64,000 bases of DNA from a virus. The notes under the pieces are model-generated. The model did no database searches. It was not told the DNA's origin and was given only the letters and a program-made list of their open reading frames with translations. The DNA lies in the IMG/VR virus record IMGVR_UViG_3300025732_000019; one strand, given 5' to 3'. A program made the translations under genes and the position numbers. The stretch's first letter is position 1. Every line of letters begins with the position of its first letter. Below are positions 1-64,000 of the stretch, one piece after another.

Positions 1-3000
1 CGGCTGCTTCGCGACCTTTTGATCGGTGCCGATCACGGTACCGCCCAGTTCACCGGTATACACCGTGTAGGCGTCTGAGTCAGAACGAACAACTATTGCG
101 TATTCTAAGCCCGGTTGCAAATGTACCGGCGCCGCAAAGGCAAAGCGTGTGTAGGTGTTCGCGTCACTAAAGTTAGGTGCAGTCGTCGTATTCACACGAT
201 CTTGACGCATCGATACGGTGGCTTGACCGCTATCCGAAAGACACGGCACCAACTGATTCGAACTTGGATATCCATTTACAACAGGGCGCAATTCAACGAT
301 GACCGGAATGTCGTCTGTCGGCTTCGTCGCGAACGCGAGATCCAGTGAACTCACCATCACGCCTTGCGGATACTGCCGCGCATCGACAAGGAACGTCTGC
401 GCCAGCGGATCGACCCATTCAACCGTCGTATTTTCGACGCGTGTGCGATCCACTTGTGTGCGAGAATCGGTGACACCACTGCGATTGATGCCCACGCTGC
501 GCGTGCTCACACTGAAGTTTTGTTCTGTGACGTTCAACCCTGACGCGGTATAGTTTGTTTCGGCCGTTGTGGTGGCATCCGACACAACATCGCTCGCGCT
601 ATCCGTGAGGCGGAAGAGACGTGTGCCGGCAGCAAATGTGCCATCCTGCAGGTGAAACGCACCCGACACCGTACCCGCACGCGATGCCGTAACGGTGGCA
701 TTTGCAAGGAAGCTCTCGGATGTCATATTGCCAATACTGTAGATGGTTGAACCCACCGTAATATTCGAGAGCCCTGCGGTGACGAGTGTTGCCGATTTGG
801 TGGACACGTTGTAGCTCGCAGTATTGATTGTTGCGAACTGCCCCGCGCCCGGCCCAGACACAAAGTAGATGCGTGGATTGCCACTCACCGTATCTGTCGT
901 CATATCCGATTCGAAGCGAATGATGTGTGTGCCGTCATTGTACGCACGCACGACGCCAGACGCAACAATCGCGGTATTCACATTAAGTGTAAATGAACTA
1001 CCGCGTGCGCTGCTTGGCACGATGAGAGTTGAACCGCTGCCGCTGCTATTTGCCAGCGCGCCAGCACGTACCGGATAGGGTGTCGCGGCATCATTATCCG
1101 CATCGCGCACCACACGCACGACACTAATGGTATATTCAATGGTGTCACCGGTAACGCGAGAAGCGACATCCGAAATCGTGACCGGTGTCAGCGTCGAGAG
1201 TGTTGCACCTGCTAACGTGGCGGGTGCTGTTGAGAGCAACGTCGCACTGGTGTTGTTCGCGCTTGACGAGATGTACCGATCAAATGTGGTACCGCTCAGT
1301 TCAACACGCACCAACTGATTAGGCAGGAGTTGCTCGTCAAAGGCGGTGCTTGTTCCGGTGATAGTGGAGCACGCGGTCGTCGTGGAAATTGTGCCCGACA
1401 GCGGAGTCTTGACGTACACAGTCTGGCCCACAAAGAAGGCCCGTTCTGTCGTCGTGGGCACCAACCGCAACTTGTTGGCGCGCTGCACGTAATTCTTGAC
1501 ATCTACGCCATCAAAGAACGGATAGAGTGTTGCACTGGGGCGCAATCCGTCTGCGGCAAACACGATGTCGCGATTGCGCATATGATGCACAATGCTCGTA
1601 TCCACCACAAGATTACCAAAGTTCGCTGTCGTGGTTTGTGATACGTAGTCGAATCGTGTGCCACTACGCTGTTGCGTTGAGGTCGTCTCTATGTCTTGCC
1701 ACGAAGTCGTGGTTTCCCGCATACTGCGCCAATCGTGCGCATTCGGTGTCCAATTTTCAGGCACCCACCAATCCTGTCGCGAACCTCCACTTACGCTAGT
1801 ACCCGACCATGTGGTGTCCCATTCGCCCCAGTTTGTGTATGACGGCAGATTCGCATCCACCCACGCTTGTGTGGGGCCGCCCATATCGATTACCTGTGCG
1901 GGTCGCGTCGTGGTTGACTTCCACGTATCGACTGCGGGTGAGAGACGTACCTTTCCGTAGAACGAACCGATATTGAACGGATTGACCGATATCGCATGTG
2001 TCGCTAACGGCTGCGTCACAAATGCGCTCTGCGAATAGGCGGGAATCGCCATGTCACCAACGACAGACACGCCAAAGGTATTGCTGTTGGCGCTATCCAC
2101 CGCAAACTGGAAGTTGGTGCTGCGGAACCCCGGATTCAGTGTATGCGCATACGTATCAATCGATGCCGTAAAATCCGGATCGATCACATTGGCCACACCC
2201 GTACCGACGAACCCATCGACAAGAATGCCATTCTTATATCGTTCAAGATTATCCTGATCGGTAATCGACTGGTCGCGGGCATTGCGTTCGAGTTGCGACA
2301 GCGATGTGTAGTATTCCAAGTGTGCCACGCGGTCTTCCATGCGTGATAGATCTTTCATGGTGTACCGCTTATGATCGTACGTGCGGAGCTTCACGTCAAT
2401 AGGCACATTGTTCGCGTCTGCTAAGGTGTAGGGTGGCACTGTGACTTGATAGAACAGCAACCCCTGATTGTCATCCGACGGCGGAACCGGCGACTGATTG
2501 GCTTGTCCTTCAATCACATGAAATGCGCCATCAGGATACAGTGCGATCTTATCGATACGAGCAAGATAGAACTGATAGCTGCCGTTCCACACATCATCCG
2601 AGACGGGCGTCAAATACGACGCGCCACTGGTGGTATCCACAAACTGCGTGTTGCTGGTGCTATCCGATGCCGCATACACCAGTGCACTGCTTTGGAAGTT
2701 GTAGTTCGAGCGCGTGGGGCGGAAATCGAGCACTTCGCGCAAGTTGATCTTGCGGTTGAAGCGCGGAGACATGTAATCGGGAATGGTATCGTAGGATAGA
2801 CCCAATGCGATATTGTTGCTCGTCAGATAGCTATCGACCGTCGCATATCCGATACCATTATGCTGGAACCAATCGAAGATCATCAGCAAACGACCGGTCG
2901 GCTTGATCACGGATGCCGCTCCGTTGTTCACAATCGCTCGACCATATTCGTAGCTGTTATCGCGCTGGCCGGAATCCAATGTGAAATATTCCGTCACATC

Positions 3001-5439
3001 CGTGGCGGTCGAGAGATCACCATTTGCGAACGCGGTGTTGCTACTCTTATACAACACCTTGCGTAAGTTCATCACATCCGGTGTCTTCAGTGAGTATGCG
3101 AACCCGGCAGTGGCATTCAGTGTGTGAAACTCGATCTGCCCCTTCGACAATGCTGACGTGGTGTTCGAATACACTGCAGACGTGTTGCCCACGTAGTAGA
3201 CTTTTTCACGCGCCGGGTATCCGGTGACTAACGCCTTTCCGAGTGCGCTAAAGGTACGCGTATTGCTGGTTGACGAACCGTGATGATACGTGAACGACAG
3301 CACATACTGGCCACCCACAGACGCGACACTCGCATTGGACAGACACCGCACAGAAGAATTCACGTTTGCAGCATCTGCCCACTGAATGACTTGACCGTAA
3401 CCCTTATTGTCTGTCGTCAGATCGAATACAGTGAAGTATTCCTGTGCACTGGCAGCACTCAACGTTCCAACGGGCACGCTGAATGTGTTACCCGCAAAGA
3501 CAACGGACAGAGCACCGTTCGACGCACTGCTAAACGTACGTGTGTTCGATGCGGATTGCAGCCATGTGCTAAACTCCGCAGTAGCAATACCAATCGTGTT
3601 GGCCTTGACGAATCGTTCGGGGATTTGGTATAGCAGTGAGCTATCGTTGACCCCTTCCACATACGTATATCCTGCGGGAGTGCCGTCGAGCTTACTATCC
3701 GGCGCCACATCGGCTTGGAAGACCAGATTCGACGCATAGGGTGCGGCAGTATTTGCAGAACCAAACAATGCAAACGCATCCACATCGCGTGTCTGAAACT
3801 TCAACGAGTACGTGGTGTTGGCGTTTGGCAACGCAGGCAAGAACTCACGTAGAGTGACGTATGCGTGCGTCGCATTTCCCACCACATAGTTGTTCACGGT
3901 AAACGTGCCACTGACGGGTGAGTCGGCACCACCAAGCGTGATGGTTGCTCCTTCAATTGCACCATCTTTTTCCGGTCGCCCATTTCCAATCGTGACTGTC
4001 AGCGTAAACGCAACGTTGTTATTGACGGCGGCCGCCACCACATTACTCGACAAGCTCGCAAACTGCACGTCGCTGAAAAACAGTCGATACACGCTATTGT
4101 TCGCATACGTATCGATCTGCAACTGCGACGGCACCCGATGCGTTTCGATCATGCGCACCTTTGCGGTACCGATCTTGCTATACGCATACGTGCCGCTGGT
4201 CGCTACGTTGATCGATGCCGCGTTCGTGCAGTGAATATCAACCGTGGTCGTGTTCGCAAAGTAACTGTTGGGGGCCGCAGCCGACACACGGTTCGCGTAG
4301 ACGTAACTGCCTACCGACAATGCGAGAGTGCGGTTGTCTGCATTCGCGGTTTCTCGGCCTTTGCGGATGATCGTGTTGACTGTCTGTGTTGTTTCGATTT
4401 CGTAGCCCTGCACGTATGCTTTGCCGGCACCGATAGACAGGTAGAACGTATTCGCGTCACTTGGGTTTTCGTCAATCACGGGTACGAACGGGCGCACGAC
4501 ATAGTTGCCCGATTCATCGTACGTGCGACGAGCGAGAATATCATTCAGTTCTTCGGAGCGCACATATCGCTGTGAGGTGCGGGTGTATTGGATCTGGCCA
4601 TCCACGACACGGCACAGTTCAATGAAGTTCGCATCCGCATCTGTATCCAGTGTGCGTTTTGCTAACGTCAGACGCATGCGGAAACGATGCGCGCCAACGG
4701 CGCCATTGTTCGCGGGATCAAGCAGCGTCTCACCGACTACCGCATCCAACTCGTCGAGAATGTCTTCAGCGATCTCCAAGCCCACACGGTATGAGGGGGT
4801 GCTGCTCAACGCATCCAGTACAATCGTTTGGGGCTTCACATGCACATAGAAGCCAGAGACGAACACCACACCTTCATCGATGCTGGCCGTCGATGCGGCC
4901 GAGAACACTTCACTGTTGGTGCCCGTGGAGAAAGTCGCTTGCTTGGTAGCATCGGTAGCAAGCTGCACCGTGCCGGATGGCAAAAACGCTCCTGCACCAG
5001 CATACTTGAAGACAAGATAGTTATTGCTGGTTTCGCCATCGTCAACACTGACGTATTGCACGACGGTCGCTTTTGTCGTGTTGGCGCTGGTATCGAAAAT
5101 ATTGGTGGGCGTATTCGTATCGCGGTCGTAGAAATTCGTCAGCGTTGTGGCAGGCAGCACCTGACCACTGGTCGCTTGCACATCCACAGCAATTTGTGCA
5201 CCATACACACGGTCGCCATCACGGAACTGTGCGGTACCGAGTCGCTGCAATTGCGCTTGCAGCAGTGTCTGTACCTGTGTCAGTTCGCGAGACTGCACGC
5301 CATAGCGAGGGCGGAAGAGAATGCGATGAAAATCAAACTCTTCACCGCGTAACTCACCCGTAGTGGTATTCGCTATGGTGTAGTAGTCGTCGTAATATTC
5401 AGACCGTAGAATGTTTTGTGTGGTATTACTAATCGCCAT
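1..5439 (-). CDS. Large virion structural protein, DUF4815/VrlC-like (3' end beyond window; absent from ORF track)
   Basis: Minus-strand frame from ATG at 5439 reads MAISNTTQNILRSEYYDDYY...FHRILFRPRYGVQSRELTQVQTLLQAQLQRLG, matching the YYDDF..ILFRP...QARELT.LQ N-terminus of T4-like DUF4815 proteins; lies directly downstream of gp8. Openness of the full frame was spot-checked only. Confidence 0.8.
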   Translation of the reverse strand, partial: MAISNTTQNILRSEYYDDYYTIANTTTGELRGEEFDFHRILFRPRYGVQSRELTQVQTLLQAQLQRLGTAQFRDGDRVYGAQIAVDVQATSGQVLPATTLTNFYDRDTNTPTNIFDTSANTTKATVVQYVSVDDGETSNNYLVFKYAGAGAFLPSGTVQLATDATKQATFSTGTNSEVFSAASTASIDEGVVFVSGFYVHVKPQTIVLDALSSTPSYRVGLEIAEDILDELDAVVGETLLDPANNGAVGAHRFRMRLTLAKRTLDTDADANFIELCRVVDGQIQYTRTSQRYVRSEELNDILARRTYDESGNYVVRPFVPVIDENPSDANTFYLSIGAGKAYVQGYEIETTQTVNTIIRKGRETANADNRTLALSVGSYVYANRVSAAAPNSYFANTTTVDIHCTNAASINVATSGTYAYSKIGTAKVRMIETHRVPSQLQIDTYANNSVYRLFFSDVQFASLSSNVVAAAVNNNVAFTLTVTIGNGRPEKDGAIEGATITLGGADSPVSGTFTVNNYVVGNATHAYVTLREFLPALPNANTTYSLKFQTRDVDAFALFGSANTAAPYASNLVFQADVAPDSKLDGTPAGYTYVEGVNDSSLLYQIPERFVKANTIGIATAEFSTWLQSASNTRTFSSASNGALSVVFAGNTFSVPVGTLSAASAQEYFTVFDLTTDNKGYGQVIQWADAANVNSSVRCLSNASVASVGGQYVLSFTYHHGSSTSNTRTFSALGKALVTGYPAREKVYYVGNTSAVYSNTTSALSKGQIEFHTLNATAGFAYSLKTPDVMNLRKVLYKSSNTAFANGDLSTATDVTEYFTLDSGQRDNSYEYGRAIVNNGAASVIKPTGRLLMIFDWFQHNGIGYATVDSYLTSNNIALGLSYDTIPDYMSPRFNRKINLREVLDFRPTRSNYNFQSSALVYAASDSTSNTQFVDTTSGASYLTPVSDDVWNGSYQFYLARIDKIALYPDGAFHVIEGQANQSPVPPSDDNQGLLFYQVTVPPYTLADANNVPIDVKLRTYDHKRYTMKDLSRMEDRVAHLEYYTSLSQLERNARDQSITDQDNLERYKNGILVDGFVGTGVANVIDPDFTASIDTYAHTLNPGFRSTNFQFAVDSANSNTFGVSVVGDMAIPAYSQSAFVTQPLATHAISVNPFNIGSFYGKVRLSPAVDTWKSTTTRPAQVIDMGGPTQAWVDANLPSYTNWGEWDTTWSGTSVSGGSRQDWWVPENWTPNAHDWRSMRETTTSWQDIETTSTQQRSGTRFDYVSQTTTANFGNLVVDTSIVHHMRNRDIVFAADGLRPSATLYPFFDGVDVKNYVQRANKLRLVPTTTERAFFVGQTVYVKTPLSGTISTTTACSTITGTSTAFDEQLLPNQLVRVELSGTTFDRYISSSANNTSATLLSTAPATLAGATLSTLTPVTISDVASRVTGDTIEYTISVVRVVRDADNDAATPYPVRAGALANSSGSGSTLIVPSSARGSSFTLNVNTAIVASGVVRAYNDGTHIIRFESDMTTDTVSGNPRIYFVSGPGAGQFATINTASYNVSTKSATLVTAGLSNITVGSTIYSIGNMTSESFLANATVTASRAGTVSGAFHLQDGTFAAGTRLFRLTDSASDVVSDATTTAETNYTASGLNVTEQNFSVSTRSVGINRSGVTDSRTQVDRTRVENTTVEWVDPLAQTFLVDARQYPQGVMVSSLDLAFATKPTDDIPVIVELRPVVNGYPSSNQLVPCLSDSGQATVSMRQDRVNTTTAPNFSDANTYTRFAFAAPVHLQPGLEYAIVVRSDSDAYTVYTGELGGTVIGTDQKVAKQP

Positions 5440-5470
5440 TGATGCGCTCGTTTAGAGAGAATGCTGTTTA

Positions 5471-6814
5471 CTAGCCGAACTGGAACACAAGCTTGATTTC
5501 TTCGACTTGATCCGGGCCTCGCGTCACCGGAGAACGCTGATCGACATACAGAATGTTCCCGGTAAAGAACTTCAGTTCCGGCAGCGACACGGTACTGATG
5601 ACACCCTCCACACCCGACACATTGCAGGTGATGGTATCGCCGCTCACAAACGCATTCGCACGACCTTGATCATTGACCGCCGTCACGCGCACGACATTAT
5701 TGTTTCCCGACGCCACGACATCAACCACAATACCCGTGACAACATACGATACGTTTGATGACACATGAATCACATCATCGGGAGCAAACACGCCGGTGTT
5801 GGATGTCAGCGTAAGATCGAACGTCTGCTTATAGAAGTTGCCGTTTGCGGCACTGCCATTCGCAAGCAGTGGATCCGTCAGCAATAGAATACGACGATAG
5901 TTATTGATTGTCGTCAACTCATCATCTTCATCGTATTCGAACTGGCCTGTCAACATGATTGCTGAACCGCCAAGTTCCTTTTGAGCATTATACCCGTGAT
6001 TGGGATACGGAGGAATGATTGCTCGCGCCGTAGCATTGACTGCACCTGCTTGCTGCACGATCACCGTATTGACTGTCGTATATCCAATACCACCATTCGC
6101 AGGAAGAATCTGGGTAACTGCGTTTGACGTGATCGTGAGACTCGATGCATTGACGACGGCACCGTTACCGTCACCCGTAAAGGCAACAGTGAACGACCCC
6201 GCAGGATTGAATCCGGATCCATTTGAGGTCATAATGAACGGCACTGTCGTGGGTAACTTTCCCGGTACCGCGGCCGCAGCGGCGGACACGGTACCATTCG
6301 TAGACACCGGCATCCATGAGTTCGTCAAGAACTTGTACTTGTCAGTTGAGATGTCGTACATGTACTGCCACACGTATCCGTCTGCGGTCGCAACAGGAGA
6401 CACGTTATTGCCAGTCGTGCTCGGTGCAACGGTGCTGTTTCCGCCGTTGTTGTTCCATAAGCACTTGTACACCTTAAACGGCGCATCCGTTGTGTCCAGC
6501 ACATAGAAGTTATTGCTAAACAATGATGTGCTGGTGTCATCATACTGCGCGTAGACGGTATTGCTCGACCAATCGCGGCGTGGAATCACGTATGAAGTGT
6601 TCGCCACATCCACGCGCTTGACGGCAAGCATATCGCGCCAGTATTCGAAATCGACACTCTGCGTGTCTTGTGTCGGTGTTGGCGGGCTGTTATCGTTCGT
6701 CCAATCTTGAGGACGACCCACACCAAGATAGAACATCGAGGTGTTCGAACTCAAGCAATTTGCGAATTGCTGCGACAGAAAGGTACGATACTTTTTTGTA
6801 TTGATACTTGACAT
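5471..6814 (-). CDS. gp8: Baseplate wedge subunit gp8-like
   Basis: FYLGVGRPQDW, IPRRDW, VYKCLWNN, ADGYVWQYMY, C-terminal QVEEIKLVFQF; synteny gp6-gp7-gp8. Confidence 0.9.
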   Translation of the reverse strand: MSSINTKKYRTFLSQQFANCLSSNTSMFYLGVGRPQDWTNDNSPPTPTQDTQSVDFEYWRDMLAVKRVDVANTSYVIPRRDWSSNTVYAQYDDTSTSLFSNNFYVLDTTDAPFKVYKCLWNNNGGNSTVAPSTTGNNVSPVATADGYVWQYMYDISTDKYKFLTNSWMPVSTNGTVSAAAAAVPGKLPTTVPFIMTSNGSGFNPAGSFTVAFTGDGNGAVVNASSLTITSNAVTQILPANGGIGYTTVNTVIVQQAGAVNATARAIIPPYPNHGYNAQKELGGSAIMLTGQFEYDEDDELTTINNYRRILLLTDPLLANGSAANGNFYKQTFDLTLTSNTGVFAPDDVIHVSSNVSYVVTGIVVDVVASGNNNVVRVTAVNDQGRANAFVSGDTITCNVSGVEGVISTVSLPELKFFTGNILYVDQRSPVTRGPDQVEEIKLVFQFG

Positions 6815-6842
6815 AGTTGCGACCTATGGATGTTTCCTTTAT

Positions 6843-9800
6843 TTAGTTAGACAAACCGGAATCGGGTTCCTCCAACGGAGCCGATTCGTCAATAGCAGCG
6901 TTCGCGTAGTATTCCTGTGAAATCGTATTGCTGGCCAATGTATTGATTGTCGTATTGTTCCAGTAGTACAACAGATCGATACCTTGTCCCTGACGCACAA
7001 TCGTCAGCGTTTCTGTACCGTCGCGTTGCCCTGACGCATACAGATCGTTCACGTATGCTTGTGTCGGCGGTTCGATCAGCACTGTCGCTTGTCCATACCG
7101 ACCATCTGCAGACGGGTATTGTGCGGTATTACTACTTCCAATACTTATCGTGCCCGGCACATAGGTACCTTGTGCTGACCCGACCACCTGTTGCATACGA
7201 CCATTGACAAACAGCTTCAATGAGTCTGTGTGTAGATGGTTATCATCGAACGCCAACACGATGTGGTTCCACATTGTCGGGCTGATGGCATCATCCGACA
7301 TGATATTTGTATTTGCATCGTTCGCCACTTGCCCATGAATCTTTCCGGCGGAATCGATACTGAGCCAGAGCCAATCACGATCACCAAAGATCATCGCGTT
7401 TGCGGCAGGAATACCATCGCTCGCGTAGTACCAAATCGACAACCCACCACGGAACGTATGCGGTGCCGAGCGGCTATTGAACAATACCGCATTCGCGTTC
7501 GCAAACGTGTACCGCAGGTATTGCGTCGTATTCGCAAGCAACACCGAATGCACGGGATACGTCGGCCCATCGTCGCTCACCAGCGTCACACCCGCAGAAG
7601 CGGTCAGTGCCACAGTCTGCGCACCTGTACTCGACAAGTTCGCGAGTGTGGTCAATGACCATTGCATTTGTGGCGTGAATCCGTGCTCGTAAAGCGCATC
7701 GTCATAATCCATGCGCGTATCGTATTCTGCAGCACTGAAGAAGATACTATCTTCAGGCTTGACACCCGGAATTGGATACCGACGCGTACGTGCCACTGAC
7801 GATTCTCCCAACTGAATAACGTACTCAATGCCTGTTGTGGGGATCGTGAGCGTATTCACGTCTGTCGCTCGACGATTCAATGACGAGTCTACGGGAATGA
7901 AATCGGTGTATCCGGTTTCTGGCGAAAGATCCAACACGATGTCGCTCACCAGCAAGTACTGACCGTATGGTCGGAACCCCGCAGGATGCATCAGTTTCAA
8001 TAATACATCGCGATAGCGATCAAATGACTGGGCGGCTCTCACCACATAGGTATAGTCGTTATAGTAATTGCCATCCTGCAGATACTTATCAGAACTTGAG
8101 AAACTACGCGTGGTGGTAAACCGACCACTATATTGCGTCACGGCACCAAGCACCGCAGTCAATTCTGCGGTGATACCTGTTTGCCCAGAGGCCCGTTGCG
8201 CGGTAATACTGATGCTGTTTGCGTCAGTGTAAAGCACACCACTGTTTTGAATATCAATACGTGCAATTTGACCGCTACCCTGAATCACTTCAAGATCGGC
8301 ATTTGCAAACATTCCCGCAGCCCGACCACTCGTAGATACCACGGTGTCGTTCGCCGTCACATAATAATACAGTTCCTGTACACGAGCATCCATTGAGTCA
8401 ACGATCACTAACGGCGGTACCGCATACTGCGAACCTGCAGACGTCAGGATCACGCTGTTGACGGTGCCGTATGAGGTTTGCGCCCGAGGTGTGATCGTGC
8501 GCACACGACCCATCGGATACGTCGCATAGACGTTGGCACTGACGGTATTGGCGTTTCCGTAAATCGTCAACGCGGTATTACTCTCAATAGACTTCACGAC
8601 GACATCATAGCCTGCAGACGCGTTTCCGACGCGCATGTGTGCGTTGACGCGCAGAACATTTTGGAACACGGTGTTTGCGCCCACGATGGTACTGTTGCCA
8701 TACGTGGTGACGGTGCCTGTTTGGGTGTTCGCGTAATCTTGCTTCACATACACGCTGGTCGTCAACAATCCCAAATTTGCCACGTTACTCAAATAGAGTT
8801 TCGTCGCATTATACGTGTGAGCAGTATTGCCTGCTAATCCACCTACGAAGTAGCCAATCGCGTTCGCGGTGATCGTGGCAGTACTGGTGTTCGTCGTCAC
8901 ATCAAGAGCGGAGTTCAAGACAAAGAGTTTGCCTGTTGTGCCAGAACTTGTCGCCGTATTGGTGTTTACGAAAGGTGTTACCGAAATGTTATCCGCAAGT
9001 ATCGCGACGTTGGCTAATACCGCAGCACTATTCGTACTGTTTGTCCACACCCACGGTGTGTAAAAGGGTTTCGTGTCGGCGGCCGCATAAACTACGGTTA
9101 GTGCCGTATCAAGATCCGCACCATTGAGCGTAGTCACTCCGGTGGCCGCGCCATAGTCGGGAGAATCTAATGTGACGGTTGCGGTGCTGTTTGCAAATGG
9201 CTCAATTGTCAGATCGAGAAAAATTGCGGTCTTAGTATTAGTGAGTGTTTCTACATACCCGGCGGCGCCGTTTCCGGAACCGCTAAAGAACTCCACAGGT
9301 TCACCAACGGAAAACCCATTGCCGCCATTGACAACATTGACGCCACTGATGGAGCCATTTGTCGTACTGCGTACCACACCATATGCGTTATACCCACCAC
9401 CAGCGCCGGGGCCTTCCGAAATGGCGACGTAATCACCCACCGCATATTGTGTGCCACCGGCCCCCACGGTAATCGCGCTGATGACCGGCAGAATGCGTGT
9501 GCGCACTTGTTCATCGGAGTCGATATTGACTAATTCTTGATCGTATGTAAATGCACCACCAAGACTTCCGAAGCGGAGCGTTAATTCGTAGACGGGAATG
9601 CGCTGACCGAATGACGCTCCCACTACGTATGCACTCACGCGATCAACAATTGCCTGTCCGGTCGACGTGATTACGCGCTGACCGGTATAGTAGGTCGTAA
9701 TATCTGCACCGGCATGACCGTCAATCGGGGCACTGACTTTCAACGTAATCGGCGCCACCCACGTGCCGTCGGATGCCTTGAAGATATCCGTGCGCGGATA

Positions 9801-10238
9801 GTATACAGAGGCCTCTTCGTTGAAGAACGCACGGAAGAACCACTTGATGCTGTTCTCGGTGCCTTTTTCCTGATAGAACGTACGCAGTGAACGCACGAAC
9901 CAATCCGTAGGTAGATAACTATACTGCGGAAAGTTCTTCGCGAACATTGACAAAAACTGCACACGGAATTCATCCAGTGTCGTTTGTGTGTCGCGGTAGT
10001 CTAAGAGTTTGCGTGCTTCATAGAGCGGCCCACCCAATGTCTCGGTGGTGGTGACCGCGAGATTTGCAGGCCCGAACGAAGGCACAATCGTGCTCGTCGT
10101 CGTGGTACGTTCCTGTTCGAGAAACTGTAGAAATGCCGAAATGAATTCTACAAACAGCGGATACTCGGATTCCACGAAATCCGGTATCGCGGTCTTGATG
10201 ATGTTATAAAATTCTTGACCCGGCTGAAAGGCGCGCAT
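6843..10238 (-). CDS. gp7: Baseplate wedge protein gp7-like with C-terminal LamG/ConA-like domain
   Basis: IPDFVESEYPLFVEFISAF, FYQEKGTENSIKWFFRAFF, LQDGNYYNDYTYVV, LMHPAGF; WNHIVLAFD...LKLFVNG LamG-like motif. Confidence 0.75.
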   Translation of the reverse strand: MRAFQPGQEFYNIIKTAIPDFVESEYPLFVEFISAFLQFLEQERTTTTSTIVPSFGPANLAVTTTETLGGPLYEARKLLDYRDTQTTLDEFRVQFLSMFAKNFPQYSYLPTDWFVRSLRTFYQEKGTENSIKWFFRAFFNEEASVYYPRTDIFKASDGTWVAPITLKVSAPIDGHAGADITTYYTGQRVITSTGQAIVDRVSAYVVGASFGQRIPVYELTLRFGSLGGAFTYDQELVNIDSDEQVRTRILPVISAITVGAGGTQYAVGDYVAISEGPGAGGGYNAYGVVRSTTNGSISGVNVVNGGNGFSVGEPVEFFSGSGNGAAGYVETLTNTKTAIFLDLTIEPFANSTATVTLDSPDYGAATGVTTLNGADLDTALTVVYAAADTKPFYTPWVWTNSTNSAAVLANVAILADNISVTPFVNTNTATSSGTTGKLFVLNSALDVTTNTSTATITANAIGYFVGGLAGNTAHTYNATKLYLSNVANLGLLTTSVYVKQDYANTQTGTVTTYGNSTIVGANTVFQNVLRVNAHMRVGNASAGYDVVVKSIESNTALTIYGNANTVSANVYATYPMGRVRTITPRAQTSYGTVNSVILTSAGSQYAVPPLVIVDSMDARVQELYYYVTANDTVVSTSGRAAGMFANADLEVIQGSGQIARIDIQNSGVLYTDANSISITAQRASGQTGITAELTAVLGAVTQYSGRFTTTRSFSSSDKYLQDGNYYNDYTYVVRAAQSFDRYRDVLLKLMHPAGFRPYGQYLLVSDIVLDLSPETGYTDFIPVDSSLNRRATDVNTLTIPTTGIEYVIQLGESSVARTRRYPIPGVKPEDSIFFSAAEYDTRMDYDDALYEHGFTPQMQWSLTTLANLSSTGAQTVALTASAGVTLVSDDGPTYPVHSVLLANTTQYLRYTFANANAVLFNSRSAPHTFRGGLSIWYYASDGIPAANAMIFGDRDWLWLSIDSAGKIHGQVANDANTNIMSDDAISPTMWNHIVLAFDDNHLHTDSLKLFVNGRMQQVVGSAQGTYVPGTISIGSSNTAQYPSADGRYGQATVLIEPPTQAYVNDLYASGQRDGTETLTIVRQGQGIDLLYYWNNTTINTLASNTISQEYYANAAIDESAPLEEPDSGLSN

Positions 10239-10241
10239 AAC

Positions 10242-12140
10242 TTATCGGAGCACGCCGCCCTGATAGAACCCTGTCGCGGTTGATGTTTGCGATTCATCAA
10301 ACAGACTGACAACAATCGTGTTTGCATCGACAGTATACATACGGTTTAGAGAAGGCGTCAAGTCCGTCGTCAATGGCAGTGCATGAATCCAGACATCTAC
10401 CGCATCATTTTCAATGGCTTCTGGCGCGAAATTCGAAAGCGTCATAACACCGGTAGTGGTATCTAATGTGCCGACGTTCTCGTTGATGACCACCTCAGAG
10501 TGCGTGGCATCATCTTGATACCCAATAATTTGGATGATGTTATTTGATTCGCGTAAGATGCAGTTGGTGAACACGGTGCCGTTGGCGGCCGCATAATCAA
10601 ACCGGTGTGTTGATGACGGAAGAATCGCAGACGTAGTTCCCGACTTCAACAGCGGCCCACCGAATTTCACAACAAACGAATTTGAATCGCCGACCACAGG
10701 ATAAATGCGCTTCTGCAATTCGATCCGCGTCAATGAACTACTGATCGCGATATCGGTATCGTCAATCGCACGTGTCAGACGAGAGAAACGGAATGACGTG
10801 TTGAACTTTTCGATGTTCTGTTCTGCGTACGTATCGATGGTCGCCGCGACCGCACTCGCGAGTTGCTGCTTGGTGCGCGTCGTTGCCCGCGGGTCGTATT
10901 TGACTTGCGTGTTGACAATCAGGTAGATGTAATCGGGATCGACAATTTCCGGCACCACACCCACGATGCTATGCGGTTTGATCGCGGTTTCGACGATCTG
11001 ATTTTTCAAGACTTCCGTCAAGCGAATGCCAATCACCGGCTTGATCGCAATGTAGACGCGACCGTACGCAGGGCGTTCGAGTGCGTCATTCGGGTTTCCG
11101 TTTTCACCGCCGAAGACGGTGATCGCGGAAATACTTTCCGAATAGTCTTGTAGAATGACCACTTTGTAGTCATCTGCGGTTACGCATCGGTTCTGTGTGG
11201 CATAGGTGAGCGGCGCGAGATAGCGAATGTTTTCGATATCCTCATAATCGCTGCCGCCAAGGCTCGGCACCGTGTTCGCATCGGGGGTCGCGGTGACGCC
11301 GCGCTGCAACCCCGGAATAGTTGAGTCGTTGATACGGAACGGGCCACGAATGTTATTGCCGTCAAGACCGCGACTGATGTAGTAATCGACGAGCACCACA
11401 TTTCCATTGTGTAAGGCTCGACCGACAACATCGTTGCCAAACTTCAATTCGGGATATCCGTTATACGCTTCGTTCACCAAATAGATGTTCGACGTACTGT
11501 TGGCCAGCAACAGATTTGTTGCTTCCGTGAACACCGTTGACGTGTTGCTCGTGCTGCTATCAAATACCTGTACCGACAAACGGCTAAAGTCTACATTCGC
11601 ATTCGGAATAATGAACCGTTGCGTCGGATCGTTTGTATCCACCACAAACCGATACCGCGCTGGACGACCTTCGACTAAGGTAATCCCTGTACCTTCGTAT
11701 GCTAAACTCGTCGCATTCTGCGTGAGTTCCACATCATCGGTATTGTAGAAAGTGTACTGGGAGTTTGACTGCAACACGAACTGTGTGTTCTTGGATAGTG
11801 TAATTGTTGACGGTGATGTGTTACTGACGACCACCACGACGTTCGCCTCATACGACGCACTGCGCACGCCATGCGACGCATAGCCGAGCATCCGTGCATG
11901 TGACACGACAGAAGAACGTAATTGTGCAGTATCCAGAAACGCTTCGTTGACGGCCGATGAGAGATAGTAATTGTTGTAGAACGTCACGTATGCCAGCACG
12001 CGAGATAGCAACCGCAATCCGCTGCCGGAGAAGTCGTAATCGGAAAATGCCGGATCCGCTTTCATGAACTCGACGAGATTCTGGAGAATCTGATCGTAAT
12101 CGAGTTCCGCAATCCGAATTTGTGACGCTGGTGTAGCCAT
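10242..12140 (-). CDS. gp6: Baseplate wedge subunit gp6
   Basis: ELDYDQI..NL..F, FSDYDFSGSGL, NEAFLDTAQLRSSVVSHARMLGY, QNRCVTADDY. Confidence 0.95.
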   Translation of the reverse strand: MATPASQIRIAELDYDQILQNLVEFMKADPAFSDYDFSGSGLRLLSRVLAYVTFYNNYYLSSAVNEAFLDTAQLRSSVVSHARMLGYASHGVRSASYEANVVVVVSNTSPSTITLSKNTQFVLQSNSQYTFYNTDDVELTQNATSLAYEGTGITLVEGRPARYRFVVDTNDPTQRFIIPNANVDFSRLSVQVFDSSTSNTSTVFTEATNLLLANSTSNIYLVNEAYNGYPELKFGNDVVGRALHNGNVVLVDYYISRGLDGNNIRGPFRINDSTIPGLQRGVTATPDANTVPSLGGSDYEDIENIRYLAPLTYATQNRCVTADDYKVVILQDYSESISAITVFGGENGNPNDALERPAYGRVYIAIKPVIGIRLTEVLKNQIVETAIKPHSIVGVVPEIVDPDYIYLIVNTQVKYDPRATTRTKQQLASAVAATIDTYAEQNIEKFNTSFRFSRLTRAIDDTDIAISSSLTRIELQKRIYPVVGDSNSFVVKFGGPLLKSGTTSAILPSSTHRFDYAAANGTVFTNCILRESNNIIQIIGYQDDATHSEVVINENVGTLDTTTGVMTLSNFAPEAIENDAVDVWIHALPLTTDLTPSLNRMYTVDANTIVVSLFDESQTSTATGFYQGGVLR

Positions 12141-12143
12141 AGG

Positions 12144-12554
12144 TTATCGCAGTCGTGAAAGATACAGAGTGAACGTCACCGGCGTGGTTTGGTTCACCAT
12201 TGAGAAGACCAGATTGACTTCATACCGCTGCTCATCTGCCGACGGAAGCACTACCAGTTGTTGAATCTGCACCCGAGGTTCGAATGAGCGAATCGTCGTT
12301 TCGATCTCACGCTGTAGCAGTACGGTAGTAATCGGATCAATGGGTTCGAACAATAGCCGCTTGATGCGGGTACCAAACTCCGGAAAAAACGGGGTTTCGC
12401 CCGTATCGACAGAAAGCAGCAAGCGCAACGAGCGTTTCACCGCTTCCGCACCACTCACACTCACAACATCGCTCGTAATGGGATTCCGCGCAAACGTCAG
12501 TGACAGATCCTTGTACTGACGAGTGACGTTGAATGTGGTTGATATCTCGGCCAT
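12144..12554 (-). CDS. gp25: Baseplate wedge subunit gp25
   Basis: YKDLSLTF..NP, AVKRS, GETPFFPEFG, LLFEP, FEPRV. Confidence 0.95.
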   Translation of the reverse strand: MAEISTTFNVTRQYKDLSLTFARNPITSDVVSVSGAEAVKRSLRLLLSVDTGETPFFPEFGTRIKRLLFEPIDPITTVLLQREIETTIRSFEPRVQIQQLVVLPSADEQRYEVNLVFSMVNQTTPVTFTLYLSRLR

Positions 12555-12575
12555 AGATATGAGTATTTAGTGTGT

Positions 12576-13979
12576 CTAATACCAATCGTTTTTCGTGTAC
12601 CGAGGCATATCGACGCCCCATCCCGGTGATGCTGTGTCGGAACCCGCGCCGACAATGAAATCGACTGCGGTGACCGTCTTTCCGTTGTATTGTACGCCTT
12701 CCGGATCGCCGGGAAGGCCGAGGAACGCCAGTACGTCTGTCGCGTGCCCTGCGTATTGGGTTTGACCCGCATTCTTGCGCAGGTGACCCCACTGCGACCC
12801 ATACGCGCTCTTGCTGCGTAGTTCCGCGAGGGCAGCTTCCGTGAACCGGCCGCAGTCGTCATCTGATGAGAAGTTATACTGATCTCGCGTCGCAGCGAAG
12901 AGTGCGGCCACGATACCGCGATCATCCGGCACCACACCCGGCGCGCCAGTGTCTCCGTCACCATCACCACCGGTTGTTTCAGTTGTAGGCGACGCATCCC
13001 CAATTGTGACGGGCGGGTTGAGTTTATTTTGCCGTGCTTTTTCGATTTCTAATTCTGCATTGATTCGCGTCAAGAGCGCCGCGGATTCTCGTTGCGCCTG
13101 TGCATACGCTTCACCGGTCAATCGAGTAATCAAATGCACGCCGTCGAGAAAACTATCGTCGTAGTTTCGCGTCAACACCTGACGTCGCAATGACGTCGCG
13201 GAAAACGAGACATGGATCCACGAAATTGCAGGTTCGTCGCAATAATGCAGAATCAATTGATCAAACTGTAATGACTTGGCAATGTAGTCAGCAATCTCAT
13301 ATAAGAGTTCTGGCGTTTGATTGCGCACTTGCAGATCAACGGCTTCACCCTTTTCGTGCTGGCTCAAACCTGTATTGACTTGACGAAATCCACTGACAAT
13401 AACAATGTTGGGATATTTTCGTTTCAATGGTTGCAGCACGTTAGTGGCTAGCAACGCAAGGTTATACAGAATGTCGTCTTCCAGCAATCCAAGTTGCGGA
13501 GTGATGCCAACGGCGGCGGATGCCGAAGCAGATACGGCGGCCTTGTCAGGCACCACCGTCGTCACCGTCTGTGGAATTCTGCTGGTATCTATCGTCGAGG
13601 TATCTGTGACATCCGCAGACGATGAGACGGCATAGAGCCACGGAAATAAGATTCGCTGTTCCCAATACCACCCATCGGTTGGCGACCATCCGGTTGCCGC
13701 CGGGCCGGGTATTGCATTCCGCGTGGCCAATTCTTCATCCGTCCACAACGCACCCCAACCACTATCACGCCCGATAATTTGCACCATCCAAAAATCAAGT
13801 TCACGTGGTGTCGGAAGACCCGACCAATATGGTTGCCCTGAGGGCCCATCCGCTGAAAGTGGATTGGCGCGCCATCCCGATTGCTCCATGATGGAACGGT
13901 ATTGTTCACGTTTCGCATATGCCGCTTCGATCTGCGTTCGCACATACGTAGGTTCATACGGGTTCTGATAGTCAGTCAT
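12576..13979 (-). CDS. Peptidase M15A-domain (Zn D-Ala-D-Ala peptidase-like) virion protein
   Basis: NVLQPL...SGFR...SQHEKGEAVD...FDQLIL...WIHVSF; located between gp5 and gp25. Confidence 0.85.
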   Translation of the reverse strand: MTDYQNPYEPTYVRTQIEAAYAKREQYRSIMEQSGWRANPLSADGPSGQPYWSGLPTPRELDFWMVQIIGRDSGWGALWTDEELATRNAIPGPAATGWSPTDGWYWEQRILFPWLYAVSSSADVTDTSTIDTSRIPQTVTTVVPDKAAVSASASAAVGITPQLGLLEDDILYNLALLATNVLQPLKRKYPNIVIVSGFRQVNTGLSQHEKGEAVDLQVRNQTPELLYEIADYIAKSLQFDQLILHYCDEPAISWIHVSFSATSLRRQVLTRNYDDSFLDGVHLITRLTGEAYAQAQRESAALLTRINAELEIEKARQNKLNPPVTIGDASPTTETTGGDGDGDTGAPGVVPDDRGIVAALFAATRDQYNFSSDDDCGRFTEAALAELRSKSAYGSQWGHLRKNAGQTQYAGHATDVLAFLGLPGDPEGVQYNGKTVTAVDFIVGAGSDTASPGWGVDMPRYTKNDWY

Positions 13980-13981
13980 GA

Positions 13982-16102
13982 TTAGATAGACGGTTCGGTA
14001 TTAGGTTGACGTACATCTCCACCTGCACCACCGGATGTTGTGTTTGGTGTAGAGGTGGTTGACGCAGTAGCATCAGGCTCACCATTCACAGTGATGCCTG
14101 TATCACTGGGTTCAATGCTATCTGTCGCCGCGAAATTTGCGACATCTGCCCGCGATAAACTATCGACGAGATCCGCAACGGTGAATGAAGTATTCGCAAG
14201 TACTGCGGAAGGAGTGAATGTGTATACACCACGATAGGTATCGCGGTTCAGAAAATCAACCAACGGCAGTATTGCTGGTGCGATAATATTCGTGTTTGGT
14301 TGCGACGCTGCACCGCCAATCACATTCATGTAGGTATTCGCAACATCCTTTAGTGCTTTTCGCGTATCGAGATGCGCTTGATATAAATCCGTGGCGCGCA
14401 TTTCTTCAGGTGTATCAAGTTGTACCGCACGGTAATTGACTGCGGCTTGCGTGGTGGCGTTATAGATCAACGGATTAGCCAACGGGCTGGTCTTCGGAAC
14501 GCGATCTGCGGGAATGGGTTCGGATTTCGCGTTGAGTACTTTTAGAAACGCCGCGGCGCCGAGTGATACCAAATCGATCTGCTTCAAGGTATCCTTTGTC
14601 GCAGACAGAATCTTCGTCGCCATCGCTGTCGTGCCTGCTGACGGTGACGCAGGTGTCGCGAGCGCCGCGGCCGCGGCCAGTTCTGTGCCCATCTTCGTGG
14701 TAATCACTGCGGCACTCTTCGCAATCGCACCTTTATATTCTGCTGTAGCTAGAGTGATCGCCCGCGCAAACAATGGAAAGTCAACCGCGAGCGCCTTCAG
14801 ATCGACGAGAGGCGCCACACCGCCAGGCACCGGAGCGACCGGCATACCCTCACCCAGTTTCACATATCGAAGATCCACAACGGAGCCATCGACGGTGGTT
14901 TTATTTTTAGAGCGAAGCGCAATGTTGCCTTCCGCAAACACATTGAAGTCTTTCGTTGTGTGAATGCTCACATCGTTTTCACTCTTAATATCCACTTTAT
15001 TCTTTGCATAGAGCGTCACATCACCTTCCACACTGACGTGGCAACTACCATCAACCTTGACGTATTGATTGCCATGTGTGACGGTATAGCCATCCGCAAA
15101 CGACTTATAGACCACGGTGCCGTTGGGATGCATTTCGATAAAGGAACCTGACCGATGAAAAATGTGAATACGCTCTGCACCGGGCGTATTGTCGTATTCG
15201 ACAATGTGCCCGGATGAGGTTTTCACGACGGTGTTATATGGATACTGTGCGGCATACGGCGGTGCAGGTTCACTCCATCCTGCTTGACGTGACTTATCCG
15301 TAAAGACCACATTCAACGTCGAGTTGTAACCGGGAGCTTTTGAAAAATCTGCTAGTTGTTTGAAGCGACTCCAAAAACTCGGTTTGCCAGACGCAATCGC
15401 ATTACCCGCAGAAACGGATTTTTGTTTATCCGCTAACGCGGGCTCTTTCGCCGCCGCGGTGCCGCCCTCCGCTAATGGCGCGACAGAGGGCGCCCCAATC
15501 TCTGATGGCTTGGGATAGGTCGTACGAGCGGTATTTTCTTGCACCCGAGCGCCGGTGCCTGTCGTGATATCGTTTTTCTTTTTCTCAAGGCTTTGCTGTA
15601 CATTTTGAAGCTGCCGCTTGCGCTCTGCTAATACCGCGGCCGCTTCTGCTAACTGTGCAGCCGACGTGACGAATCCTGGCGGCATGCCCGAGATCTGCAC
15701 CATCTCCGTTGCGGAAGGAAACGTGGTGGCCGACGTATTTGCTGCTTGCTGTAATCCTGCAATGATCGTATCTTGCTGCGGAATGGTGCCTCGCAACACA
15801 CCCTTCGACGCGACATCAAATGATGTGAGTGTCTGCGTAACGGAAGTACTCAGTGCGGTGAGTTGATCTTTTTGTTGAAACGTTTTCTTATACGCATTGA
15901 TCGAGGCACCACCAAGACTTATGGCCGTGCTGACGGTGCCAAGCGCACGTTTGGCTTTGTCGAGAAACGAAAGCTTCTTTGTCGGTGGCGCGGGTTCACG
16001 TGAAACCGGTTCATCCGGTGCAATCGCCAGTTCTGCTGGCGTGCGCATATCGCGGCCGCCATCATTCTTATTTGCCGTGCTCGCAGTATTCGCAATCGCC
16101 AT
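13982..16102 (-). CDS. gp5: gp5-like baseplate spike, C-terminal part (beta-helix region)
   Basis: YPYNTVVKTSSGHIVEYDNTPGAERIHIFHRSGSFIEMHPNG followed by V.G..repeats; no lysozyme motif recognised. Confidence 0.85.
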   Translation of the reverse strand: MAIANTASTANKNDGGRDMRTPAELAIAPDEPVSREPAPPTKKLSFLDKAKRALGTVSTAISLGGASINAYKKTFQQKDQLTALSTSVTQTLTSFDVASKGVLRGTIPQQDTIIAGLQQAANTSATTFPSATEMVQISGMPPGFVTSAAQLAEAAAVLAERKRQLQNVQQSLEKKKNDITTGTGARVQENTARTTYPKPSEIGAPSVAPLAEGGTAAAKEPALADKQKSVSAGNAIASGKPSFWSRFKQLADFSKAPGYNSTLNVVFTDKSRQAGWSEPAPPYAAQYPYNTVVKTSSGHIVEYDNTPGAERIHIFHRSGSFIEMHPNGTVVYKSFADGYTVTHGNQYVKVDGSCHVSVEGDVTLYAKNKVDIKSENDVSIHTTKDFNVFAEGNIALRSKNKTTVDGSVVDLRYVKLGEGMPVAPVPGGVAPLVDLKALAVDFPLFARAITLATAEYKGAIAKSAAVITTKMGTELAAAAALATPASPSAGTTAMATKILSATKDTLKQIDLVSLGAAAFLKVLNAKSEPIPADRVPKTSPLANPLIYNATTQAAVNYRAVQLDTPEEMRATDLYQAHLDTRKALKDVANTYMNVIGGAASQPNTNIIAPAILPLVDFLNRDTYRGVYTFTPSAVLANTSFTVADLVDSLSRADVANFAATDSIEPSDTGITVNGEPDATASTTSTPNTTSGGAGGDVRQPNTEPSI

Positions 16103-16104
16103 GA

Positions 16105-16455
16105 TTAGCTATTTCCACCTTGAGAACCTGTTTGATTATCTGACGGATATGCGGGTAGCTTCCCAAAGATAATCGGTTGCTGACCTAACTGTGCATCAAG
16201 AAAGAATCCAATCACCCAATCACCTTCGCGAATATCAATAGGCATGCGACTGTGTGTCAGTGGAAGTAGCGGCATCGCCCACGGCAAATGATCGGTAGGC
16301 AGAATCGAGGTATCCATTTCGTGCCATCCGAGAATGCGCACTTTGCTGCGAAACAGATGCAGAGGATCGCCGCCAATTTTTTCCACAATCCCGACAAACC
16401 AGATGAACCCATCCATGCCGGTGAAGTAAGACATTGCTGATGATGATGCATCCAT
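16105..16455 (-). CDS. gp5: gp5 N-terminal OB-fold as a separate ORF
   Basis: FIWFVGIVE..DPL...KVRILGWH...LPTDHLPWA...GDWVIGFFLD...QQPIIFG. Confidence 0.85.
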   Translation of the reverse strand: MDASSSAMSYFTGMDGFIWFVGIVEKIGGDPLHLFRSKVRILGWHEMDTSILPTDHLPWAMPLLPLTHSRMPIDIREGDWVIGFFLDAQLGQQPIIFGKLPAYPSDNQTGSQGGNS

Positions 16456-16482
16456 ATTGCTATTTACACATTCTCGATGAGA

Positions 16483-17868
16483 CTATAATCCACGCATCGG
16501 TACACTTAACGAGTCATTATTGACGCGCAATGCCATCCGATAGTCAAATTCGCCGGGGGTTTTAATAACCATGATGTGATGTACCGATGACACCATGTGA
16601 TTGCCGCTATGCGCAGTCGTGCGTGCCGTTGGTCGAACACTTTGTGTCGTATCAGTACCATCCGCGCCCGCTAAGGCATTCGTCATCGGATATATCACGC
16701 GCACCACGCTACCGGCGCGTATTTGTGGTTGACCGGGCAATTCCACCAACGATTCGATTTGGCGCAGTTCGCGCAATTGACGGTTTCGATGGATGATCGA
16801 TTCGTGCATCAATTGTTCTTGCTGGAATGCTTTCTGGCCTGCGGGTGTGCTGGTATTCGCGGTCGACCAGACATTCGTCGGCACCATGAACTGTTGTACA
16901 CTCGGGCCAATCTCGCGGTCATAGTTCTCTGGATACAACGGATATGTATTCAGATGTGATGAAGCTGTGTCTTTGAACGCATCGGTATACAAACTATCGG
17001 TAACAGACAACTTATGTGCGTTGATTTTCTGTGCGAGAAAGTCGAAATGGATCATACGCGAACGATACATGCCGGACGCAATACCCCCAAGCAAGTCGAA
17101 CGCATGCTCCTGTTGAAACCGAAAAATCGCGTTACGCGCATTGTCGGTATTTTCCGAAGACGACGACTGCGTTAAATTCACGTGCAACACCGGCAATTGC
17201 TGTGCCTGCGTTTTTCCGTGTTCGATCAGGCGGTGCAAACTGGAGAAATGAAACCCGTCGAGTGTTTCAAAAAATAAATATCCGCCACTTTGCCGGTTTT
17301 CGTTACGTAACGATAGCATCGCAAAATAATTGATCGCCCGAAGCGGTGTGTAATTGGGAATGACGACATCGATCTTTCCCCATGTCGGCTCGGGCGAACC
17401 CGGCACGAACTTAGAGGTAAACTGTTTTGTCTCGTCTGTTGTACCCAAATATTGATTCACAATCGTTTTCACCGCGTCGGCACACGTTATATCGTGAAAC
17501 CGATGACAGATACGTCGCGACGTGCTGGCGACAAATTCCGGAGTGGCAAACTCGATGATAAAGTCACGCAAGTCGTTACGCAGAAACACTTGGTCGTGAA
17601 CTTTCGTAATGCGAAATACGCGTCGAAACCGCGTGTTCGTTCCGTCAATCGCAAAGTCCAGAAAGAGATGTTCGACCCCGACAATCGGCAGCAGTTCAAC
17701 AAGACCCGCTTTGTCAGTGACGGCGATACTTCCGGAAATGGTATTCTGAAAAATGCTTTCGTACACATCGATACGGCGCACACCATCTAAGATCGAGACG
17801 GGCACCGGTTGATTCGGTGTCAGAATACTGCAGTCAATAATTTTAACTTGCCGTTGTCTCAAAGACAT
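16483..17868 (-). CDS. Baseplate hub/tail protein (gp27-like position)
   Basis: VYESIF...SGSI..D..LVELLPIVG.E, YLFFETLDGFHFSS; lies between gp53 and gp5. Confidence 0.7.
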   Translation of the reverse strand: MSLRQRQVKIIDCSILTPNQPVPVSILDGVRRIDVYESIFQNTISGSIAVTDKAGLVELLPIVGVEHLFLDFAIDGTNTRFRRVFRITKVHDQVFLRNDLRDFIIEFATPEFVASTSRRICHRFHDITCADAVKTIVNQYLGTTDETKQFTSKFVPGSPEPTWGKIDVVIPNYTPLRAINYFAMLSLRNENRQSGGYLFFETLDGFHFSSLHRLIEHGKTQAQQLPVLHVNLTQSSSSENTDNARNAIFRFQQEHAFDLLGGIASGMYRSRMIHFDFLAQKINAHKLSVTDSLYTDAFKDTASSHLNTYPLYPENYDREIGPSVQQFMVPTNVWSTANTSTPAGQKAFQQEQLMHESIIHRNRQLRELRQIESLVELPGQPQIRAGSVVRVIYPMTNALAGADGTDTTQSVRPTARTTAHSGNHMVSSVHHIMVIKTPGEFDYRMALRVNNDSLSVPMRGL

Positions 17869-17876
17869 GCATGTGC

Positions 17877-18404
17877 CTATCGATACAATTCGCGCAATGT
17901 GTTGGCAATCTGCGGAGCCGCTAATGCGGATACTACCTTGATGCGACGTTTCGCTTCGTTCAGCGAGACTTCATACTCATACGGCGTCTGAATCGCGCCA
18001 CGACGTGTAGGAGTCAGTTCCGTGTACGTGATCGCGTCTACTTGATCGCCGTCGATGGTGAAATAATAGGGAGTGCCTTCACGTGCTGCGGCGAGACTAC
18101 CATACTTACTGCGCAGATAGCTTGCCATTTCCGTTTCTGTCAGCGGCCAGTCGTACAGCGAAAGAATGTTGTTCACCACCAGAATGATCCATGTGTAGCT
18201 CACCGTGTTGTATAACTTCATCGAGACAGTATCTGGGCGCTCATCGTCGGCAATGATGTAATCATACAGCGACACCTGCACTTGCTGCAATCGCTGCGCC
18301 AACTTCGTACGCGACGTAATGCGGGAAACGAGCACATCGTACGGCGCACCATCTTCCGTACGATACGTGTAGGGAACGACGGGAAAGTTTGAGAAGTAAT
18401 TCAT
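17877..18404 (-). CDS. gp53: Baseplate wedge subunit gp53
   Basis: YFSNFP, ERPDTVS..LY....WIIL..NNI...YDWPL, YEYE..LNEAKR.IK. Confidence 0.93.
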   Translation of the reverse strand: MNYFSNFPVVPYTYRTEDGAPYDVLVSRITSRTKLAQRLQQVQVSLYDYIIADDERPDTVSMKLYNTVSYTWIILVVNNILSLYDWPLTETEMASYLRSKYGSLAAAREGTPYYFTIDGDQVDAITYTELTPTRRGAIQTPYEYEVSLNEAKRRIKVVSALAAPQIANTLRELYR

Positions 18405-19513
18405 TACTTTTTACCCCCCTCTGTGATCATCTTCTTGGCAACGTCCGCGAGCCTGACGCGACTCGGGTCGGGGAAATTACCAACATCTCCTCGGTCAATA
18501 AGACCTTGACCGCTTGCTGAGGTATCTGCACTTTCTTCGTCGCGAGCCAGCAGCCGTACCTCTTGAAACTCCAAAGAAAGTTTGGTGACCGCTGGAAATA
18601 ATTCGCCGTTTGATGCTCGGAAAAATGCTACTTGAGAAGCACCGGCATGGTCGACGGAGACATTTTGCAACACCGACCGGCCAATTTTGTTAAAGTGGTG
18701 CATGCTCGGCTTCGATTCGCTCCAAAACGATATTTCAAATTCATACGGAAACCCCATGAGCATTCCTTCAATATCCTGATTAGTGCCGACTGCGGGACTG
18801 TATGCGGGAAGCATGTAAAATTGAAAGAACTTGATAATACCATCAACAGCCCGCGCCTCTTCTTCACTTCGGGGAATAAGCACAAACTCCATACGATGTG
18901 TGCGATATCCGATATGTGAAAACAAGACGTCTGTACGAGGATTAGGCCGAACACCGAGAGCTTGGGGAAGGCCACCCTGAAACTTCTCATCAACCATCTG
19001 CAATACTTTTGCAAGAGCCGCTTGCCTTACGGTGGCACCACCACCAGCTTGTGTAATGGTTCCTAGACCAGCTTGCCACAGACTGCTAACTGCAGAACCG
19101 GCATCAGAAATTGTTTTCCCTAGATCTGCTGAAGCGCCACCGGGCAGTAAACCCAATATATCGTCTGCAACCGCGCCAATACCTTTGAACGCCGATATTA
19201 ACTCAGGCTGTCGCGCACCCGCTTCGGACAACACTCCCATAAACGGGCCCAAGTCGTTGGTATCGTACGTCGCAGCAATCTGTGAATTTAAAGCTTCGGC
19301 GGGCACATACAACTGCACACTGGCTAGAGTTCGATCTTGCTGCCCATTTCCTTCAGAGGCCAATCCACGTCTACCTGCGTGCCGACTGCTACGTGCCTCA
19401 AACAGCATCCATTTTTCAAAGGGCCCGGGTGTCCCGAGTTCCATTGGATATTTCGTGGGGATTGGTGCATTAGATATCGTCGAAGAAGATTGAAGTAGTG
19501 GTTCGTCGGCCAT
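18404..19513 (-). CDS. gp48: Baseplate tail tube cap gp48
   Basis: YP.E, LYVP, NPRTDVLF....R.H..F.L.PRSEEEA...I.KFF, LSLEFQEV. Confidence 0.85.
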   Translation of the reverse strand: MADEPLLQSSSTISNAPIPTKYPMELGTPGPFEKWMLFEARSSRHAGRRGLASEGNGQQDRTLASVQLYVPAEALNSQIAATYDTNDLGPFMGVLSEAGARQPELISAFKGIGAVADDILGLLPGGASADLGKTISDAGSAVSSLWQAGLGTITQAGGGATVRQAALAKVLQMVDEKFQGGLPQALGVRPNPRTDVLFSHIGYRTHRMEFVLIPRSEEEARAVDGIIKFFQFYMLPAYSPAVGTNQDIEGMLMGFPYEFEISFWSESKPSMHHFNKIGRSVLQNVSVDHAGASQVAFFRASNGELFPAVTKLSLEFQEVRLLARDEESADTSASGQGLIDRGDVGNFPDPSRVRLADVAKKMITEGGKK

Positions 19514-19590
19514 GAGTGCTCTCTAAATACTCCAAGATGTGAAATGAGGCATCGTCTTTCTATTTAGTCACACATCACATAAGGGTATCG

Positions 19591-20028
19591 GTGGCATATC
19601 AAGGTCGGTACATACCGCAGCATCCGGAAAAATACGCCGGGGATACGACGAACATTATCTATCGCTCCAGTTGGGAGCGAAAGTTTTTTGTCTATTGCGA
19701 CACCACTCCGGGCGTCCTCCGCTGGGCGTCAGAAGAGTTCTGCATTCCGTATCTACATCCTGTCGATGGTCGCATACACCGGTACTTTCCTGACGTGCTA
19801 ATGGAGGTGCGCACGACGAATGGCGCACAAACGTTTCTGATCGAAATCAAACCCAAAGCACAGTCAGAACTGCGTCACGTCAAACGCAAATCAAAAAAGT
19901 TCCTACAAGAATCCATGACCGTCGCGATCAACCACGCAAAATGGGATGCTGCGGAACGATTCTGTAACGAACGCAAATGGGTGTTTCAAGTGCTCACCGA
20001 AGAGCATTTGTTCGGAAAAGGTATCTAA
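19591..20028 (+). CDS. gp4: Head completion nuclease gp4
   Basis: YQGRY.P.HPEKY.GD...IIYRSSWE..F..YCD, WASEE..IPY, HRYFPD, IEIKP. Confidence 0.95.
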   Translation: MAYQGRYIPQHPEKYAGDTTNIIYRSSWERKFFVYCDTTPGVLRWASEEFCIPYLHPVDGRIHRYFPDVLMEVRTTNGAQTFLIEIKPKAQSELRHVKRKSKKFLQESMTVAINHAKWDAAERFCNERKWVFQVLTEEHLFGKGI

Positions 20029-20688
20029 ATGGCGTCTGTTGGCATTTTCGAAACGCTTCGACAACGTATTCTCGACAGCAACGGGTTGCTCCCACAAGAA
20101 CGACGAGCGATGCTCTGGTTTCGTGAGTATGCAACGACGTTGCGAGCATGGCAAAATAGCTACTCCAATCGGATCACCTACACGCAGTTAGCGAAAGACA
20201 CATCCTACGCAAAACGGTTGGTGCCGGTGTCGCAAGCACGTCCCGGCCGACTGTACTTCTATGTCTACCAGCCTGAGCATGCAAGAACATTAGAATACTA
20301 TGATCGGTTTCCGTTCACCCTTATCATTGACCGCAGCCCGACGCACCTCTTGGGATTGAACTTTCACTACCTTGATAATCTGTATCGCGCTAAGTTATTT
20401 GATGCACTCTACACTCGCGCACGCAACGTGCAAAAGAACCCGAAGACACCCGCAGACACGCTAAATACCTATATCGCAGTTGACTACGATCTGTTAAATG
20501 GTGTGCGACGGTTTGCGCCGTTTCGGCCATGCATTCATTCGTATCTGCGAAAGAACATCCGCACACCCTTGCTGCAAGTGGGCGAAAGTGAATGGGATAT
20601 CGCATTGTTCCTGCCTGTGGAGCGATTTGCAAAAGAAACACGCAGCACGGTGTGGGCAGAGTCACGAAAGAAGATTACACGAGGATAG
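20029..20688 (+). CDS. gp2: DNA end protector gp2
   Basis: PGRLYFYVY, YYDRFP, GLNFHYL, PCIHSYL, W..A.FLP.ERF, VWAES. Confidence 0.92.
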   Translation: MASVGIFETLRQRILDSNGLLPQERRAMLWFREYATTLRAWQNSYSNRITYTQLAKDTSYAKRLVPVSQARPGRLYFYVYQPEHARTLEYYDRFPFTLIIDRSPTHLLGLNFHYLDNLYRAKLFDALYTRARNVQKNPKTPADTLNTYIAVDYDLLNGVRRFAPFRPCIHSYLRKNIRTPLLQVGESEWDIALFLPVERFAKETRSTVWAESRKKITRG

Positions 20689-20699
20689 AGCGCACGCGT

Positions 20700-21617
20700 A
20701 TGCCTAATCTACAGAAGTTTATGTCGGAGGTCGGTCAATACGGATTTCAGAAATCAAATTGGTTTGATTTCCGGATTAGCGCATTACCGTTTATTGATCC
20801 AAATTATGCCTCACGCAATCAAATTTATGGCCCTCAGTATGGAACAACACAATTCGGGTTTGAGAATTTCCTTCAACAAGGTTTAGTGTGCACGTCCGTT
20901 TCATTACCGGGTCGAGGGTTTGCGACGGCCGATCAATCTATCTACGGGTTCACTCGCAAAGTTCCATATTTTAGTGAATTTCCCCCACTCTCATGCACAT
21001 TCGTTGTGCCCATTGGGCCTGATGGAACAAATTTTGGTGCATCATACTTTAGAGCATGGATGAATCAAATACAAAATGTGCCGCAAAATGAAACAAGCCA
21101 AGAAACCGTTGACGTGGGGCAAGGCGCATTCGATATGGCATTTCCGGAGACGTATTATGCGGAAGCGGAAATCCGCCAGTACAGTTTTATTGATGTGAGT
21201 CAAACGGATACAACCGCTCAAATCAATATGCACACCAATACGCTGAACGGTTCGTCTACACTGGGAAGAGCCGCAACAACATTTGCAGATGCGTATCTGA
21301 GCAAAAATGAACCATCGAACCCAAATGCTGGGCAAACCATTCGACAAGTATCATTACGACATCGGTTTTATCAACTCTATCCGGCATCGATTGAAGCCAC
21401 GCCATTAAATTGGGCCGATACGGATTCTTTCACGCAGATAACAGTCACATTCAACTATAGTTATTGGGTGGATATGGGATTGTCCGCAGATACGGAAGAT
21501 AATATCTTAGCATATTCGCGTGGTAAAGACGGCACGCCGTCGAAGATTGAAAAGTTTTTTGGCACACTGAAAGACGCTGCATTAGACGAAGCTCGATTCC
21601 GTGGATGGATTAAATAA
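20700..21617 (+). CDS. gp54: Tail tube initiator gp54-like
   Basis: CTSVSLPGR, RKVPY, YFRAW.N.I, YP.SI...LNW, VTFNYSYW. Confidence 0.75.
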   Translation: MPNLQKFMSEVGQYGFQKSNWFDFRISALPFIDPNYASRNQIYGPQYGTTQFGFENFLQQGLVCTSVSLPGRGFATADQSIYGFTRKVPYFSEFPPLSCTFVVPIGPDGTNFGASYFRAWMNQIQNVPQNETSQETVDVGQGAFDMAFPETYYAEAEIRQYSFIDVSQTDTTAQINMHTNTLNGSSTLGRAATTFADAYLSKNEPSNPNAGQTIRQVSLRHRFYQLYPASIEATPLNWADTDSFTQITVTFNYSYWVDMGLSADTEDNILAYSRGKDGTPSKIEKFFGTLKDAALDEARFRGWIK

Positions 21618-21641
21618 TAACTTTCTCTGAGGTGATACACA

Positions 21642-22406
21642 ATGGCACTCCCTAAACTGACGACGCCGGAATATACCATACAATTATTAAGTCTTGCGAA
21701 ACCGGTTCGGTTTCGACCCTATCTTGTGCGCGAAGAAAAGATTCTGCTCATGGCACAACAGGGTGAGGATAAAAAAGAAATCGAGAGTGCCGTCAAGCAG
21801 ATTTTGCGTGCTTGCACGTTTGACGCGGTTGATATAGATGCGCTGCCATCATTTGATCTGGAATATCTGTATCTGCAACTGCGGGCCCGCTCAGTGAACA
21901 ATATCATTGAGACGCGGTTCCAGTGTCAGAACATTGTGCGAGGTCTTTCTGAGGGAGAGCCGCTTCTCAACGCAAATGATGACGGTCGGTGTAAGACGCT
22001 CGTCACCGTGCAAGTCAATTTAGACGACGTGCGAGTACAGACGACTGAAGGGCATACCAAGCAGATCATGATTACCGATGATATTGGATTGGCGTTGCGC
22101 TATCCGACCGCGGCGGTGCTGGATACATGGGTCAATGAAGCGTCAACGGGATTAGCGGTATTACGCGTACTGAATGAATGTATCGAACATGTGTACACTG
22201 CCTCGGGTGACGTTTATGAGTTTCGCGATCAAACGGAACAAGAGCGTCAAAATTTTATTGAATCGTTAAGCGTATCGCAGTTAGAAAAAGTGAGCGCGTT
22301 TTTTCAGACAATGCCGGTACTTTCACATTCGGTGCCGTTTCGATGCCCGAAATGCGCGTATGAAGAGACGATCACACTACAGGGGCTTGACAGTTTTTTC
22401 GGATAG
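21642..22406 (+). CDS. gp26: Baseplate hub assembly protein gp26-like
   Basis: MALPKL.TPEY...RFRPYLVREEKILLMA, FDLEYLYLQLRARSV, ends GLDSFFG. Confidence 0.92.
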   Translation: MALPKLTTPEYTIQLLSLAKPVRFRPYLVREEKILLMAQQGEDKKEIESAVKQILRACTFDAVDIDALPSFDLEYLYLQLRARSVNNIIETRFQCQNIVRGLSEGEPLLNANDDGRCKTLVTVQVNLDDVRVQTTEGHTKQIMITDDIGLALRYPTAAVLDTWVNEASTGLAVLRVLNECIEHVYTASGDVYEFRDQTEQERQNFIESLSVSQLEKVSAFFQTMPVLSHSVPFRCPKCAYEETITLQGLDSFFG

Positions 22407-22429
22407 GGCAGAGCCACGAAACTCTGCCC
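22394..22429 (+). promoter_or_regulatory. Predicted -1 programmed ribosomal frameshift signal
   Basis: T_TTT_TTC (22394-22400), 5-nt spacer, stem GGGCAGAG(22406-13)/CTCTGCCC(22422-29). Confidence 0.75.
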
Positions 22430-22597
22430 AACTATTATACGCTGAACTTTAATCTGATTAAACATCATGGATTCTCATTGACAGAGTTGGAAGATATGCT
22501 CCCGTTCGAACGAGATGTATATGTCGTGCTACTGCGTCAGTGGCTCGAACAACAAGAAGAAATCGCTAAACGACAAGCGCAACAAGCACGACGATAG
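22400..22597 (+). CDS. gp51: gp51-like hub assembly domain without its own start codon (probably reached by -1 frameshift from gp26)
   Basis: -1 frame reads RIGQSHETLPNYYTLNFNLIKHHGFSLTELEDMLPFERDVYVVLL...; frame closed upstream by TGA 22388-22390; no ATG/GTG before the conserved motif. Confidence 0.85.
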   Translation, partial: RIGQSHETLPNYYTLNFNLIKHHGFSLTELEDMLPFERDVYVVLLRQWLEQQEEIAKRQAQQARR

Positions 22598-22611
22598 GAA
22601 CACTAACGCGT

Positions 22612-24816
22612 ATGGCAGATACCAAATTCGCAGAACTTAAAACCGCGATTCGACAAGCAGAATTGCAGCGAGAGATTGCCGATTTACCGTCGTCGCCCAA
22701 AGCATTGCGTACGCTCATCACCATTCTTTCTGAGCAAGGTTCCGCAATCCTGAAGACGGACACAGGGTTCGGATATCTTCGAGCGATTACCTCCGTCACG
22801 AAGACTTTGGAAGATGTTCCGCCGCGGCTGTGGGGAAACGCCACACAAGAAATCGAATATATTCTGAGCTTTGCTGACAGAGACTCCTTTCTTGCACCAG
22901 ATGAACTAGAAGTGCTAAAGAGCACCGCGCAGGCACTGACGAGAGAGATCACGCGTCAATCGAGACTCGCAGTTCGCACCGCTGGAATGCTGGCGCGAGG
23001 CGTCAAGCGCCTTGGTGAGGGAATACTGGAGCGCGGTGCCGGTTCGCAAAACATCGTCGTTCGCATGGGTTCGAAGTTAGCACTCGCTTCGATTGAGCGT
23101 CGGCGCACCACCAAGGAAGTGGGTAAGGAGTTTGCGCGAACCCGCGCCGGAGCATTAGGCGCCATCAGCAGCTATCGCACTCCCTTCGCGCCGTTGGGGG
23201 GTTCTCCGCTCGGTAACACGAATGGCGATAGTTTCAGTAGAGTACCTACAGGAACAGCAAGTGGCGAGGCCACCCAACTTCGTCTCCCTATTGAGTTCGA
23301 ACAACTCAGTGAACTGAAAAAGATCAATAGAACACTTGTTCGTCAAATCGGAGTTGCTGAAAACATTGACGAAGAGAACGACAAGCAACGCGCAATTGAG
23401 CAAAGTCGTTTAGGCTTTGGAGAGATGGAAAGGGGGATTGAAACGCCTCGAATGACATTGGCGAGCATTTCTTCCGCCTCTACATCTACCACTAAAACGC
23501 CGTCTGGAAGTATATTCAGCGATTTATTGAAAGTGTTCAGTGAAGGTATCGGTGGGGTATTAAAAAATATTATGCCTTTTGGTGAAGCTCTTGCTGGTGT
23601 AATTCCTGCGGCTCTTGGTGCGGCGCCGGCTCTTTTGGGAATAACCGCGGCCGCCTACGGTGTAAAAAAAGTTATGGATATGTATAGTGCTTATAAAGGC
23701 TATACCGAAGGGCAATCACAACTTGTTAAAGACCAAGCAGTCGGAGCAGGAATTGACGCTAAAAACATAGAAAGAAGTCGCAAACTTGCCATCGAGAGAG
23801 CAAAGGCATTGGGTGAGAACCCAGATGCTCCGGGTGGCGCATTTCTTTCACCAACATTTTATCTTAGTAAAACGAATAAAATGGGGATATTCAAACCCGG
23901 TTCCGCAGAACTTTTACCGGGAAAAGAATTACCAAGTAAAGAAGCCGCACCTGCACCACTTACACCATCACGTGTATTTGGAGCAGAAATGCTTCCCGCA
24001 CCGCCGATGACACCATCACAAATCAGCGGCGGGGATATGCAGTATAATTTGCGTCAATCGTTGGCGTCGCAAGGTATTCTTGATCCAAAGGCACAAGCAA
24101 ACATTTTTGCTCAAATACAGGGTGAATCGCAATTTGAATTGAAAGATGAGTCGCTGAATTATAGCCCTCAACGATTGTTTGAATTGTTTGGTGTGGGAAA
24201 TAAATTTGGCAATAAAGTTCGTTTGAAAACAATAAAGGATGCGGAAAAAATTGTTGCACAAGGCCCTGTTGCCATCGGCAATCTTCTGTACGGTGGCCGA
24301 ATGGGAAATGCGAGTAGTGAAGGATTCTTATATCGAGGTCGTGGTTATATCCAACTGACAGGAAAAGACAATTATAAGCGCGTCGGTGATATGATTGGTG
24401 TCGATCTCGTTACGCAACCAGATTTGGTCAACGACCCCATTATCGGCGCTCAAGTGGTGGCGGCATATTATAAAATGCGGGCGGGGAAAACTGGAGATTT
24501 GACTGATATCAGTGCCGTCAATCGAATGACGGGTTTTGCGACAGGTAGTAAAGAAGGCGCACGTCGTATGCAGAGTAGCGCGGATTTCTTATCCTCATTC
24601 AATGTGGAACCGAGTGTGAATCGCAACGCCTTCCCCGTCAGTACACTGACTGGTGCACTCACGTCACAAGGGCAGAATGTGATGGTAATGAATGCGCCGA
24701 CGATGGCGCCAATTGTGAATGTGCAGGGAGGCGGATCGACAGTCGTACCGATGCCGATCCGTACGGAGCCGTTAGAAAATACGTTACTCGCGCTGACGCG
24801 TTTGAACTATGTGTAA
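22612..24816 (+). CDS. Tape-measure/gp29-like protein with GH19 chitinase/lysozyme-like domain
   Basis: Helical N-terminus, hydrophobic Gly/Ala stretch, ESLNYS...YGGRMGN...YRGRGYIQLTGKDNY; follows gp26/gp51. Confidence 0.8.
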   Translation: MADTKFAELKTAIRQAELQREIADLPSSPKALRTLITILSEQGSAILKTDTGFGYLRAITSVTKTLEDVPPRLWGNATQEIEYILSFADRDSFLAPDELEVLKSTAQALTREITRQSRLAVRTAGMLARGVKRLGEGILERGAGSQNIVVRMGSKLALASIERRRTTKEVGKEFARTRAGALGAISSYRTPFAPLGGSPLGNTNGDSFSRVPTGTASGEATQLRLPIEFEQLSELKKINRTLVRQIGVAENIDEENDKQRAIEQSRLGFGEMERGIETPRMTLASISSASTSTTKTPSGSIFSDLLKVFSEGIGGVLKNIMPFGEALAGVIPAALGAAPALLGITAAAYGVKKVMDMYSAYKGYTEGQSQLVKDQAVGAGIDAKNIERSRKLAIERAKALGENPDAPGGAFLSPTFYLSKTNKMGIFKPGSAELLPGKELPSKEAAPAPLTPSRVFGAEMLPAPPMTPSQISGGDMQYNLRQSLASQGILDPKAQANIFAQIQGESQFELKDESLNYSPQRLFELFGVGNKFGNKVRLKTIKDAEKIVAQGPVAIGNLLYGGRMGNASSEGFLYRGRGYIQLTGKDNYKRVGDMIGVDLVTQPDLVNDPIIGAQVVAAYYKMRAGKTGDLTDISAVNRMTGFATGSKEGARRMQSSADFLSSFNVEPSVNRNAFPVSTLTGALTSQGQNVMVMNAPTMAPIVNVQGGGSTVVPMPIRTEPLENTLLALTRLNYV

Positions 24817-24832
24817 CGGGTAGACGGAACGT

Positions 24833-26236
24833 CTACCCTTTGAACTTCAGATAATCATGCACGGCAAGAATACTGGAATCCGCATCCGTAATCTTTGCCT
24901 GCACCCATGCAGGCAGTTCACCCGCTGTTGCGAGCATCTGCTTCAGCGCATCCGCCCGAGCGACTAACGACGACAGTTGTGCATGCGCCATTGACGTATC
25001 GTCATCGCCGTTGACGTCTTCGTGCATTCGCACATCTTTTGCAGATTCCGACTTGCCTTTGTGATAGAGATTCCACGCAGTCGCATACAGCACCTCGTCA
25101 CCGCGGTCGCCATACTCTTTACGGAACCGCGCCTTGTTCTTGCGAATCCAATCTTCCATGCCCGGAGGGCCCACTTCGGAAACGTACTGGCCCGGCAGTG
25201 CAGGTTTGACCTCGACGGTTTCGGGTTGTTCACGGAGATGATCTTTGAAAGAAGGCACTGACATGGTAGTATGCTCCTGTTGTTTGAAATATTGCACTTG
25301 GCGATCGCGTTTTTCCGCTTGCGCTTTAGTCGGATAGGTACCGAGATTTTCCCCCGTCTGTTTAGAAACGAGTCGGTACCCATCTTTCACTTTGACGATA
25401 TGCTCGTTCATCGAACGCATCGGCACCACATCTATCTGCTCTTCGTATTCGTCGTCGCTATCCTTACCCCACACGCGCCCCTTGTTGTGCGCGACACATT
25501 TTGCGCACACGCGGTCACCACGCTGAAACTCTTTTGAAGACAGTTTATGGCCACACTGTTGACAGTTGGGATTGCGTTCCCATGCTTCGGATTGGCCCGG
25601 CGTATCGTGCTTGTAGATCTTGACGAGTGAATCCGTGCCCCACTCACGATCCGCAGGCGTGTTCGATTCTTGCGCGGGTGTTTTTCCGGCACGCTTCATT
25701 GCAATCGCAATAGCCGCTTGTTGCGCAGGAGACGTCGCCTCATGCTGCTCAGACGACCACCCGCCACCATGTTCTTTGTACCACTTAGCCGCCCACCCGT
25801 TGGCATACGCAGACGGGTATACGTCGAATTTTGATTTTGCGAGGCTTTTTGCTTTCGACCACAGTGCAGGGTTGGTGGGCGTATTCTTTTCAACAATAGT
25901 GGCGTCGTCAATTCGATTACTAACCGGTCGTGGTGCGCCTCCGGTACCCTTTCGGTCTGTCACCGGATCCTGTGTCTTTTTACGTTTGACCGCATTTGCA
26001 ATTGCTTGTTTGCCGCCCTGTGCGCGAAGTTGTGCCGCTTTCTGTGTGGAGAGACACTTTGGTTTTCCTTCACCGGCGCCACCGCGGTCTTCCGCGTCGC
26101 CACATTTCCCAATGCGCTCACCTTTGGTGTTGTACCGATCCCATCCGCCGCCGCCGACGCCTCCCTCTTTCCCTTTACCAAACCAATTGCGAAGGTCTTC
26201 GTCGAGGTGTGCTGAAAATGTGGGAATCTTAGACAT
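24833..26236 (-). CDS. Putative internal head polyprotein of short basic modules
   Basis: N-terminus MSKIPTFSAHLDE resembles capsid-targeting leaders; modules such as LWSKAKSLAKSKFDVYPSAYANGWAAKWYK; late-type TAAATA upstream. Confidence 0.55.
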   Translation of the reverse strand: MSKIPTFSAHLDEDLRNWFGKGKEGGVGGGGWDRYNTKGERIGKCGDAEDRGGAGEGKPKCLSTQKAAQLRAQGGKQAIANAVKRKKTQDPVTDRKGTGGAPRPVSNRIDDATIVEKNTPTNPALWSKAKSLAKSKFDVYPSAYANGWAAKWYKEHGGGWSSEQHEATSPAQQAAIAIAMKRAGKTPAQESNTPADREWGTDSLVKIYKHDTPGQSEAWERNPNCQQCGHKLSSKEFQRGDRVCAKCVAHNKGRVWGKDSDDEYEEQIDVVPMRSMNEHIVKVKDGYRLVSKQTGENLGTYPTKAQAEKRDRQVQYFKQQEHTTMSVPSFKDHLREQPETVEVKPALPGQYVSEVGPPGMEDWIRKNKARFRKEYGDRGDEVLYATAWNLYHKGKSESAKDVRMHEDVNGDDDTSMAHAQLSSLVARADALKQMLATAGELPAWVQAKITDADSSILAVHDYLKFKG

Positions 26237-26252
26237 GTACGTTATTTAGGAA

Positions 26253-27011
26253 CTATAGATTCGGAAAGCACGAAAGATCCACATCGTTCTTTTGAATCGT
26301 AACGCCGCTTCCTTTTTTGAGAGGGCCGATGTTGTACGGCGATTTTTGACGCACACGGAAACTCATCTCAAACGTGAACTGATACGCACCGCCGCCTTTA
26401 CTCTGCACACGCGCTCGCCAACCTGCTTCCGCAGACGTCGAGAACAACGGCACATTCTTCAACTTCAGGGGATTGTCAGTGCCGAACAAATAGAATCCAT
26501 GCGTACCGATGTTCACATAGAATGTGTCTTTTTTATTGTAGTACTCTTCGATTTTTTTAGCCGGAATCGAACCCTTTAGTTCAGGGAACAGTTTATGGTC
26601 GCGTTCGTATTGTGCTCGTGGATTGTTCTTATACTTCCCCACGCGCCCCTGCCATGCTGCGTCTTGAAACTCTTTATCAACTTTCCATGGCGTATTGTTC
26701 CATTGCTTTCCGATGATCTTGAACAGACCGACAAATTCTGCCAACTCTTTGATAAACTGCTTTTCTTTTTCTTCCGGATCAATATTTCCAAACCCCCACT
26801 TTTTTGTTTTGGGGTTATACTTTAGCACTAAAGAACCCGCAGAGGCATCCGTGATCTTTAGTTCACAACCCGCTTTCGTCTTGTTATATTTGAGCATCAA
26901 GTCAGGCTGACCGTGACCAGCACCCGCCGGTTTAAACTCCGCAGGTACTAATTTATACGGTTTGAGATACTCCGCCACATTTTCTTCGTAAACAAAACCT
27001 TGCTGTGCCAC
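26253..27011 (-). CDS. PD-(D/E)xK nuclease-like protein
   Basis: GF.YE...QPDLML...CELK catalytic-like spacing; Lys-rich. Confidence 0.55.
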   Translation of the reverse strand: MAQQGFVYEENVAEYLKPYKLVPAEFKPAGAGHGQPDLMLKYNKTKAGCELKITDASAGSLVLKYNPKTKKWGFGNIDPEEKEKQFIKELAEFVGLFKIIGKQWNNTPWKVDKEFQDAAWQGRVGKYKNNPRAQYERDHKLFPELKGSIPAKKIEEYYNKKDTFYVNIGTHGFYLFGTDNPLKLKNVPLFSTSAEAGWRARVQSKGGGAYQFTFEMSFRVRQKSPYNIGPLKKGSGVTIQKNDVDLSCFPNL

Positions 27012-27097
27012 ATTGCCCCCTTCTTGGAATATATTTATCAGTTTCCATACAGCACGTCAAGGGTTATCTGCCGTTATAGTTCTGCCACATTTTCCCC

Positions 27098-27126
27098 TTG
27101 ACACGACGACGCACCTGCGGTATAGT
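27098..27126 (+). promoter_or_regulatory. sigma70-type promoter, leaderless
   Basis: TTGACA-17-TATAGT, ATG 7 nt downstream. Confidence 0.75.
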
Positions 27127-27133
27127 AGCATCC

Positions 27134-27403
27134 ATGTCAAAAACACGCACACACCATCAGACGCACGAAGAACCTTTCCGCAAAGAAACTACGGCAGAGT
27201 TTTTGGCTCGCGGCGGCACCATTACCGTTGGCACTCCTGCCACTGGCATTCCCTGTGAGACGCACGAATTGATCGACCGTATTCTTGGCGCATCGTATGA
27301 TGACGCGCTCACGCAACGTGTCTCGGCCTTTACCGTTGCCGCGGAGATTCGCAGTGCGATTGCCGAACATCCGCAGTCTATCACAGAACCCGAATACGTA
27401 TAA
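27134..27403 (+). CDS. Small protein with SutA-like RNAP-binding motif
   Basis: AEFLARGGTI motif. Confidence 0.5.
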   Translation: MSKTRTHHQTHEEPFRKETTAEFLARGGTITVGTPATGIPCETHELIDRILGASYDDALTQRVSAFTVAAEIRSAIAEHPQSITEPEYV

Positions 27404-27449
27404 CCTATATACTAACGAATGCATTAGTGCTTCCATCATGATAGAATAG

Positions 27450-28262
27450 GTGTCTATGCCATCACGTCACTCTACGCTCCCTGCTCTACGCTGCGGCCTC
27501 AATGCGGGATTCGGAGAAACCCTCGCTCATGAGTTAGCGGGTATCGACGCACATCGGTTTACCGAAGTGCGACAGGATTTGATGCCTGTCTCAGATCCGC
27601 ATGCACTACGCTCACTCATGAACGAGATGCGCGTCGGCAACATCTGCCCGCTGTGGATCATGCGCGAGAACCAAGTCGTGCTTGCGAAGCCCTGCGAACG
27701 TGTCGAGTTCTATAACGAACCCGATCTCAATGGGTTCTCCCCCACGCAATATGCGGAAGCGTGGAATCGTGTCGCAGAGACCGCATACGAGCGAAACGTG
27801 CTGTTGTTTGCAGGCAGTATCTCAAACCTCAATAAGTCAGCATTAGCGTGGTTGCGCACCGCATGGAAACTGATGACGCCGACGCCGCGCTATGTGAGTG
27901 TGCATCGCTATCCTGAAACCACCGGCGGCAGTCAGAAGCCACATTCGGGATTCGCGAATCGCGAACAGGAAGTCGATGCGCTGCGACAAATTGTCGGAGA
28001 CGTCACAATTGCCGTCACAGAATTTGGATACCACACCGGCCCGCGTAAACGGTGGGGGTGGTGGCCGCTGCGCCCGTACACGGATGCAGAAGTCGCGCAG
28101 TATGTTCGCGAAGATTGGCAGTTCTGGTCATCGCAGAATGTCGAAAGTGCATATCTCTATCAACTCAACGATGGTGTTGATGGAGATCCTATCAATCGCT
28201 ACGGTATTCGAAATCTGAACGGCGTCTGGAAACCCTCCGCCACCGCACATTACTCACGGTAA
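27450..28262 (+). CDS. Glycoside hydrolase clan A-like TIM barrel
   Basis: EFYNEPD acid/base motif, SVHRY, VTEFGY nucleophile motif. Confidence 0.7.
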   Translation: MSMPSRHSTLPALRCGLNAGFGETLAHELAGIDAHRFTEVRQDLMPVSDPHALRSLMNEMRVGNICPLWIMRENQVVLAKPCERVEFYNEPDLNGFSPTQYAEAWNRVAETAYERNVLLFAGSISNLNKSALAWLRTAWKLMTPTPRYVSVHRYPETTGGSQKPHSGFANREQEVDALRQIVGDVTIAVTEFGYHTGPRKRWGWWPLRPYTDAEVAQYVREDWQFWSSQNVESAYLYQLNDGVDGDPINRYGIRNLNGVWKPSATAHYSR

Positions 28263-28273
28263 AGGAATCACAC

Positions 28274-29998
28274 ATGGCTATCGATATCACGTTCGTCACC
28301 GATGATGAGAAGATTGATCTGCAGCAAAACATCTCCTTCATGATCGAAACCGCGCAGTCGGATCGCGATTTGCGTCAACTGTCGCATCTCGACGCAGGCA
28401 CATGGTATGGTCGCCGTCGGGCAGTCAATCAGCCCCATGCGGATGCGGTCACGTCGGTTCAGTATTTGTGCACCGTATGGTTTGACTTGAAACCGCATTT
28501 CTGTGACGTCCCGCCGCCGCAGCCTCTCGTAGACGTGACGGGTGATGAAATTGTGGCGCTCCATGACGTAGTGAAGCCGATCATGGATGCGCACAACCCT
28601 GACGCCTCATACGCAACGGAGTGCGTAGATATTGGATGCTCGTATGGCATCTATCGTCAGAATGGTGTCGCACCTGACGCCGCGCGTCGTGCATGTCTGG
28701 CGATTGTGTGCGGATGGTATGGCGTGCCGGTTCCTGCACCGCCTGCGCCGGCATTTGGGGGTATCGTCGGTCAACTGCGTGTGGATCATCTTACGTATCG
28801 CGACGACAACGGCTATGTGTTGCCGGTATTGTGCCACTTTGGAGAAGCGTTCAGTGCGTATGTGCGTCGACCGGATGACGTGCGGGTGGAGTTAGATCGC
28901 ATTCGTGCGGCCGGTTATGACGGCATTCGTTTTTGGGATGTGCTGGGCTACTACGATAAGAACCGCCCCGGTGACGCGAACAAGTGGAGCGCCTGGCAAG
29001 GTCGCGAAGTCACCCCGGTATCTTTTGTGGCGTTTTCGGGTGACACTAAAGCTCCAACCCCCAACTACTATGACCATCTCAAAGCGTTCTTGATCGAACT
29101 GCGGGATCGGCAGTTGGTGGCGCATCACTCACGCGGCGACCTGAATAGCTGGAAGTGGGATCAGGTGATTGCACACTGCCGTCGTGTCGGTGAGATTCAG
29201 CGTGAAGTTGGCGCACAGGTGATCGCGCTCAATGAATCGTGCAATGAAGCCTGGCAGAATGGTGTGCCAGAACCATCCAAGCTGCGAGAGATGGGGGATG
29301 CGTTGGGAAATCATGCCCTTCGCGGAAACTCCTGTGGCGATGATGGGTATGGTGGTGAGACACCAGATGAATTGAACCGCATGAAGCGCGATGTTGCGAT
29401 CATTCATGGCCATCGTAACGGTGAGTCATATAACCGCATTGGTCACATTCATGCGGTGGGCTACGAAACGCTATCTCACGCAAAAGTTCCTGCCTGGCAA
29501 GGTGAACCCGCTGGCCCGGGCGATGGCGTCAGTGTGGGTCGTGAAGAGCATCCCGAAGCACTGTGTCTCATGGCCGCGATGTCACTCGCCACGCATCAAG
29601 CATGGGTTTACATGTCCGGTCACGGCGTCTTCTGGAACGGCAGTATCAGTGAGATGATCGCGTTTCGTGAAGTCGCGAAGGTGCGTGACTATCTTCCCAA
29701 AGACATTATGGCGTGGCCGACCATCACACACGGTGGTGATCGATGGCGCGGCACTCGCGTGTTTGTGGCAAATGGAGACGGTTCTCTTCGCTGCGATCAT
29801 ATCTTGACGAACGATGGCCGCTTTGTCGCCTTAGTTTACGGTGCACCAAAGTCATGGTCGATACCCGTCGAGCGGAGTTTCGACGGAGACGTCATTCATC
29901 CAGTGACGGGTGAACGGCAACCGTTGTCGCTCAACGCAGGGCAGACATGGAATGTGAATTTCGAACGTGGTCGGATCGTGATCGGAACATTGCGATAA
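28274..29998 (+). CDS. Glycoside-hydrolase-like protein with extra N-terminal domain
   Basis: LDRIRAAGYDGIRFW, ESCNEAW, QGEP; Pro-rich linkers. Confidence 0.5.
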   Translation: MAIDITFVTDDEKIDLQQNISFMIETAQSDRDLRQLSHLDAGTWYGRRRAVNQPHADAVTSVQYLCTVWFDLKPHFCDVPPPQPLVDVTGDEIVALHDVVKPIMDAHNPDASYATECVDIGCSYGIYRQNGVAPDAARRACLAIVCGWYGVPVPAPPAPAFGGIVGQLRVDHLTYRDDNGYVLPVLCHFGEAFSAYVRRPDDVRVELDRIRAAGYDGIRFWDVLGYYDKNRPGDANKWSAWQGREVTPVSFVAFSGDTKAPTPNYYDHLKAFLIELRDRQLVAHHSRGDLNSWKWDQVIAHCRRVGEIQREVGAQVIALNESCNEAWQNGVPEPSKLREMGDALGNHALRGNSCGDDGYGGETPDELNRMKRDVAIIHGHRNGESYNRIGHIHAVGYETLSHAKVPAWQGEPAGPGDGVSVGREEHPEALCLMAAMSLATHQAWVYMSGHGVFWNGSISEMIAFREVAKVRDYLPKDIMAWPTITHGGDRWRGTRVFVANGDGSLRCDHILTNDGRFVALVYGAPKSWSIPVERSFDGDVIHPVTGERQPLSLNAGQTWNVNFERGRIVIGTLR

Positions 29999-30043
29999 CA
30001 TCGATTCATAAAAAAATGTTATGGTGTATAAGTATTATTGTAC

Positions 30044-30072
30044 TTGACAGACACCGCGATTTCCTATATACT
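30044..30072 (+). promoter_or_regulatory. sigma70-type promoter of leader/tRNA array
   Basis: TTGACA-17-TATACT. Confidence 0.85.
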
Positions 30073-30117
30073 CTTATACATCGTGGTGATCGTATTACCA
30101 CGAATGGCAAAGGAACA

Positions 30118-30264
30118 ATGATGCGACCCCAACCGATCCACAGCACCGCACCGCAACATACGAGCACACGGCTCGTCGCGGCCGGCGTGTATCTGATGGG
30201 GTGGACGACACTCACCCCATACATTGCTGAAGATAATATGCCAGCAGGGGAGTATCCATCTTAG
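30118..30264 (+). CDS. Candidate attenuator leader peptide (48 aa)
   Basis: AAGGA SD before ATG; lies between promoter and terminator; 3' end carries GCAGGGG complementary to the terminator 5' arm. Confidence 0.55.
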   Translation: MMRPQPIHSTAPQHTSTRLVAAGVYLMGWTTLTPYIAEDNMPAGEYPS

Positions 30265-30289
30265 CGAAAATCACTTCGCGACGATAGTG

Positions 30290-30330
30290 AAACCCCTGCC
30301 GGAGTAAAATCCCGCAGGGGTTTTTTGTTT
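30290..30330 (+). terminator. Intrinsic terminator/attenuator upstream of tRNA array
   Basis: AAACCCCTGC...GCAGGGGTTT followed by TTTGTTTT. Confidence 0.85.
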
Positions 30331-30377
30331 TCTGAGAACTGTGGTATACTTCGAAAATGCTACAGTAATGCATATAC

Positions 30378-30453
30378 GAGCTTGTAGCTCAATTGGCAGA
30401 GCAGCAGCCTCTTAAGCTGTTGGTTGAAGGTTCGACTCCTTCCGGGCTCACCA
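30378..30453 (+). tRNA. tRNA-Lys(CTT)
   Basis: Cloverleaf, loop CT-CTT-AA, CCA. Confidence 0.92.
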
Positions 30454-30487
30454 CGTTTTTTGACAACTGCATATCATCCGAAAATGG

Positions 30488-30564
30488 CGCGGGAATGGAG
30501 CAACGGTGGCTCATCAGCCTCATAACCTGAAAATCGGTGGGTTCAATTCCCACTCCCGCAACCA
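30488..30564 (+). tRNA. tRNA-fMet(CAT), initiator-like
   Basis: C1:A72 mismatch, loop CT-CAT-AA, CCA; anticodon stem lacks three G-C pairs. Confidence 0.8.
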
Positions 30565-30565
30565 T

Positions 30566-30639
30566 CCGCATGTCGCTCAATGGCAGAGCAGCACGTTTAC
30601 ACCGTGCCTATGGGAGTTCGATTCTCTCCGTGCGGACCA
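30566..30639 (+). tRNA. tRNA-Val(TAC)
   Basis: GCACG-TT-TAC-AC-CGTGC, CCA. Confidence 0.9.
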
Positions 30640-30644
30640 GTTGT

Positions 30645-30728
30645 ACCGATGTGGCGGAAAGGCATACGCGCTAGTCTGAGATACTAGTGGGGCAACCCAT
30701 AAGAGTTCGACTCTCTTCATCGGTACCA
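30645..30728 (+). tRNA. tRNA-Leu(GAG)
   Basis: CTAGT-CT-GAG-AT-ACTAG, variable arm, CCA. Confidence 0.9.
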
Positions 30729-30733
30729 GATAG

Positions 30734-30819
30734 GCCCGATTGGCGTAATTGGCAGCCGCGCTTGCCTTAGAAGCAAGTGTCTTATTGACGTGTAGGTTCG
30801 ACTCCTACATCGGGCACCA
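30734..30819 (+). tRNA. tRNA-Leu(TAG)
   Basis: CTTGC-CT-TAG-AA-GCAAG, variable arm, CCA. Confidence 0.9.
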
Positions 30820-30828
30820 GATTGTCAT

Positions 30829-30918
30829 GGAGAGTTGGCTGAGTGGCCGAAAGCAGCAGGTTGCTAACCTGTCGTGGTGTCACAACCACCACTGGTTCGA
30901 ATCCAGTACTCTCCGCCA
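30829..30918 (+). tRNA. tRNA-Ser(GCT)
   Basis: GCAGG-TT-GCT-AA-CCTGT, long variable arm, G73, CCA. Confidence 0.92.
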
Positions 30919-30921
30919 GTT

Positions 30922-30998
30922 GGGGTTGTAGTTTAGTTGGTGAGAACACTCGCCTGTCACGCGAGAGGTCGCGGGTTCGATCCCCGTCAACCCCGCCA
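30922..30998 (+). tRNA. tRNA-Asp(GTC)
   Basis: CTCGC-CT-GTC-AC-GCGAG, CCA. Confidence 0.92.
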
Positions 30999-31003
30999 AA
31001 TAT

Positions 31004-31077
31004 TGGGATGTAGTGTAATGGGAGCACCGGAGTCTCTGAAGCTCTTTGTCTAGGTTCGAATCCTAGCATCCCAGCCA
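31004..31077 (+). tRNA. tRNA-Gln(CTG)
   Basis: Loop CT-CTG-AA, U1-A72, CCA. Confidence 0.88.
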
Positions 31078-31085
31078 GATTTCAT

Positions 31086-31159
31086 TACCATGTCGTCCAA
31101 TGGCAGGACAACGGACTTTGAATCCGTGAATGGTGGTTCGAGTCCACCCGTGGTAGCCA
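31086..31159 (+). tRNA. tRNA-Gln(TTG)
   Basis: ACGGA-CT-TTG-AA-TCCGT, CCA. Confidence 0.9.
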
Positions 31160-31165
31160 CGTTTT

Positions 31166-31250
31166 GCCGGGTTCGCATAGTGGCGATTGCACCGCTCTTG
31201 TAAGGCGGCGAGGAAACTCCACGTCGGTTCGAGTCCGACACCCGGCTCCA
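31166..31250 (+). tRNA. tRNA-Thr(TGT) with long variable arm
   Basis: CCGCT-CT-TGT-AA-GGCGG, extra arm GAG-GAAA-CTC, CCA. Confidence 0.8.
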
Positions 31251-31254
31251 GTAT

Positions 31255-31330
31255 GCCATCGTAGCTCAATTGGGAGAGCAAGACTTTCGTAAAGTCGAGG
31301 TTGGAGGTTCAAGCCCTCTCGATGGCTCCA
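31255..31330 (+). tRNA. tRNA-Thr(CGT)
   Basis: GACT-TT-CGT-AA-AGTC, CCA. Confidence 0.85.
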
Positions 31331-31333
31331 TCT

Positions 31334-31410
31334 CGGAACGTAGCTCAGTTGGTTAGAGCAATCGCTTGATAAGCGATAGGTCGCTGGTTCGACTCCAGCC
31401 GTTCCGACCA
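31334..31410 (+). tRNA. tRNA-Ile(GAT)
   Basis: ATCGC-TT-GAT-AA-GCGAT, CCA. Confidence 0.92.
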
Positions 31411-31417
31411 CACATGT

Positions 31418-31491
31418 GGGTCAGAAGTGTTATGGTAGCACAGTGGCCTCCAAAACCGCGAGCGTAGGTTCGACTCCTACCTGATCCGCCA
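31418..31491 (+). tRNA. tRNA-Trp(CCA)
   Basis: Loop CT-CCA-AA, G73, CCA. Confidence 0.85.
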
Positions 31492-31516
31492 ATTTATTGC
31501 GAGTTATTTAATTTAC

Positions 31517-31591
31517 GGCGGTATCTTCTAATGGTTAGGAAAGTGCTCTTTCAAGGCAACAATCGGGGTTCGATTCCCCGTACCGCTACCA
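31517..31591 (+). tRNA. tRNA-Glu(TTC)
   Basis: Loop CT-TTC-AA, CCA. Confidence 0.85.
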
Positions 31592-31604
31592 GTATTTTGA
31601 TTAT

Positions 31605-31679
31605 GCCGCTTAGGCTTAGACAGCGAAGCACGACATTGGTAATGTCGAGAGCAGGGCGCACGTCCCTGAAGCGGCTCCA
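31605..31679 (+). tRNA. tRNA-Thr(GGT), atypical T-loop
   Basis: CGACA-TT-GGT-AA-TGTCG; T-loop CGCACGT instead of TTCRANY; CCA. Confidence 0.7.
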
Positions 31680-31683
31680 TTTC

Positions 31684-31759
31684 GGGCCCGTAGCTCAGTT
31701 GGGAGAGCGCCGCCTTTGCAAGGCGGATGTCGCAGGTTCGATCCCTGTCGGGTCCACCA
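31684..31759 (+). tRNA. tRNA-Ala(TGC)
   Basis: G3:U70, CCGCC-TT-TGC-AA-GGCGG, CCA. Confidence 0.93.
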
Positions 31760-31764
31760 GTTTC

Positions 31765-31850
31765 GGCGCGTTCGCATAGCGGCAATTGCATCTGGCTGTA
31801 AACCAGACGACCCACGGTCTACGGTAGTTCGAGTCTACCACGCGCCACCA
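31765..31850 (+). tRNA. tRNA-Tyr(GTA)
   Basis: TCTGG-CT-GTA-AA-CCAGA, variable arm, CCA. Confidence 0.9.
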
Positions 31851-31852
31851 TC

Positions 31853-31932
31853 TTTACCGACCGATACGTGTAGAGTATATCCACACGCAGTAAGTCCATC
31901 AAGGGTCGCAACCTTGGGCAACGGTCGGTAAA
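31853..31932 (+). ncRNA. Unidentified three-way-junction RNA inside tRNA array
   Basis: 11-bp closing stem TTTACCGACCG/CGGTCGGTAAA, inner stems CGTGT/ACACG and CAAGG/CCTTG. Confidence 0.65.
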
Positions 31933-31941
31933 TCTTTTTGT

Positions 31942-32016
31942 TGGGATGTAGCTCAATGGCAGAGCGTTCGGCTGTTAACCGAATGGTTGTAGGTTCGAGT
32001 CCTACCGTCCCAGCCA
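31942..32016 (+). tRNA. tRNA-Asn(GTT)
   Basis: TTCGG-CT-GTT-AA-CCGAA, CCA. Confidence 0.93.
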
Positions 32017-32026
32017 TCTCTAAAAC

Positions 32027-32100
32027 GCGGCATTGGTGTAGTGGAAGCATGGAACCTTGCCAAGGTTCAGGTATCGGATCGTTACCGATATGCCGCTCCA
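32027..32100 (+). tRNA. tRNA-Gly(GCC)
   Basis: GAACC-TT-GCC-AA-GGTTC, T-loop ATCGTTA, CCA. Confidence 0.8.
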
Positions 32101-32101
32101 C

Positions 32102-32172
32102 GCGGGTATGGTATATCGGTTGTGCCTCGGCCTTCCAAGCCGAAGAAGTCGGTTCGACCCCGACTACCCGCT
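32102..32172 (+). tRNA. tRNA-Gly(TCC), no encoded CCA
   Basis: TCGGC-CT-TCC-AA-GCCGA. Confidence 0.85.
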
Positions 32173-32188
32173 TACCCAATCCATTTTT

Positions 32189-32263
32189 GTGCCGTTGGCT
32201 GATTGACGAGGCGAACGCCTGCAAAGCGTTTTCAAGATGGTTTGATTCCATCACGGCACTCCA
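32189..32263 (+). tRNA. tRNA-Cys(GCA)
   Basis: AACGC-CT-GCA-AA-GCGTT, U73, CCA. Confidence 0.85.
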
Positions 32264-32268
32264 TCTAT

Positions 32269-32344
32269 GGTGGTATAACTCGATTGGAACAGAGGGCAGA
32301 CTGTGACTCTGCTGAAGCGGGTTCGATTCCCGTATACCACCCCA
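32269..32344 (+). tRNA. tRNA-His(GTG)
   Basis: G-1:C73, GCAGA-CT-GTG-AC-TCTGC, CCA. Confidence 0.88.
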
Positions 32345-32347
32345 TAT

Positions 32348-32424
32348 CGGAGAGTGGGCTAAAGGCTGGCCGCCTGCCTTGGGAGCAGGATATCAAGCGA
32401 GTTCGATTCTCGCCTCTCCGACCA
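32348..32424 (+). tRNA. tRNA-Pro(TGG)
   Basis: CCTGC-CT-TGG-GA-GCAGG, CCA. Confidence 0.88.
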
Positions 32425-32428
32425 TCTT

Positions 32429-32503
32429 GGGTCGTAAGCATTCGTGGTGATGCTCTAGACTTTTAATCTGGCGAACCGAGTTCGACTCTCGGACGACCCA
32501 CCA
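32429..32503 (+). tRNA. tRNA-Lys(TTT)
   Basis: CTAGA-CT-TTT-AA-TCTGG, CCA. Confidence 0.88.
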
Positions 32504-32531
32504 TTTATCTTTCGGATGATATGCAGTATAT

Positions 32532-32607
32532 GTCGGTGTGGTCTAACGGAGAAGGCACGGTGTTTCTACCACCGAAGATGTGGGTTCGACTCCTACCACC
32601 GACACCA
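32532..32607 (+). tRNA. tRNA-Arg(TCT)
   Basis: CGGTG-TT-TCT-AC-CACCG, CCA. Confidence 0.85.
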
Positions 32608-32611
32608 GTAT

Positions 32612-32686
32612 ACCAGTGAAGCCGATTGGCGAGGCGCGACGCCCATACCGTCGTTGTAGTGGGTTCGATTCCCTCCGCTGGTACCA
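32612..32686 (+). tRNA. tRNA-Met or Ile2 (CAT) with C33
   Basis: CGACG-CC-CAT-AC-CGTCG, CCA. Confidence 0.75.
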
Positions 32687-32687
32687 C

Positions 32688-32765
32688 GGGCACCGAGCGA
32701 GTCTGGTGATTCCGCGCCTGTCTGAAGAGCAGGAGAATGTGGTTCGATTCCACAGGTGCCCACCA
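32688..32765 (+). tRNA. tRNA-Phe(GAA)
   Basis: CCTGT-CT-GAA-GA-GCAGG, CCA. Confidence 0.85.
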
Positions 32766-32772
32766 CATGTAC

Positions 32773-32855
32773 ACCCGCGTGTCGTAATGGCAGCCGAGGT
32801 AGACTCAAAATCTACTGCTCGAAAGAGCGTACTGGTTCGATTCCAGTCGCGGGTA
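32773..32855 (+). tRNA. tRNA-Leu(CAA), no encoded CCA
   Basis: GTAGA-CT-CAA-AA-TCTAC, variable arm. Confidence 0.88.
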
Positions 32856-32868
32856 CTATCTAAGTACA

Positions 32869-33420
32869 ATGAGCGCAGATATGGAACAGACACTCTTACT
32901 CAACGCAACCTACGAACCAATGGACGTCGTGCACTGGCAACGAGCGATGACGTTATGGTGTCAGGGAAAAGTGGAAATCGTCGAAACACATGATCGCGAA
33001 GTGCATGCGGTGACGTTCTCCTTCAAACTACCGTCTGTGGTGCGACTCCTTCGGTGTGTGCGTTCCAAGCGGCGGCCTGAAGTACAGTTCACACGGGCGA
33101 ACATCTATGCCCGAGATAACTATACCTGTCAATACTGTCGTCAGACCTATGCCACGCACGAACTGACATTTGATCATGTGCTGCCAGTCTCCCGAGGCGG
33201 GAAACGTAGTTGGGATAATATCGTCACGTGTTGTCTTCCGTGCAATCGTTCCAAAGGTTCCAAGACGCCACACGAGGCGCAGATGGTGTTGCTGCGTAAA
33301 CCTGCGAAACCCGCGTATACACCGGTGTTTCGTATCACACTCGGTATGCGGAAGACGCCCGAGAACTGGCGCGACTATTTGTATTGGTCAACAGAACTTG
33401 TCAACGACAACGATGCATAA
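32869..33420 (+). CDS. HNH endonuclease
   Basis: LLLNATYEP, RDNYTCQYC, TFDHVLPVSRGG...WDNIVTCC..CN..KG. Confidence 0.93.
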   Translation: MSADMEQTLLLNATYEPMDVVHWQRAMTLWCQGKVEIVETHDREVHAVTFSFKLPSVVRLLRCVRSKRRPEVQFTRANIYARDNYTCQYCRQTYATHELTFDHVLPVSRGGKRSWDNIVTCCLPCNRSKGSKTPHEAQMVLLRKPAKPAYTPVFRITLGMRKTPENWRDYLYWSTELVNDNDA

Positions 33421-33521
33421 CAGGAGATCGTGACGGATGCTCTCTGAATTGGGTGACATTGCTATGGCGTGGTTTCGTTCAACCTTTTTTGTGGTATAAT
33501 ATGTCTCGTGTAACATTGTAT

Positions 33522-33608
33522 TGGCGTGTGTCCGGAATGGCATCGGCCCTGACTGTTAATCAGTGCGCCCGAAAGGGAATGTAGGTTCGAATCCTACCAC
33601 GCCAGCCA
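33522..33608 (+). tRNA. tRNA-Asn(GTT) with long variable arm
   Basis: CTGA-CT-GTT-AA-TCAG, extra arm CCC-GAAA-GGG, G73, CCA; own TGTGGTATAAT promoter at 33490-33500. Confidence 0.8.
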
Positions 33609-33696
33609 TCTCTAAAACGCGTTGTTTGGTATGAACGTTGCATCGTTACCACTAAAACGTGTGCATATCGCACACCACATATAATAAGGAATAGTC

Positions 33697-34359
33697 ATGA
33701 GGAAAAAATTACTCGTTTTCAGCTTCATCAGTCTTCTGAGTGCCGCCTGTGCAACCAAGACATTTGTGCGCCAGTCCGTACAGCAAGTCGAACAGCGTGT
33801 CGAGGATCAAGAGCAGCGCACACAGCAGAAGATTGATGCCTTGAACGCAGGGTTGTCACAGCAGCAGGATCGGCTCGCAGGCACCCAAGAACACGTCGGT
33901 CGTGTCGAAACCCATGCCGCGTCGGCCGAGAAACACGCACAGACAGCGCAGGCGTCAGCGGATGGGGCCCATCAGCGTACGCAGGCACTCGAACTCACGC
34001 TGTCCAATGTGAATCGTCAGGTCGTGCTGGCGGATCGGGCACAGGGGTTCACTCGCAACTCGGCGCGGCTGTCGCGTGAGACGCAGGCGGCGCTCGATGC
34101 GTTTGTGGATGAAGTGCGTCGCCAGCAACTGGTCTGGATTGAAATTGAAGGGCATACCGACAATACCGGCAACGCGGCCTATAACGCACAGTTGAGTGTG
34201 GCTCGTGCAGAAGTGGTGCGTCAGTATCTGGCGTCGAAAGGTGTGCCGCTACACAAGATGACCGTGATTGGGTATGGTGTGACGCGCCCGGTGGCGCCGA
34301 ATCGCACTCGCGGCGGTCGCGCACAGAATCGTCGCGTCGTCGTACGAGCGGTGCGCTAA
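33697..34359 (+). CDS. OmpA-family peptidoglycan-binding lipoprotein
   Basis: Lipobox LSAAC, coiled coil, IEGHTDNTG...N..LS..RAE.V, NRRV. Confidence 0.9.
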   Translation: MRKKLLVFSFISLLSAACATKTFVRQSVQQVEQRVEDQEQRTQQKIDALNAGLSQQQDRLAGTQEHVGRVETHAASAEKHAQTAQASADGAHQRTQALELTLSNVNRQVVLADRAQGFTRNSARLSRETQAALDAFVDEVRRQQLVWIEIEGHTDNTGNAAYNAQLSVARAEVVRQYLASKGVPLHKMTVIGYGVTRPVAPNRTRGGRAQNRRVVVRAVR

Positions 34360-34370
34360 TACGTGTGTGG

Positions 34371-34402
34371 GGATGCCCGCTCAGTCACCTGAGCGGGTGT
34401 CT
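34371..34402. terminator. Hairpin between convergent genes
   Basis: GCCCGCTCAG-TCAC-CTGAGCGGGT. Confidence 0.65.
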
Positions 34403-35177
34403 ACTCAGCCAGCACTTCTTTCGGTCGATACCAGCGATATCGCTTCTCTTGCCATGCTTTCAATGCCACTCGAAACCGACTCACGGGAATCGCGACAATC
34501 GTACTTTCGCCAATCGACCCCACCAGAAATCCAATAATCGTACGCTGCGTCTGAGAGACTAACGCACTGCCGGAGGAACCGCCATTGACACCCGCTTGCT
34601 GCAAGACGAGAGAGTGCTGCCAGTTGATGTCATTCTGCTTGACAGGGCGATCCAGATCCAGACTGGTAACGCTGCCAGAGAAGACTTGTTTGCCAAGACC
34701 GAGCGGTGACGCAATATTCCAATACAATGCAGGGATCACTTCATGCTGCTCATCGCCGAGTGGAATGACAGGCCAGTGTTTGGTCGTCTCCACCTCAAAC
34801 ACGGCGAAGTCTTCGCCACGCGACTGGTATCCGATGAACACCGGTTCCGCAGGCCAAAACGTTTTCTCAGCATGTTCGTCGAACGTGATGAAGAACGGCG
34901 TTTCCGCAGACGCACTTAATTCTTTGTCACGATTGTCGGAGCCGATGCAGTGCGCGGCCGTGACGAATCGATACCCCGTCTTGATGCGCTCGTATGCGGT
35001 CGCCGTACACGCCATGCGCATGCTCCCGGATTGATCCTGGCTATAGAGCAAGCCCACCGCATTCTGAATTGTCGTAATGAACTCGGTATCTGACTGTCGT
35101 GATTGTGCACGACCACTCTGAGTACTCAGGAGCATCACGATCACGGCACATATCGACCATACGCGAAGATGAGACAT
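34401..35177 (-). CDS. Secreted trypsin-like serine protease
   Basis: Signal peptide, VTAAHC, DFAVF, GGSSGSAL; AGGAG SD. Confidence 0.88.
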   Translation of the reverse strand: MSHLRVWSICAVIVMLLSTQSGRAQSRQSDTEFITTIQNAVGLLYSQDQSGSMRMACTATAYERIKTGYRFVTAAHCIGSDNRDKELSASAETPFFITFDEHAEKTFWPAEPVFIGYQSRGEDFAVFEVETTKHWPVIPLGDEQHEVIPALYWNIASPLGLGKQVFSGSVTSLDLDRPVKQNDINWQHSLVLQQAGVNGGSSGSALVSQTQRTIIGFLVGSIGESTIVAIPVSRFRVALKAWQEKRYRWYRPKEVLAE

Positions 35178-35381
35178 GAGAATTTCTCCTTGAGCATATT
35201 TAGCAGAAACGCGGTTCTCACCGCATGAATTCCTATAACGTGTTGATATGACAGATGTTACGGGTAGTCTATACATATTTTGCATCAATCCATCCGGGTC
35301 GATACAATAAATATATCATCACGGGTGCTCGTAAGTCGTAGAATCTACACCACTTATACGTCATCATTCGTCTGCCCGGAG

Positions 35382-35410
35382 TTGACATCTTCATACACAG
35401 TCACTATAAT
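35382..35410 (+). promoter_or_regulatory. Consensus sigma70 promoter
   Basis: TTGACA-17-TATAAT; degenerate cassette palindrome at 35331-35357. Confidence 0.85.
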
Positions 35411-35416
35411 ACACGC

Positions 35417-35530
35417 ATGCTTAATCATCAGTTTTCATTGACGGTATGGGATATTGTCGTACTGTTCATCGATGCGACATTCTTTGCTCTTGGGATTGGG
35501 TTTTACCTGCTACATATGGGAGTCATCTAA
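35417..35530 (+). CDS. 37-aa leaderless membrane peptide
   Basis: MLNHQFSLTVWDIVVLFIDATFFALGIGFYLLHMGVI; ATG 6 nt after -10. Confidence 0.5.
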   Translation: MLNHQFSLTVWDIVVLFIDATFFALGIGFYLLHMGVI

Positions 35531-35532
35531 TC

Positions 35533-35739
35533 ATGCATCGTCTCCGTCGCGTCTCGTCGCGATCATCAGTGCCTTCGTTTCAGTTGTTTCGTGTCGTCGA
35601 GCGGCATCCCGTCACGGGAGAGTTTGTCGTGAGTGCCTCTCTGACGCTGCGAGATGCGGAAGCGTTAGCGGATCGGTGTCTCGCGAGTCGGCCGCCGCAG
35701 TCGCGTGTACTGTATGCGGTTGAACCGATGGGTCGCTAA
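35533..35739 (+). CDS. Hypothetical protein
   Basis: Tightly packed operon-like ORF. Confidence 0.45.
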   Translation: MHRLRRVSSRSSVPSFQLFRVVERHPVTGEFVVSASLTLRDAEALADRCLASRPPQSRVLYAVEPMGR

Positions 35740-35750
35740 CGGAATCGCGC

Positions 35751-35978
35751 ATGTCCGCCACAGGTTCATTACTCAGTCTCAGTGAAGAGGAACTACTCTT
35801 ATTGCATGAGTTATTGACGTTTGTGATTACGCATTACGAAGGCACCGATGCTATGACGGATGACGCGCTCGATGCGTTTATGAGATTGCAACAGAAGATC
35901 AACTTTCTGTTGGAAGTGACAGCGTTTCAGCGCGCCGTGACGCTACCCCATAGTAACACGTCATCACAAGTACATTAG
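35751..35978 (+). CDS. Hypothetical protein
   Basis: Helical 75 aa ORF, LSEEELLLL motif similar to 40898 ORF (LTEDELTFL). Confidence 0.55.
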   Translation: MSATGSLLSLSEEELLLLHELLTFVITHYEGTDAMTDDALDAFMRLQQKINFLLEVTAFQRAVTLPHSNTSSQVH

Positions 35979-35998
35979 TGAGGAGAAAAGAGATAAAG

Positions 35999-36280
35999 AT
36001 GATTCGAATGTATCAGCATATTGTGTGTGCGGATGGTGCCTCGGTGAGCATTCAGGCGGGTCGGCATATGTACTGCACTCCGCGTGATGACCGTGGCCCC
36101 TACACGCACATCGAAGCAGGGTTTCCCTCGGTGGAACCGCCCGCGTCGTGGCGCGAGTATGCGGAAGAACTCGACGCACTGACCGAGACAGTCTACGGCT
36201 ACATGCCGTTCGACTGCGTGGATGAGTTCATCAACATCCACGGTGGCATGGTGAGCGGGGAACTGCCGCAGAGAGCATAA
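35999..36280 (+). CDS. Conserved-looking phage hypothetical protein
   Basis: IVCADG.SVSIQAG..MYCTPR...YTHIE.GFPS...VYGY; GAGGAG SD. Confidence 0.7.
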   Translation: MIRMYQHIVCADGASVSIQAGRHMYCTPRDDRGPYTHIEAGFPSVEPPASWREYAEELDALTETVYGYMPFDCVDEFINIHGGMVSGELPQRA

Positions 36281-36295
36281 GGAGAGGGTGAGAGT

Positions 36296-36787
36296 ATGTT
36301 TATCACACATCGCAACGGGTCGGTCATTACTGACCAGTATGCATCGGTCGCTGACGCGGTTCATGCCGGCGTGGATCTGTCGTATGCGAATCTGACGGGT
36401 GCGAATCTGACGGGTGCGGATCTGACGGGTGCGAATCTGTCGTATGCGAATCTGTCGGATGCGAATCTGACGGGTGCGAATCTGACGGGTGCGGATCTGA
36501 CGGGTGCGAATCTGTCGTATGCGAATCTGACGGGTGCGAATCTGTCGTATGCGAATCTGACGGGTGCGAATCTGACGGGTGCGGATCTGACGGGTGCGGA
36601 TCTGTCGTATGCGAATCTGTTGGGTGCGAATCTGTGGGGTGCGAATCTGGCGTCAGCACATCTGTATCGTGCGGTTCTGACGGATGCGGTTCTGACCCGT
36701 GCGAATCTGGCAGGTGCGAATCTGTTGGGTGCGACTCTGACGGGTGCGTGGACGTTTCTCGGTAATCAACTCGTGTCGTTGGCATAG
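36296..36787 (+). CDS. Pentapeptide repeat protein
   Basis: A(N/D)L(T/S)G tandem repeats; 15-bp DNA repeat. Confidence 0.93.
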   Translation: MFITHRNGSVITDQYASVADAVHAGVDLSYANLTGANLTGADLTGANLSYANLSDANLTGANLTGADLTGANLSYANLTGANLSYANLTGANLTGADLTGADLSYANLLGANLWGANLASAHLYRAVLTDAVLTRANLAGANLLGATLTGAWTFLGNQLVSLA

Positions 36788-36805
36788 AGGAGAGAGAGAG
36801 AACCC

Positions 36806-37309
36806 ATGACCATTTATCATAAGAACGGTACGGTAATTACGGATCAGTATGACAGCATCGGAGCAGCCGTCAAGGCGGGAGCGGATCTGGCAGGTGCGAC
36901 TCTGGCAGGTGCGACTCTGGCAGGTGCGGATCTGACGGCCGCGAATCTGACGAATGCGGATCTGCGGAGTGCGAATCTGCTGGGCGCGAATCTGACGAAT
37001 GCGGATCTGCTGGGCGCGAATCTGACGAATGCGAATCTGCGGGGCGCGAATCTGACGAATGCGGATCTGTGGGGTGCGGATCTGCGGAGTGCGGATCTGA
37101 CGAATGCGGATCTGTGGGGTGCGGATCTGCGGAGTGCGAATCTGCTGGGCGCGAATCTGACGAATGCGGATCTGCTGGGCGCGAATCTGACGAATGCGAA
37201 TCTGCGGGGCGCGAATCTGACGAAGGTGAATCTGTGGGGTGCGAATCTGACGAAGGTGAATCTGACGGGTGCGATCATCTGTCTGGGCAACCGCCAGGTG
37301 ACGCTGTAA
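36806..37309 (+). CDS. Pentapeptide repeat protein (paralog)
   Basis: A(N/D)Lxx repeats; shares H.NG.VITDQY.S N-terminus and LGN..V.L C-terminus with preceding gene. Confidence 0.93.
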   Translation: MTIYHKNGTVITDQYDSIGAAVKAGADLAGATLAGATLAGADLTAANLTNADLRSANLLGANLTNADLLGANLTNANLRGANLTNADLWGADLRSADLTNADLWGADLRSANLLGANLTNADLLGANLTNANLRGANLTKVNLWGANLTKVNLTGAIICLGNRQVTL

Positions 37310-37325
37310 AAGAAGAAGAGAGAAT

Positions 37326-37589
37326 ATGATCATCACTCGCTGCTCGAACTGCGACCGCGTATTGACGACGGCACACGGGGTGCGTCTGGAAAGTGCCAAC
37401 TTCTCGTCTGCACTTCCCACGCGACCTGCGACGACGACCATCACGTATGCGTGGTGTGATGGCTGTCTTGTCGATGCGTCTGGGCAAGATCGGGAGAGTT
37501 ATACCGATACACAAGATCGCGCCAACTATCATGAAGAACAGGACACCGAACACATCGATGACGATCACACCTGCACAGATATTCGATGA
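37326..37589 (+). CDS. Small CxxC...CxxC zinc-finger-like protein
   Basis: CSNC and CDGC. Confidence 0.45.
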   Translation: MIITRCSNCDRVLTTAHGVRLESANFSSALPTRPATTTITYAWCDGCLVDASGQDRESYTDTQDRANYHEEQDTEHIDDDHTCTDIR

Positions 37590-37965
37590 GGCCTGTGGCG
37601 ATTACCTGCGCTTTCTTGAACGGGATTATCATATTGTTCAGGATTTTCAGAATATCCCTCGCGCCCATCGGCACTGTGTGTTCGTGCTGCGTCATGGTAC
37701 GTTGTTGCACTATGTGCTGCGCGTGATGCGGCACAGCGACGACGCATATACGCGCTCGGTGCATTCCTGTCTGGTGCGCCACGATCATCCACGCATGCGG
37801 TTGCGGGCGGGAGATCTCTTACGCTATGCGGGTGTGCGCACACTGCGGACGTCTGCGGTGTATGGCAACATCTTTCAGTCGGACAGCTATCTCCGGTATG
37901 CACGATGGCATGATGACGTGTCACTGACGACACCGGTGCCGAACTCGATCTCGGAGACGTGGTAA
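37558..37965 (+). CDS. Hypothetical protein, divergent paralog of 39901-40233
   Basis: SVHS.LV..HP...GDLL....GNI. Confidence 0.5.
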   Translation: MTITPAQIFDEACGDYLRFLERDYHIVQDFQNIPRAHRHCVFVLRHGTLLHYVLRVMRHSDDAYTRSVHSCLVRHDHPRMRLRAGDLLRYAGVRTLRTSAVYGNIFQSDSYLRYARWHDDVSLTTPVPNSISETW

Positions 37966-37966
37966 C

Positions 37967-38452
37967 ATGTCATCAACCTTGACACCGCTCTTCAGTAAAG
38001 CCAGTGATCTGTGGGGCACCCCCGCAGCCGTCTTTCAGCATTATCATACGCGCTATGGGTTCACCATCGACGCGGCCGCGAATGCACAGATGACGCTGCT
38101 GCCGCGCTGGTGGGGGCCTGACTCGCGGTTGAGTACAGACGCGTTAGCCGTCTCATGGGCGGGAGAAACGTGTTGGTTGAACCCGCCGTATTCTCGCGTC
38201 AAAGACTTCACGCGCAAAGCGCGCCTCGAACAACTCGAACAGCGCGTCACCACGGTGATGCTGATTCCAAGTCGTACGGATACCGCGTATTGGCATGACT
38301 ACATTTGGAATACCGCCGCGCACACCTGGCAGCATGGCATACAGGGGCAGTTCCTCCGTGGACGATTGAAGTTTCGTGATGCGCGAGGAACATCCATGAA
38401 CCCGGCACCCTTTCCCAGTGTGGTGATCGTGTTTGACGGAGCGACCGTCTAA
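37967..38452 (+). CDS. dam: Phage DNA N6-adenine methyltransferase (Dam family)
   Basis: W.TP, FTIDAAA, WLNPPYS, LIPSRTDTAYWHD, GRLKF, APFPS. Confidence 0.9.
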   Translation: MSSTLTPLFSKASDLWGTPAAVFQHYHTRYGFTIDAAANAQMTLLPRWWGPDSRLSTDALAVSWAGETCWLNPPYSRVKDFTRKARLEQLEQRVTTVMLIPSRTDTAYWHDYIWNTAAHTWQHGIQGQFLRGRLKFRDARGTSMNPAPFPSVVIVFDGATV

Positions 38453-39042
38453 TGCCCTCACGCACCATTACGTCAGCACATATTCGTCAGTATGCCACGT
38501 CAGAGGACAGAGTGGATCATTATGATGATGCGATCGAACTGCGCCGATTCGTGTCTCTTCTGCATGCACACGTCTTTCCGAATCCGCAGCAGCGCGAGAT
38601 CCGCATCAAACCGTATGGAAAGACCGGCGTCGATATCGGCGTCTTCGACCCCCGCTCCCGTGCGCTGGTCTGTGCGTTTGACGTCGAACGCTGTATGATA
38701 TGGCAAGCGGATTGGCCCGCGCATTGGCGGTGTCTCAGTTTTCTCGCACGAAAAGAGAAGTACTTGCGGTTTCCGCAGTTTGGCATGGTCTGGTTCAATC
38801 GCTCGGTCACGACGTGCGCCGTCGCATGGAAAGAGGATCTGGTGTCCGCGCCTCTCGTCACGCGTCGATTCTCCCGTCGTACCTACACCGATCAGGTGCG
38901 AGAACTTCCATGTGCGGCCGGGACCTTGATCGGGCAGACGTTTGGTGTGCGTGAAACAGCACTGTTTACCAACCGTCGGACGTTCGATTTCACACAATCC
39001 GACGCACGACCCGCTCGGGAACAGATGCCCGTAACTCGTTGA
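38452..39042 (+). CDS. PD-(D/E)xK-fold-like hypothetical protein
   Basis: GVDIGV...FDVER...W...WP..W...RKEK; stop/start overlap with the MTase. Confidence 0.45.
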   Translation: MPSRTITSAHIRQYATSEDRVDHYDDAIELRRFVSLLHAHVFPNPQQREIRIKPYGKTGVDIGVFDPRSRALVCAFDVERCMIWQADWPAHWRCLSFLARKEKYLRFPQFGMVWFNRSVTTCAVAWKEDLVSAPLVTRRFSRRTYTDQVRELPCAAGTLIGQTFGVRETALFTNRRTFDFTQSDARPAREQMPVTR

Positions 39043-39194
39043 CAATCAAGCACATACGGGAATCGCATGCATGCAGCGCATCCTGCGGCAGACATTCATA
39101 CAATCTTTGCATCCCAAACCCTCCTGTAACCCCTTGATAATCAAGCACTTACACGCATCCTCGATTTGACACTGCTGGCAGAATCTCCTATACT
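39028..39194 (+). repeat. Promoter cassette copy B (two palindromes + sigma70 promoter)
   Basis: Palindromes 39031-57 and 39126-52; TTGACA 39166, TATACT 39189. Confidence 0.85.
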
Positions 39195-39196
39195 GT

Positions 39197-39391
39197 ATGC
39201 AGATGATGACTCGTAAACATTTTGTGCTGATTGCACACCTCTTCAAATCCACGAAGCCTGACGCGTCGAACACTGTCGCTATGCGGCAGTGGGAATCCAC
39301 CGTCATGCAGTTCGCGCATGCGGGTGTCACGATGAATCCGCGTTTCAATGCCACTCGGTTTCTCAAGGCGTGTGATCTGTGGCTGCGCTAA
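39197..39391 (+). CDS. Small phage protein
   Basis: MTRKHFVLIA...NPRFNATRFLKAC. Confidence 0.7.
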   Translation: MQMMTRKHFVLIAHLFKSTKPDASNTVAMRQWESTVMQFAHAGVTMNPRFNATRFLKACDLWLR

Positions 39392-39393
39392 AC

Positions 39394-39636
39394 ATGCAGA
39401 CGGAAACCGTGAGCGCATTTCTTGCCCGTGGTGGGCGCATCGTGCGGTGTGCGCCGTCGAAGCGCCCCGCGTATCGACCGACAAAGCTGCTCAACATGAA
39501 GCGCGGTCATAACCTGACCGGTCGCATCGTGCGCGTCGCGAATGCGCTGCCACCCTCGGATGGCCCTCGCGTGTCGTCACTGGAGCGATTGTCACAGTAT
39601 CAGTGCAAGTACCGCCACTTACAGCGGATGCAGTAG
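39394..39636 (+). CDS. Small protein with SutA-like motif
   Basis: ETVSAFLARGGRI. Confidence 0.5.
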   Translation: MQTETVSAFLARGGRIVRCAPSKRPAYRPTKLLNMKRGHNLTGRIVRVANALPPSDGPRVSSLERLSQYQCKYRHLQRMQ

Positions 39637-39650
39637 AGGAGCAGAGAAAG

Positions 39651-39920
39651 ATGTATCGTTCAAACGTAGAGTGGTGGTGGAGTTGTGAAGCGGTGGCCGT
39701 CGGTGTCAATAAGCACGGGATTGCACAGGATATCGACGTCGCGACCCGAGAACCGGGACGCAAGAACATCGCCCGGCGCAGACTGCGCATGTATTTGGAT
39801 GACGCCGCGCGGGCCACATGCGCGGAGCATGGATTGACGTTTGTGGGGTATCGTGAGGAGCCGAGTTATGACGGTGAGGGGATGGAATATGACGAATATT
39901 ATGACGAATATGACATTTGA
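39651..39920 (+). CDS. Hypothetical protein with acidic tail
   Basis: GAGGAG SD; C-terminal EYDEYYDEYDI. Confidence 0.5.
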   Translation: MYRSNVEWWWSCEAVAVGVNKHGIAQDIDVATREPGRKNIARRRLRMYLDDAARATCAEHGLTFVGYREEPSYDGEGMEYDEYYDEYDI

Positions 39921-40233
39921 ACTCAAAACGGCGATTGATCAGTACCTCGCCGCGTGTGAAGCGGATTACACGCGCATGTCGTATGCTTCCATGCGGCAGA
40001 TTCGGTTTATACTCGATCCCGGTCGGAAGTTCATCCGCATCTGGCGCCAGTTCGATGGCGAGTCGAGTCGGTCGTGCCATGCGTTTGTGGTGCTCACGCA
40101 TCCAAAGTTTCGCACTGGTGACTTGCTGAAGCCCGCGACGTGGAAAGCGCCCGCAATGAACGCGGCGCGTGGGAATGTGCTGGAACCGTCGTCGTATCGT
40201 GCGCAGTGGACGGGCCCCGAGTATTTGCGCTAA
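39901..40233 (+). CDS. T4-like/cyanophage-type conserved hypothetical protein
   Basis: GRKFIRI, S.HAFV, GDLLKPATWKAPA..ARGNV. Confidence 0.75.
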   Translation: MTNMTFELKTAIDQYLAACEADYTRMSYASMRQIRFILDPGRKFIRIWRQFDGESSRSCHAFVVLTHPKFRTGDLLKPATWKAPAMNAARGNVLEPSSYRAQWTGPEYLR

Positions 40234-40258
40234 GAGAACCATAGAGGAGTCGAGAGAG

Positions 40259-40708
40259 ATGATTACCACAGCGTTTGCGTTTGCAGGTCGTGCGTCGTAC
40301 GTGATCGAGAACCCGAAAGGGGAATCCGTCACTGTCAAGTTGAGTCGGTCGAAGGCGGGGAACGTGAATCCCTACACCGGCCAGCCGTACGCGGAAACGT
40401 TCTTTGTCTCGCTGCGACACAATAACGCGCCGTGGATGTTTGTCGGAAAACTCGATGCGCAGCGGCGCAAGATTCTCGCGACGTCAAAGGTGGAAGCCTA
40501 CTGCGACCTGGTGGAAGCCTACTGGCAGTCGCCGGCGGGTGCGCGAGCGATTGCCATCGCGCAGTGGTCGCTGGATCTCATCCATGCACGGGCGACGGTG
40601 CCTGCGGGCTATCGTCTCGCGCATACCGGTCGCTGCGGAAAGTGCGGGAAGTTGCTCCGGGATGCGGAAAGCATTGCGCTCGGATTAGGGCCGGTGTGCC
40701 GCGGGTGA
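40259..40708 (+). CDS. DUF6011-like zinc-finger protein
   Basis: GRCGKCGKLL.D.ESI..GLGPVC. Confidence 0.75.
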   Translation: MITTAFAFAGRASYVIENPKGESVTVKLSRSKAGNVNPYTGQPYAETFFVSLRHNNAPWMFVGKLDAQRRKILATSKVEAYCDLVEAYWQSPAGARAIAIAQWSLDLIHARATVPAGYRLAHTGRCGKCGKLLRDAESIALGLGPVCRG

Positions 40709-40724
40709 TTCCCCGTCGCACAGA

Positions 40725-40891
40725 CCCGTAACGCGTTGCACATCACGCACATACGGGAATCGTATGCATGGTGCGCATGGTGCTCGACGATGGCATACAA
40801 TCTTTGCATGTCAAAACTTCCTGTAACTCCTTGAAAATCAAGCACTTACAGATACCCCTGATTTGACAGGTTCGCGGGTTTCGCATACACT
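40725..40891 (+). repeat. Promoter cassette copy C
   Basis: Palindromes 40728-54 and 40823-49; TTGACA 40863, TACACT 40886. Confidence 0.85.
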
Positions 40892-40897
40892 ATACCT

Positions 40898-41107
40898 ATG
40901 AGTAACGACATGACTGGCACGTTGCATCTCACGGAAGACGAACTGACGTTCCTGCTGGAACTAGTGCACAACGAGATGTACACTGCGAATACGAACATCG
41001 TGCTTGCGGAGAATCTCGCGGCTCGGCTGTCTCGCGATCTGCACCATGTGCGGATGGAGAACGAAGACGCAGAGGCCGTCGCTGCATGGGATGCGGTGTC
41101 GTGGTAA
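40898..41107 (+). CDS. Leaderless hypothetical protein
   Basis: ATG 6 nt after -10. Confidence 0.6.
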   Translation: MSNDMTGTLHLTEDELTFLLELVHNEMYTANTNIVLAENLAARLSRDLHHVRMENEDAEAVAAWDAVSW

Positions 41108-41109
41108 CG

Positions 41110-41244
41110 CGCATCGATGCCATGTGCGCATGGTTCGGATGCGAGCCATAGAATGTTCGCATCCCAAACTCGTCTGTAAGTCGTTGATAATCAAGCACTT
41201 ACAGACACCCAACATTTGACAGATTGTTTGAAAGGGAGTACACT
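41110..41244 (+). repeat. Promoter cassette copy D
   Basis: Palindrome GTAAGTCGTTGATAATCAAGCACTTAC 41176-41202; TTGACA 41216, TACACT 41239. Confidence 0.85.
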
Positions 41245-41250
41245 TTAGGT

Positions 41251-42582
41251 ATGAAAAATGCTCGGTATGCAGTGATTCTTGAGATTGCGCGTCAAAACAA
41301 CGGTATGGTGCGGTGTGACGATCCCGCGTTGATTGCGGGTTTGGGTGATACCGCGTATCGGTTGCCGACCTATATCGGCGACATTCGTCGCAAAGAGGGA
41401 TTGACAGTCGAACCCCTCAAGTCAGGTCGTACCGTCGTCGCGTACACCTTCCCGGCGTTTGCAGACGGCTCCGCGCCGGTTTCCGCACCTGTCGTCGCAG
41501 TCAAGACGGCAAAGCCCGCAAAAGGGCCGAAAGCCGCTCCTGTGGTGGTTCCTGCGGTCGATGTGGAATCGCTGGTCGCGAGTACTGACAACGCGTCAAG
41601 TCTGTCACTGACGGCGAGTGCCGCGAGTTCGAAGTCGGAGATTACCGCATTACTGCGAGAACTCGCGACGGGTGACAGTGCACTGGTGAAGGTGCCTGCC
41701 AAGCTGCGCGAGTTTGTGCCCTTCGGTCAGTATGACGTCGTGCATCGGATTGTCTCGTCTCGCGTCTTCTGCCCGATCTTCATCACCGGACATTCCGGAA
41801 ACGGCAAGACGCTGCAAGTCGAACAGGCGTGCGCGGCGGCGAACCGCGAGTTTTTGCGCGTGAACGTGACGGCTGAGACGGATGAGGATGCGCTGATCGG
41901 TGGATTCCGTCTCAAGAACGGCAATACCGTGTTTGAGTTTGGCCCTGTCGTACAGGGTATGATTCGCGGTGCGGTGCTCCTGCTCGACGAAATCGATCTT
42001 GCGGGGCCGAAGATTCTCTGCTTGCAGTCGCTGATGGAAGGCAAGCCGATGGTGATCAAGCCGCTCGGCATCACGATTGCGCCTGCGCCGGGGTTCACCG
42101 TCGTCGCGACCGCCAACACGAAGGGTCGCGGGTCTGACGATGGCAAGTATATCGGGACCGGCCCGCTCAATGAAGCGTTTCTCGAACGGTTTCCGATGAC
42201 AATCGAGCAGGAATATCCGGGCGCCGCTGTGGAGAAGAAGATTCTCACGAAGACGTACGAGTCGTATGGCGGTGTCGTAACGGATGGTGTCCTGACGTTT
42301 GCGGATACGCTCACGAAGTGGGCAGACGCGATTCGTGCGACGTTCAACGAAGGGGGTATCGAGGATGTCATCTCGACGCGCCGTCTGTGCCACATCATGC
42401 GCACGTATCAGATTTTCGGTGATGAATCGAAGGTGCTGGCGCTCTGCTTGAACCGCTTCGACAAGTCGGTGCAAGCGAAGTTCTTGGATCTGTATGCCAA
42501 GTTGTCGCCGAGCGCAGCGGGTGCGGCGGCCACGTCCGTCAGTGACGATCCTCGCGTCATTGCTGCCCCGGTGAACTTCTAA
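41251..42582 (+). CDS. MoxR/CobS-like AAA+ ATPase with N-terminal winged-helix-like domain
   Basis: Walker A GHSGNGKT, Walker B LLLDEID, TANTKGRGSDDG, LNEAFLERF, ISTRRL. Confidence 0.9.
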   Translation: MKNARYAVILEIARQNNGMVRCDDPALIAGLGDTAYRLPTYIGDIRRKEGLTVEPLKSGRTVVAYTFPAFADGSAPVSAPVVAVKTAKPAKGPKAAPVVVPAVDVESLVASTDNASSLSLTASAASSKSEITALLRELATGDSALVKVPAKLREFVPFGQYDVVHRIVSSRVFCPIFITGHSGNGKTLQVEQACAAANREFLRVNVTAETDEDALIGGFRLKNGNTVFEFGPVVQGMIRGAVLLLDEIDLAGPKILCLQSLMEGKPMVIKPLGITIAPAPGFTVVATANTKGRGSDDGKYIGTGPLNEAFLERFPMTIEQEYPGAAVEKKILTKTYESYGGVVTDGVLTFADTLTKWADAIRATFNEGGIEDVISTRRLCHIMRTYQIFGDESKVLALCLNRFDKSVQAKFLDLYAKLSPSAAGAAATSVSDDPRVIAAPVNF

Positions 42583-42599
42583 TCGAAAGGGATCCCCAC

Positions 42600-42878
42600 A
42601 TGCATCTGACACCAGAAACACTGAAACTCTACGATCTCGTGGCCTCGCAGATCAATACGCTCGCGTGGACATGCTTGCTGGCGTATGTCGCACGGCTCAC
42701 GCAGCAGTACCTGATGCACCGTTTGACGGTGCTGCAGCATGGGATTCTCGAAGCGGTGAGTGATTGCGGGTGTGCGCCGCACACGGATACCGATGCGACA
42801 GCGCCCGGGTCGTCCACCGGGACGAATGCGATTGGATTCCACCATGCGGTCGAGGAACCCGATGAGGATGACGACTAA
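42600..42878 (+). CDS. Hypothetical protein
   Basis: ORF with hydrophobic helix and acidic tail. Confidence 0.45.
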   Translation: MHLTPETLKLYDLVASQINTLAWTCLLAYVARLTQQYLMHRLTVLQHGILEAVSDCGCAPHTDTDATAPGSSTGTNAIGFHHAVEEPDEDDD

Positions 42879-42885
42879 CCGCTCT

Positions 42886-43051
42886 CCCGTAAGTGCTTGA
42901 AATACAAGCATTTACGGGGATGTATGCGTCACACGCATACTGGTCGGGAGAGTATAGAAAGTTTGCATACTAAAATACCCCGTAAGTCGTTGAAAATGCA
43001 GGGGTTACGGATATCCCCGGTTTGACAGGGATGCCGGTTTCGGAATATACT
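42886..43051 (+). repeat. Promoter cassette copy E
   Basis: Palindromes 42889-42915 and 42982-43008; TTGACA 43022, TATACT 43046. Confidence 0.85.
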
Positions 43052-43061
43052 ATACGTATCA

Positions 43062-45359
43062 ATGATGATGAATCACTCCTCCTCTCCCACGAACTGGTCA
43101 AAACATGTGCAGTTGGATGATCAGAAGCGTGGCCTTGCGCGTCTCATGGCGCGTGAGAATATCACCGTCGAACATGGTGCATACGAGACAGCTTCCTTTG
43201 ACGTCGAGACTCGCGTGTTACGGCTCCCGCTGTGGGACAATGTGACGCTCGATCAGTATGACCTCCTGATTGGTCATGAAGTCGGTCACGCGTTGTATAG
43301 CGACGATTTGTCGTTTATTGACGATTGCAAAGCCGCTCCCGGTTTGCATACCTTCATTAACGTGCTTGAGGATGTGCGCATTGAGCGCCGCATCAAGGAT
43401 GCGTTTCCTGGCATGCAGGGTGCGTTTCAGCGCGGCTACCGTGACTTCTTCGAACACGGCCCGCTGTTTCAGTTGACGAAGCCGGTTGCGGAATACAGCT
43501 TCATTGACCGCATTAACATCCATTACAAGATTGGTGCGCACGTGACGGTACCGTTCACGGATGATGAACGTGCGATTCTCGCGAAGGTCGACGCCACGCG
43601 TACGATGGGTGACGTCATTGCGCTGGCCAAGGAACTGTACGGCGCTGCCAAGTCTGAACAGAAGAAGCAGAATCCTGAGTCGGGATCGCAGTCGTCGAAG
43701 CCGTCTTCTGACGAAACGACTGGCCAGTCGCCGACGGCGAAGTCGTCGGATTCAGAGTCTAATTCAGAGTCGGACTCAGAGTCTAATTCAGAGTCGGATT
43801 CAGAGTCGGACTCAGAGTCTAATTCAAAGTCGGATTCAGAGTCTAATTCAGAGTCGGATTCAGAGTCGGATTCAGAGTCGGATTCAGAGTCGGAATCGAG
43901 TTCGGATTCAGAGTCGGATTCAGAGTCGGAATCGAGTTCGGATGCGACGTCAGAATCGGATGTGACGTCGGATGCGCCGCATGCGGAAACGGATATGGCG
44001 AACGCCGCTGCCATGAAGACGATGCAGTCTGCGACGTCTGACGTGCGCACCGTGACGCATGTGCCGCTGACGAAGAGTGAAGCGGATGCCTACACCGTGA
44101 GTGTCGCGGACGTCGTGCGCGAAGCGGTGCGGATCGAAACGCAGTATGCCACGCGTGCGACGAGCATCACGGCATCGCTGGAAACGCTGACGCGTCAGTA
44201 TGCACCGACTGCCGCGCACATGGCGCGAGAGTTCGAACGTCGCAAGAGCGCCAAGCAGTTGGAACGTGCGCGAGTCGCGACGACGGGTCGTCTGAACCTG
44301 AAGAAGTTGCCGTTCTATCAGTTCCGTGAAGATTTGTTCCAGCAAGTGACGATTCTTCCGAACGGCCAGTCACACGGTTTGATGCTCCTGATCGACGGTT
44401 CCGGCAGTATGTCGGGTGTGTTTCCGGATGTCATCGAGCAGGTGTTTCTCTTCGGATTGTTCGCCAAGCAGGTGCGCATTCCGGTGCAAGCGTTTGTCTT
44501 TCAGACGTCGTATCACAGTCCGTTGATGCCGAACGCGCAGCGATTGATGCCGCGTGCGGTGCAGTTGGTGACAGTCTTGGATACGACGTCGAAGGTGCCG
44601 ATCGCTGCGCAGTTGCGCAGTCTTGCGCAGTTGCATTGCGCGTTCTCGGGATTCGACGCGCATCTCGCGCCGTATGTGCGTCTCGCGGCCACGCCGCTCT
44701 ACGGTGGCATGCTCGTCATGGAAACGCATGTCCTGCGCATGCGCGAGTCGCTGGGCTTGCAAAAGATGACAGTCATGGTGCTGACGGATGGTGAAGACTC
44801 CGACGGTCTGTATGCGGGTGAGCAGCGCATCTCGTCGTCTCCGGGGGCGGCTCGCGTGATCGTGCGCGACACGCTGACGCATCGCACGTTTGTGGGGTTC
44901 ACAGACGCGCCGGATACGTATTGGGGATACACGACGGATCGACACCTGCTGAACCGTCTGATGCATCATGTTTATACGGTGGGCCTCGGTGTCTCCCTGA
45001 TTCGCTTGTATATCGGTCGCGACTCGGATTGCCGTAGTCATCGTGCCGTCGGGACGATGGCGAGCGCGTTGGGCTCGTTGACGGATGCCAAGGATGTGTA
45101 CCAAGTCGCCGCGCCGTACGGTGCGCGTCTCGCGGATGACAAGATTGCTGCGGTGACACGGAAGGATCTGCCGAGCCTGTTTGCGGATACCGCGATTATC
45201 GTGTCGAACCGCAAGCTGGATATGCAGGATGACACGTTTGAAGATCTCGATACTTCGACGATGACGAATCGCCGAATCATGAGTGCCTTTACGAAGAGTA
45301 ACGTAGCGGCCGCTCAAAATCGCGTCTTAATCAATGCGGTGATGCCGTTCATTGCGTAA
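43062..45359 (+). CDS. CobT-like metallopeptidase + VWA protein (MoxR partner)
   Basis: LARLMA.ENI.V, HEVGHALY, NVLEDVRIE, MIDAS DGSGSM and LTDGE. Confidence 0.88.
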   Translation: MMMNHSSSPTNWSKHVQLDDQKRGLARLMARENITVEHGAYETASFDVETRVLRLPLWDNVTLDQYDLLIGHEVGHALYSDDLSFIDDCKAAPGLHTFINVLEDVRIERRIKDAFPGMQGAFQRGYRDFFEHGPLFQLTKPVAEYSFIDRINIHYKIGAHVTVPFTDDERAILAKVDATRTMGDVIALAKELYGAAKSEQKKQNPESGSQSSKPSSDETTGQSPTAKSSDSESNSESDSESNSESDSESDSESNSKSDSESNSESDSESDSESDSESESSSDSESDSESESSSDATSESDVTSDAPHAETDMANAAAMKTMQSATSDVRTVTHVPLTKSEADAYTVSVADVVREAVRIETQYATRATSITASLETLTRQYAPTAAHMAREFERRKSAKQLERARVATTGRLNLKKLPFYQFREDLFQQVTILPNGQSHGLMLLIDGSGSMSGVFPDVIEQVFLFGLFAKQVRIPVQAFVFQTSYHSPLMPNAQRLMPRAVQLVTVLDTTSKVPIAAQLRSLAQLHCAFSGFDAHLAPYVRLAATPLYGGMLVMETHVLRMRESLGLQKMTVMVLTDGEDSDGLYAGEQRISSSPGAARVIVRDTLTHRTFVGFTDAPDTYWGYTTDRHLLNRLMHHVYTVGLGVSLIRLYIGRDSDCRSHRAVGTMASALGSLTDAKDVYQVAAPYGARLADDKIAAVTRKDLPSLFADTAIIVSNRKLDMQDDTFEDLDTSTMTNRRIMSAFTKSNVAAAQNRVLINAVMPFIA
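43743..43970 (+). repeat. 12-bp tandem repeat encoding Ser-Asp/Glu linker
   Basis: TCGGATTCAGAG / TCTAATTCAGAG units (SDSE/SNSE). Confidence 0.9.
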
Positions 45360-45398
45360 GACGCGTGCATTACTCACAACACACACAAGGAACAGACA

Positions 45399-45683
45399 AT
45401 GCAGAAGATGTTTGAAAAAGTCGCGGATGTGATCAAGTCGAAGCAGGGCATGATCGCGGTCAATGATCCGGATCTCGATGCGGTGCTGATGGTGAATGGA
45501 AAGTCTACGAAGTATCGCTTGGCCACCTATATGTGGGAGATTCGCACGAAGATGAATCTTGCGGTGGTGCCGGTGCGCACCGGTCGCACCGTGACGAGCT
45601 ATGAGGTGCCGGCATTCAAGGTGGTCGCAGATGCGACAGTGCCAGCGAGTGTCGCGGAGTCTGCCGTCGCTGCGAGTCTCTGA
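45399..45683 (+). CDS. Stand-alone paralog of the MoxR N-terminal domain
   Basis: GM...DP.L...YRL.TY...IR.K..L.V.P...GRTV..Y..PAF shared with the 41251 protein. Confidence 0.75.
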   Translation: MQKMFEKVADVIKSKQGMIAVNDPDLDAVLMVNGKSTKYRLATYMWEIRTKMNLAVVPVRTGRTVTSYEVPAFKVVADATVPASVAESAVAASL

Positions 45684-45750
45684 GACGTCTCTGAGAGGCT
45701 GCGGGTGTGGGGGAGTCTTCGGATTCTCCCACGCGTTAAACCAACCCAAC

Positions 45751-45800
45751 CTCCACCAGTCTCCACCAATCTCCACAGGCCTCCAATCATCTCCACCATT
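45751..45800. repeat. Five CTCCA motifs at exact 10-bp period
   Basis: ctccaccagt ctccaccaat ctccacaggc ctccaatcat ctccaccatt, after hairpin 45705-45734. Confidence 0.75.
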
Positions 45801-46047
45801 ACGATTCCACAAACACGGGGAATATGCATCACATCGCATGCGTCATCGATCACACGGATCCGTCAAATGCCAGAAATCTCGAACATTTTTCTGTCAATTC
45901 TGCCTGTCATCGTATCTGTTCCATGAGATAATGGTTTCGTTCGCATGAGTGCGAACAACGAACAGTGAACACCCATGGCACTGCGGTGCCTTTTTGACTG
46001 ATCTGTTCGATGTACACCAAACACCCGAAAGAAAAAAGCACCGTATC

Positions 46048-47709
46048 ATGAAGACGTTATACGACACGACAAGTAGTAAAAACGAATTCGGCTTTACGAA
46101 GAATCTGTACACGGTTGATACCCTGTATCAGATGTGGAAAGAGAAAACGCTGATCCCTCGACCTATTGAGTTTCAACGAAAACTCGTCGCGACAGATGAA
46201 TGGAAAGGCGGCATCGTCTATACCGCGTTGAACCGTACCGCATCACTGACGCTGACCGCGAGTTGGACGCGCCTCCCGGATAATCGTCTCGTGCTTGAAG
46301 TGCTTGACGGTCAGCAGCGCATCACCAGCTTGTTTCAGTACTTGGAAAACAGAAAGACGATTGTCTTGCGCAAGCTGTCAGATGCATCAGCAGACGGGAA
46401 GAACCGTTCCGTGACGAAGTTGAATGCGCTGCCTGTGCCTTTGAGAGATGCCGGCATCACCGTCACCGTCGATCCGCGCAAAACTGGAGGCATCGAGCAG
46501 TTGGCGTCATACGAGCATTACGGCACGGAATTGGCACGCCAGTTGCGTGAGACGCCGATCGAAGTCGAAGAATATGGTGAAGACACGACGAACGAAGAAA
46601 AAGCGGAAATCTTCTTCATGAAGAATAACACCAACGACCTCGTCGCACAGGAAAAGCGCAATGGCGTTCGAGGCTGGGTGGCGCGAATCGTGCGTGGCAT
46701 GGTGCGCACGGGTACGGGAAGCGTGACGCCTGATACGGAGATCGAACCCTATAAGATTCCTGTGTCACGGTTCATCAATGAAGGTGCGAACGACACCGGC
46801 ATCATGTCACATCTCACGAACGACAGACTGGAACTGGAAGAGTGTCTCGCTCGACTGTTTGTGTTCGAAAAGCTGAAGACACCGTTTGCGACGAACACGG
46901 GGTATGCGTCAGATGACGAGATTACCAAGATGTATCGCGACATCGCGTATAAGGGCGACGAAGACATGGAATCCGACACGTCGCAAGATGCGCGCCGATC
47001 GTGCGAAACGATGCGAAAAGCGATCGAAAGGCGGTTCAAACATATGGAGACGATTATTCCGCCGTCGAAGCAGCACGATGCACAACGATTCGGAAAGTTC
47101 TCCAATACGCGAAGGAATAGCAAAGTGTTTTCCTATTGGACGACATTGTATGTATTCCTGATGTGGCTCGATCAGGAACACAAAGGCTGGAAGTTCGGCA
47201 ACGAATGCAGTGCAGACGACATCACGGATGCGTTCATGAACGCGTTCAAGAAGCTCACGGTGTCTCCGAAAGACACGAATCCCTATCCCGATTGGAACGA
47301 GACGGATGCGGGCACCGGCAAAGCGACGATGTTTTCCCGCTTGCTCGGCAAGTATGCGCCGCACGAACTCGCGACGAAGTGTGAAATGCTGTTGACGGCG
47401 ATTCAGTTGGAAAATGCGAATGTGATTCGATTGTTAGACCCGAAACGCAACTTCTCGTTTGCGGACAAGGTTCGGAAATGGAAGGAGCAAGGCGAGCGGT
47501 GTGCATACACCAACAAGTTCTTGGTCTTGGATCACGCTGTAGCGGGTCATAAGATTGCTCACAGCAAGGGTGGGCGAACGACGTACGACAATCTTGTCGT
47601 CATCAGTCGATCCGTCAATCAGAGGATGGGTGATATGTCATGGGATGACTTTAGAGACGCGCAGGCGACGAAGCGCACAGCGACACGTGCGGCGACACGT
47701 GCAGCGTAA
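46048..47709 (+). CDS. DUF262 (GmrSD/ParB-like) + HNH nuclease protein
   Basis: FQR...W, EVLDGQQRITSL, IF...N, C-terminal GHKIAHSKGGRTTYDNL. Confidence 0.82.
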   Translation: MKTLYDTTSSKNEFGFTKNLYTVDTLYQMWKEKTLIPRPIEFQRKLVATDEWKGGIVYTALNRTASLTLTASWTRLPDNRLVLEVLDGQQRITSLFQYLENRKTIVLRKLSDASADGKNRSVTKLNALPVPLRDAGITVTVDPRKTGGIEQLASYEHYGTELARQLRETPIEVEEYGEDTTNEEKAEIFFMKNNTNDLVAQEKRNGVRGWVARIVRGMVRTGTGSVTPDTEIEPYKIPVSRFINEGANDTGIMSHLTNDRLELEECLARLFVFEKLKTPFATNTGYASDDEITKMYRDIAYKGDEDMESDTSQDARRSCETMRKAIERRFKHMETIIPPSKQHDAQRFGKFSNTRRNSKVFSYWTTLYVFLMWLDQEHKGWKFGNECSADDITDAFMNAFKKLTVSPKDTNPYPDWNETDAGTGKATMFSRLLGKYAPHELATKCEMLLTAIQLENANVIRLLDPKRNFSFADKVRKWKEQGERCAYTNKFLVLDHAVAGHKIAHSKGGRTTYDNLVVISRSVNQRMGDMSWDDFRDAQATKRTATRAATRAA

Positions 47710-47743
47710 AGCGGGTTCAGGCGATCAACGAATCGAGGAACGC

Positions 47744-48355
47744 ATGAGCGACCACCCCACGCCTCAGCCCGCCGCGTCGTCTGCGGTGGAGCAGGCCATC
47801 ACCGCTTTCATTGAAAAATGGGAGTCATGGGAGCCCGAGACTGGGGCCGAGCTTCAGACTGACCTCACGGCCCTGATCGCCGCCGTGCGTGCCGAATCAT
47901 GTCCCGCCGTCCCTGATCCCGTTCCTGCTGGATGGACGTGTCCCACCTGCGGCTTGGCCCATCGCCGGTATTACGAGAGCATCATTGAGCGTCTCAAAGC
48001 CTTGGAAGCGCAAGCCGTTCGGGGGTGCCCCGCCTGCGCCGAGAAGATCCGTCGTGCGTATCGGGATCGAAACAGACACATGAGTGAGATCGAACAGGCC
48101 ATTCACCTGCTGCAGACGAAGGTGGCAGAGATTCGTCGAGACGCGGCGAAGCCACATCCAGTAGAAGATGCGCATTTCATCGCAACCAGCGTGGCGGAAG
48201 CCGACGCGATTGACACCGTGATTGCTGCGCTGCCCCCGCACGAATGGCGCTATGACGAACGTGCGCAAGTGTATCGGTGCTGGAAGTGTCTTGTGCGCAG
48301 CGACCGCCCGCATGAACGCACCTGTGCTGTCACGCTGACCGTCACATGCGACTGA
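47744..48355 (+). CDS. Hypothetical protein with CxxC motifs
   Basis: GAGGA SD; CPTC, CPAC, CWKC. Confidence 0.45.
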   Translation: MSDHPTPQPAASSAVEQAITAFIEKWESWEPETGAELQTDLTALIAAVRAESCPAVPDPVPAGWTCPTCGLAHRRYYESIIERLKALEAQAVRGCPACAEKIRRAYRDRNRHMSEIEQAIHLLQTKVAEIRRDAAKPHPVEDAHFIATSVAEADAIDTVIAALPPHEWRYDERAQVYRCWKCLVRSDRPHERTCAVTLTVTCD

Positions 48356-48699
48356 CCCGCATCAGTCTCCTCATCGGGTGGTGTGTGCTCAGTCTGCATT
48401 GTGCGTCATCGCTGCACATACAGATACGGAATATGACGCCCTTCGTTCGATGGGCAGACACACGCGTCACACAGATGGAGATCACGCTCCCCGCACAGGA
48501 TCCCGGCAGGTATGCGCTCGTCACCGTCGAAGATGCCATGACGGTGCGCGATTCCGTGGTCACATTGACCCCGAGCGTACAACATCTGCCGTGGACGATT
48601 CCGGTGCGCACGTCAGGCACGATATGGGTGCGCATCGAAATCTATGACCAGCACCATCGGTGTCTGCAGACGCGCATCGAACGCATGGAAGTGCCATAA
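48346..48699 (+). CDS. Putative secreted protein
   Basis: N-terminal signal-like segment, beta-rich. Confidence 0.45.
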   Translation: MRLTRISLLIGWCVLSLHCASSLHIQIRNMTPFVRWADTRVTQMEITLPAQDPGRYALVTVEDAMTVRDSVVTLTPSVQHLPWTIPVRTSGTIWVRIEIYDQHHRCLQTRIERMEVP

Positions 48700-48757
48700 T
48701 GCGCGTTTGACTTTTCCATCGGGATCGGATATCATACGAACAGGAGTTGAACATCTC

Positions 48758-49819
48758 ATGACACATCCGCAAGAGAAGCCGATTATCGTCTTCGGTCTTG
48801 GCCACATTGGCCAATACATCCACGCAGAACTGATCAAGCGCACCTATCGTGTGATCGGGTATGATCTCCGTGACGGTCATGATCTCACCAATCGTGAGAC
48901 GATCCGTTTGGCACTCGTCAAGGGGTGTGCCGTCATTGACACGCTCCCCTATCAATGCAATCTCGCGGTGGCGGAGGAAGCCGCGTCATTGGGTGTCGCG
49001 TACTTCAATCTCTCAGAGGATGTACGGAACACCAACCTCATTCGAAATCTGCAGACCACCAGCGTCTTGATTCCACAGTGCGGATTAGCGCCGGGCATGG
49101 TCAGCATTCTCGCCGCGCATCTGGCGCATCCGTTCGACCGTCTTGATGAGATCCTCATTCGCGTCGGCGCACTCCCCCGCGTGCCGTTCAATCATTTGCA
49201 ATACGCACTCACATGGAGTTGTGCGGGACTCGTCAATGAATACTGCGCACCGTGCGATGTGATTGAGAATGGCGTGCGCACACAGGTACGAGCCTTGGAT
49301 GACGTGGAGCCGCTGGAGTTTTTGGGGCACACCTTTGAAGCCGCACATACGAGTGGCGGCATTGGCACGTTGTGCAACAGTTATCTTGGCAAAGCCCAAC
49401 GCGTCAACTACAAAACGCTGCGGTATCCCGGTCACTATCAGTACATGCACATGTTTCGCGATGATTTGAAACTTGCGGAGCATAAAGATCGTGCAGAACA
49501 ATGGTTCTCCGCGGCGTTGCCTCGCACCACGCACGATCTCGTCGCGATCTGGATCTACGTCGAAGGCACCTATCTGGGCGTCAACGGCCATCGTGCCCAT
49601 CTGTTTGATGGGTATCAGCATATCGTACACGCAACCCCTGACGTGACGGCGATTCAGCGGACCACCGCGCATGGCTGTCTTGCGGTGGTCGATGCGTATC
49701 TGCGTGGTCAGATTCCACAGCGCGGATTTGTGCGACAGGAAGATCTTCCGTTTGACGCGATTGCCGCATCACCGTTCTTTGATGTCTATCGCGCAGGATT
49801 GCGACAGGTGACGCGATGA
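48758..49819 (+). CDS. Saccharopine dehydrogenase / lysine 6-dehydrogenase family
   Basis: VFGLGHIG Rossmann, YFNLSEDV, QCGLAPG, RVGALP, GLVNEY, TSGG.GT, YKTLRYPGH. Confidence 0.88.
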   Translation: MTHPQEKPIIVFGLGHIGQYIHAELIKRTYRVIGYDLRDGHDLTNRETIRLALVKGCAVIDTLPYQCNLAVAEEAASLGVAYFNLSEDVRNTNLIRNLQTTSVLIPQCGLAPGMVSILAAHLAHPFDRLDEILIRVGALPRVPFNHLQYALTWSCAGLVNEYCAPCDVIENGVRTQVRALDDVEPLEFLGHTFEAAHTSGGIGTLCNSYLGKAQRVNYKTLRYPGHYQYMHMFRDDLKLAEHKDRAEQWFSAALPRTTHDLVAIWIYVEGTYLGVNGHRAHLFDGYQHIVHATPDVTAIQRTTAHGCLAVVDAYLRGQIPQRGFVRQEDLPFDAIAASPFFDVYRAGLRQVTR

Positions 49820-50961
49820 CAGAACCATTGAAACCGTGGCAGCACGGGTACACACTCGATACATTGCTTGACTATGAAGCGCGGTACACCACATACAACA
49901 GTTACATGGCGTCTCCGTTTGCAGCATTCAAGAAGCATCGAATTGCAGAACGCCTCCACGCAAACGAATTTGTCGTAGGAGAGGGATATGCGTATGTGAT
50001 CACGACGGCGAAAGTGCGCACGGCACTGTCACAGTTTCCGGATGTCGCGTTTGGTGAGCGGTTTGCGGGCGACCGTACGTTGTCATATCTCGCAGTGGAT
50101 TGGAATGATGGCCGATGGCAGCAAGAGTTTGCGCGTCTGTGTACGGCACCATCTCCGCTGTGGATACAGGTGCCGGTGCGCGACACGGAAGCCATCACGC
50201 ACATTAGTCGCGTCGCGACCCGTGCAGGCACCAAGATTACCACGTTCGGTGATATCTTCGCATGGTTCGTACGCGAATCCGAAGAAGACGCAGGATTGTT
50301 TGGTTCGTCACGATTGCGCACCGTGGAACCCGTGCATCAATATGGCATTTGCCCGTGTGAGGTCGACGTCGAAGCACATGCACGGGCATTGTATTCCGAA
50401 GTCACGGCGCTGTCGGTACCGTATCAAGATCATTACAGCAACTACAATGCGGGTCATGCATGGGGGGCGTTATCGGTGCGCGGATATAGTGCTGACGTGC
50501 ACATGATCGCGAAACCATCGGAAATGAATGCGAAGTGGAAAGCCGCGCATGCGCATGAAGATTTCACATTGCAGGATACCACGCTTCGTGCGCAACTGCC
50601 GTCATTGGAACCGCTGCTCCATGCGTTTGGCGATGTTACATGGCATCGTATTCGATTGATGCGTTTGCAGCCCGGCGGGGGTGAACTTCAGCGTCACACC
50701 GATCAAGTCGATGCAGATTCTGGATTCGGTGTCGGGCAATTGATGCGCATACACGTGCCGTTGAAGACGAATCCGCAAGTGATCTTTACGGTATGGGATG
50801 CGAATGATGTCGCGCAGGAGGTGCACATGCCCGCGTTCTCTGCGTATGCATTGGATACGCGCTGGCCGCATCGAGCGATCAACGGCGGCCGCGACGAACG
50901 AATTCATCTGGTCATGGATGCGGTGACGACGCCCGCATTGCAAGCGAGGTTGCGACCATGA
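49816..50961 (+). CDS. Aspartyl/asparaginyl beta-hydroxylase-like 2OG-Fe(II) oxygenase with unknown N-terminal domain
   Basis: RIRLMRL.PG...RHTD, RIHVPL.TN, PHRAIN.G..RIHLV.D. Confidence 0.8.
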   Translation: MTEPLKPWQHGYTLDTLLDYEARYTTYNSYMASPFAAFKKHRIAERLHANEFVVGEGYAYVITTAKVRTALSQFPDVAFGERFAGDRTLSYLAVDWNDGRWQQEFARLCTAPSPLWIQVPVRDTEAITHISRVATRAGTKITTFGDIFAWFVRESEEDAGLFGSSRLRTVEPVHQYGICPCEVDVEAHARALYSEVTALSVPYQDHYSNYNAGHAWGALSVRGYSADVHMIAKPSEMNAKWKAAHAHEDFTLQDTTLRAQLPSLEPLLHAFGDVTWHRIRLMRLQPGGGELQRHTDQVDADSGFGVGQLMRIHVPLKTNPQVIFTVWDANDVAQEVHMPAFSAYALDTRWPHRAINGGRDERIHLVMDAVTTPALQARLRP

Positions 50962-51293
50962 GTCTCACGGGATGGAAGAAGCGGATGCTATTGGAGCTTC
51001 CACATACGATGGCATCTCCCATGCGCTCTGAACGTGCGGAGGCATTGTGGATCGTGCCCGTGAAGGATGCATACGCAGTGGTGGCGATTCGCAAGGGCGC
51101 GCCTCGTGCTGTTGTCGCGTATTGTCATGAGCTGGATCTCCGTAATATTCATTATCAACCTGTCAAGGTGCGCACGGAAGCAAAACGCTTGACGCCACGT
51201 ACGTCATATCTGGAATTGACCCCGAACGACGCGTCACACGCATTCTACGTCATGAACTCACAAGCGGTCACAGAAGTAGTTGTCACTCAATAG
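50958..51293 (+). CDS. Hypothetical protein
   Basis: ATGA overlap with upstream gene. Confidence 0.5.
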   Translation: MSLTGWKKRMLLELPHTMASPMRSERAEALWIVPVKDAYAVVAIRKGAPRAVVAYCHELDLRNIHYQPVKVRTEAKRLTPRTSYLELTPNDASHAFYVMNSQAVTEVVVTQ

Positions 51294-51313
51294 CGATATT
51301 CCTAAATATCCAC

Positions 51314-51484
51314 ATGTCGCTATACGTCAAACTCATGCTTATTGCGCTCAGTAGTGCCTACGTGTGTTTATTCGTATGGTTTGTGCGCCGCATTCGAATC
51401 ATTGCTCGACACGTGCCACCAAGATCGCATGCGGAAAACGAGACGCATCATGCGGATACGCCTCATCACAGTGTGTGGCACTGA
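51314..51484 (+). CDS. 56-aa single-TM, His-rich protein
   Basis: MSLYVKLMLIALSSAYVCLFVWFVRR...; follows CTAAATA. Confidence 0.45.
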   Translation: MSLYVKLMLIALSSAYVCLFVWFVRRIRIIARHVPPRSHAENETHHADTPHHSVWH

Positions 51485-51498
51485 TAGAGGAGACGCAT

Positions 51499-51756
51499 AT
51501 GCTCTCACGACGTTCATTTCTGACGGGGGCCGCGTTTAGTGTTGCGGCGACAATGGCATACGCTGCGCAACAGTCACAGACCCCCGAATCCCCCAAGTCA
51601 CCTCCACCTGAGAAGCCAAATGAGAAGCCAAATGAAAAACCGTTGATTGATGCAGACGGTCGGGAATATCGCGTGTGCCCACAGTGCGGCAACAATATGT
51701 ACAAGCAGGGTCGCATGTGGGTGTGCGAAGTCTGCGGTTATAGTTACGTCGAATAG
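51499..51756 (+). CDS. Tat-signal small zinc-ribbon protein
   Basis: SRRSFL, CPQCG...CEVCG; GAGGAG SD. Confidence 0.7.
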   Translation: MLSRRSFLTGAAFSVAATMAYAAQQSQTPESPKSPPPEKPNEKPNEKPLIDADGREYRVCPQCGNNMYKQGRMWVCEVCGYSYVE

Positions 51757-51765
51757 GAGAGCATC

Positions 51766-53136
51766 ATGTTCCTGACACAAAAAACGCTGCCTCGTCGCAC
51801 CGTGCTCAAAGGATTGGGGGCCACACTCTCGCTCCCGCTCTTGGATGCGATGATTCCGTTGAATGCATCCGCGGCTCCGACCACCCCCAAAAATCTGATT
51901 GCCATCGAAGTCGTTCACGGCTCCGCCGGCAGCACCACCTACGGGCAGAGCAAAAACCTTTGGTCGCCTGCGACCACCGGCACCGAGTTCGACATCTCTA
52001 AGAACATTCTGTCGTCGTTGCATCCGTATAAAGACCATCTTACCATCATCAGTCAGACGGATGTGCGCATGGCGGAAGCGTTCACTGCACCGGAGATTGG
52101 CGGTGATCACTTCCGTGCGAGTGCGGTGTTCCTGACGCAATCGCATCCGAAACAAACGCAAGGCTCCGATGTATTCGTAGGCACGTCACTTGATCAGATC
52201 TACGCAAAGGCATACGGGCAACAGACGCCGCTGCCGTCGATGCAGTTGTGCATTGAGAATGTCGATCAAGCGGGCGGCTGCTCCTACGGCTATACCTGCA
52301 CCTATACCGATACGATTTCATGGGCGTCCCCGACGGAACCGCTCCCGATGATCCGTGATCCCCGTATGGCGTTCGAAGCGTTGTTTGGGGATGGCGTCGA
52401 TGCGGCGGATCGTCGCGAACGATTGCAGTCACGTCGCAGCCTGCTGGATTTCATGCAGTCGAGTATTCGTCGCATTCAACGCGAGTTGCCCAAATCCGAT
52501 GCGATCCGCTTGGATCAAATGACGACCTATGTGCGAGAACTCGAACGCCGCATTCAGTTGACGGAAGCGCACAATACCAGTGGTGAAGAACGCAGTCTGC
52601 CCAATGCGCCCGTCGGCGTGCCGGATGACTATGAAGAACACATGCGTCTGATGTTCGATCTGCAAGTGGCCGCGTTTATGATGGGCACCACCCATGTGTT
52701 CTCGCTCAAGACGGGACGGGATGCCTCGAACCGCGTCTATCCCAAGAGCGGCGTCTCGGGTGGGTTCCATCCCACGTCACATCATGGCGAAGTGGCGACA
52801 CGCATTGAGGAGTTTGCGAAGATCAACCAGTATCATGTGAGTATGCTGCCGTATCTGCTCGACCGTCTCAAGTCGGTGCCGTCAGCGGGTGGCACGTTAC
52901 TGGATGATACGCTCGTCATCTACGGGTCACCAATGGGGAATCCGAACCTGCACAACCACAAACGCTGCCCGCTCCTGCTGCTCGGTCATGCAGGCGGCAC
53001 CATCAAGGGGCATCGTCACATTCATGCCGCAGACGGCACCCCGATGGCGAATGCAATGTTAGCCGTGCTGCAGAAGTTGGGTGTTGACGTAACGTCTTTC
53101 GGCGACAGTAACGGCGTCATGGATCTCAACGCATAA
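51766..53136 (+). CDS. DUF1552 (HxxSHH) family protein
   Basis: LPRRTVLKGLGATLSLPLLDAMIP, SLDQ, ISW, HPTSHH, LLDDT...YGS.MGN.N.H. Confidence 0.88.
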   Translation: MFLTQKTLPRRTVLKGLGATLSLPLLDAMIPLNASAAPTTPKNLIAIEVVHGSAGSTTYGQSKNLWSPATTGTEFDISKNILSSLHPYKDHLTIISQTDVRMAEAFTAPEIGGDHFRASAVFLTQSHPKQTQGSDVFVGTSLDQIYAKAYGQQTPLPSMQLCIENVDQAGGCSYGYTCTYTDTISWASPTEPLPMIRDPRMAFEALFGDGVDAADRRERLQSRRSLLDFMQSSIRRIQRELPKSDAIRLDQMTTYVRELERRIQLTEAHNTSGEERSLPNAPVGVPDDYEEHMRLMFDLQVAAFMMGTTHVFSLKTGRDASNRVYPKSGVSGGFHPTSHHGEVATRIEEFAKINQYHVSMLPYLLDRLKSVPSAGGTLLDDTLVIYGSPMGNPNLHNHKRCPLLLLGHAGGTIKGHRHIHAADGTPMANAMLAVLQKLGVDVTSFGDSNGVMDLNA

Positions 53137-53177
53137 AACACTTGACTCGGTACGTGTGATCGTGTATACTATGGGAT

Positions 53178-53372
53178 ATGATGAAATATGTGATTCGTAT
53201 GCTCCATCGATGGTGGTATCATGCAGAAGTATTGCCGTCATCGTCGTCTCCGTCAACTTCTTCTATTCGCATGGTCGTCAATGGTCATGTATTTGACCAT
53301 GATCCGGATGCGCTAATCCGTACATGGCAGTTTCCGCGTCGGCAGAATATCTCTCGTGGCGGGTTTCGCTAA
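53178..53372 (+). CDS. Leaderless hypothetical protein
   Basis: TTGACT(53142)-17-TATACT(53165), ATG 7 nt later. Confidence 0.5.
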   Translation: MMKYVIRMLHRWWYHAEVLPSSSSPSTSSIRMVVNGHVFDHDPDALIRTWQFPRRQNISRGGFR

Positions 53373-53800
53373 TGCCACGTAAATGCCGATGCGGAACCGC
53401 GATTAGTGCCGCGCGTCTCGCAGCACTTCCACATACGCGCACGTGCACCGCGTGTTCTGCGGAAGAACCCGTCAAGGGCTTCATGACGTGGGAGCACAAA
53501 ACAGCACCAGTCTTTCAAGTCGTAACACCGAAACAGCATGCATGGTTTCAGCAGCACGATCGGCGCTCCGTGCATTCAAACCTACCAATGGGAACGCGCA
53601 CGATCTCCGGTACGCAATCTGCCGTGAGTCGAACGCTGCCGGTATCCGTGCGGTTGTCTCCACGCACACCGTCACTTCCTGTGATTGATATGCGACCACG
53701 CGCACGAAAATGCGCACATACCGATGCGCCTCAAGCATCATCATATGGGTTGTGTGTCACCTGTGCGCTCGAATGGTATGCAGTACGCGCACGTAAATAG
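53372..53800 (+). CDS. DksA/TraR-type C4 zinc-finger protein
   Basis: C.CG..I...RL.ALP...CT.C. Confidence 0.7.
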   Translation: MPRKCRCGTAISAARLAALPHTRTCTACSAEEPVKGFMTWEHKTAPVFQVVTPKQHAWFQQHDRRSVHSNLPMGTRTISGTQSAVSRTLPVSVRLSPRTPSLPVIDMRPRARKCAHTDAPQASSYGLCVTCALEWYAVRARK

Positions 53801-53814
53801 ATGTGGAGGTGTAT

Positions 53815-54639
53815 ATGTACACATGGATGGCCAAACCACAAACAAACGGTGCTGATACCGATGTACTTCAGCAACTAGATCTTACGCGGTTTGGATGGAA
53901 AAAGCATCCCGCGACAACACCCGTCACATTGTGTGACGGTGCGATTGATGTCTATTCGGGCAAGTCACCACACTACAAATCATCATTGGGTATGGGTGAT
54001 ACTTTGCGACCTGCTTTGTCGGAAGAACTATCCGACGCGTGGGCAGCCGCGATTCGCCCCTACATACAGACGTGGCCAGCAGGTCATGATGCGCTTGCGC
54101 GATACCTTGATGAAGTTTGGCTATGGCAAAGCATCGAGGCCAAGCACGGCATAGGAGGATGCACATCGGGGCACATCAATACCTATCAGCAACCGACATA
54201 TCCATATCATGCCGTGTATGTCAGTATGTATGACTTACAAGGTACCGCGCAGGGTATCTATCATGAATATGCGCATTTACGACTGGAAACGTTGGGTGTT
54301 CAAATAGAAACGCACGACTATGCGTTACTTCTCAACGACCCGACTGAGTTATATCACTCATCCGTACGGTTTGATGTGAAGCGACCGATGTCAGCCGTCG
54401 TGCACGGTGTGTATGCGTGGTTAATGTTCACGGAGAACGATTGGCAACTGTACGAGCATCACGTCATTGATCAACCGACGTTCAGCATGTACACCAAACA
54501 CAATATTCCAAAGATTCGTAACGGGATTCGTGAAATTCAGGAATACGGTCGGTTTACCAATGCCGGCACAGAATTCATCACCGGCGTCTATCTATGGGCC
54601 GATGATCTCTGTCGTCGATGTGAGGAGGCATACACCTAA
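53815..54639 (+). CDS. aKG-HExxH-type (RiPP-associated) oxygenase-like protein
   Basis: GIYHEYAHLRL...Y.S.VR.D..RPM.AVVHG.YAW. Confidence 0.75.
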   Translation: MYTWMAKPQTNGADTDVLQQLDLTRFGWKKHPATTPVTLCDGAIDVYSGKSPHYKSSLGMGDTLRPALSEELSDAWAAAIRPYIQTWPAGHDALARYLDEVWLWQSIEAKHGIGGCTSGHINTYQQPTYPYHAVYVSMYDLQGTAQGIYHEYAHLRLETLGVQIETHDYALLLNDPTELYHSSVRFDVKRPMSAVVHGVYAWLMFTENDWQLYEHHVIDQPTFSMYTKHNIPKIRNGIREIQEYGRFTNAGTEFITGVYLWADDLCRRCEEAYT

Positions 54640-54663
54640 ATATCCATATTCATAGGAGTCTGC

Positions 54664-55383
54664 ATGCGGTCGTTCAAATCATTCCTAACGCTCGACGAAG
54701 GCGTCTTCGATCCGGGGATTCTGAAAGCCATTTTTATGGCGGGTGGGCCCGGCAGTGGAAAATCCACGAAAGCCGAAGAACTCTTCGGATTGGATGCGGG
54801 GTTCAAGTCGTCATTCAGTCACTACGGCTTGAAGGTGGTCAACAGCGATCACATGTTCGAATATTTGCTGAAGCAAATGCATGTCTCTCCGAAAGATCTC
54901 GCGAACATTGAACGCGAAGACCCCGCTCGATTCCTGCATCTCACTGCCGACCCGCATGGCCCACGTGCACGGGCGAAAGCTTTGGTGGATCGTCAACGAG
55001 AACTCTATATTCAAGGGCGCTTGGGGATGATCATTGATGGCACGGGTGATGACTATGCAAAACTTGCCACCAAGAAACATCATCTGGAAGACTATGGATA
55101 TGATACGGGAATGGTGTTCGTGCACACGTCACTTGAAGTTGCGCTGGAACGGAATCGTCAACGGCCGCGTCAGTTGCCAGACGGATTAGTTACCGATATT
55201 TGGCACAACTGTCAAAAAAACCGTGAGCATTATCAAAAACTGTTTGGAAAGCACTACGTAGAAGTCTACAACACGACCGGTGGCGTTGTGCATCAAGTCG
55301 TACAACGAGCAGTGCAAACCTTTATTCATACGCCCGTGCAGAACCCCAAAGGTCAGGCGTGGGTTCGCAGTCAGACTCTCTAG
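54664..55383 (+). CDS. P-loop kinase (zeta-toxin-like fold) with capsid-targeting-like leader
   Basis: KAIFMAGGPGSGKS, VNSD, IIDGTG, GYDTGMVFV.TSLEVALERN. Confidence 0.8.
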   Translation: MRSFKSFLTLDEGVFDPGILKAIFMAGGPGSGKSTKAEELFGLDAGFKSSFSHYGLKVVNSDHMFEYLLKQMHVSPKDLANIEREDPARFLHLTADPHGPRARAKALVDRQRELYIQGRLGMIIDGTGDDYAKLATKKHHLEDYGYDTGMVFVHTSLEVALERNRQRPRQLPDGLVTDIWHNCQKNREHYQKLFGKHYVEVYNTTGGVVHQVVQRAVQTFIHTPVQNPKGQAWVRSQTL

Positions 55384-55476
55384 GATCACCTTCGATGTCG
55401 TCACAGGCGCAGTCTTCCGTCGTATAAGACGCACAAGATTACAACGAACGATATTCACTCACTGAAGGAAAACGCT

Positions 55477-56376
55477 ATGTCGGCATCAAAGCTATTATCG
55501 ATTCTTCGAACCATTCGCGAAACTGAAGAAGATTTCAAAGGTGGTCAAACGACCAATGCCGCCTATGAAGACTGGAAAGAACTCAGCGAAGATGCCGAGT
55601 ATGACGGGCGTAGTGTTAGTCTCAACAAGCCTTTCCGCAGCAACGACGGCAAGCATAAGTTCTATGTCTACGTCAAGAACGACAAAGGCAATGTGATCAA
55701 GCTCGGGTTCGGCGATCCCAACATGGAGATCAAACGCGATGACCCCGACCGTCGCAAAGCGTATCGTGACCGACACAACTGCGACAACCCCGGGCCGAAA
55801 TGGAAAGCCGAATACTGGTCGTGCCGCATGTGGTCGGCGAAACCCGTGAGTAGTATTGCGGAAGCGATGTCGTCAATTCACCGTATCCATAATGGAGATG
55901 TGGTGCGCGGCACCTACATGAATGTGCCGTATACGGGCTTTGTGGCCACGCAGCGTGTGCACCCCACGAACCACGACATCCGCATCTTTACGGTGAAGCT
56001 GGATGCGCCGATTGTCGTGCATGGTGCTCACATGAATTACCTCACCATCAATGCGTCAGACAATCCCGCGTTGGCGAGTGATCATATTGCGCTTCGCGAA
56101 GCGCGGGAGACGTTTCAACAAAATCTTCCCCACCTCCCCATTTCAAAGCTGCAAGCGAAAGCGGTATTGATTGCCGTGCCCAAAAATCCCCATGCGGGTG
56201 ATGGAAGAGGGTTCTGGAAACTTGGCGATGCCGTATATCGCGCATCCGTTGACGGTGCGACAGATATTCACGGTGCCCCCATCGATAAGCGATGGGAGAG
56301 TTCGTATAGCCATTTTACGCGCTATTTTGATGCTGTGTACAGTCAACATTACGTGAAGACCCCGGAGTGGAAGTAG
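55477..56376 (+). CDS. Modular putative internal head protein
   Basis: LNKPFR...KFYVYVK...FGDPNM.IK.DDP.RRK..R.RH.C......YWSC.MW module plus further modules. Confidence 0.6.
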   Translation: MSASKLLSILRTIRETEEDFKGGQTTNAAYEDWKELSEDAEYDGRSVSLNKPFRSNDGKHKFYVYVKNDKGNVIKLGFGDPNMEIKRDDPDRRKAYRDRHNCDNPGPKWKAEYWSCRMWSAKPVSSIAEAMSSIHRIHNGDVVRGTYMNVPYTGFVATQRVHPTNHDIRIFTVKLDAPIVVHGAHMNYLTINASDNPALASDHIALREARETFQQNLPHLPISKLQAKAVLIAVPKNPHAGDGRGFWKLGDAVYRASVDGATDIHGAPIDKRWESSYSHFTRYFDAVYSQHYVKTPEWK

Positions 56377-56603
56377 TGCAGTCATTTCGAGCACACGTCG
56401 CAGAAGTCTCGCGACTGAAGCGGTTCTCGGTTGATTACATCTATCAGACCGCGACGGGCGGCCCGCATCGTACGCAATTGATTTCGACGAACACGCAACT
56501 CCCGAACCTTGCCACCAGCGAGACAGCAGTTTTGGCATGGCTGCGAAAGCGGCATGTTGGGTGTGAGATTACGATCATTTCCCTTGATTGGCAGAGTCTC
56601 TAA
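56376..56603 (+). CDS. Small protein with capsid-targeting-like leader
   Basis: GTG start overlapping upstream stop; QSFRAHVAE. Confidence 0.45.
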   Translation: MQSFRAHVAEVSRLKRFSVDYIYQTATGGPHRTQLISTNTQLPNLATSETAVLAWLRKRHVGCEITIISLDWQSL

Positions 56604-56609
56604 CTCCGC

Positions 56610-56748
56610 TTGACATCCGCATGTATGTGCGGTATACTTGCTTTCGTTGTTGGTGATGCGTTTTGAAATTTCCATTGCATGCCAACGTTGGCAGACGTGG
56701 TACAGAAGCAAAAGAATGCTTGACACCGACTCTGCAATGTGAGATAAT
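56610..56748 (+). promoter_or_regulatory. Tandem sigma70 promoters
   Basis: TTGACA(56610)-17-TATACT and TTGACA(56720)-17-GATAAT. Confidence 0.75.
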
Positions 56749-56824
56749 AGTTCTCATGGTGATGAACGAAAACACTGGCGACGGTTATCACCCTTCAAAC
56801 TTCAGAGCCAGTCACAAAGGTAAA

Positions 56825-57151
56825 ATGAATATGTCGAACACGTCAATGACCGCTACGCAGAAGCTGCTTTCCTACCTCAAGACCGGTCGCGATATTACCG
56901 CTGCACAGGCGCAGAGCCGCTTCGGTATCTCGAACGTTTCTGCTCGGGTGTCGGAGCTTCGCAAGGCGGGTTATTCGGTGTACCTGAACGAGAAGGTCAC
57001 GTCGAACGGCAAGACGATCAAGGCGTACCGCCTCGGTACTCCGACGCGTCGTCAGGTGGCGATCGCGAACTTCGTCGAGAGCAACCCGAACTTCTTCGGC
57101 AAGGCGTCGTGGATCGGTGACCGCGCCGCGCGTCTGATGAAGACCGTGTAG
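56825..57151 (+). CDS. Winged helix-turn-helix DNA-binding protein
   Basis: KLLSYLKTG..IT...A..RFGI....ARVSELRKAGY.V....YRLG. Confidence 0.82.
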   Translation: MNMSNTSMTATQKLLSYLKTGRDITAAQAQSRFGISNVSARVSELRKAGYSVYLNEKVTSNGKTIKAYRLGTPTRRQVAIANFVESNPNFFGKASWIGDRAARLMKTV

Positions 57152-57156
57152 TCATG

Positions 57157-57187
57157 ACGAGGGGCTTCGGCCCCTCGTTTTGTCTTT
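57157..57187 (+). terminator. Intrinsic terminator
   Basis: ACGAGGGGC-TTCG-GCCCCTCGT then TTTGTCTTT. Confidence 0.85.
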
Positions 57188-57247
57188 GCATCTCTGACGA
57201 GCCCGCAAGGGCGAAACATGCTGTGCACACACCAGCATGTCAGATGC
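57188..57247 (+). ncRNA. Hammerhead ribozyme, type I
   Basis: Stem I GCATCT/AGATGC, core CTGACGA, stem II GCCC-GCAA-GGGC, GAAA, stem III CATGCTG/CAGCATG, GTC cleavage triplet ending at 57241. Confidence 0.9.
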
Positions 57248-57422
57248 TGTTCAAGGGGTGTCGTATCCTCTTGAAGTGATATCGCGTGTTGCATACGAAC
57301 CAACCGTGATACCATAAGCCTCAATGACAGGAACGTTGGTGGTGACAGGCGTCATTGAGTATATAGAAACCATCGACGCCGTGGATGCGAGTGCACTTGC
57401 GCCACGGCGTTATTATTTTTTC
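57242..57422 (+). ncRNA. Unidentified structured RNA (kissing loop + pseudoknot + terminal hairpin)
   Basis: Four consecutive hairpins with two independent loop complementarities; ends in a U-rich run. Confidence 0.6.
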
Positions 57423-57427
57423 TCCCT

Positions 57428-58273
57428 ATGACGACCGCACACGACTATCTCTCACTCATTGGTGATTGGCAGGATCCACTTCCCACACCACATCTCGAAG
57501 AACACGATGGTGTCTTGGTGGTGCGCGACGATCTGCTCGGCGCAGGCTCTAAAGTGCGCTTTCTCGATTATCTCATCGGGCACGATCCATCGAACACTGA
57601 TGTGCGTGAATGGGTTTTCGGCTCATGCCCTGCGACGGGCTACGCGCAGATCAGTCTCCCCGTTGTCTGCGAACGATACCAGAAAAAGGCCGTGCTCTTC
57701 ATGGCGCAACGGGATCCTTCGAAGTTTCATCCATACCAGCATCGCGGTCTTGCGCTCGGCGCCGATTATCGATGGGTGCCAAACGGTATGCTCAGTGTGA
57801 CGCAGAAACGTGCCCGTGATTATGCGAACGACGACCCGATGCATCGTCGTGTGCTCCCTCTTGGGTTGGAGCATCCCACGGTGATCGCCAGCATCATTCG
57901 TGTTGCTCGGAGTCTTCCTATTGTACCTGACGTGGTGTGGACGGTGGGCTCCAGCGGAACACTCTCGCGTGGTCTACAACTTGCATGGCCAGACGCAGAG
58001 GTGCATGTCGTGTCAGTCGGTCACACCATGACGGATCACGAACGCGGTCGAGCGATTCTCCACCGCTCTCCCTACAAGTTTGATAAACCGGTACGCCCGG
58101 AAGATGCACCTCCGTTTCCGAGTGCGCCGACATATGATGCGAAAGCATGGCGGATACTGCTCGATTGGCGACATACTCGCACACAGACACTGACGGTGCC
58201 ATCATCCGGACGTGAAGGCGCATTAAATATTCTCGCACATCAGAAAATTCTTCTCTGGAATGTAGGAGCGTAA
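57428..58273 (+). CDS. PLP-dependent fold-type II enzyme (ACC deaminase/cysteine desulfhydrase-like)
   Basis: VVRDDLL..GSKVR, VGSSGTL.RGLQ, PTYDAKAW, LWNVG. Confidence 0.8.
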   Translation: MTTAHDYLSLIGDWQDPLPTPHLEEHDGVLVVRDDLLGAGSKVRFLDYLIGHDPSNTDVREWVFGSCPATGYAQISLPVVCERYQKKAVLFMAQRDPSKFHPYQHRGLALGADYRWVPNGMLSVTQKRARDYANDDPMHRRVLPLGLEHPTVIASIIRVARSLPIVPDVVWTVGSSGTLSRGLQLAWPDAEVHVVSVGHTMTDHERGRAILHRSPYKFDKPVRPEDAPPFPSAPTYDAKAWRILLDWRHTRTQTLTVPSSGREGALNILAHQKILLWNVGA

Positions 58274-58539
58274 TGCGAAAATACTTCACCCGACCGTGTT
58301 TAGAATTAGCAGGTATTGAATTCGCCAGTTACTTCATCATCACGCTGAATACACGAGCAATTGCCTCGGTGAACTATGTGGGTACATTGGTGACAGATAT
58401 TTGCATTGCGGGATTGACGTTCACCGCCGTCAAGCGAATCGCGGAGGCCTCGACACGCGAAGAACAAGTGATGTACGTCGTAGGTGCGGCGCTTGGTGCG
58501 CTGGCAGCGTTGTGGTGTTCGACATTTATTTTTTTGTGA
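58273..58539 (+). CDS. Small membrane protein
   Basis: Three hydrophobic segments, Y..GAALGA. Confidence 0.6.
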   Translation: MRKYFTRPCLELAGIEFASYFIITLNTRAIASVNYVGTLVTDICIAGLTFTAVKRIAEASTREEQVMYVVGAALGALAALWCSTFIFL

Positions 58540-58741
58540 TATAATTATTCTTGTAGCATCATGCTACAGCCGCGCGTCCGACAAGCACGAAAAGTGCCAT
58601 GATGTTCATTCATGCATTATTCGTGTGATGCGTTCCCACCGAGGCGAACCGTTCTGGTTCGCTTCATTCTTTATGTCTGCTATATAGCAGTGTATGTGGT
58701 AGAATGCGTTATGAATTGTTATTAACTTTTTGGAGTCTTAC

Positions 58742-59602
58742 ATGGCAAAGATTGAAGTACCGATTGAAGAAATCCGCAAGCGCAAATTATTCGTTGCGAC
58801 CCCAATGTACGGCGGCCAGTGCGCGGGCCCATACGCAAAGTCTTGTCTCGATCTGAATGCCGTGTGTATCAAATACGGTGTGCAAGTGCAGTTCTTCTTC
58901 CTTTTCAATGAAAGTCTCATCACTCGCGCTCGAAACTATCTGGTCGATGAGTTTCTCCGTAGTGATGCCACGCATCTGATGTTCATCGATAGTGATATCG
59001 ACTACAACCCGATGGATGTGATTGCCCTCCTTGCGCTGGATAAACCTGTCGCGGGTGGCCCGTATCCGAAGAAGACTATCGCATGGGAAAAGGTCTACGA
59101 CGCCGCGAAGCTCGGTCTTGCTGACGAGAATCCACTGCACCTTGAACAGTATTCCGGCGATTATGTGTTCAATGTCGCGCCCGGCACGAAGGAGATTCGC
59201 CTCGACGAGCCTGTTCCGGTGCTGGAAATCGGTACTGGTTTCATGCTGGTGCGCCGTGATGCATTCGAAAAGTATCGTGAGGCGTATCCAGACTACTCAT
59301 ACAAGCCGGATCACAACCGCACGAAGCACTTCGATGGAAGCCGTGAGATTCATGCGTTCTTCGATACCGTCATCGATCCCGAAACGCGGCGCTACTTGTC
59401 GGAAGACTACATGTTCTGCCAGTGGGCACGAAAGATCGGCATCGAGATCTATCTCTGCCCGTGGATGAAGCTGAAGCACGTGGGCACCTACGTCTTCGGT
59501 GGTTCTTTGGATGCCTTGGCAGGATTGTCGCACAAGCAGCAACAGCAGAACTTCTCCACGCCCGTCGCGAGAGACGCACAGGAAGTCATCAAGCGCGATT
59601 AG
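58742..59602 (+). CDS. GT-A-fold glycosyltransferase-like phage protein
   Basis: LFVATPMYGG, NESLITRARN, FIDSDI (DxD), GTGFML, YLSEDY.FC. Confidence 0.8.
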   Translation: MAKIEVPIEEIRKRKLFVATPMYGGQCAGPYAKSCLDLNAVCIKYGVQVQFFFLFNESLITRARNYLVDEFLRSDATHLMFIDSDIDYNPMDVIALLALDKPVAGGPYPKKTIAWEKVYDAAKLGLADENPLHLEQYSGDYVFNVAPGTKEIRLDEPVPVLEIGTGFMLVRRDAFEKYREAYPDYSYKPDHNRTKHFDGSREIHAFFDTVIDPETRRYLSEDYMFCQWARKIGIEIYLCPWMKLKHVGTYVFGGSLDALAGLSHKQQQQNFSTPVARDAQEVIKRD

Positions 59603-59624
59603 CGTCATTGGTGCGCATACGGTT

Positions 59625-60470
59625 ATGATGGAGACTCTGACGCATCCTGTGCAGGTTTTTGGGTTCTGTGGGTTCATTGGCAGCGGTAAGAATGCCGCTG
59701 CTAACGAATTGCTCACGCTCACCAACGGTAAGGAATTGAGCTTCGCTGGCCCACTCAAAGATGCGGTTGCGAAAATCTTTGGGTGGGAGCGGCACATGAT
59801 AGAAGGTGCCACGCCCGCATCTCGCGAATGGCGTGAGACAAAAGACGCGTACTGGTCTGACGTGCTGCGTCGCGATGTGACACCGCGTATGATCCTGCAA
59901 GAAGTTGGCACGAATGTGTTCCGCGAATATCATTCGTCAATCTGGCTCGCGGCCGCGGCGCGTCAACACACACCCCCCATCCCAAGCATCTTTACCGATT
60001 GTCGATTCGGAAACGAACTGCATTGGGTCACCACTCAACAGGGCATGAATATTTGGGTCTATCGACCCGATAGTTTTCCGTTCGATGAGACGACTAATGC
60101 CAGCATTCAAGCGCGGGTACAACGCCGAGATGGGTTGACGAACATGAACATCGACGTGCCCGATTTGCATCTCAGTGAATACGCATTTCTCTCGGAAGGT
60201 GCGCAATTCATTCATGTGGTGGTCGAGAACACAGGTTCCCTTGAAGATCTTCGCGCCGTGCTGTCATCCGTCTATCAGATGTCGCAAGCACCAGATTATC
60301 ACGGCATTCCGTGGCGTGAACGTACTGTGTATGTGCGTACCGAACCAACAGTTACCACAGAGAAAACTGTGTTATGGCAATGGAGGAATCCTGATGGTCG
60401 TATTGCGGGTGTGTTAGAAGCACCCCGATGGTTAGTAAATGATGAAGAAGTTTATGGTCATGGTGTATAA
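59625..60470 (+). CDS. gp1: Deoxynucleoside monophosphate kinase (gp1-like)
   Basis: CGFIGSGK..AA, SFA.PLKDAV..IFGW.R...EG.T..SREWRE, TPR.ILQ.VGT, DCRF.NE. Confidence 0.9.
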   Translation: MMETLTHPVQVFGFCGFIGSGKNAAANELLTLTNGKELSFAGPLKDAVAKIFGWERHMIEGATPASREWRETKDAYWSDVLRRDVTPRMILQEVGTNVFREYHSSIWLAAAARQHTPPIPSIFTDCRFGNELHWVTTQQGMNIWVYRPDSFPFDETTNASIQARVQRRDGLTNMNIDVPDLHLSEYAFLSEGAQFIHVVVENTGSLEDLRAVLSSVYQMSQAPDYHGIPWRERTVYVRTEPTVTTEKTVLWQWRNPDGRIAGVLEAPRWLVNDEEVYGHGV

Positions 60471-60512
60471 TGTCGTGTTAGTATTTCATGTAATTCATGT
60501 GAAGGAGAACCT

Positions 60513-61217
60513 ATGAGCAATGCCGTTGCAAGTGAAACCTATACGTTGACGGATACGACGCTGAAGATCCTGAAGAACTTTTCCGATATCGCGGAGTCTG
60601 CCTCTTTGGTGGAAGGTGACGTGCAGCGTACCACGCATCCCGCAAAGAGTTTGTTGGCGATTGCGACACTGGATACGCCATGGCCGAAGCAGACACCAAT
60701 CTATCAGTTGCGCGAATTCCTGTCGAACGTGTCTGCGTATGAGAAGCCGACGTTGACGTTCGAAGAGACGCAGTTTGTGATTCGTGGCGCGAATAGCCCG
60801 TCGCACGTGGAGTATCCGTATTCGGATCCGTCTGTCGTCATGGCACCACCGTCGAAGGAATTCGTCACATCGAATCCAAAGGCGAAGTTTACGCTGCCTG
60901 AGCATGCGGTGAAGGAAATCAAGAAGTTCTCCGGCATCAACAATCTGCCGACGATTGCGTTTGAGATCGGGAAGTCTTCAGTGATTGTGAAGCCGCATGA
61001 TGAAAAGAATTCTGCGTCTCGCGTGTATTCGTATCCCGTCAACACGAAGGATATCGAGACGTTGAGCGGCGACGAATTCTCCGCGACGATTCGTCGTGAA
61101 CTGTTTGATCTGATTCTGGATGGCACCTATCATGTGAGCGTGAGTTCGTGGCCGTACATCTACATGGAGCATACGACGCTGCCGATTGCGTATCTGATTG
61201 TGCGTAAAGCGCAGTAA
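60513..61217 (+). CDS. gp45: Sliding clamp gp45
   Basis: T..ILKNFS.I, IY.L.EFL, Y.YSDPS; synteny 45-44-62-regA. Confidence 0.88.
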   Translation: MSNAVASETYTLTDTTLKILKNFSDIAESASLVEGDVQRTTHPAKSLLAIATLDTPWPKQTPIYQLREFLSNVSAYEKPTLTFEETQFVIRGANSPSHVEYPYSDPSVVMAPPSKEFVTSNPKAKFTLPEHAVKEIKKFSGINNLPTIAFEIGKSSVIVKPHDEKNSASRVYSYPVNTKDIETLSGDEFSATIRRELFDLILDGTYHVSVSSWPYIYMEHTTLPIAYLIVRKAQ

Positions 61218-61223
61218 CGTCGC

Positions 61224-61316
61224 GCCCCTGTAGTGTAACGGTGAGCACCCGAGGCTTATACCCTCGCAGCCCTAGATGTGGGCGGAGTCTTGGTTCGAAT
61301 CCAAGCGGGGGTACCA
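61224..61316 (+). tRNA. tRNA-Ile(TAT) with long variable arm
   Basis: CGAGG-CT-TAT-AC-CCTCG, extra arm GCCC...GGGC, CCA. Confidence 0.8.
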
Positions 61317-61339
61317 TTTGATGATGAGAGGTGAGTATA

Positions 61340-62284
61340 ATGACGCGTGAGTTCTTTGTGTGGGTCGAGCGGTATCGACCCAAAACACTCTCGGAGTGTA
61401 TTCTTCCGCAATCGATCCTTCAAACGCTCGAAGGCATAAAAGCCATGAGCGATACTCCAAACTTGCTGTTGACGGGGAAACCGGGCACGGGTAAAACCAC
61501 CGTCGCCCGGGCCCTCGCCGCAGATCTTGGCATGGATACGTTAGTCATCAACGCGTCAGACGAAAACGGTATTGACGTGTTGCGCACGAAACTCAAAGAG
61601 TATGCGTCGTCGATGTCGCTGGATGGCAAGCGCAAGATGATTATTCTCGACGAAGCAGATTATTTGAATCCGCAATCGACGCAACCCGCACTGCGCTCGT
61701 TCATGGAAGAGTTCTCTTCCACGACCGTATTTGTGTTGACCTGCAATCACAGCAACCGCATCATTGCTCCGCTGCATTCTCGGTGCTCCGTTGTGAACTT
61801 CACCATTCCGAAGGCAGAACGTGCGAATCTGATGGCGCAGTTCGCAAAACGGGCGCTGGAGATTCTTGATACGGAGCACGTCACATACGACAAAGCTCTC
61901 GTACTGGAAGTGTTGCGTCTGTATTTTCCAGACTTTCGTCGTACCCTGAATGAACTTCAGCGATTCAGCGCGACAGGCGCATTGCAATCTGAGATTCTTG
62001 CACAGATTTCGGATAAAGATGTGATGACGCTGATGAAAGCCTTGAGCAGCGCGAACTTCGTCGCTGTGCGCAAGTGGATTAGCGATCACGAAGATGCGGA
62101 TGAAGCCGCGTTCTATCGCATGCTCTCAGAGACGGTGCCAAAGCATGTGAAGCCTGACGAACTTCCCAATATCATTCTGACGATGGCGGATTATAGCTAT
62201 CGTTCCGCGTTCGCTGCAGACAAGTCGCTCAACATGTTGGCATGTCTCGTTGAGATCATGTCGCATATCCATGTGACTGAGTAG
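61340..62284 (+). CDS. gp44: Clamp loader large subunit gp44
   Basis: WVERYRP, GKPGTGKTT, INASDE.GID, ILDEAD, SRC, FPDFRR. Confidence 0.95.
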   Translation: MTREFFVWVERYRPKTLSECILPQSILQTLEGIKAMSDTPNLLLTGKPGTGKTTVARALAADLGMDTLVINASDENGIDVLRTKLKEYASSMSLDGKRKMIILDEADYLNPQSTQPALRSFMEEFSSTTVFVLTCNHSNRIIAPLHSRCSVVNFTIPKAERANLMAQFAKRALEILDTEHVTYDKALVLEVLRLYFPDFRRTLNELQRFSATGALQSEILAQISDKDVMTLMKALSSANFVAVRKWISDHEDADEAAFYRMLSETVPKHVKPDELPNIILTMADYSYRSAFAADKSLNMLACLVEIMSHIHVTE

Positions 62285-62287
62285 TCT

Positions 62288-62701
62288 ATGGCACAGGGCC
62301 CATTTGAATATGTGGAAGCGGTGTCCCATTCCAAGAATGCGGCACTGCTTGACGCGCCAGATTTCGAGAAGCATTACATTCCCTTTCTGGTGAACCGCGC
62401 ATTCTCCTACCATCACGACACCGTGTTGGCGGCGAACACCATGAACGAGCGTTCATGGCTCGACAAACGTTTACAGTTTTTGTTTTTTCTAAATATTCTC
62501 CGACCGAGAAAACGCTACAGTAAGTGGCTCAAACATCAGGTGTCTGATGATGCGCGATTGGTTGGAGAATACTATGGTTGCAGTTTGCGCCATGCGATCA
62601 CTCTTCTACCCCTCCATACATCAGACCAGTTAACGATTATACGCCAGCGTCTTGATAAAGGCGGCATGGTTTCGACAAAGGGTCGAATGTATGGCACATG
62701 A
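62288..62701 (+). CDS. gp62: Clamp loader small subunit gp62
   Basis: Y.PFLVNRAFS...D...AN.MN, RPRKRYSKW.K, DKGG. Confidence 0.92.
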   Translation: MAQGPFEYVEAVSHSKNAALLDAPDFEKHYIPFLVNRAFSYHHDTVLAANTMNERSWLDKRLQFLFFLNILRPRKRYSKWLKHQVSDDARLVGEYYGCSLRHAITLLPLHTSDQLTIIRQRLDKGGMVSTKGRMYGT

Positions 62702-63131
62702 AAAATCATTACCTCCGCACATCGCCGCGATCATAGATCAATGCGTCGAAGTGCGCCTCACATCACCAGACAACTTCTTAAAAGTGAAAGAGACACTGAC
62801 GCGTATTGGCATTGCATCGCGCAAAGATAAGAAACTGTATCAGTCATGCCATATTCTACATAAGCAGGGGCATTACTATATCGTGCATTTCAAGGAACTG
62901 TTCTTGCTGGATGGAAAGATGCAGCAGACGGTATTCGACGATACAGATCGTGCTCGGCGCAATACGATTGCGAACATGCTACAGGAATGGGGCCTGATTA
63001 CCTTGGTGCAGCCCGCACGGGCGCAAGAGCCATTGCTACCAATGAATCAAATTGTGGTACTTCCCTTTCGTGAAAAAAACGAATGGGAGTTGGTCGCGAA
63101 GTATGAGATCGGAAAGCGTCGAACACCTTAA
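62691..63131 (+). CDS. regA: Translational repressor RegA
   Basis: FLKVKETLTRIGIAS...LYQSCHILHKQG.YYIVHFKELF.LDG. Confidence 0.96.
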   Translation: MAHEKSLPPHIAAIIDQCVEVRLTSPDNFLKVKETLTRIGIASRKDKKLYQSCHILHKQGHYYIVHFKELFLLDGKMQQTVFDDTDRARRNTIANMLQEWGLITLVQPARAQEPLLPMNQIVVLPFREKNEWELVAKYEIGKRRTP

Positions 63132-63138
63132 AGGAGCG

Positions 63139-63642
63139 ATGAATAGTATGGAGCGTTTACGAGTGATACCTATTCCAATCTTTACGCAAACTGTCATGAA
63201 TACGACAGCCGCGATTCCCTCTCGACAGACTACTGAAGCCTACGGATATGACGTGTGTGCATTTCTGCCAGAAGGAGATGTTTCACTTTCTCCTTTGCAA
63301 ATTGTGCGCGTTCGAACGGGGTTGCACGTGGCACTGCCAGAACATTCAAGTTTGCTAGTGTGTAGTCGTAGCGGTTTGGCGGCCAAAGGCGTGCAAGTCA
63401 TCAATGCACCCGGCATTATCGACAGTGATTACCGTAACGAAATTCAGGTGCTTCTAACGCTTATTGCACCTCCTGATGCTCCTGCATTTACTATTACGCA
63501 TGGTCAACGGATCGCACAGTTAGTATATCTTCCGGCATTTGGCATTCCAGACTTTGATGCTGTTACTGCGGCCGCATGGCAAGAACAGCTTCGCGCTCGG
63601 GAACTGTCGCGAGTCGGAGGGTTTGGCTCTACAGGTTCCTGA
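63139..63642 (+). CDS. dut: Trimeric dUTPase
   Basis: GYD, RSGLA, GIIDSDYR, RIAQ, RVGGFGSTG. Confidence 0.93.
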   Translation: MNSMERLRVIPIPIFTQTVMNTTAAIPSRQTTEAYGYDVCAFLPEGDVSLSPLQIVRVRTGLHVALPEHSSLLVCSRSGLAAKGVQVINAPGIIDSDYRNEIQVLLTLIAPPDAPAFTITHGQRIAQLVYLPAFGIPDFDAVTAAAWQEQLRARELSRVGGFGSTGS

Positions 63643-63644
63643 TC

Positions 63645-64000
63645 ATGGCGTTTACGTTAAGCGCGACAGGTTTCGATCTCCTCAAACAATTCGAGGGATG
63701 CCGATTGAAAGCCTATCAAGATTCCGCAGGCATTTGGACAATCGGCTACGGTACCGTACGACTCAACGGAAAGCCCGTAGTCGAGGGGCAACGATGTACG
63801 CAGCGCGAAGCCGAGGATGCATTACGAGAGTTTGTTGAGAAGACGGCACGACAACTCGAAGAACAAGTATCCGTGCCGCTTGCGCAAAACCAGATTGACG
63901 CGCTCATTTGCTTTTGCTATAATGTCGGAATATACGCATTTGCAAAATCGTCACTGCGAAGAGCGGTCAATAAGAACGCTCCAGTTTCCGAAGATCTTTT
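63645..64000 (+). CDS. Phage lysozyme GH24 (truncated by window end)
   Basis: MAFTLSATGFDLLKQFEGCRLKAYQDSAGIWTIGYG...QNQIDAL..F.YNVG. Confidence 0.92.
   Translation, partial: MAFTLSATGFDLLKQFEGCRLKAYQDSAGIWTIGYGTVRLNGKPVVEGQRCTQREAEDALREFVEKTARQLEEQVSVPLAQNQIDALICFCYNVGIYAFAKSSLRRAVNKNAPVSEDL

Follow-up and report, generated by a model that had tools for sequence, protein, structure and literature searches.

A putative ribozyme-headed, terminator-ended structured RNA in a clade of uncultured, distantly T4-like phages

Analysis of the 64-kb window of IMG/VR virus record IMGVR_UViG_3300025732_000019 (the window being the whole stretch of DNA that was analyzed) located a hammerhead ribozyme motif that is followed by a compact structured region and an intrinsic terminator. 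The element lies between a gene for a winged helix-turn-helix protein on its 5' side and a gene for a PLP-fold protein on its 3' side, and the features of the locus are listed in Table 1. The winged-helix gene is the conserved 5' neighbor of the RNA in seven of the eight versions found, and both promoters 5' of this gene probably supply the transcript entering the ribozyme. The gene is followed by terminator T1, and the gap of approximately 4 nt between T1 and the hammerhead leaves no room for a separate promoter. T1 looks efficient, and with no promoter located between it and the ribozyme, the RNA is predicted to depend on read-through for its synthesis. The hairpin equivalent to T1 in the related locus L001 is without the U-run, and the loci of group 2 (defined below) carry a hairpin at the corresponding place.

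Table 1. Features of the ribozyme-RNA locus and its flanking genes; positions are counted from the first letter of the window.
Feature	Position	Strand	Details
Promoter pair, sigma-70-type, near-consensus	56610-56638 and 56720-56748	+	Each 11/12 hexamer positions, 17-nt spacer
Winged helix-turn-helix gene, 106 aa	56831..57151	+	Pfam PF14090 HTH_39, E 3.8e-8
Terminator T1, 10-bp G+C-rich hairpin (57156-57179) and U-rich tail	57156..57187	+	Adjoins hammerhead stem I
Type I hammerhead ribozyme	57188..57247	+	Complete canonical core, three stems
Hammerhead stem I, 6 bp, open	57188-93/57242-47	+	
Hammerhead core CUGACGA	57194-57200	+	
Hammerhead stem II, 4 bp, GCAA loop	57201-12	+	
Hammerhead GAA	57213-15	+	
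Hammerhead stem III, 8 bp, first pair A-U (A57216/U57240)	57216-40	+	
Hammerhead C17	57241	+	Predicted cleavage between 57241 and 57242
Hairpin A, 9 bp, 8-nt loop (57259-66)	57250-58/57267-75	+	
Hairpin B, 7 bp, bulged U and 4 bp, 9-nt loop (57292-57300)	57280-86 and 57288-91/57301-04 and 57305-11	+	
Kissing-loop helix, 6 Watson-Crick pairs	Loop A 57261-66/loop B 57293-98	+	Exact complements
Hairpin C, 9 bp, loop of 22 nt (57329-50), its purine-rich 5' part conserved	57320-28/57351-59	+	
H-type pseudoknot, loop C 57335-43 with 57369-77	57335..57377	+	9 possible bp including two G-U
Terminator D, long interrupted hairpin (57375-57411) and U-run	57375..57421	+	Would form the RNA 3' end
PLP-fold (threonine-dehydratase-like) gene, 281 aa	57428..58273	+	PHROG 7093, E 6.5e-32; no Pfam match
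Membrane-protein gene, 88 aa	58273..58539	+	52% identity over 87 aa to L163:3359-3622, E 4e-28

The first-pass annotation had claimed a ribozyme-released RNA of ~180 nt, and the predicted ribozyme supports this claim. The window carries each element of the type I hammerhead core, namely, C3-U4-G5-A6-N7-G8-A9, G12-A13-A14, A15.1-U16.1, and a position 17 that is H and not G. A cut at C57241 would make position 57242 the start of the released RNA. The core is identical to that of the window in L001, L163, L268, and L167; stems II and III show compensatory changes between the window and L001, and the pairing of the three stems reaches 94-100% in group-2 loci, where double changes occur as well. 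When 56500-57700 was searched permissively against Rfam 15, the window hammerhead matched the permuted type III model only in part (21 bits, E 0.15). The hammerheads of two relatives scored 30.2 and 29.9 bits against RF00163 (E ~2e-4), for which the gathering score is 34 bits. The long stem III is probably the reason why the window copy stays below this score.

Downstream of the predicted cut, hairpins A, B, C, and D and the U-run are all present as they had been described on first reading. The exact complementarity of loops A and B and the 9-bp match, two G-U pairs included, between loop C and the segment before D were also reproduced. The folding energy of the 183-nt stretch was 3.7 sd below that of its own shuffles, and the 6-bp Watson-Crick match between the two loops of the window was reached in 1.4% of loop shuffles. 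The 3' strand of the pseudoknot shares 3 nt with the base of D in the window and ~1 nt in L001, and in group 2 the two are separated by a gap of 0-4 nt. A terminator hairpin and U-run equivalent to D follow the RNA in every version. In a search for a base-pairing target or a shared operator, loop C partly resembled a stretch between the two upstream promoters, a resemblance that does not recur in relatives, and 10-mers were shared within 3.5 kb no more often than by chance.

Comparison with Rfam 15 at gathering thresholds matched only tRNAs in the window and left the RNA body unmatched. With E values up to 10, the region 56500-57700 yielded only the partial hammerhead and chance-level terminator matches, and the bodies of six relatives had no match at E values up to 1. 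The initial remark that the RNA belongs to no recognized family is thus consistent with Rfam 15 at both gathering and permissive thresholds. A tRNA-like or tmRNA-like reading is unsupported, as Rfam gave no such match in 56500-57700 at E values up to 10 and ARAGORN gave none in seven related loci. A type III antitoxin (ToxI-like), or a mimic of one, is likewise unsupported, since 56900-57600 contains no tandem repeats and no toxin gene lies close by; the neighboring proteins matched no PADLOC model and no toxin family in Pfam or PHROGs.

Related loci were found by using homologs of the upstream winged-helix protein as a handle. Eight distinct versions of the RNA were obtained, one in the window and seven in related uncultured phages (L001, L163, L268, L167, L172, L177, and L178). 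The window and L001 constitute group 1; group 2 consists of L163/L165/L266, L268, L167, and L172; and L177 is more divergent. The sliding clamp shares ~34% identity with its counterparts in cyanophage and pelagiphage myoviruses, indicating a distantly T4-like clade. DNA similarity searches with the window region and one group-2 RNA against 50,697 GenBank phages returned no match, and a single cultured relative of the winged-helix protein was found, which is distant. Within IMG/VR, L001 was the sole contig with the RNA; further members were sought with two motif scans, with a hammerhead pattern, and by a profile scan across 80 winged-helix loci, and none was gained. A separate hammerhead-pattern scan of bacterial and archaeal genomes returned 38 loci, none of which was matched by R1, a covariance model of the 3' domain of the RNA. 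R1 also had no match in two hammerhead-linked sequences of L285, and RF00163 had none in E. coli O157 Sakai. RtcB, Band_7, and a further RNA designated RNA-Y are present in relatives and absent from the window.

The closest version, L001, is ~83% identical to the window over the aligned region and carries compensatory changes in hairpins A, B, and C. The stem of hairpin A is rebuilt with a different sequence in L001 and in all other versions, and hairpin B is kept in L001 with two compensatory pairs and one mismatch. The parts follow one another in group 2 as they do in the window, from the hammerhead through hairpins A and B and the large-looped hairpin C to the terminator. In group 2, an additional helix gives the B region the form of a three-way junction, which also includes another small hairpin. 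In the group-2 alignment, 94.7% of the cells of the nine helices were paired, compared with 27-49% when the partners were slid.

Between the window and L001, nucleotide identity was 75% for the RNA and 87% for the neighboring coding sequence, and the indels were not multiples of three. Since the RNA stretch drifts faster than the adjacent coding sequence while its pairing is kept, and since its indels do not respect codons, the stretch is non-coding, and the conserved object is a fold and not a protein. Identity of the RNA across lineages was 45-77%. The similarities of RNA and genes are discordant between L163 and L268, where the RNA is 94% and the coding sequence 84% identical.

Covariation in the 3' domain was assessed with R1, which models hairpin C only and treats the pseudoknot columns as plain sequence. 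Because these columns are left unpaired in R1, the pair counts of the pseudoknot are not fitted to the model. R1 recognized the window at 57316-57380 with 60.9 bits. In the R1-made alignment of the eight versions, 82.7% of the cells of hairpin C and the pseudoknot were paired and 13 of the 18 pairs had changed on both sides; none of 500 shuffles scored as high, and sliding the partners lowered pairing to 28-48%. An independent MAFFT alignment of seven versions gave nearly the same result, with 83.5% of cells paired, 13/18 pairs changed on both sides, 0/500 shuffles as high, and 29-48% pairing after sliding. Across the eight versions, nine of ten pairs in the hairpin C stem change on both sides. 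The pseudoknot helix is 84.7% paired, with four of its eight pairs changed on both sides: G-C/C-G, U-A/C-G, and G-C/A-U exchanges were observed, together with a fifth position occupied by G-U, C-G, U-A, or a U-U mismatch. A U-A and a G-C pair are invariant. The predicted pseudoknot is a 4-bp core with an extension of 2-5 bp of variable quality.

The 5' domain required a different treatment. MAFFT could not align the 5' domains of groups 1 and 2, and a covariance model built on that of group 2 missed the 5' domains of group 1, L177, and L178. The kissing loops were therefore compared across groups by a script working on loop coordinates taken from the folds, with boundaries set by hand, and on this basis loops A and B share a contiguous Watson-Crick run of 4-6 bp in 8/8 versions, in six different sequences. 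Runs of this kind arose in loop shuffles at frequencies of 0.0015-0.065 per version. When loops were exchanged between versions, the cognate pair was the highest or tied for the highest in every row and column of the resulting matrix. With the versions placed in register, three pairs of the helix are constant and two covary, one of the latter taking C-G, A-U, and U-A. The double change from A-U to U-A in L167 was also found by counting pair changes on the group-2 alignment. The first-pass annotation had named covariation in homologous regions as the check on both tertiary pairings, and with eight versions the outcome is positive. The predicted kissing helix and pseudoknot are both shown by covariation, within a set that derives from one clade of uncultured, distantly T4-like phages, such that several of the covarying pairs may trace to few evolutionary events.

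In L178, the RNA was recognized by R1 outside the seed of the model (L178:2766-2829; 42.8 bits, E ~1e-7), and the hammerhead is replaced by a pistol ribozyme (RF02679) at L178:2547-2607, which scored 43.8 bits against a gathering score of 34.5 (E 5.6e-5). This RNA, which sits after a different gene from the other versions, comprises hairpins A and B, whose loops can kiss over 5 bp in a further sequence of their own, and a three-way junction like that of group 2, followed by hairpin C, a 7-bp all-Watson-Crick pseudoknot, and a terminator. Seven of the phage lineages have a hammerhead ahead of the RNA, and one has a pistol. Because two unrelated self-cleaving classes occupy the same place, it is their shared product, a cut freeing a 5'-OH end shortly before hairpin A, that would matter, and not a peculiarity of the hammerhead.

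Variation was also observed within the hammerhead itself. The L172 hammerhead has a GGC cleavage triplet and that of L177 has a swap to U15.1-A16.1, and the RNA body is intact in both. Hammerheads with a non-canonical 15.1/16.1 pair are expected to be poor cleavers according to published mutagenesis. Given the L172 and L177 variants, precise release by the ribozyme may be non-essential. In L169, a close relative, T1, a D-like terminator, and the downstream promoter are kept, and the hammerhead and the A/B/C body are absent. Since L169 has both terminators without the ribozyme and the body, the unit behaves as an insertable cassette.

We propose that 57188-57421 of this uncultured T4-like phage encodes a stand-alone structured non-coding RNA that is matured by a ribozyme and ended by a terminator. 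From the sequence analysis, we assign a probability of approximately 60% to this reading. Transcription from the strong promoters of the winged-helix gene would read through T1, and the hammerhead, judging from its canonical core, would fold and cut after C57241. The upstream message would be left ending in a hairpin and the ribozyme with a 2',3'-cyclic phosphate, and the downstream RNA would be released with a 5'-hydroxyl as a stable species of ~180 nt, the 3' end of which would be set by terminator D. In this RNA, hairpins A and B would be locked by the kissing helix of 5-6 bp, and loop C would form the pseudoknot with the segment before D. The ribozyme would serve only to define the 5' end, since a pistol heads the same RNA in the relative L178. 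As for its task, our guess is that the RNA works in trans at an early stage of infection, its stable and specific shape making it a ligand or decoy for a protein or RNA of either the host or the phage. An accessory role, such as host takeover or counter-defense, would agree with its patchy occurrence in closely related phages. A bolder version, which we advance only tentatively, is that the RNA represents a new class of phage RNA whose 5'-OH end is cut by whichever ribozyme is at hand and which serves in trans as a decoy or effector against a host factor, in counter-defense or in RNA repair or turnover.

Hammerheads after the winged-helix gene also occur without the RNA body, in L176, where the core has a U3/A8 combination, and in L185, where GUAAC stands in place of GAAAC. 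The hammerhead may serve here as a general punctuation of transcripts, which the RNA exploits, rather than as a dedicated device. Taken further, these two loci and the interchangeability of hammerhead and pistol would suit a model in which the hammerhead is a generic cutter of the operon and the body insulates the resulting ends in cis, with no function in trans; bacterial ribozymes have indeed been suggested to process polycistronic transcripts (PMC6765202). We regard this model as unlikely, because a plain hairpin would suffice for end protection, whereas the kissing helix and the pseudoknot are kept despite sequence drift, suggesting a selected three-dimensional shape. Moreover, the body ends in its own terminator, which leaves no downstream message to protect.

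The stand-alone RNA proposed here must also be weighed against its downstream genes, which differ among the versions. The gene after the RNA encodes the PLP-fold protein in the window and L001, a small membrane protein in group 2 and L177 (six of the eight versions), and a deoxyribosyltransferase-like protein in L178. The membrane-protein gene of the window is the ortholog of the gene directly 3' of the RNA in group-2 loci, and as it directly follows the PLP-fold gene, the latter appears to be a lineage-specific insertion. The PLP-fold gene is common in environmental phages (188 IMG/VR and 310 metagenome loci), and L001 is the only one of these loci to carry the RNA; R1 had no match in 159 other PLP-fold loci, and none of the 80 scanned metagenome loci with a PLP-fold protein carried the RNA. 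The PLP-fold gene is a neighbor, and not a part, of the putative RNA system. In group-2 versions (five), an extended -10 promoter lies between the U-run of D and the start codon ~7 nt beyond it, so the downstream gene of group 2 is predicted to have its own, nearly leaderless transcript.

This arrangement makes it quite improbable that the RNA is a cis-acting leader or riboswitch, in which the A/B/C fold would sense a ligand or a protein and set read-through of D into the downstream gene. Such a leader would account for a pseudoknotted fold placed directly before an intrinsic terminator, with the 3-nt overlap with the base of D in the window, and for a downstream gene in the window that has neither a Shine-Dalgarno sequence nor a clear promoter of its own; but the downstream gene is not constant across the three different contexts, the many PLP-fold loci examined are without the RNA, and the promoter and near-leaderless start after D place the group-2 gene outside the RNA transcript by default. 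L169 has the same downstream gene and promoter without the RNA. No conserved anti-terminator pairing was seen, the sole candidate in the window being absent from L001, and the group-2 pseudoknot strand lies clear of D by 0-4 nt. The first-pass annotation had offered two alternatives, a stable processed phage RNA or a switch gating the PLP enzyme. The former is favored by the present analysis; the latter is not, given the 159 PLP-fold loci without the RNA, the other downstream genes with their own promoters, and a pseudoknot that is not consistently exclusive with D.

A stable trans-acting RNA is also preferred to a body that is itself catalytic or ligand-binding, that is, a new class of self-cleaving or ligating ribozyme or an orphan aptamer. 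Adjacency to known ribozymes was the criterion that revealed twister-sister, hatchet, and pistol (PMC5737381, PMC6765202), and the body has conserved unpaired stretches in loop C and the linker in addition to two tertiary pairings; in only eight related sequences, however, no invariant core is distinguishable from shared ancestry, and we consider this reading very unlikely. Although patchy presence among close relatives, the clean indel of L169, other RNAs in the same hotspot (RNA-Y), and the discordant similarities of L163 and L268 (94% vs. 84%) would agree with a selfish or relic cassette, in which ribozyme and body are a mobile insertion in an intergenic hotspot with no benefit for the phage, this is the least probable of the readings, as purifying selection on structure at 45-77% RNA identity suggests a maintained function, at least of the element.

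With regard to known systems, the predicted ribozyme resembles the RF00163 hammerheads of phages and prophages in its full core, three helices with compensatory changes, open stem I, and intergenic position in a phage genome. Unlike in these, the hammerhead accounts for only the first 60 nt, and the 130-nt body with its kissing loops and pseudoknot has no counterpart in the family. The pistol family RF02679 is related to the system through L178, where a pistol occupies the place of the hammerhead before the RNA body; there is none in the window, and the body shares with pistol only a topology, in which a hairpin loop pairs with a downstream segment; its sequence differs, and it gave no pistol match. 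Ribozymes set the ends of functional non-coding RNAs in the theta (HDV-like) ribozymes beside phage tRNAs and in the hammerhead-processed RNAs of retrozymes and viroids. The present system differs from these in that the cargo is neither a tRNA nor a circular replicon and in that a single ribozyme is combined with a terminator at the other end. Purine, preQ1, and SAM-II riboswitches likewise have kissing loops or an H-type pseudoknot beside a terminator, but here Rfam gives no riboswitch match, the downstream gene varies, and no alternative pairing with the terminator is conserved.

The RNAs drum, skipping-rope, DUF3800-I, and FuFi-1 have complex folds followed by Rho-independent terminators and are thought to perform a sophisticated task (PMC5737381). 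They show no consistent placement in 5' UTRs and their function is unknown (Weinberg et al. 2017, PMC5737381). The body is the same kind of RNA, an orphan fold ended by a terminator, but it has no match to these motifs in Rfam 15, and they are tied to particular protein genes. Drum and similar motifs are not described as headed by a ribozyme in the main text of PMC5737381, whereas the RNA reported here is. The predicted body constitutes a new family of RNA, of a general kind that is already known, that of orphan structured phage RNAs and ribozyme-processed transcripts.

In bacteria and phages, the role of genomically encoded hammerhead, pistol, and related ribozymes is still largely elusive, and glmS is the sole well-understood bacterial case (PMC6765202). 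One conserved RNA behind two ribozyme classes points to a single job, that of freeing the 5' end of a non-coding RNA from the upstream message. If this is true, the maturation of non-coding RNA ends would be the long-missing role of part of the phage hammerhead and pistol ribozymes. The proposed job is directly testable with a 300-nt construct. With two tertiary contacts mapped by covariation, the body lends itself to structure determination and to a search for partners, and L169 and L167 provide a natural pair for comparison without and with the cassette.

The intergenic hotspot 3' of the winged-helix gene also holds a second structured RNA, designated RNA-Y, in addition to the A/B/C RNA, the structured RNA of about 180 nt built on hairpins A, B and C. 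RNA-Y is closed by a stem of 7 bp with covariation in five pairs, carries two invariant 5-bp hairpins, one close to each end, and has a variable centre of 75–125 nt. Its layout, with the outer stem, a 5' arm and a 3' arm adjoining that stem, is loosely similar to that of a tRNA. No match was obtained by ARAGORN or in Rfam, and RNA-Y is an uncatalogued structured RNA. On contigs L181–184, it is followed by genes for Band_7 and RtcB (RNA ligase) proteins.

Different ribozymes were found at the head of the A/B/C RNA family. On contig L178, a pistol ribozyme occupies this position and overlaps the 3' end of a 130-aa gene. Relatives also carry natural changes in the hammerhead core: a GGC cleavage triplet (L172; present on at least 12 contigs), a swapped U15.1-A16.1 (L177), a double change to U3 and A8 at the two positions of the core that base-pair with each other in the active structure (L176), and replacement of GAAAC by GUAAC (L185). 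The close relative L169 lacks both the ribozyme and the RNA body and is a natural "minus" counterpart for comparison with L167, which carries the A/B/C RNA.

On L163, L167, L172 and L169, a TG-extended -10 element lies directly 3' of the terminator U-run, with the start codon ~7 nt beyond it; this spacing suggests that the mRNA of the small membrane-protein gene has no leader or almost none. Such expression may account for the missing Shine-Dalgarno sequence here.

Coordinates of the features in the window and on related contigs
Feature	Location	Strand	Remarks
RNA-Y	L163:2922-3079; L178:2002-2161; L181:1884-1992; L182:1885-2031		After winged-helix gene
Pistol ribozyme	L178:2547-2607		Score above Rfam gathering threshold
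Variant hammerheads	L172:2915-2960; L177:1624-1689; L176:2910-2983; L185 about 575-650		
Locus without the RNA	L169:2846-2990		T1 (terminator after winged-helix gene), second, D-like terminator (D, terminator at RNA 3' end) and downstream extended -10 promoter
TG-extended -10 element	L163:3336-3362; L167:3186-3212; L172:3160-3185; L169 about 2960-2990		
PLP-fold protein, 281 aa	window 57428-58273		PHROG 7093 "threonine dehydratase"
tRNA array, 26 genes	window 30378-33605	+	
Additional single tRNA gene	window 61224-61313	+	
Hammerhead-linked sequences	L285:1429-1530 and 5429-5535		Gammaproteobacterial MAG contig

For the PLP-fold protein, neither Pfam nor the sequences of solved structures gave a match, yet it is widespread in freshwater and marine phages (310 metagenome loci and 188 IMG/VR loci). 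Elsewhere in the window, the tRNA array and the extra tRNA gene fit a large T4-like phage.

L285 also carries a pair of canonical type I hammerheads separated by 4 kb. The hammerhead-linked sequences gave no match to R1, the covariance model of the 3' domain (hairpin C) of the A/B/C RNA. A similar sequence of ~50 nt lies 3' of either hammerhead and may represent another hammerhead-linked RNA.
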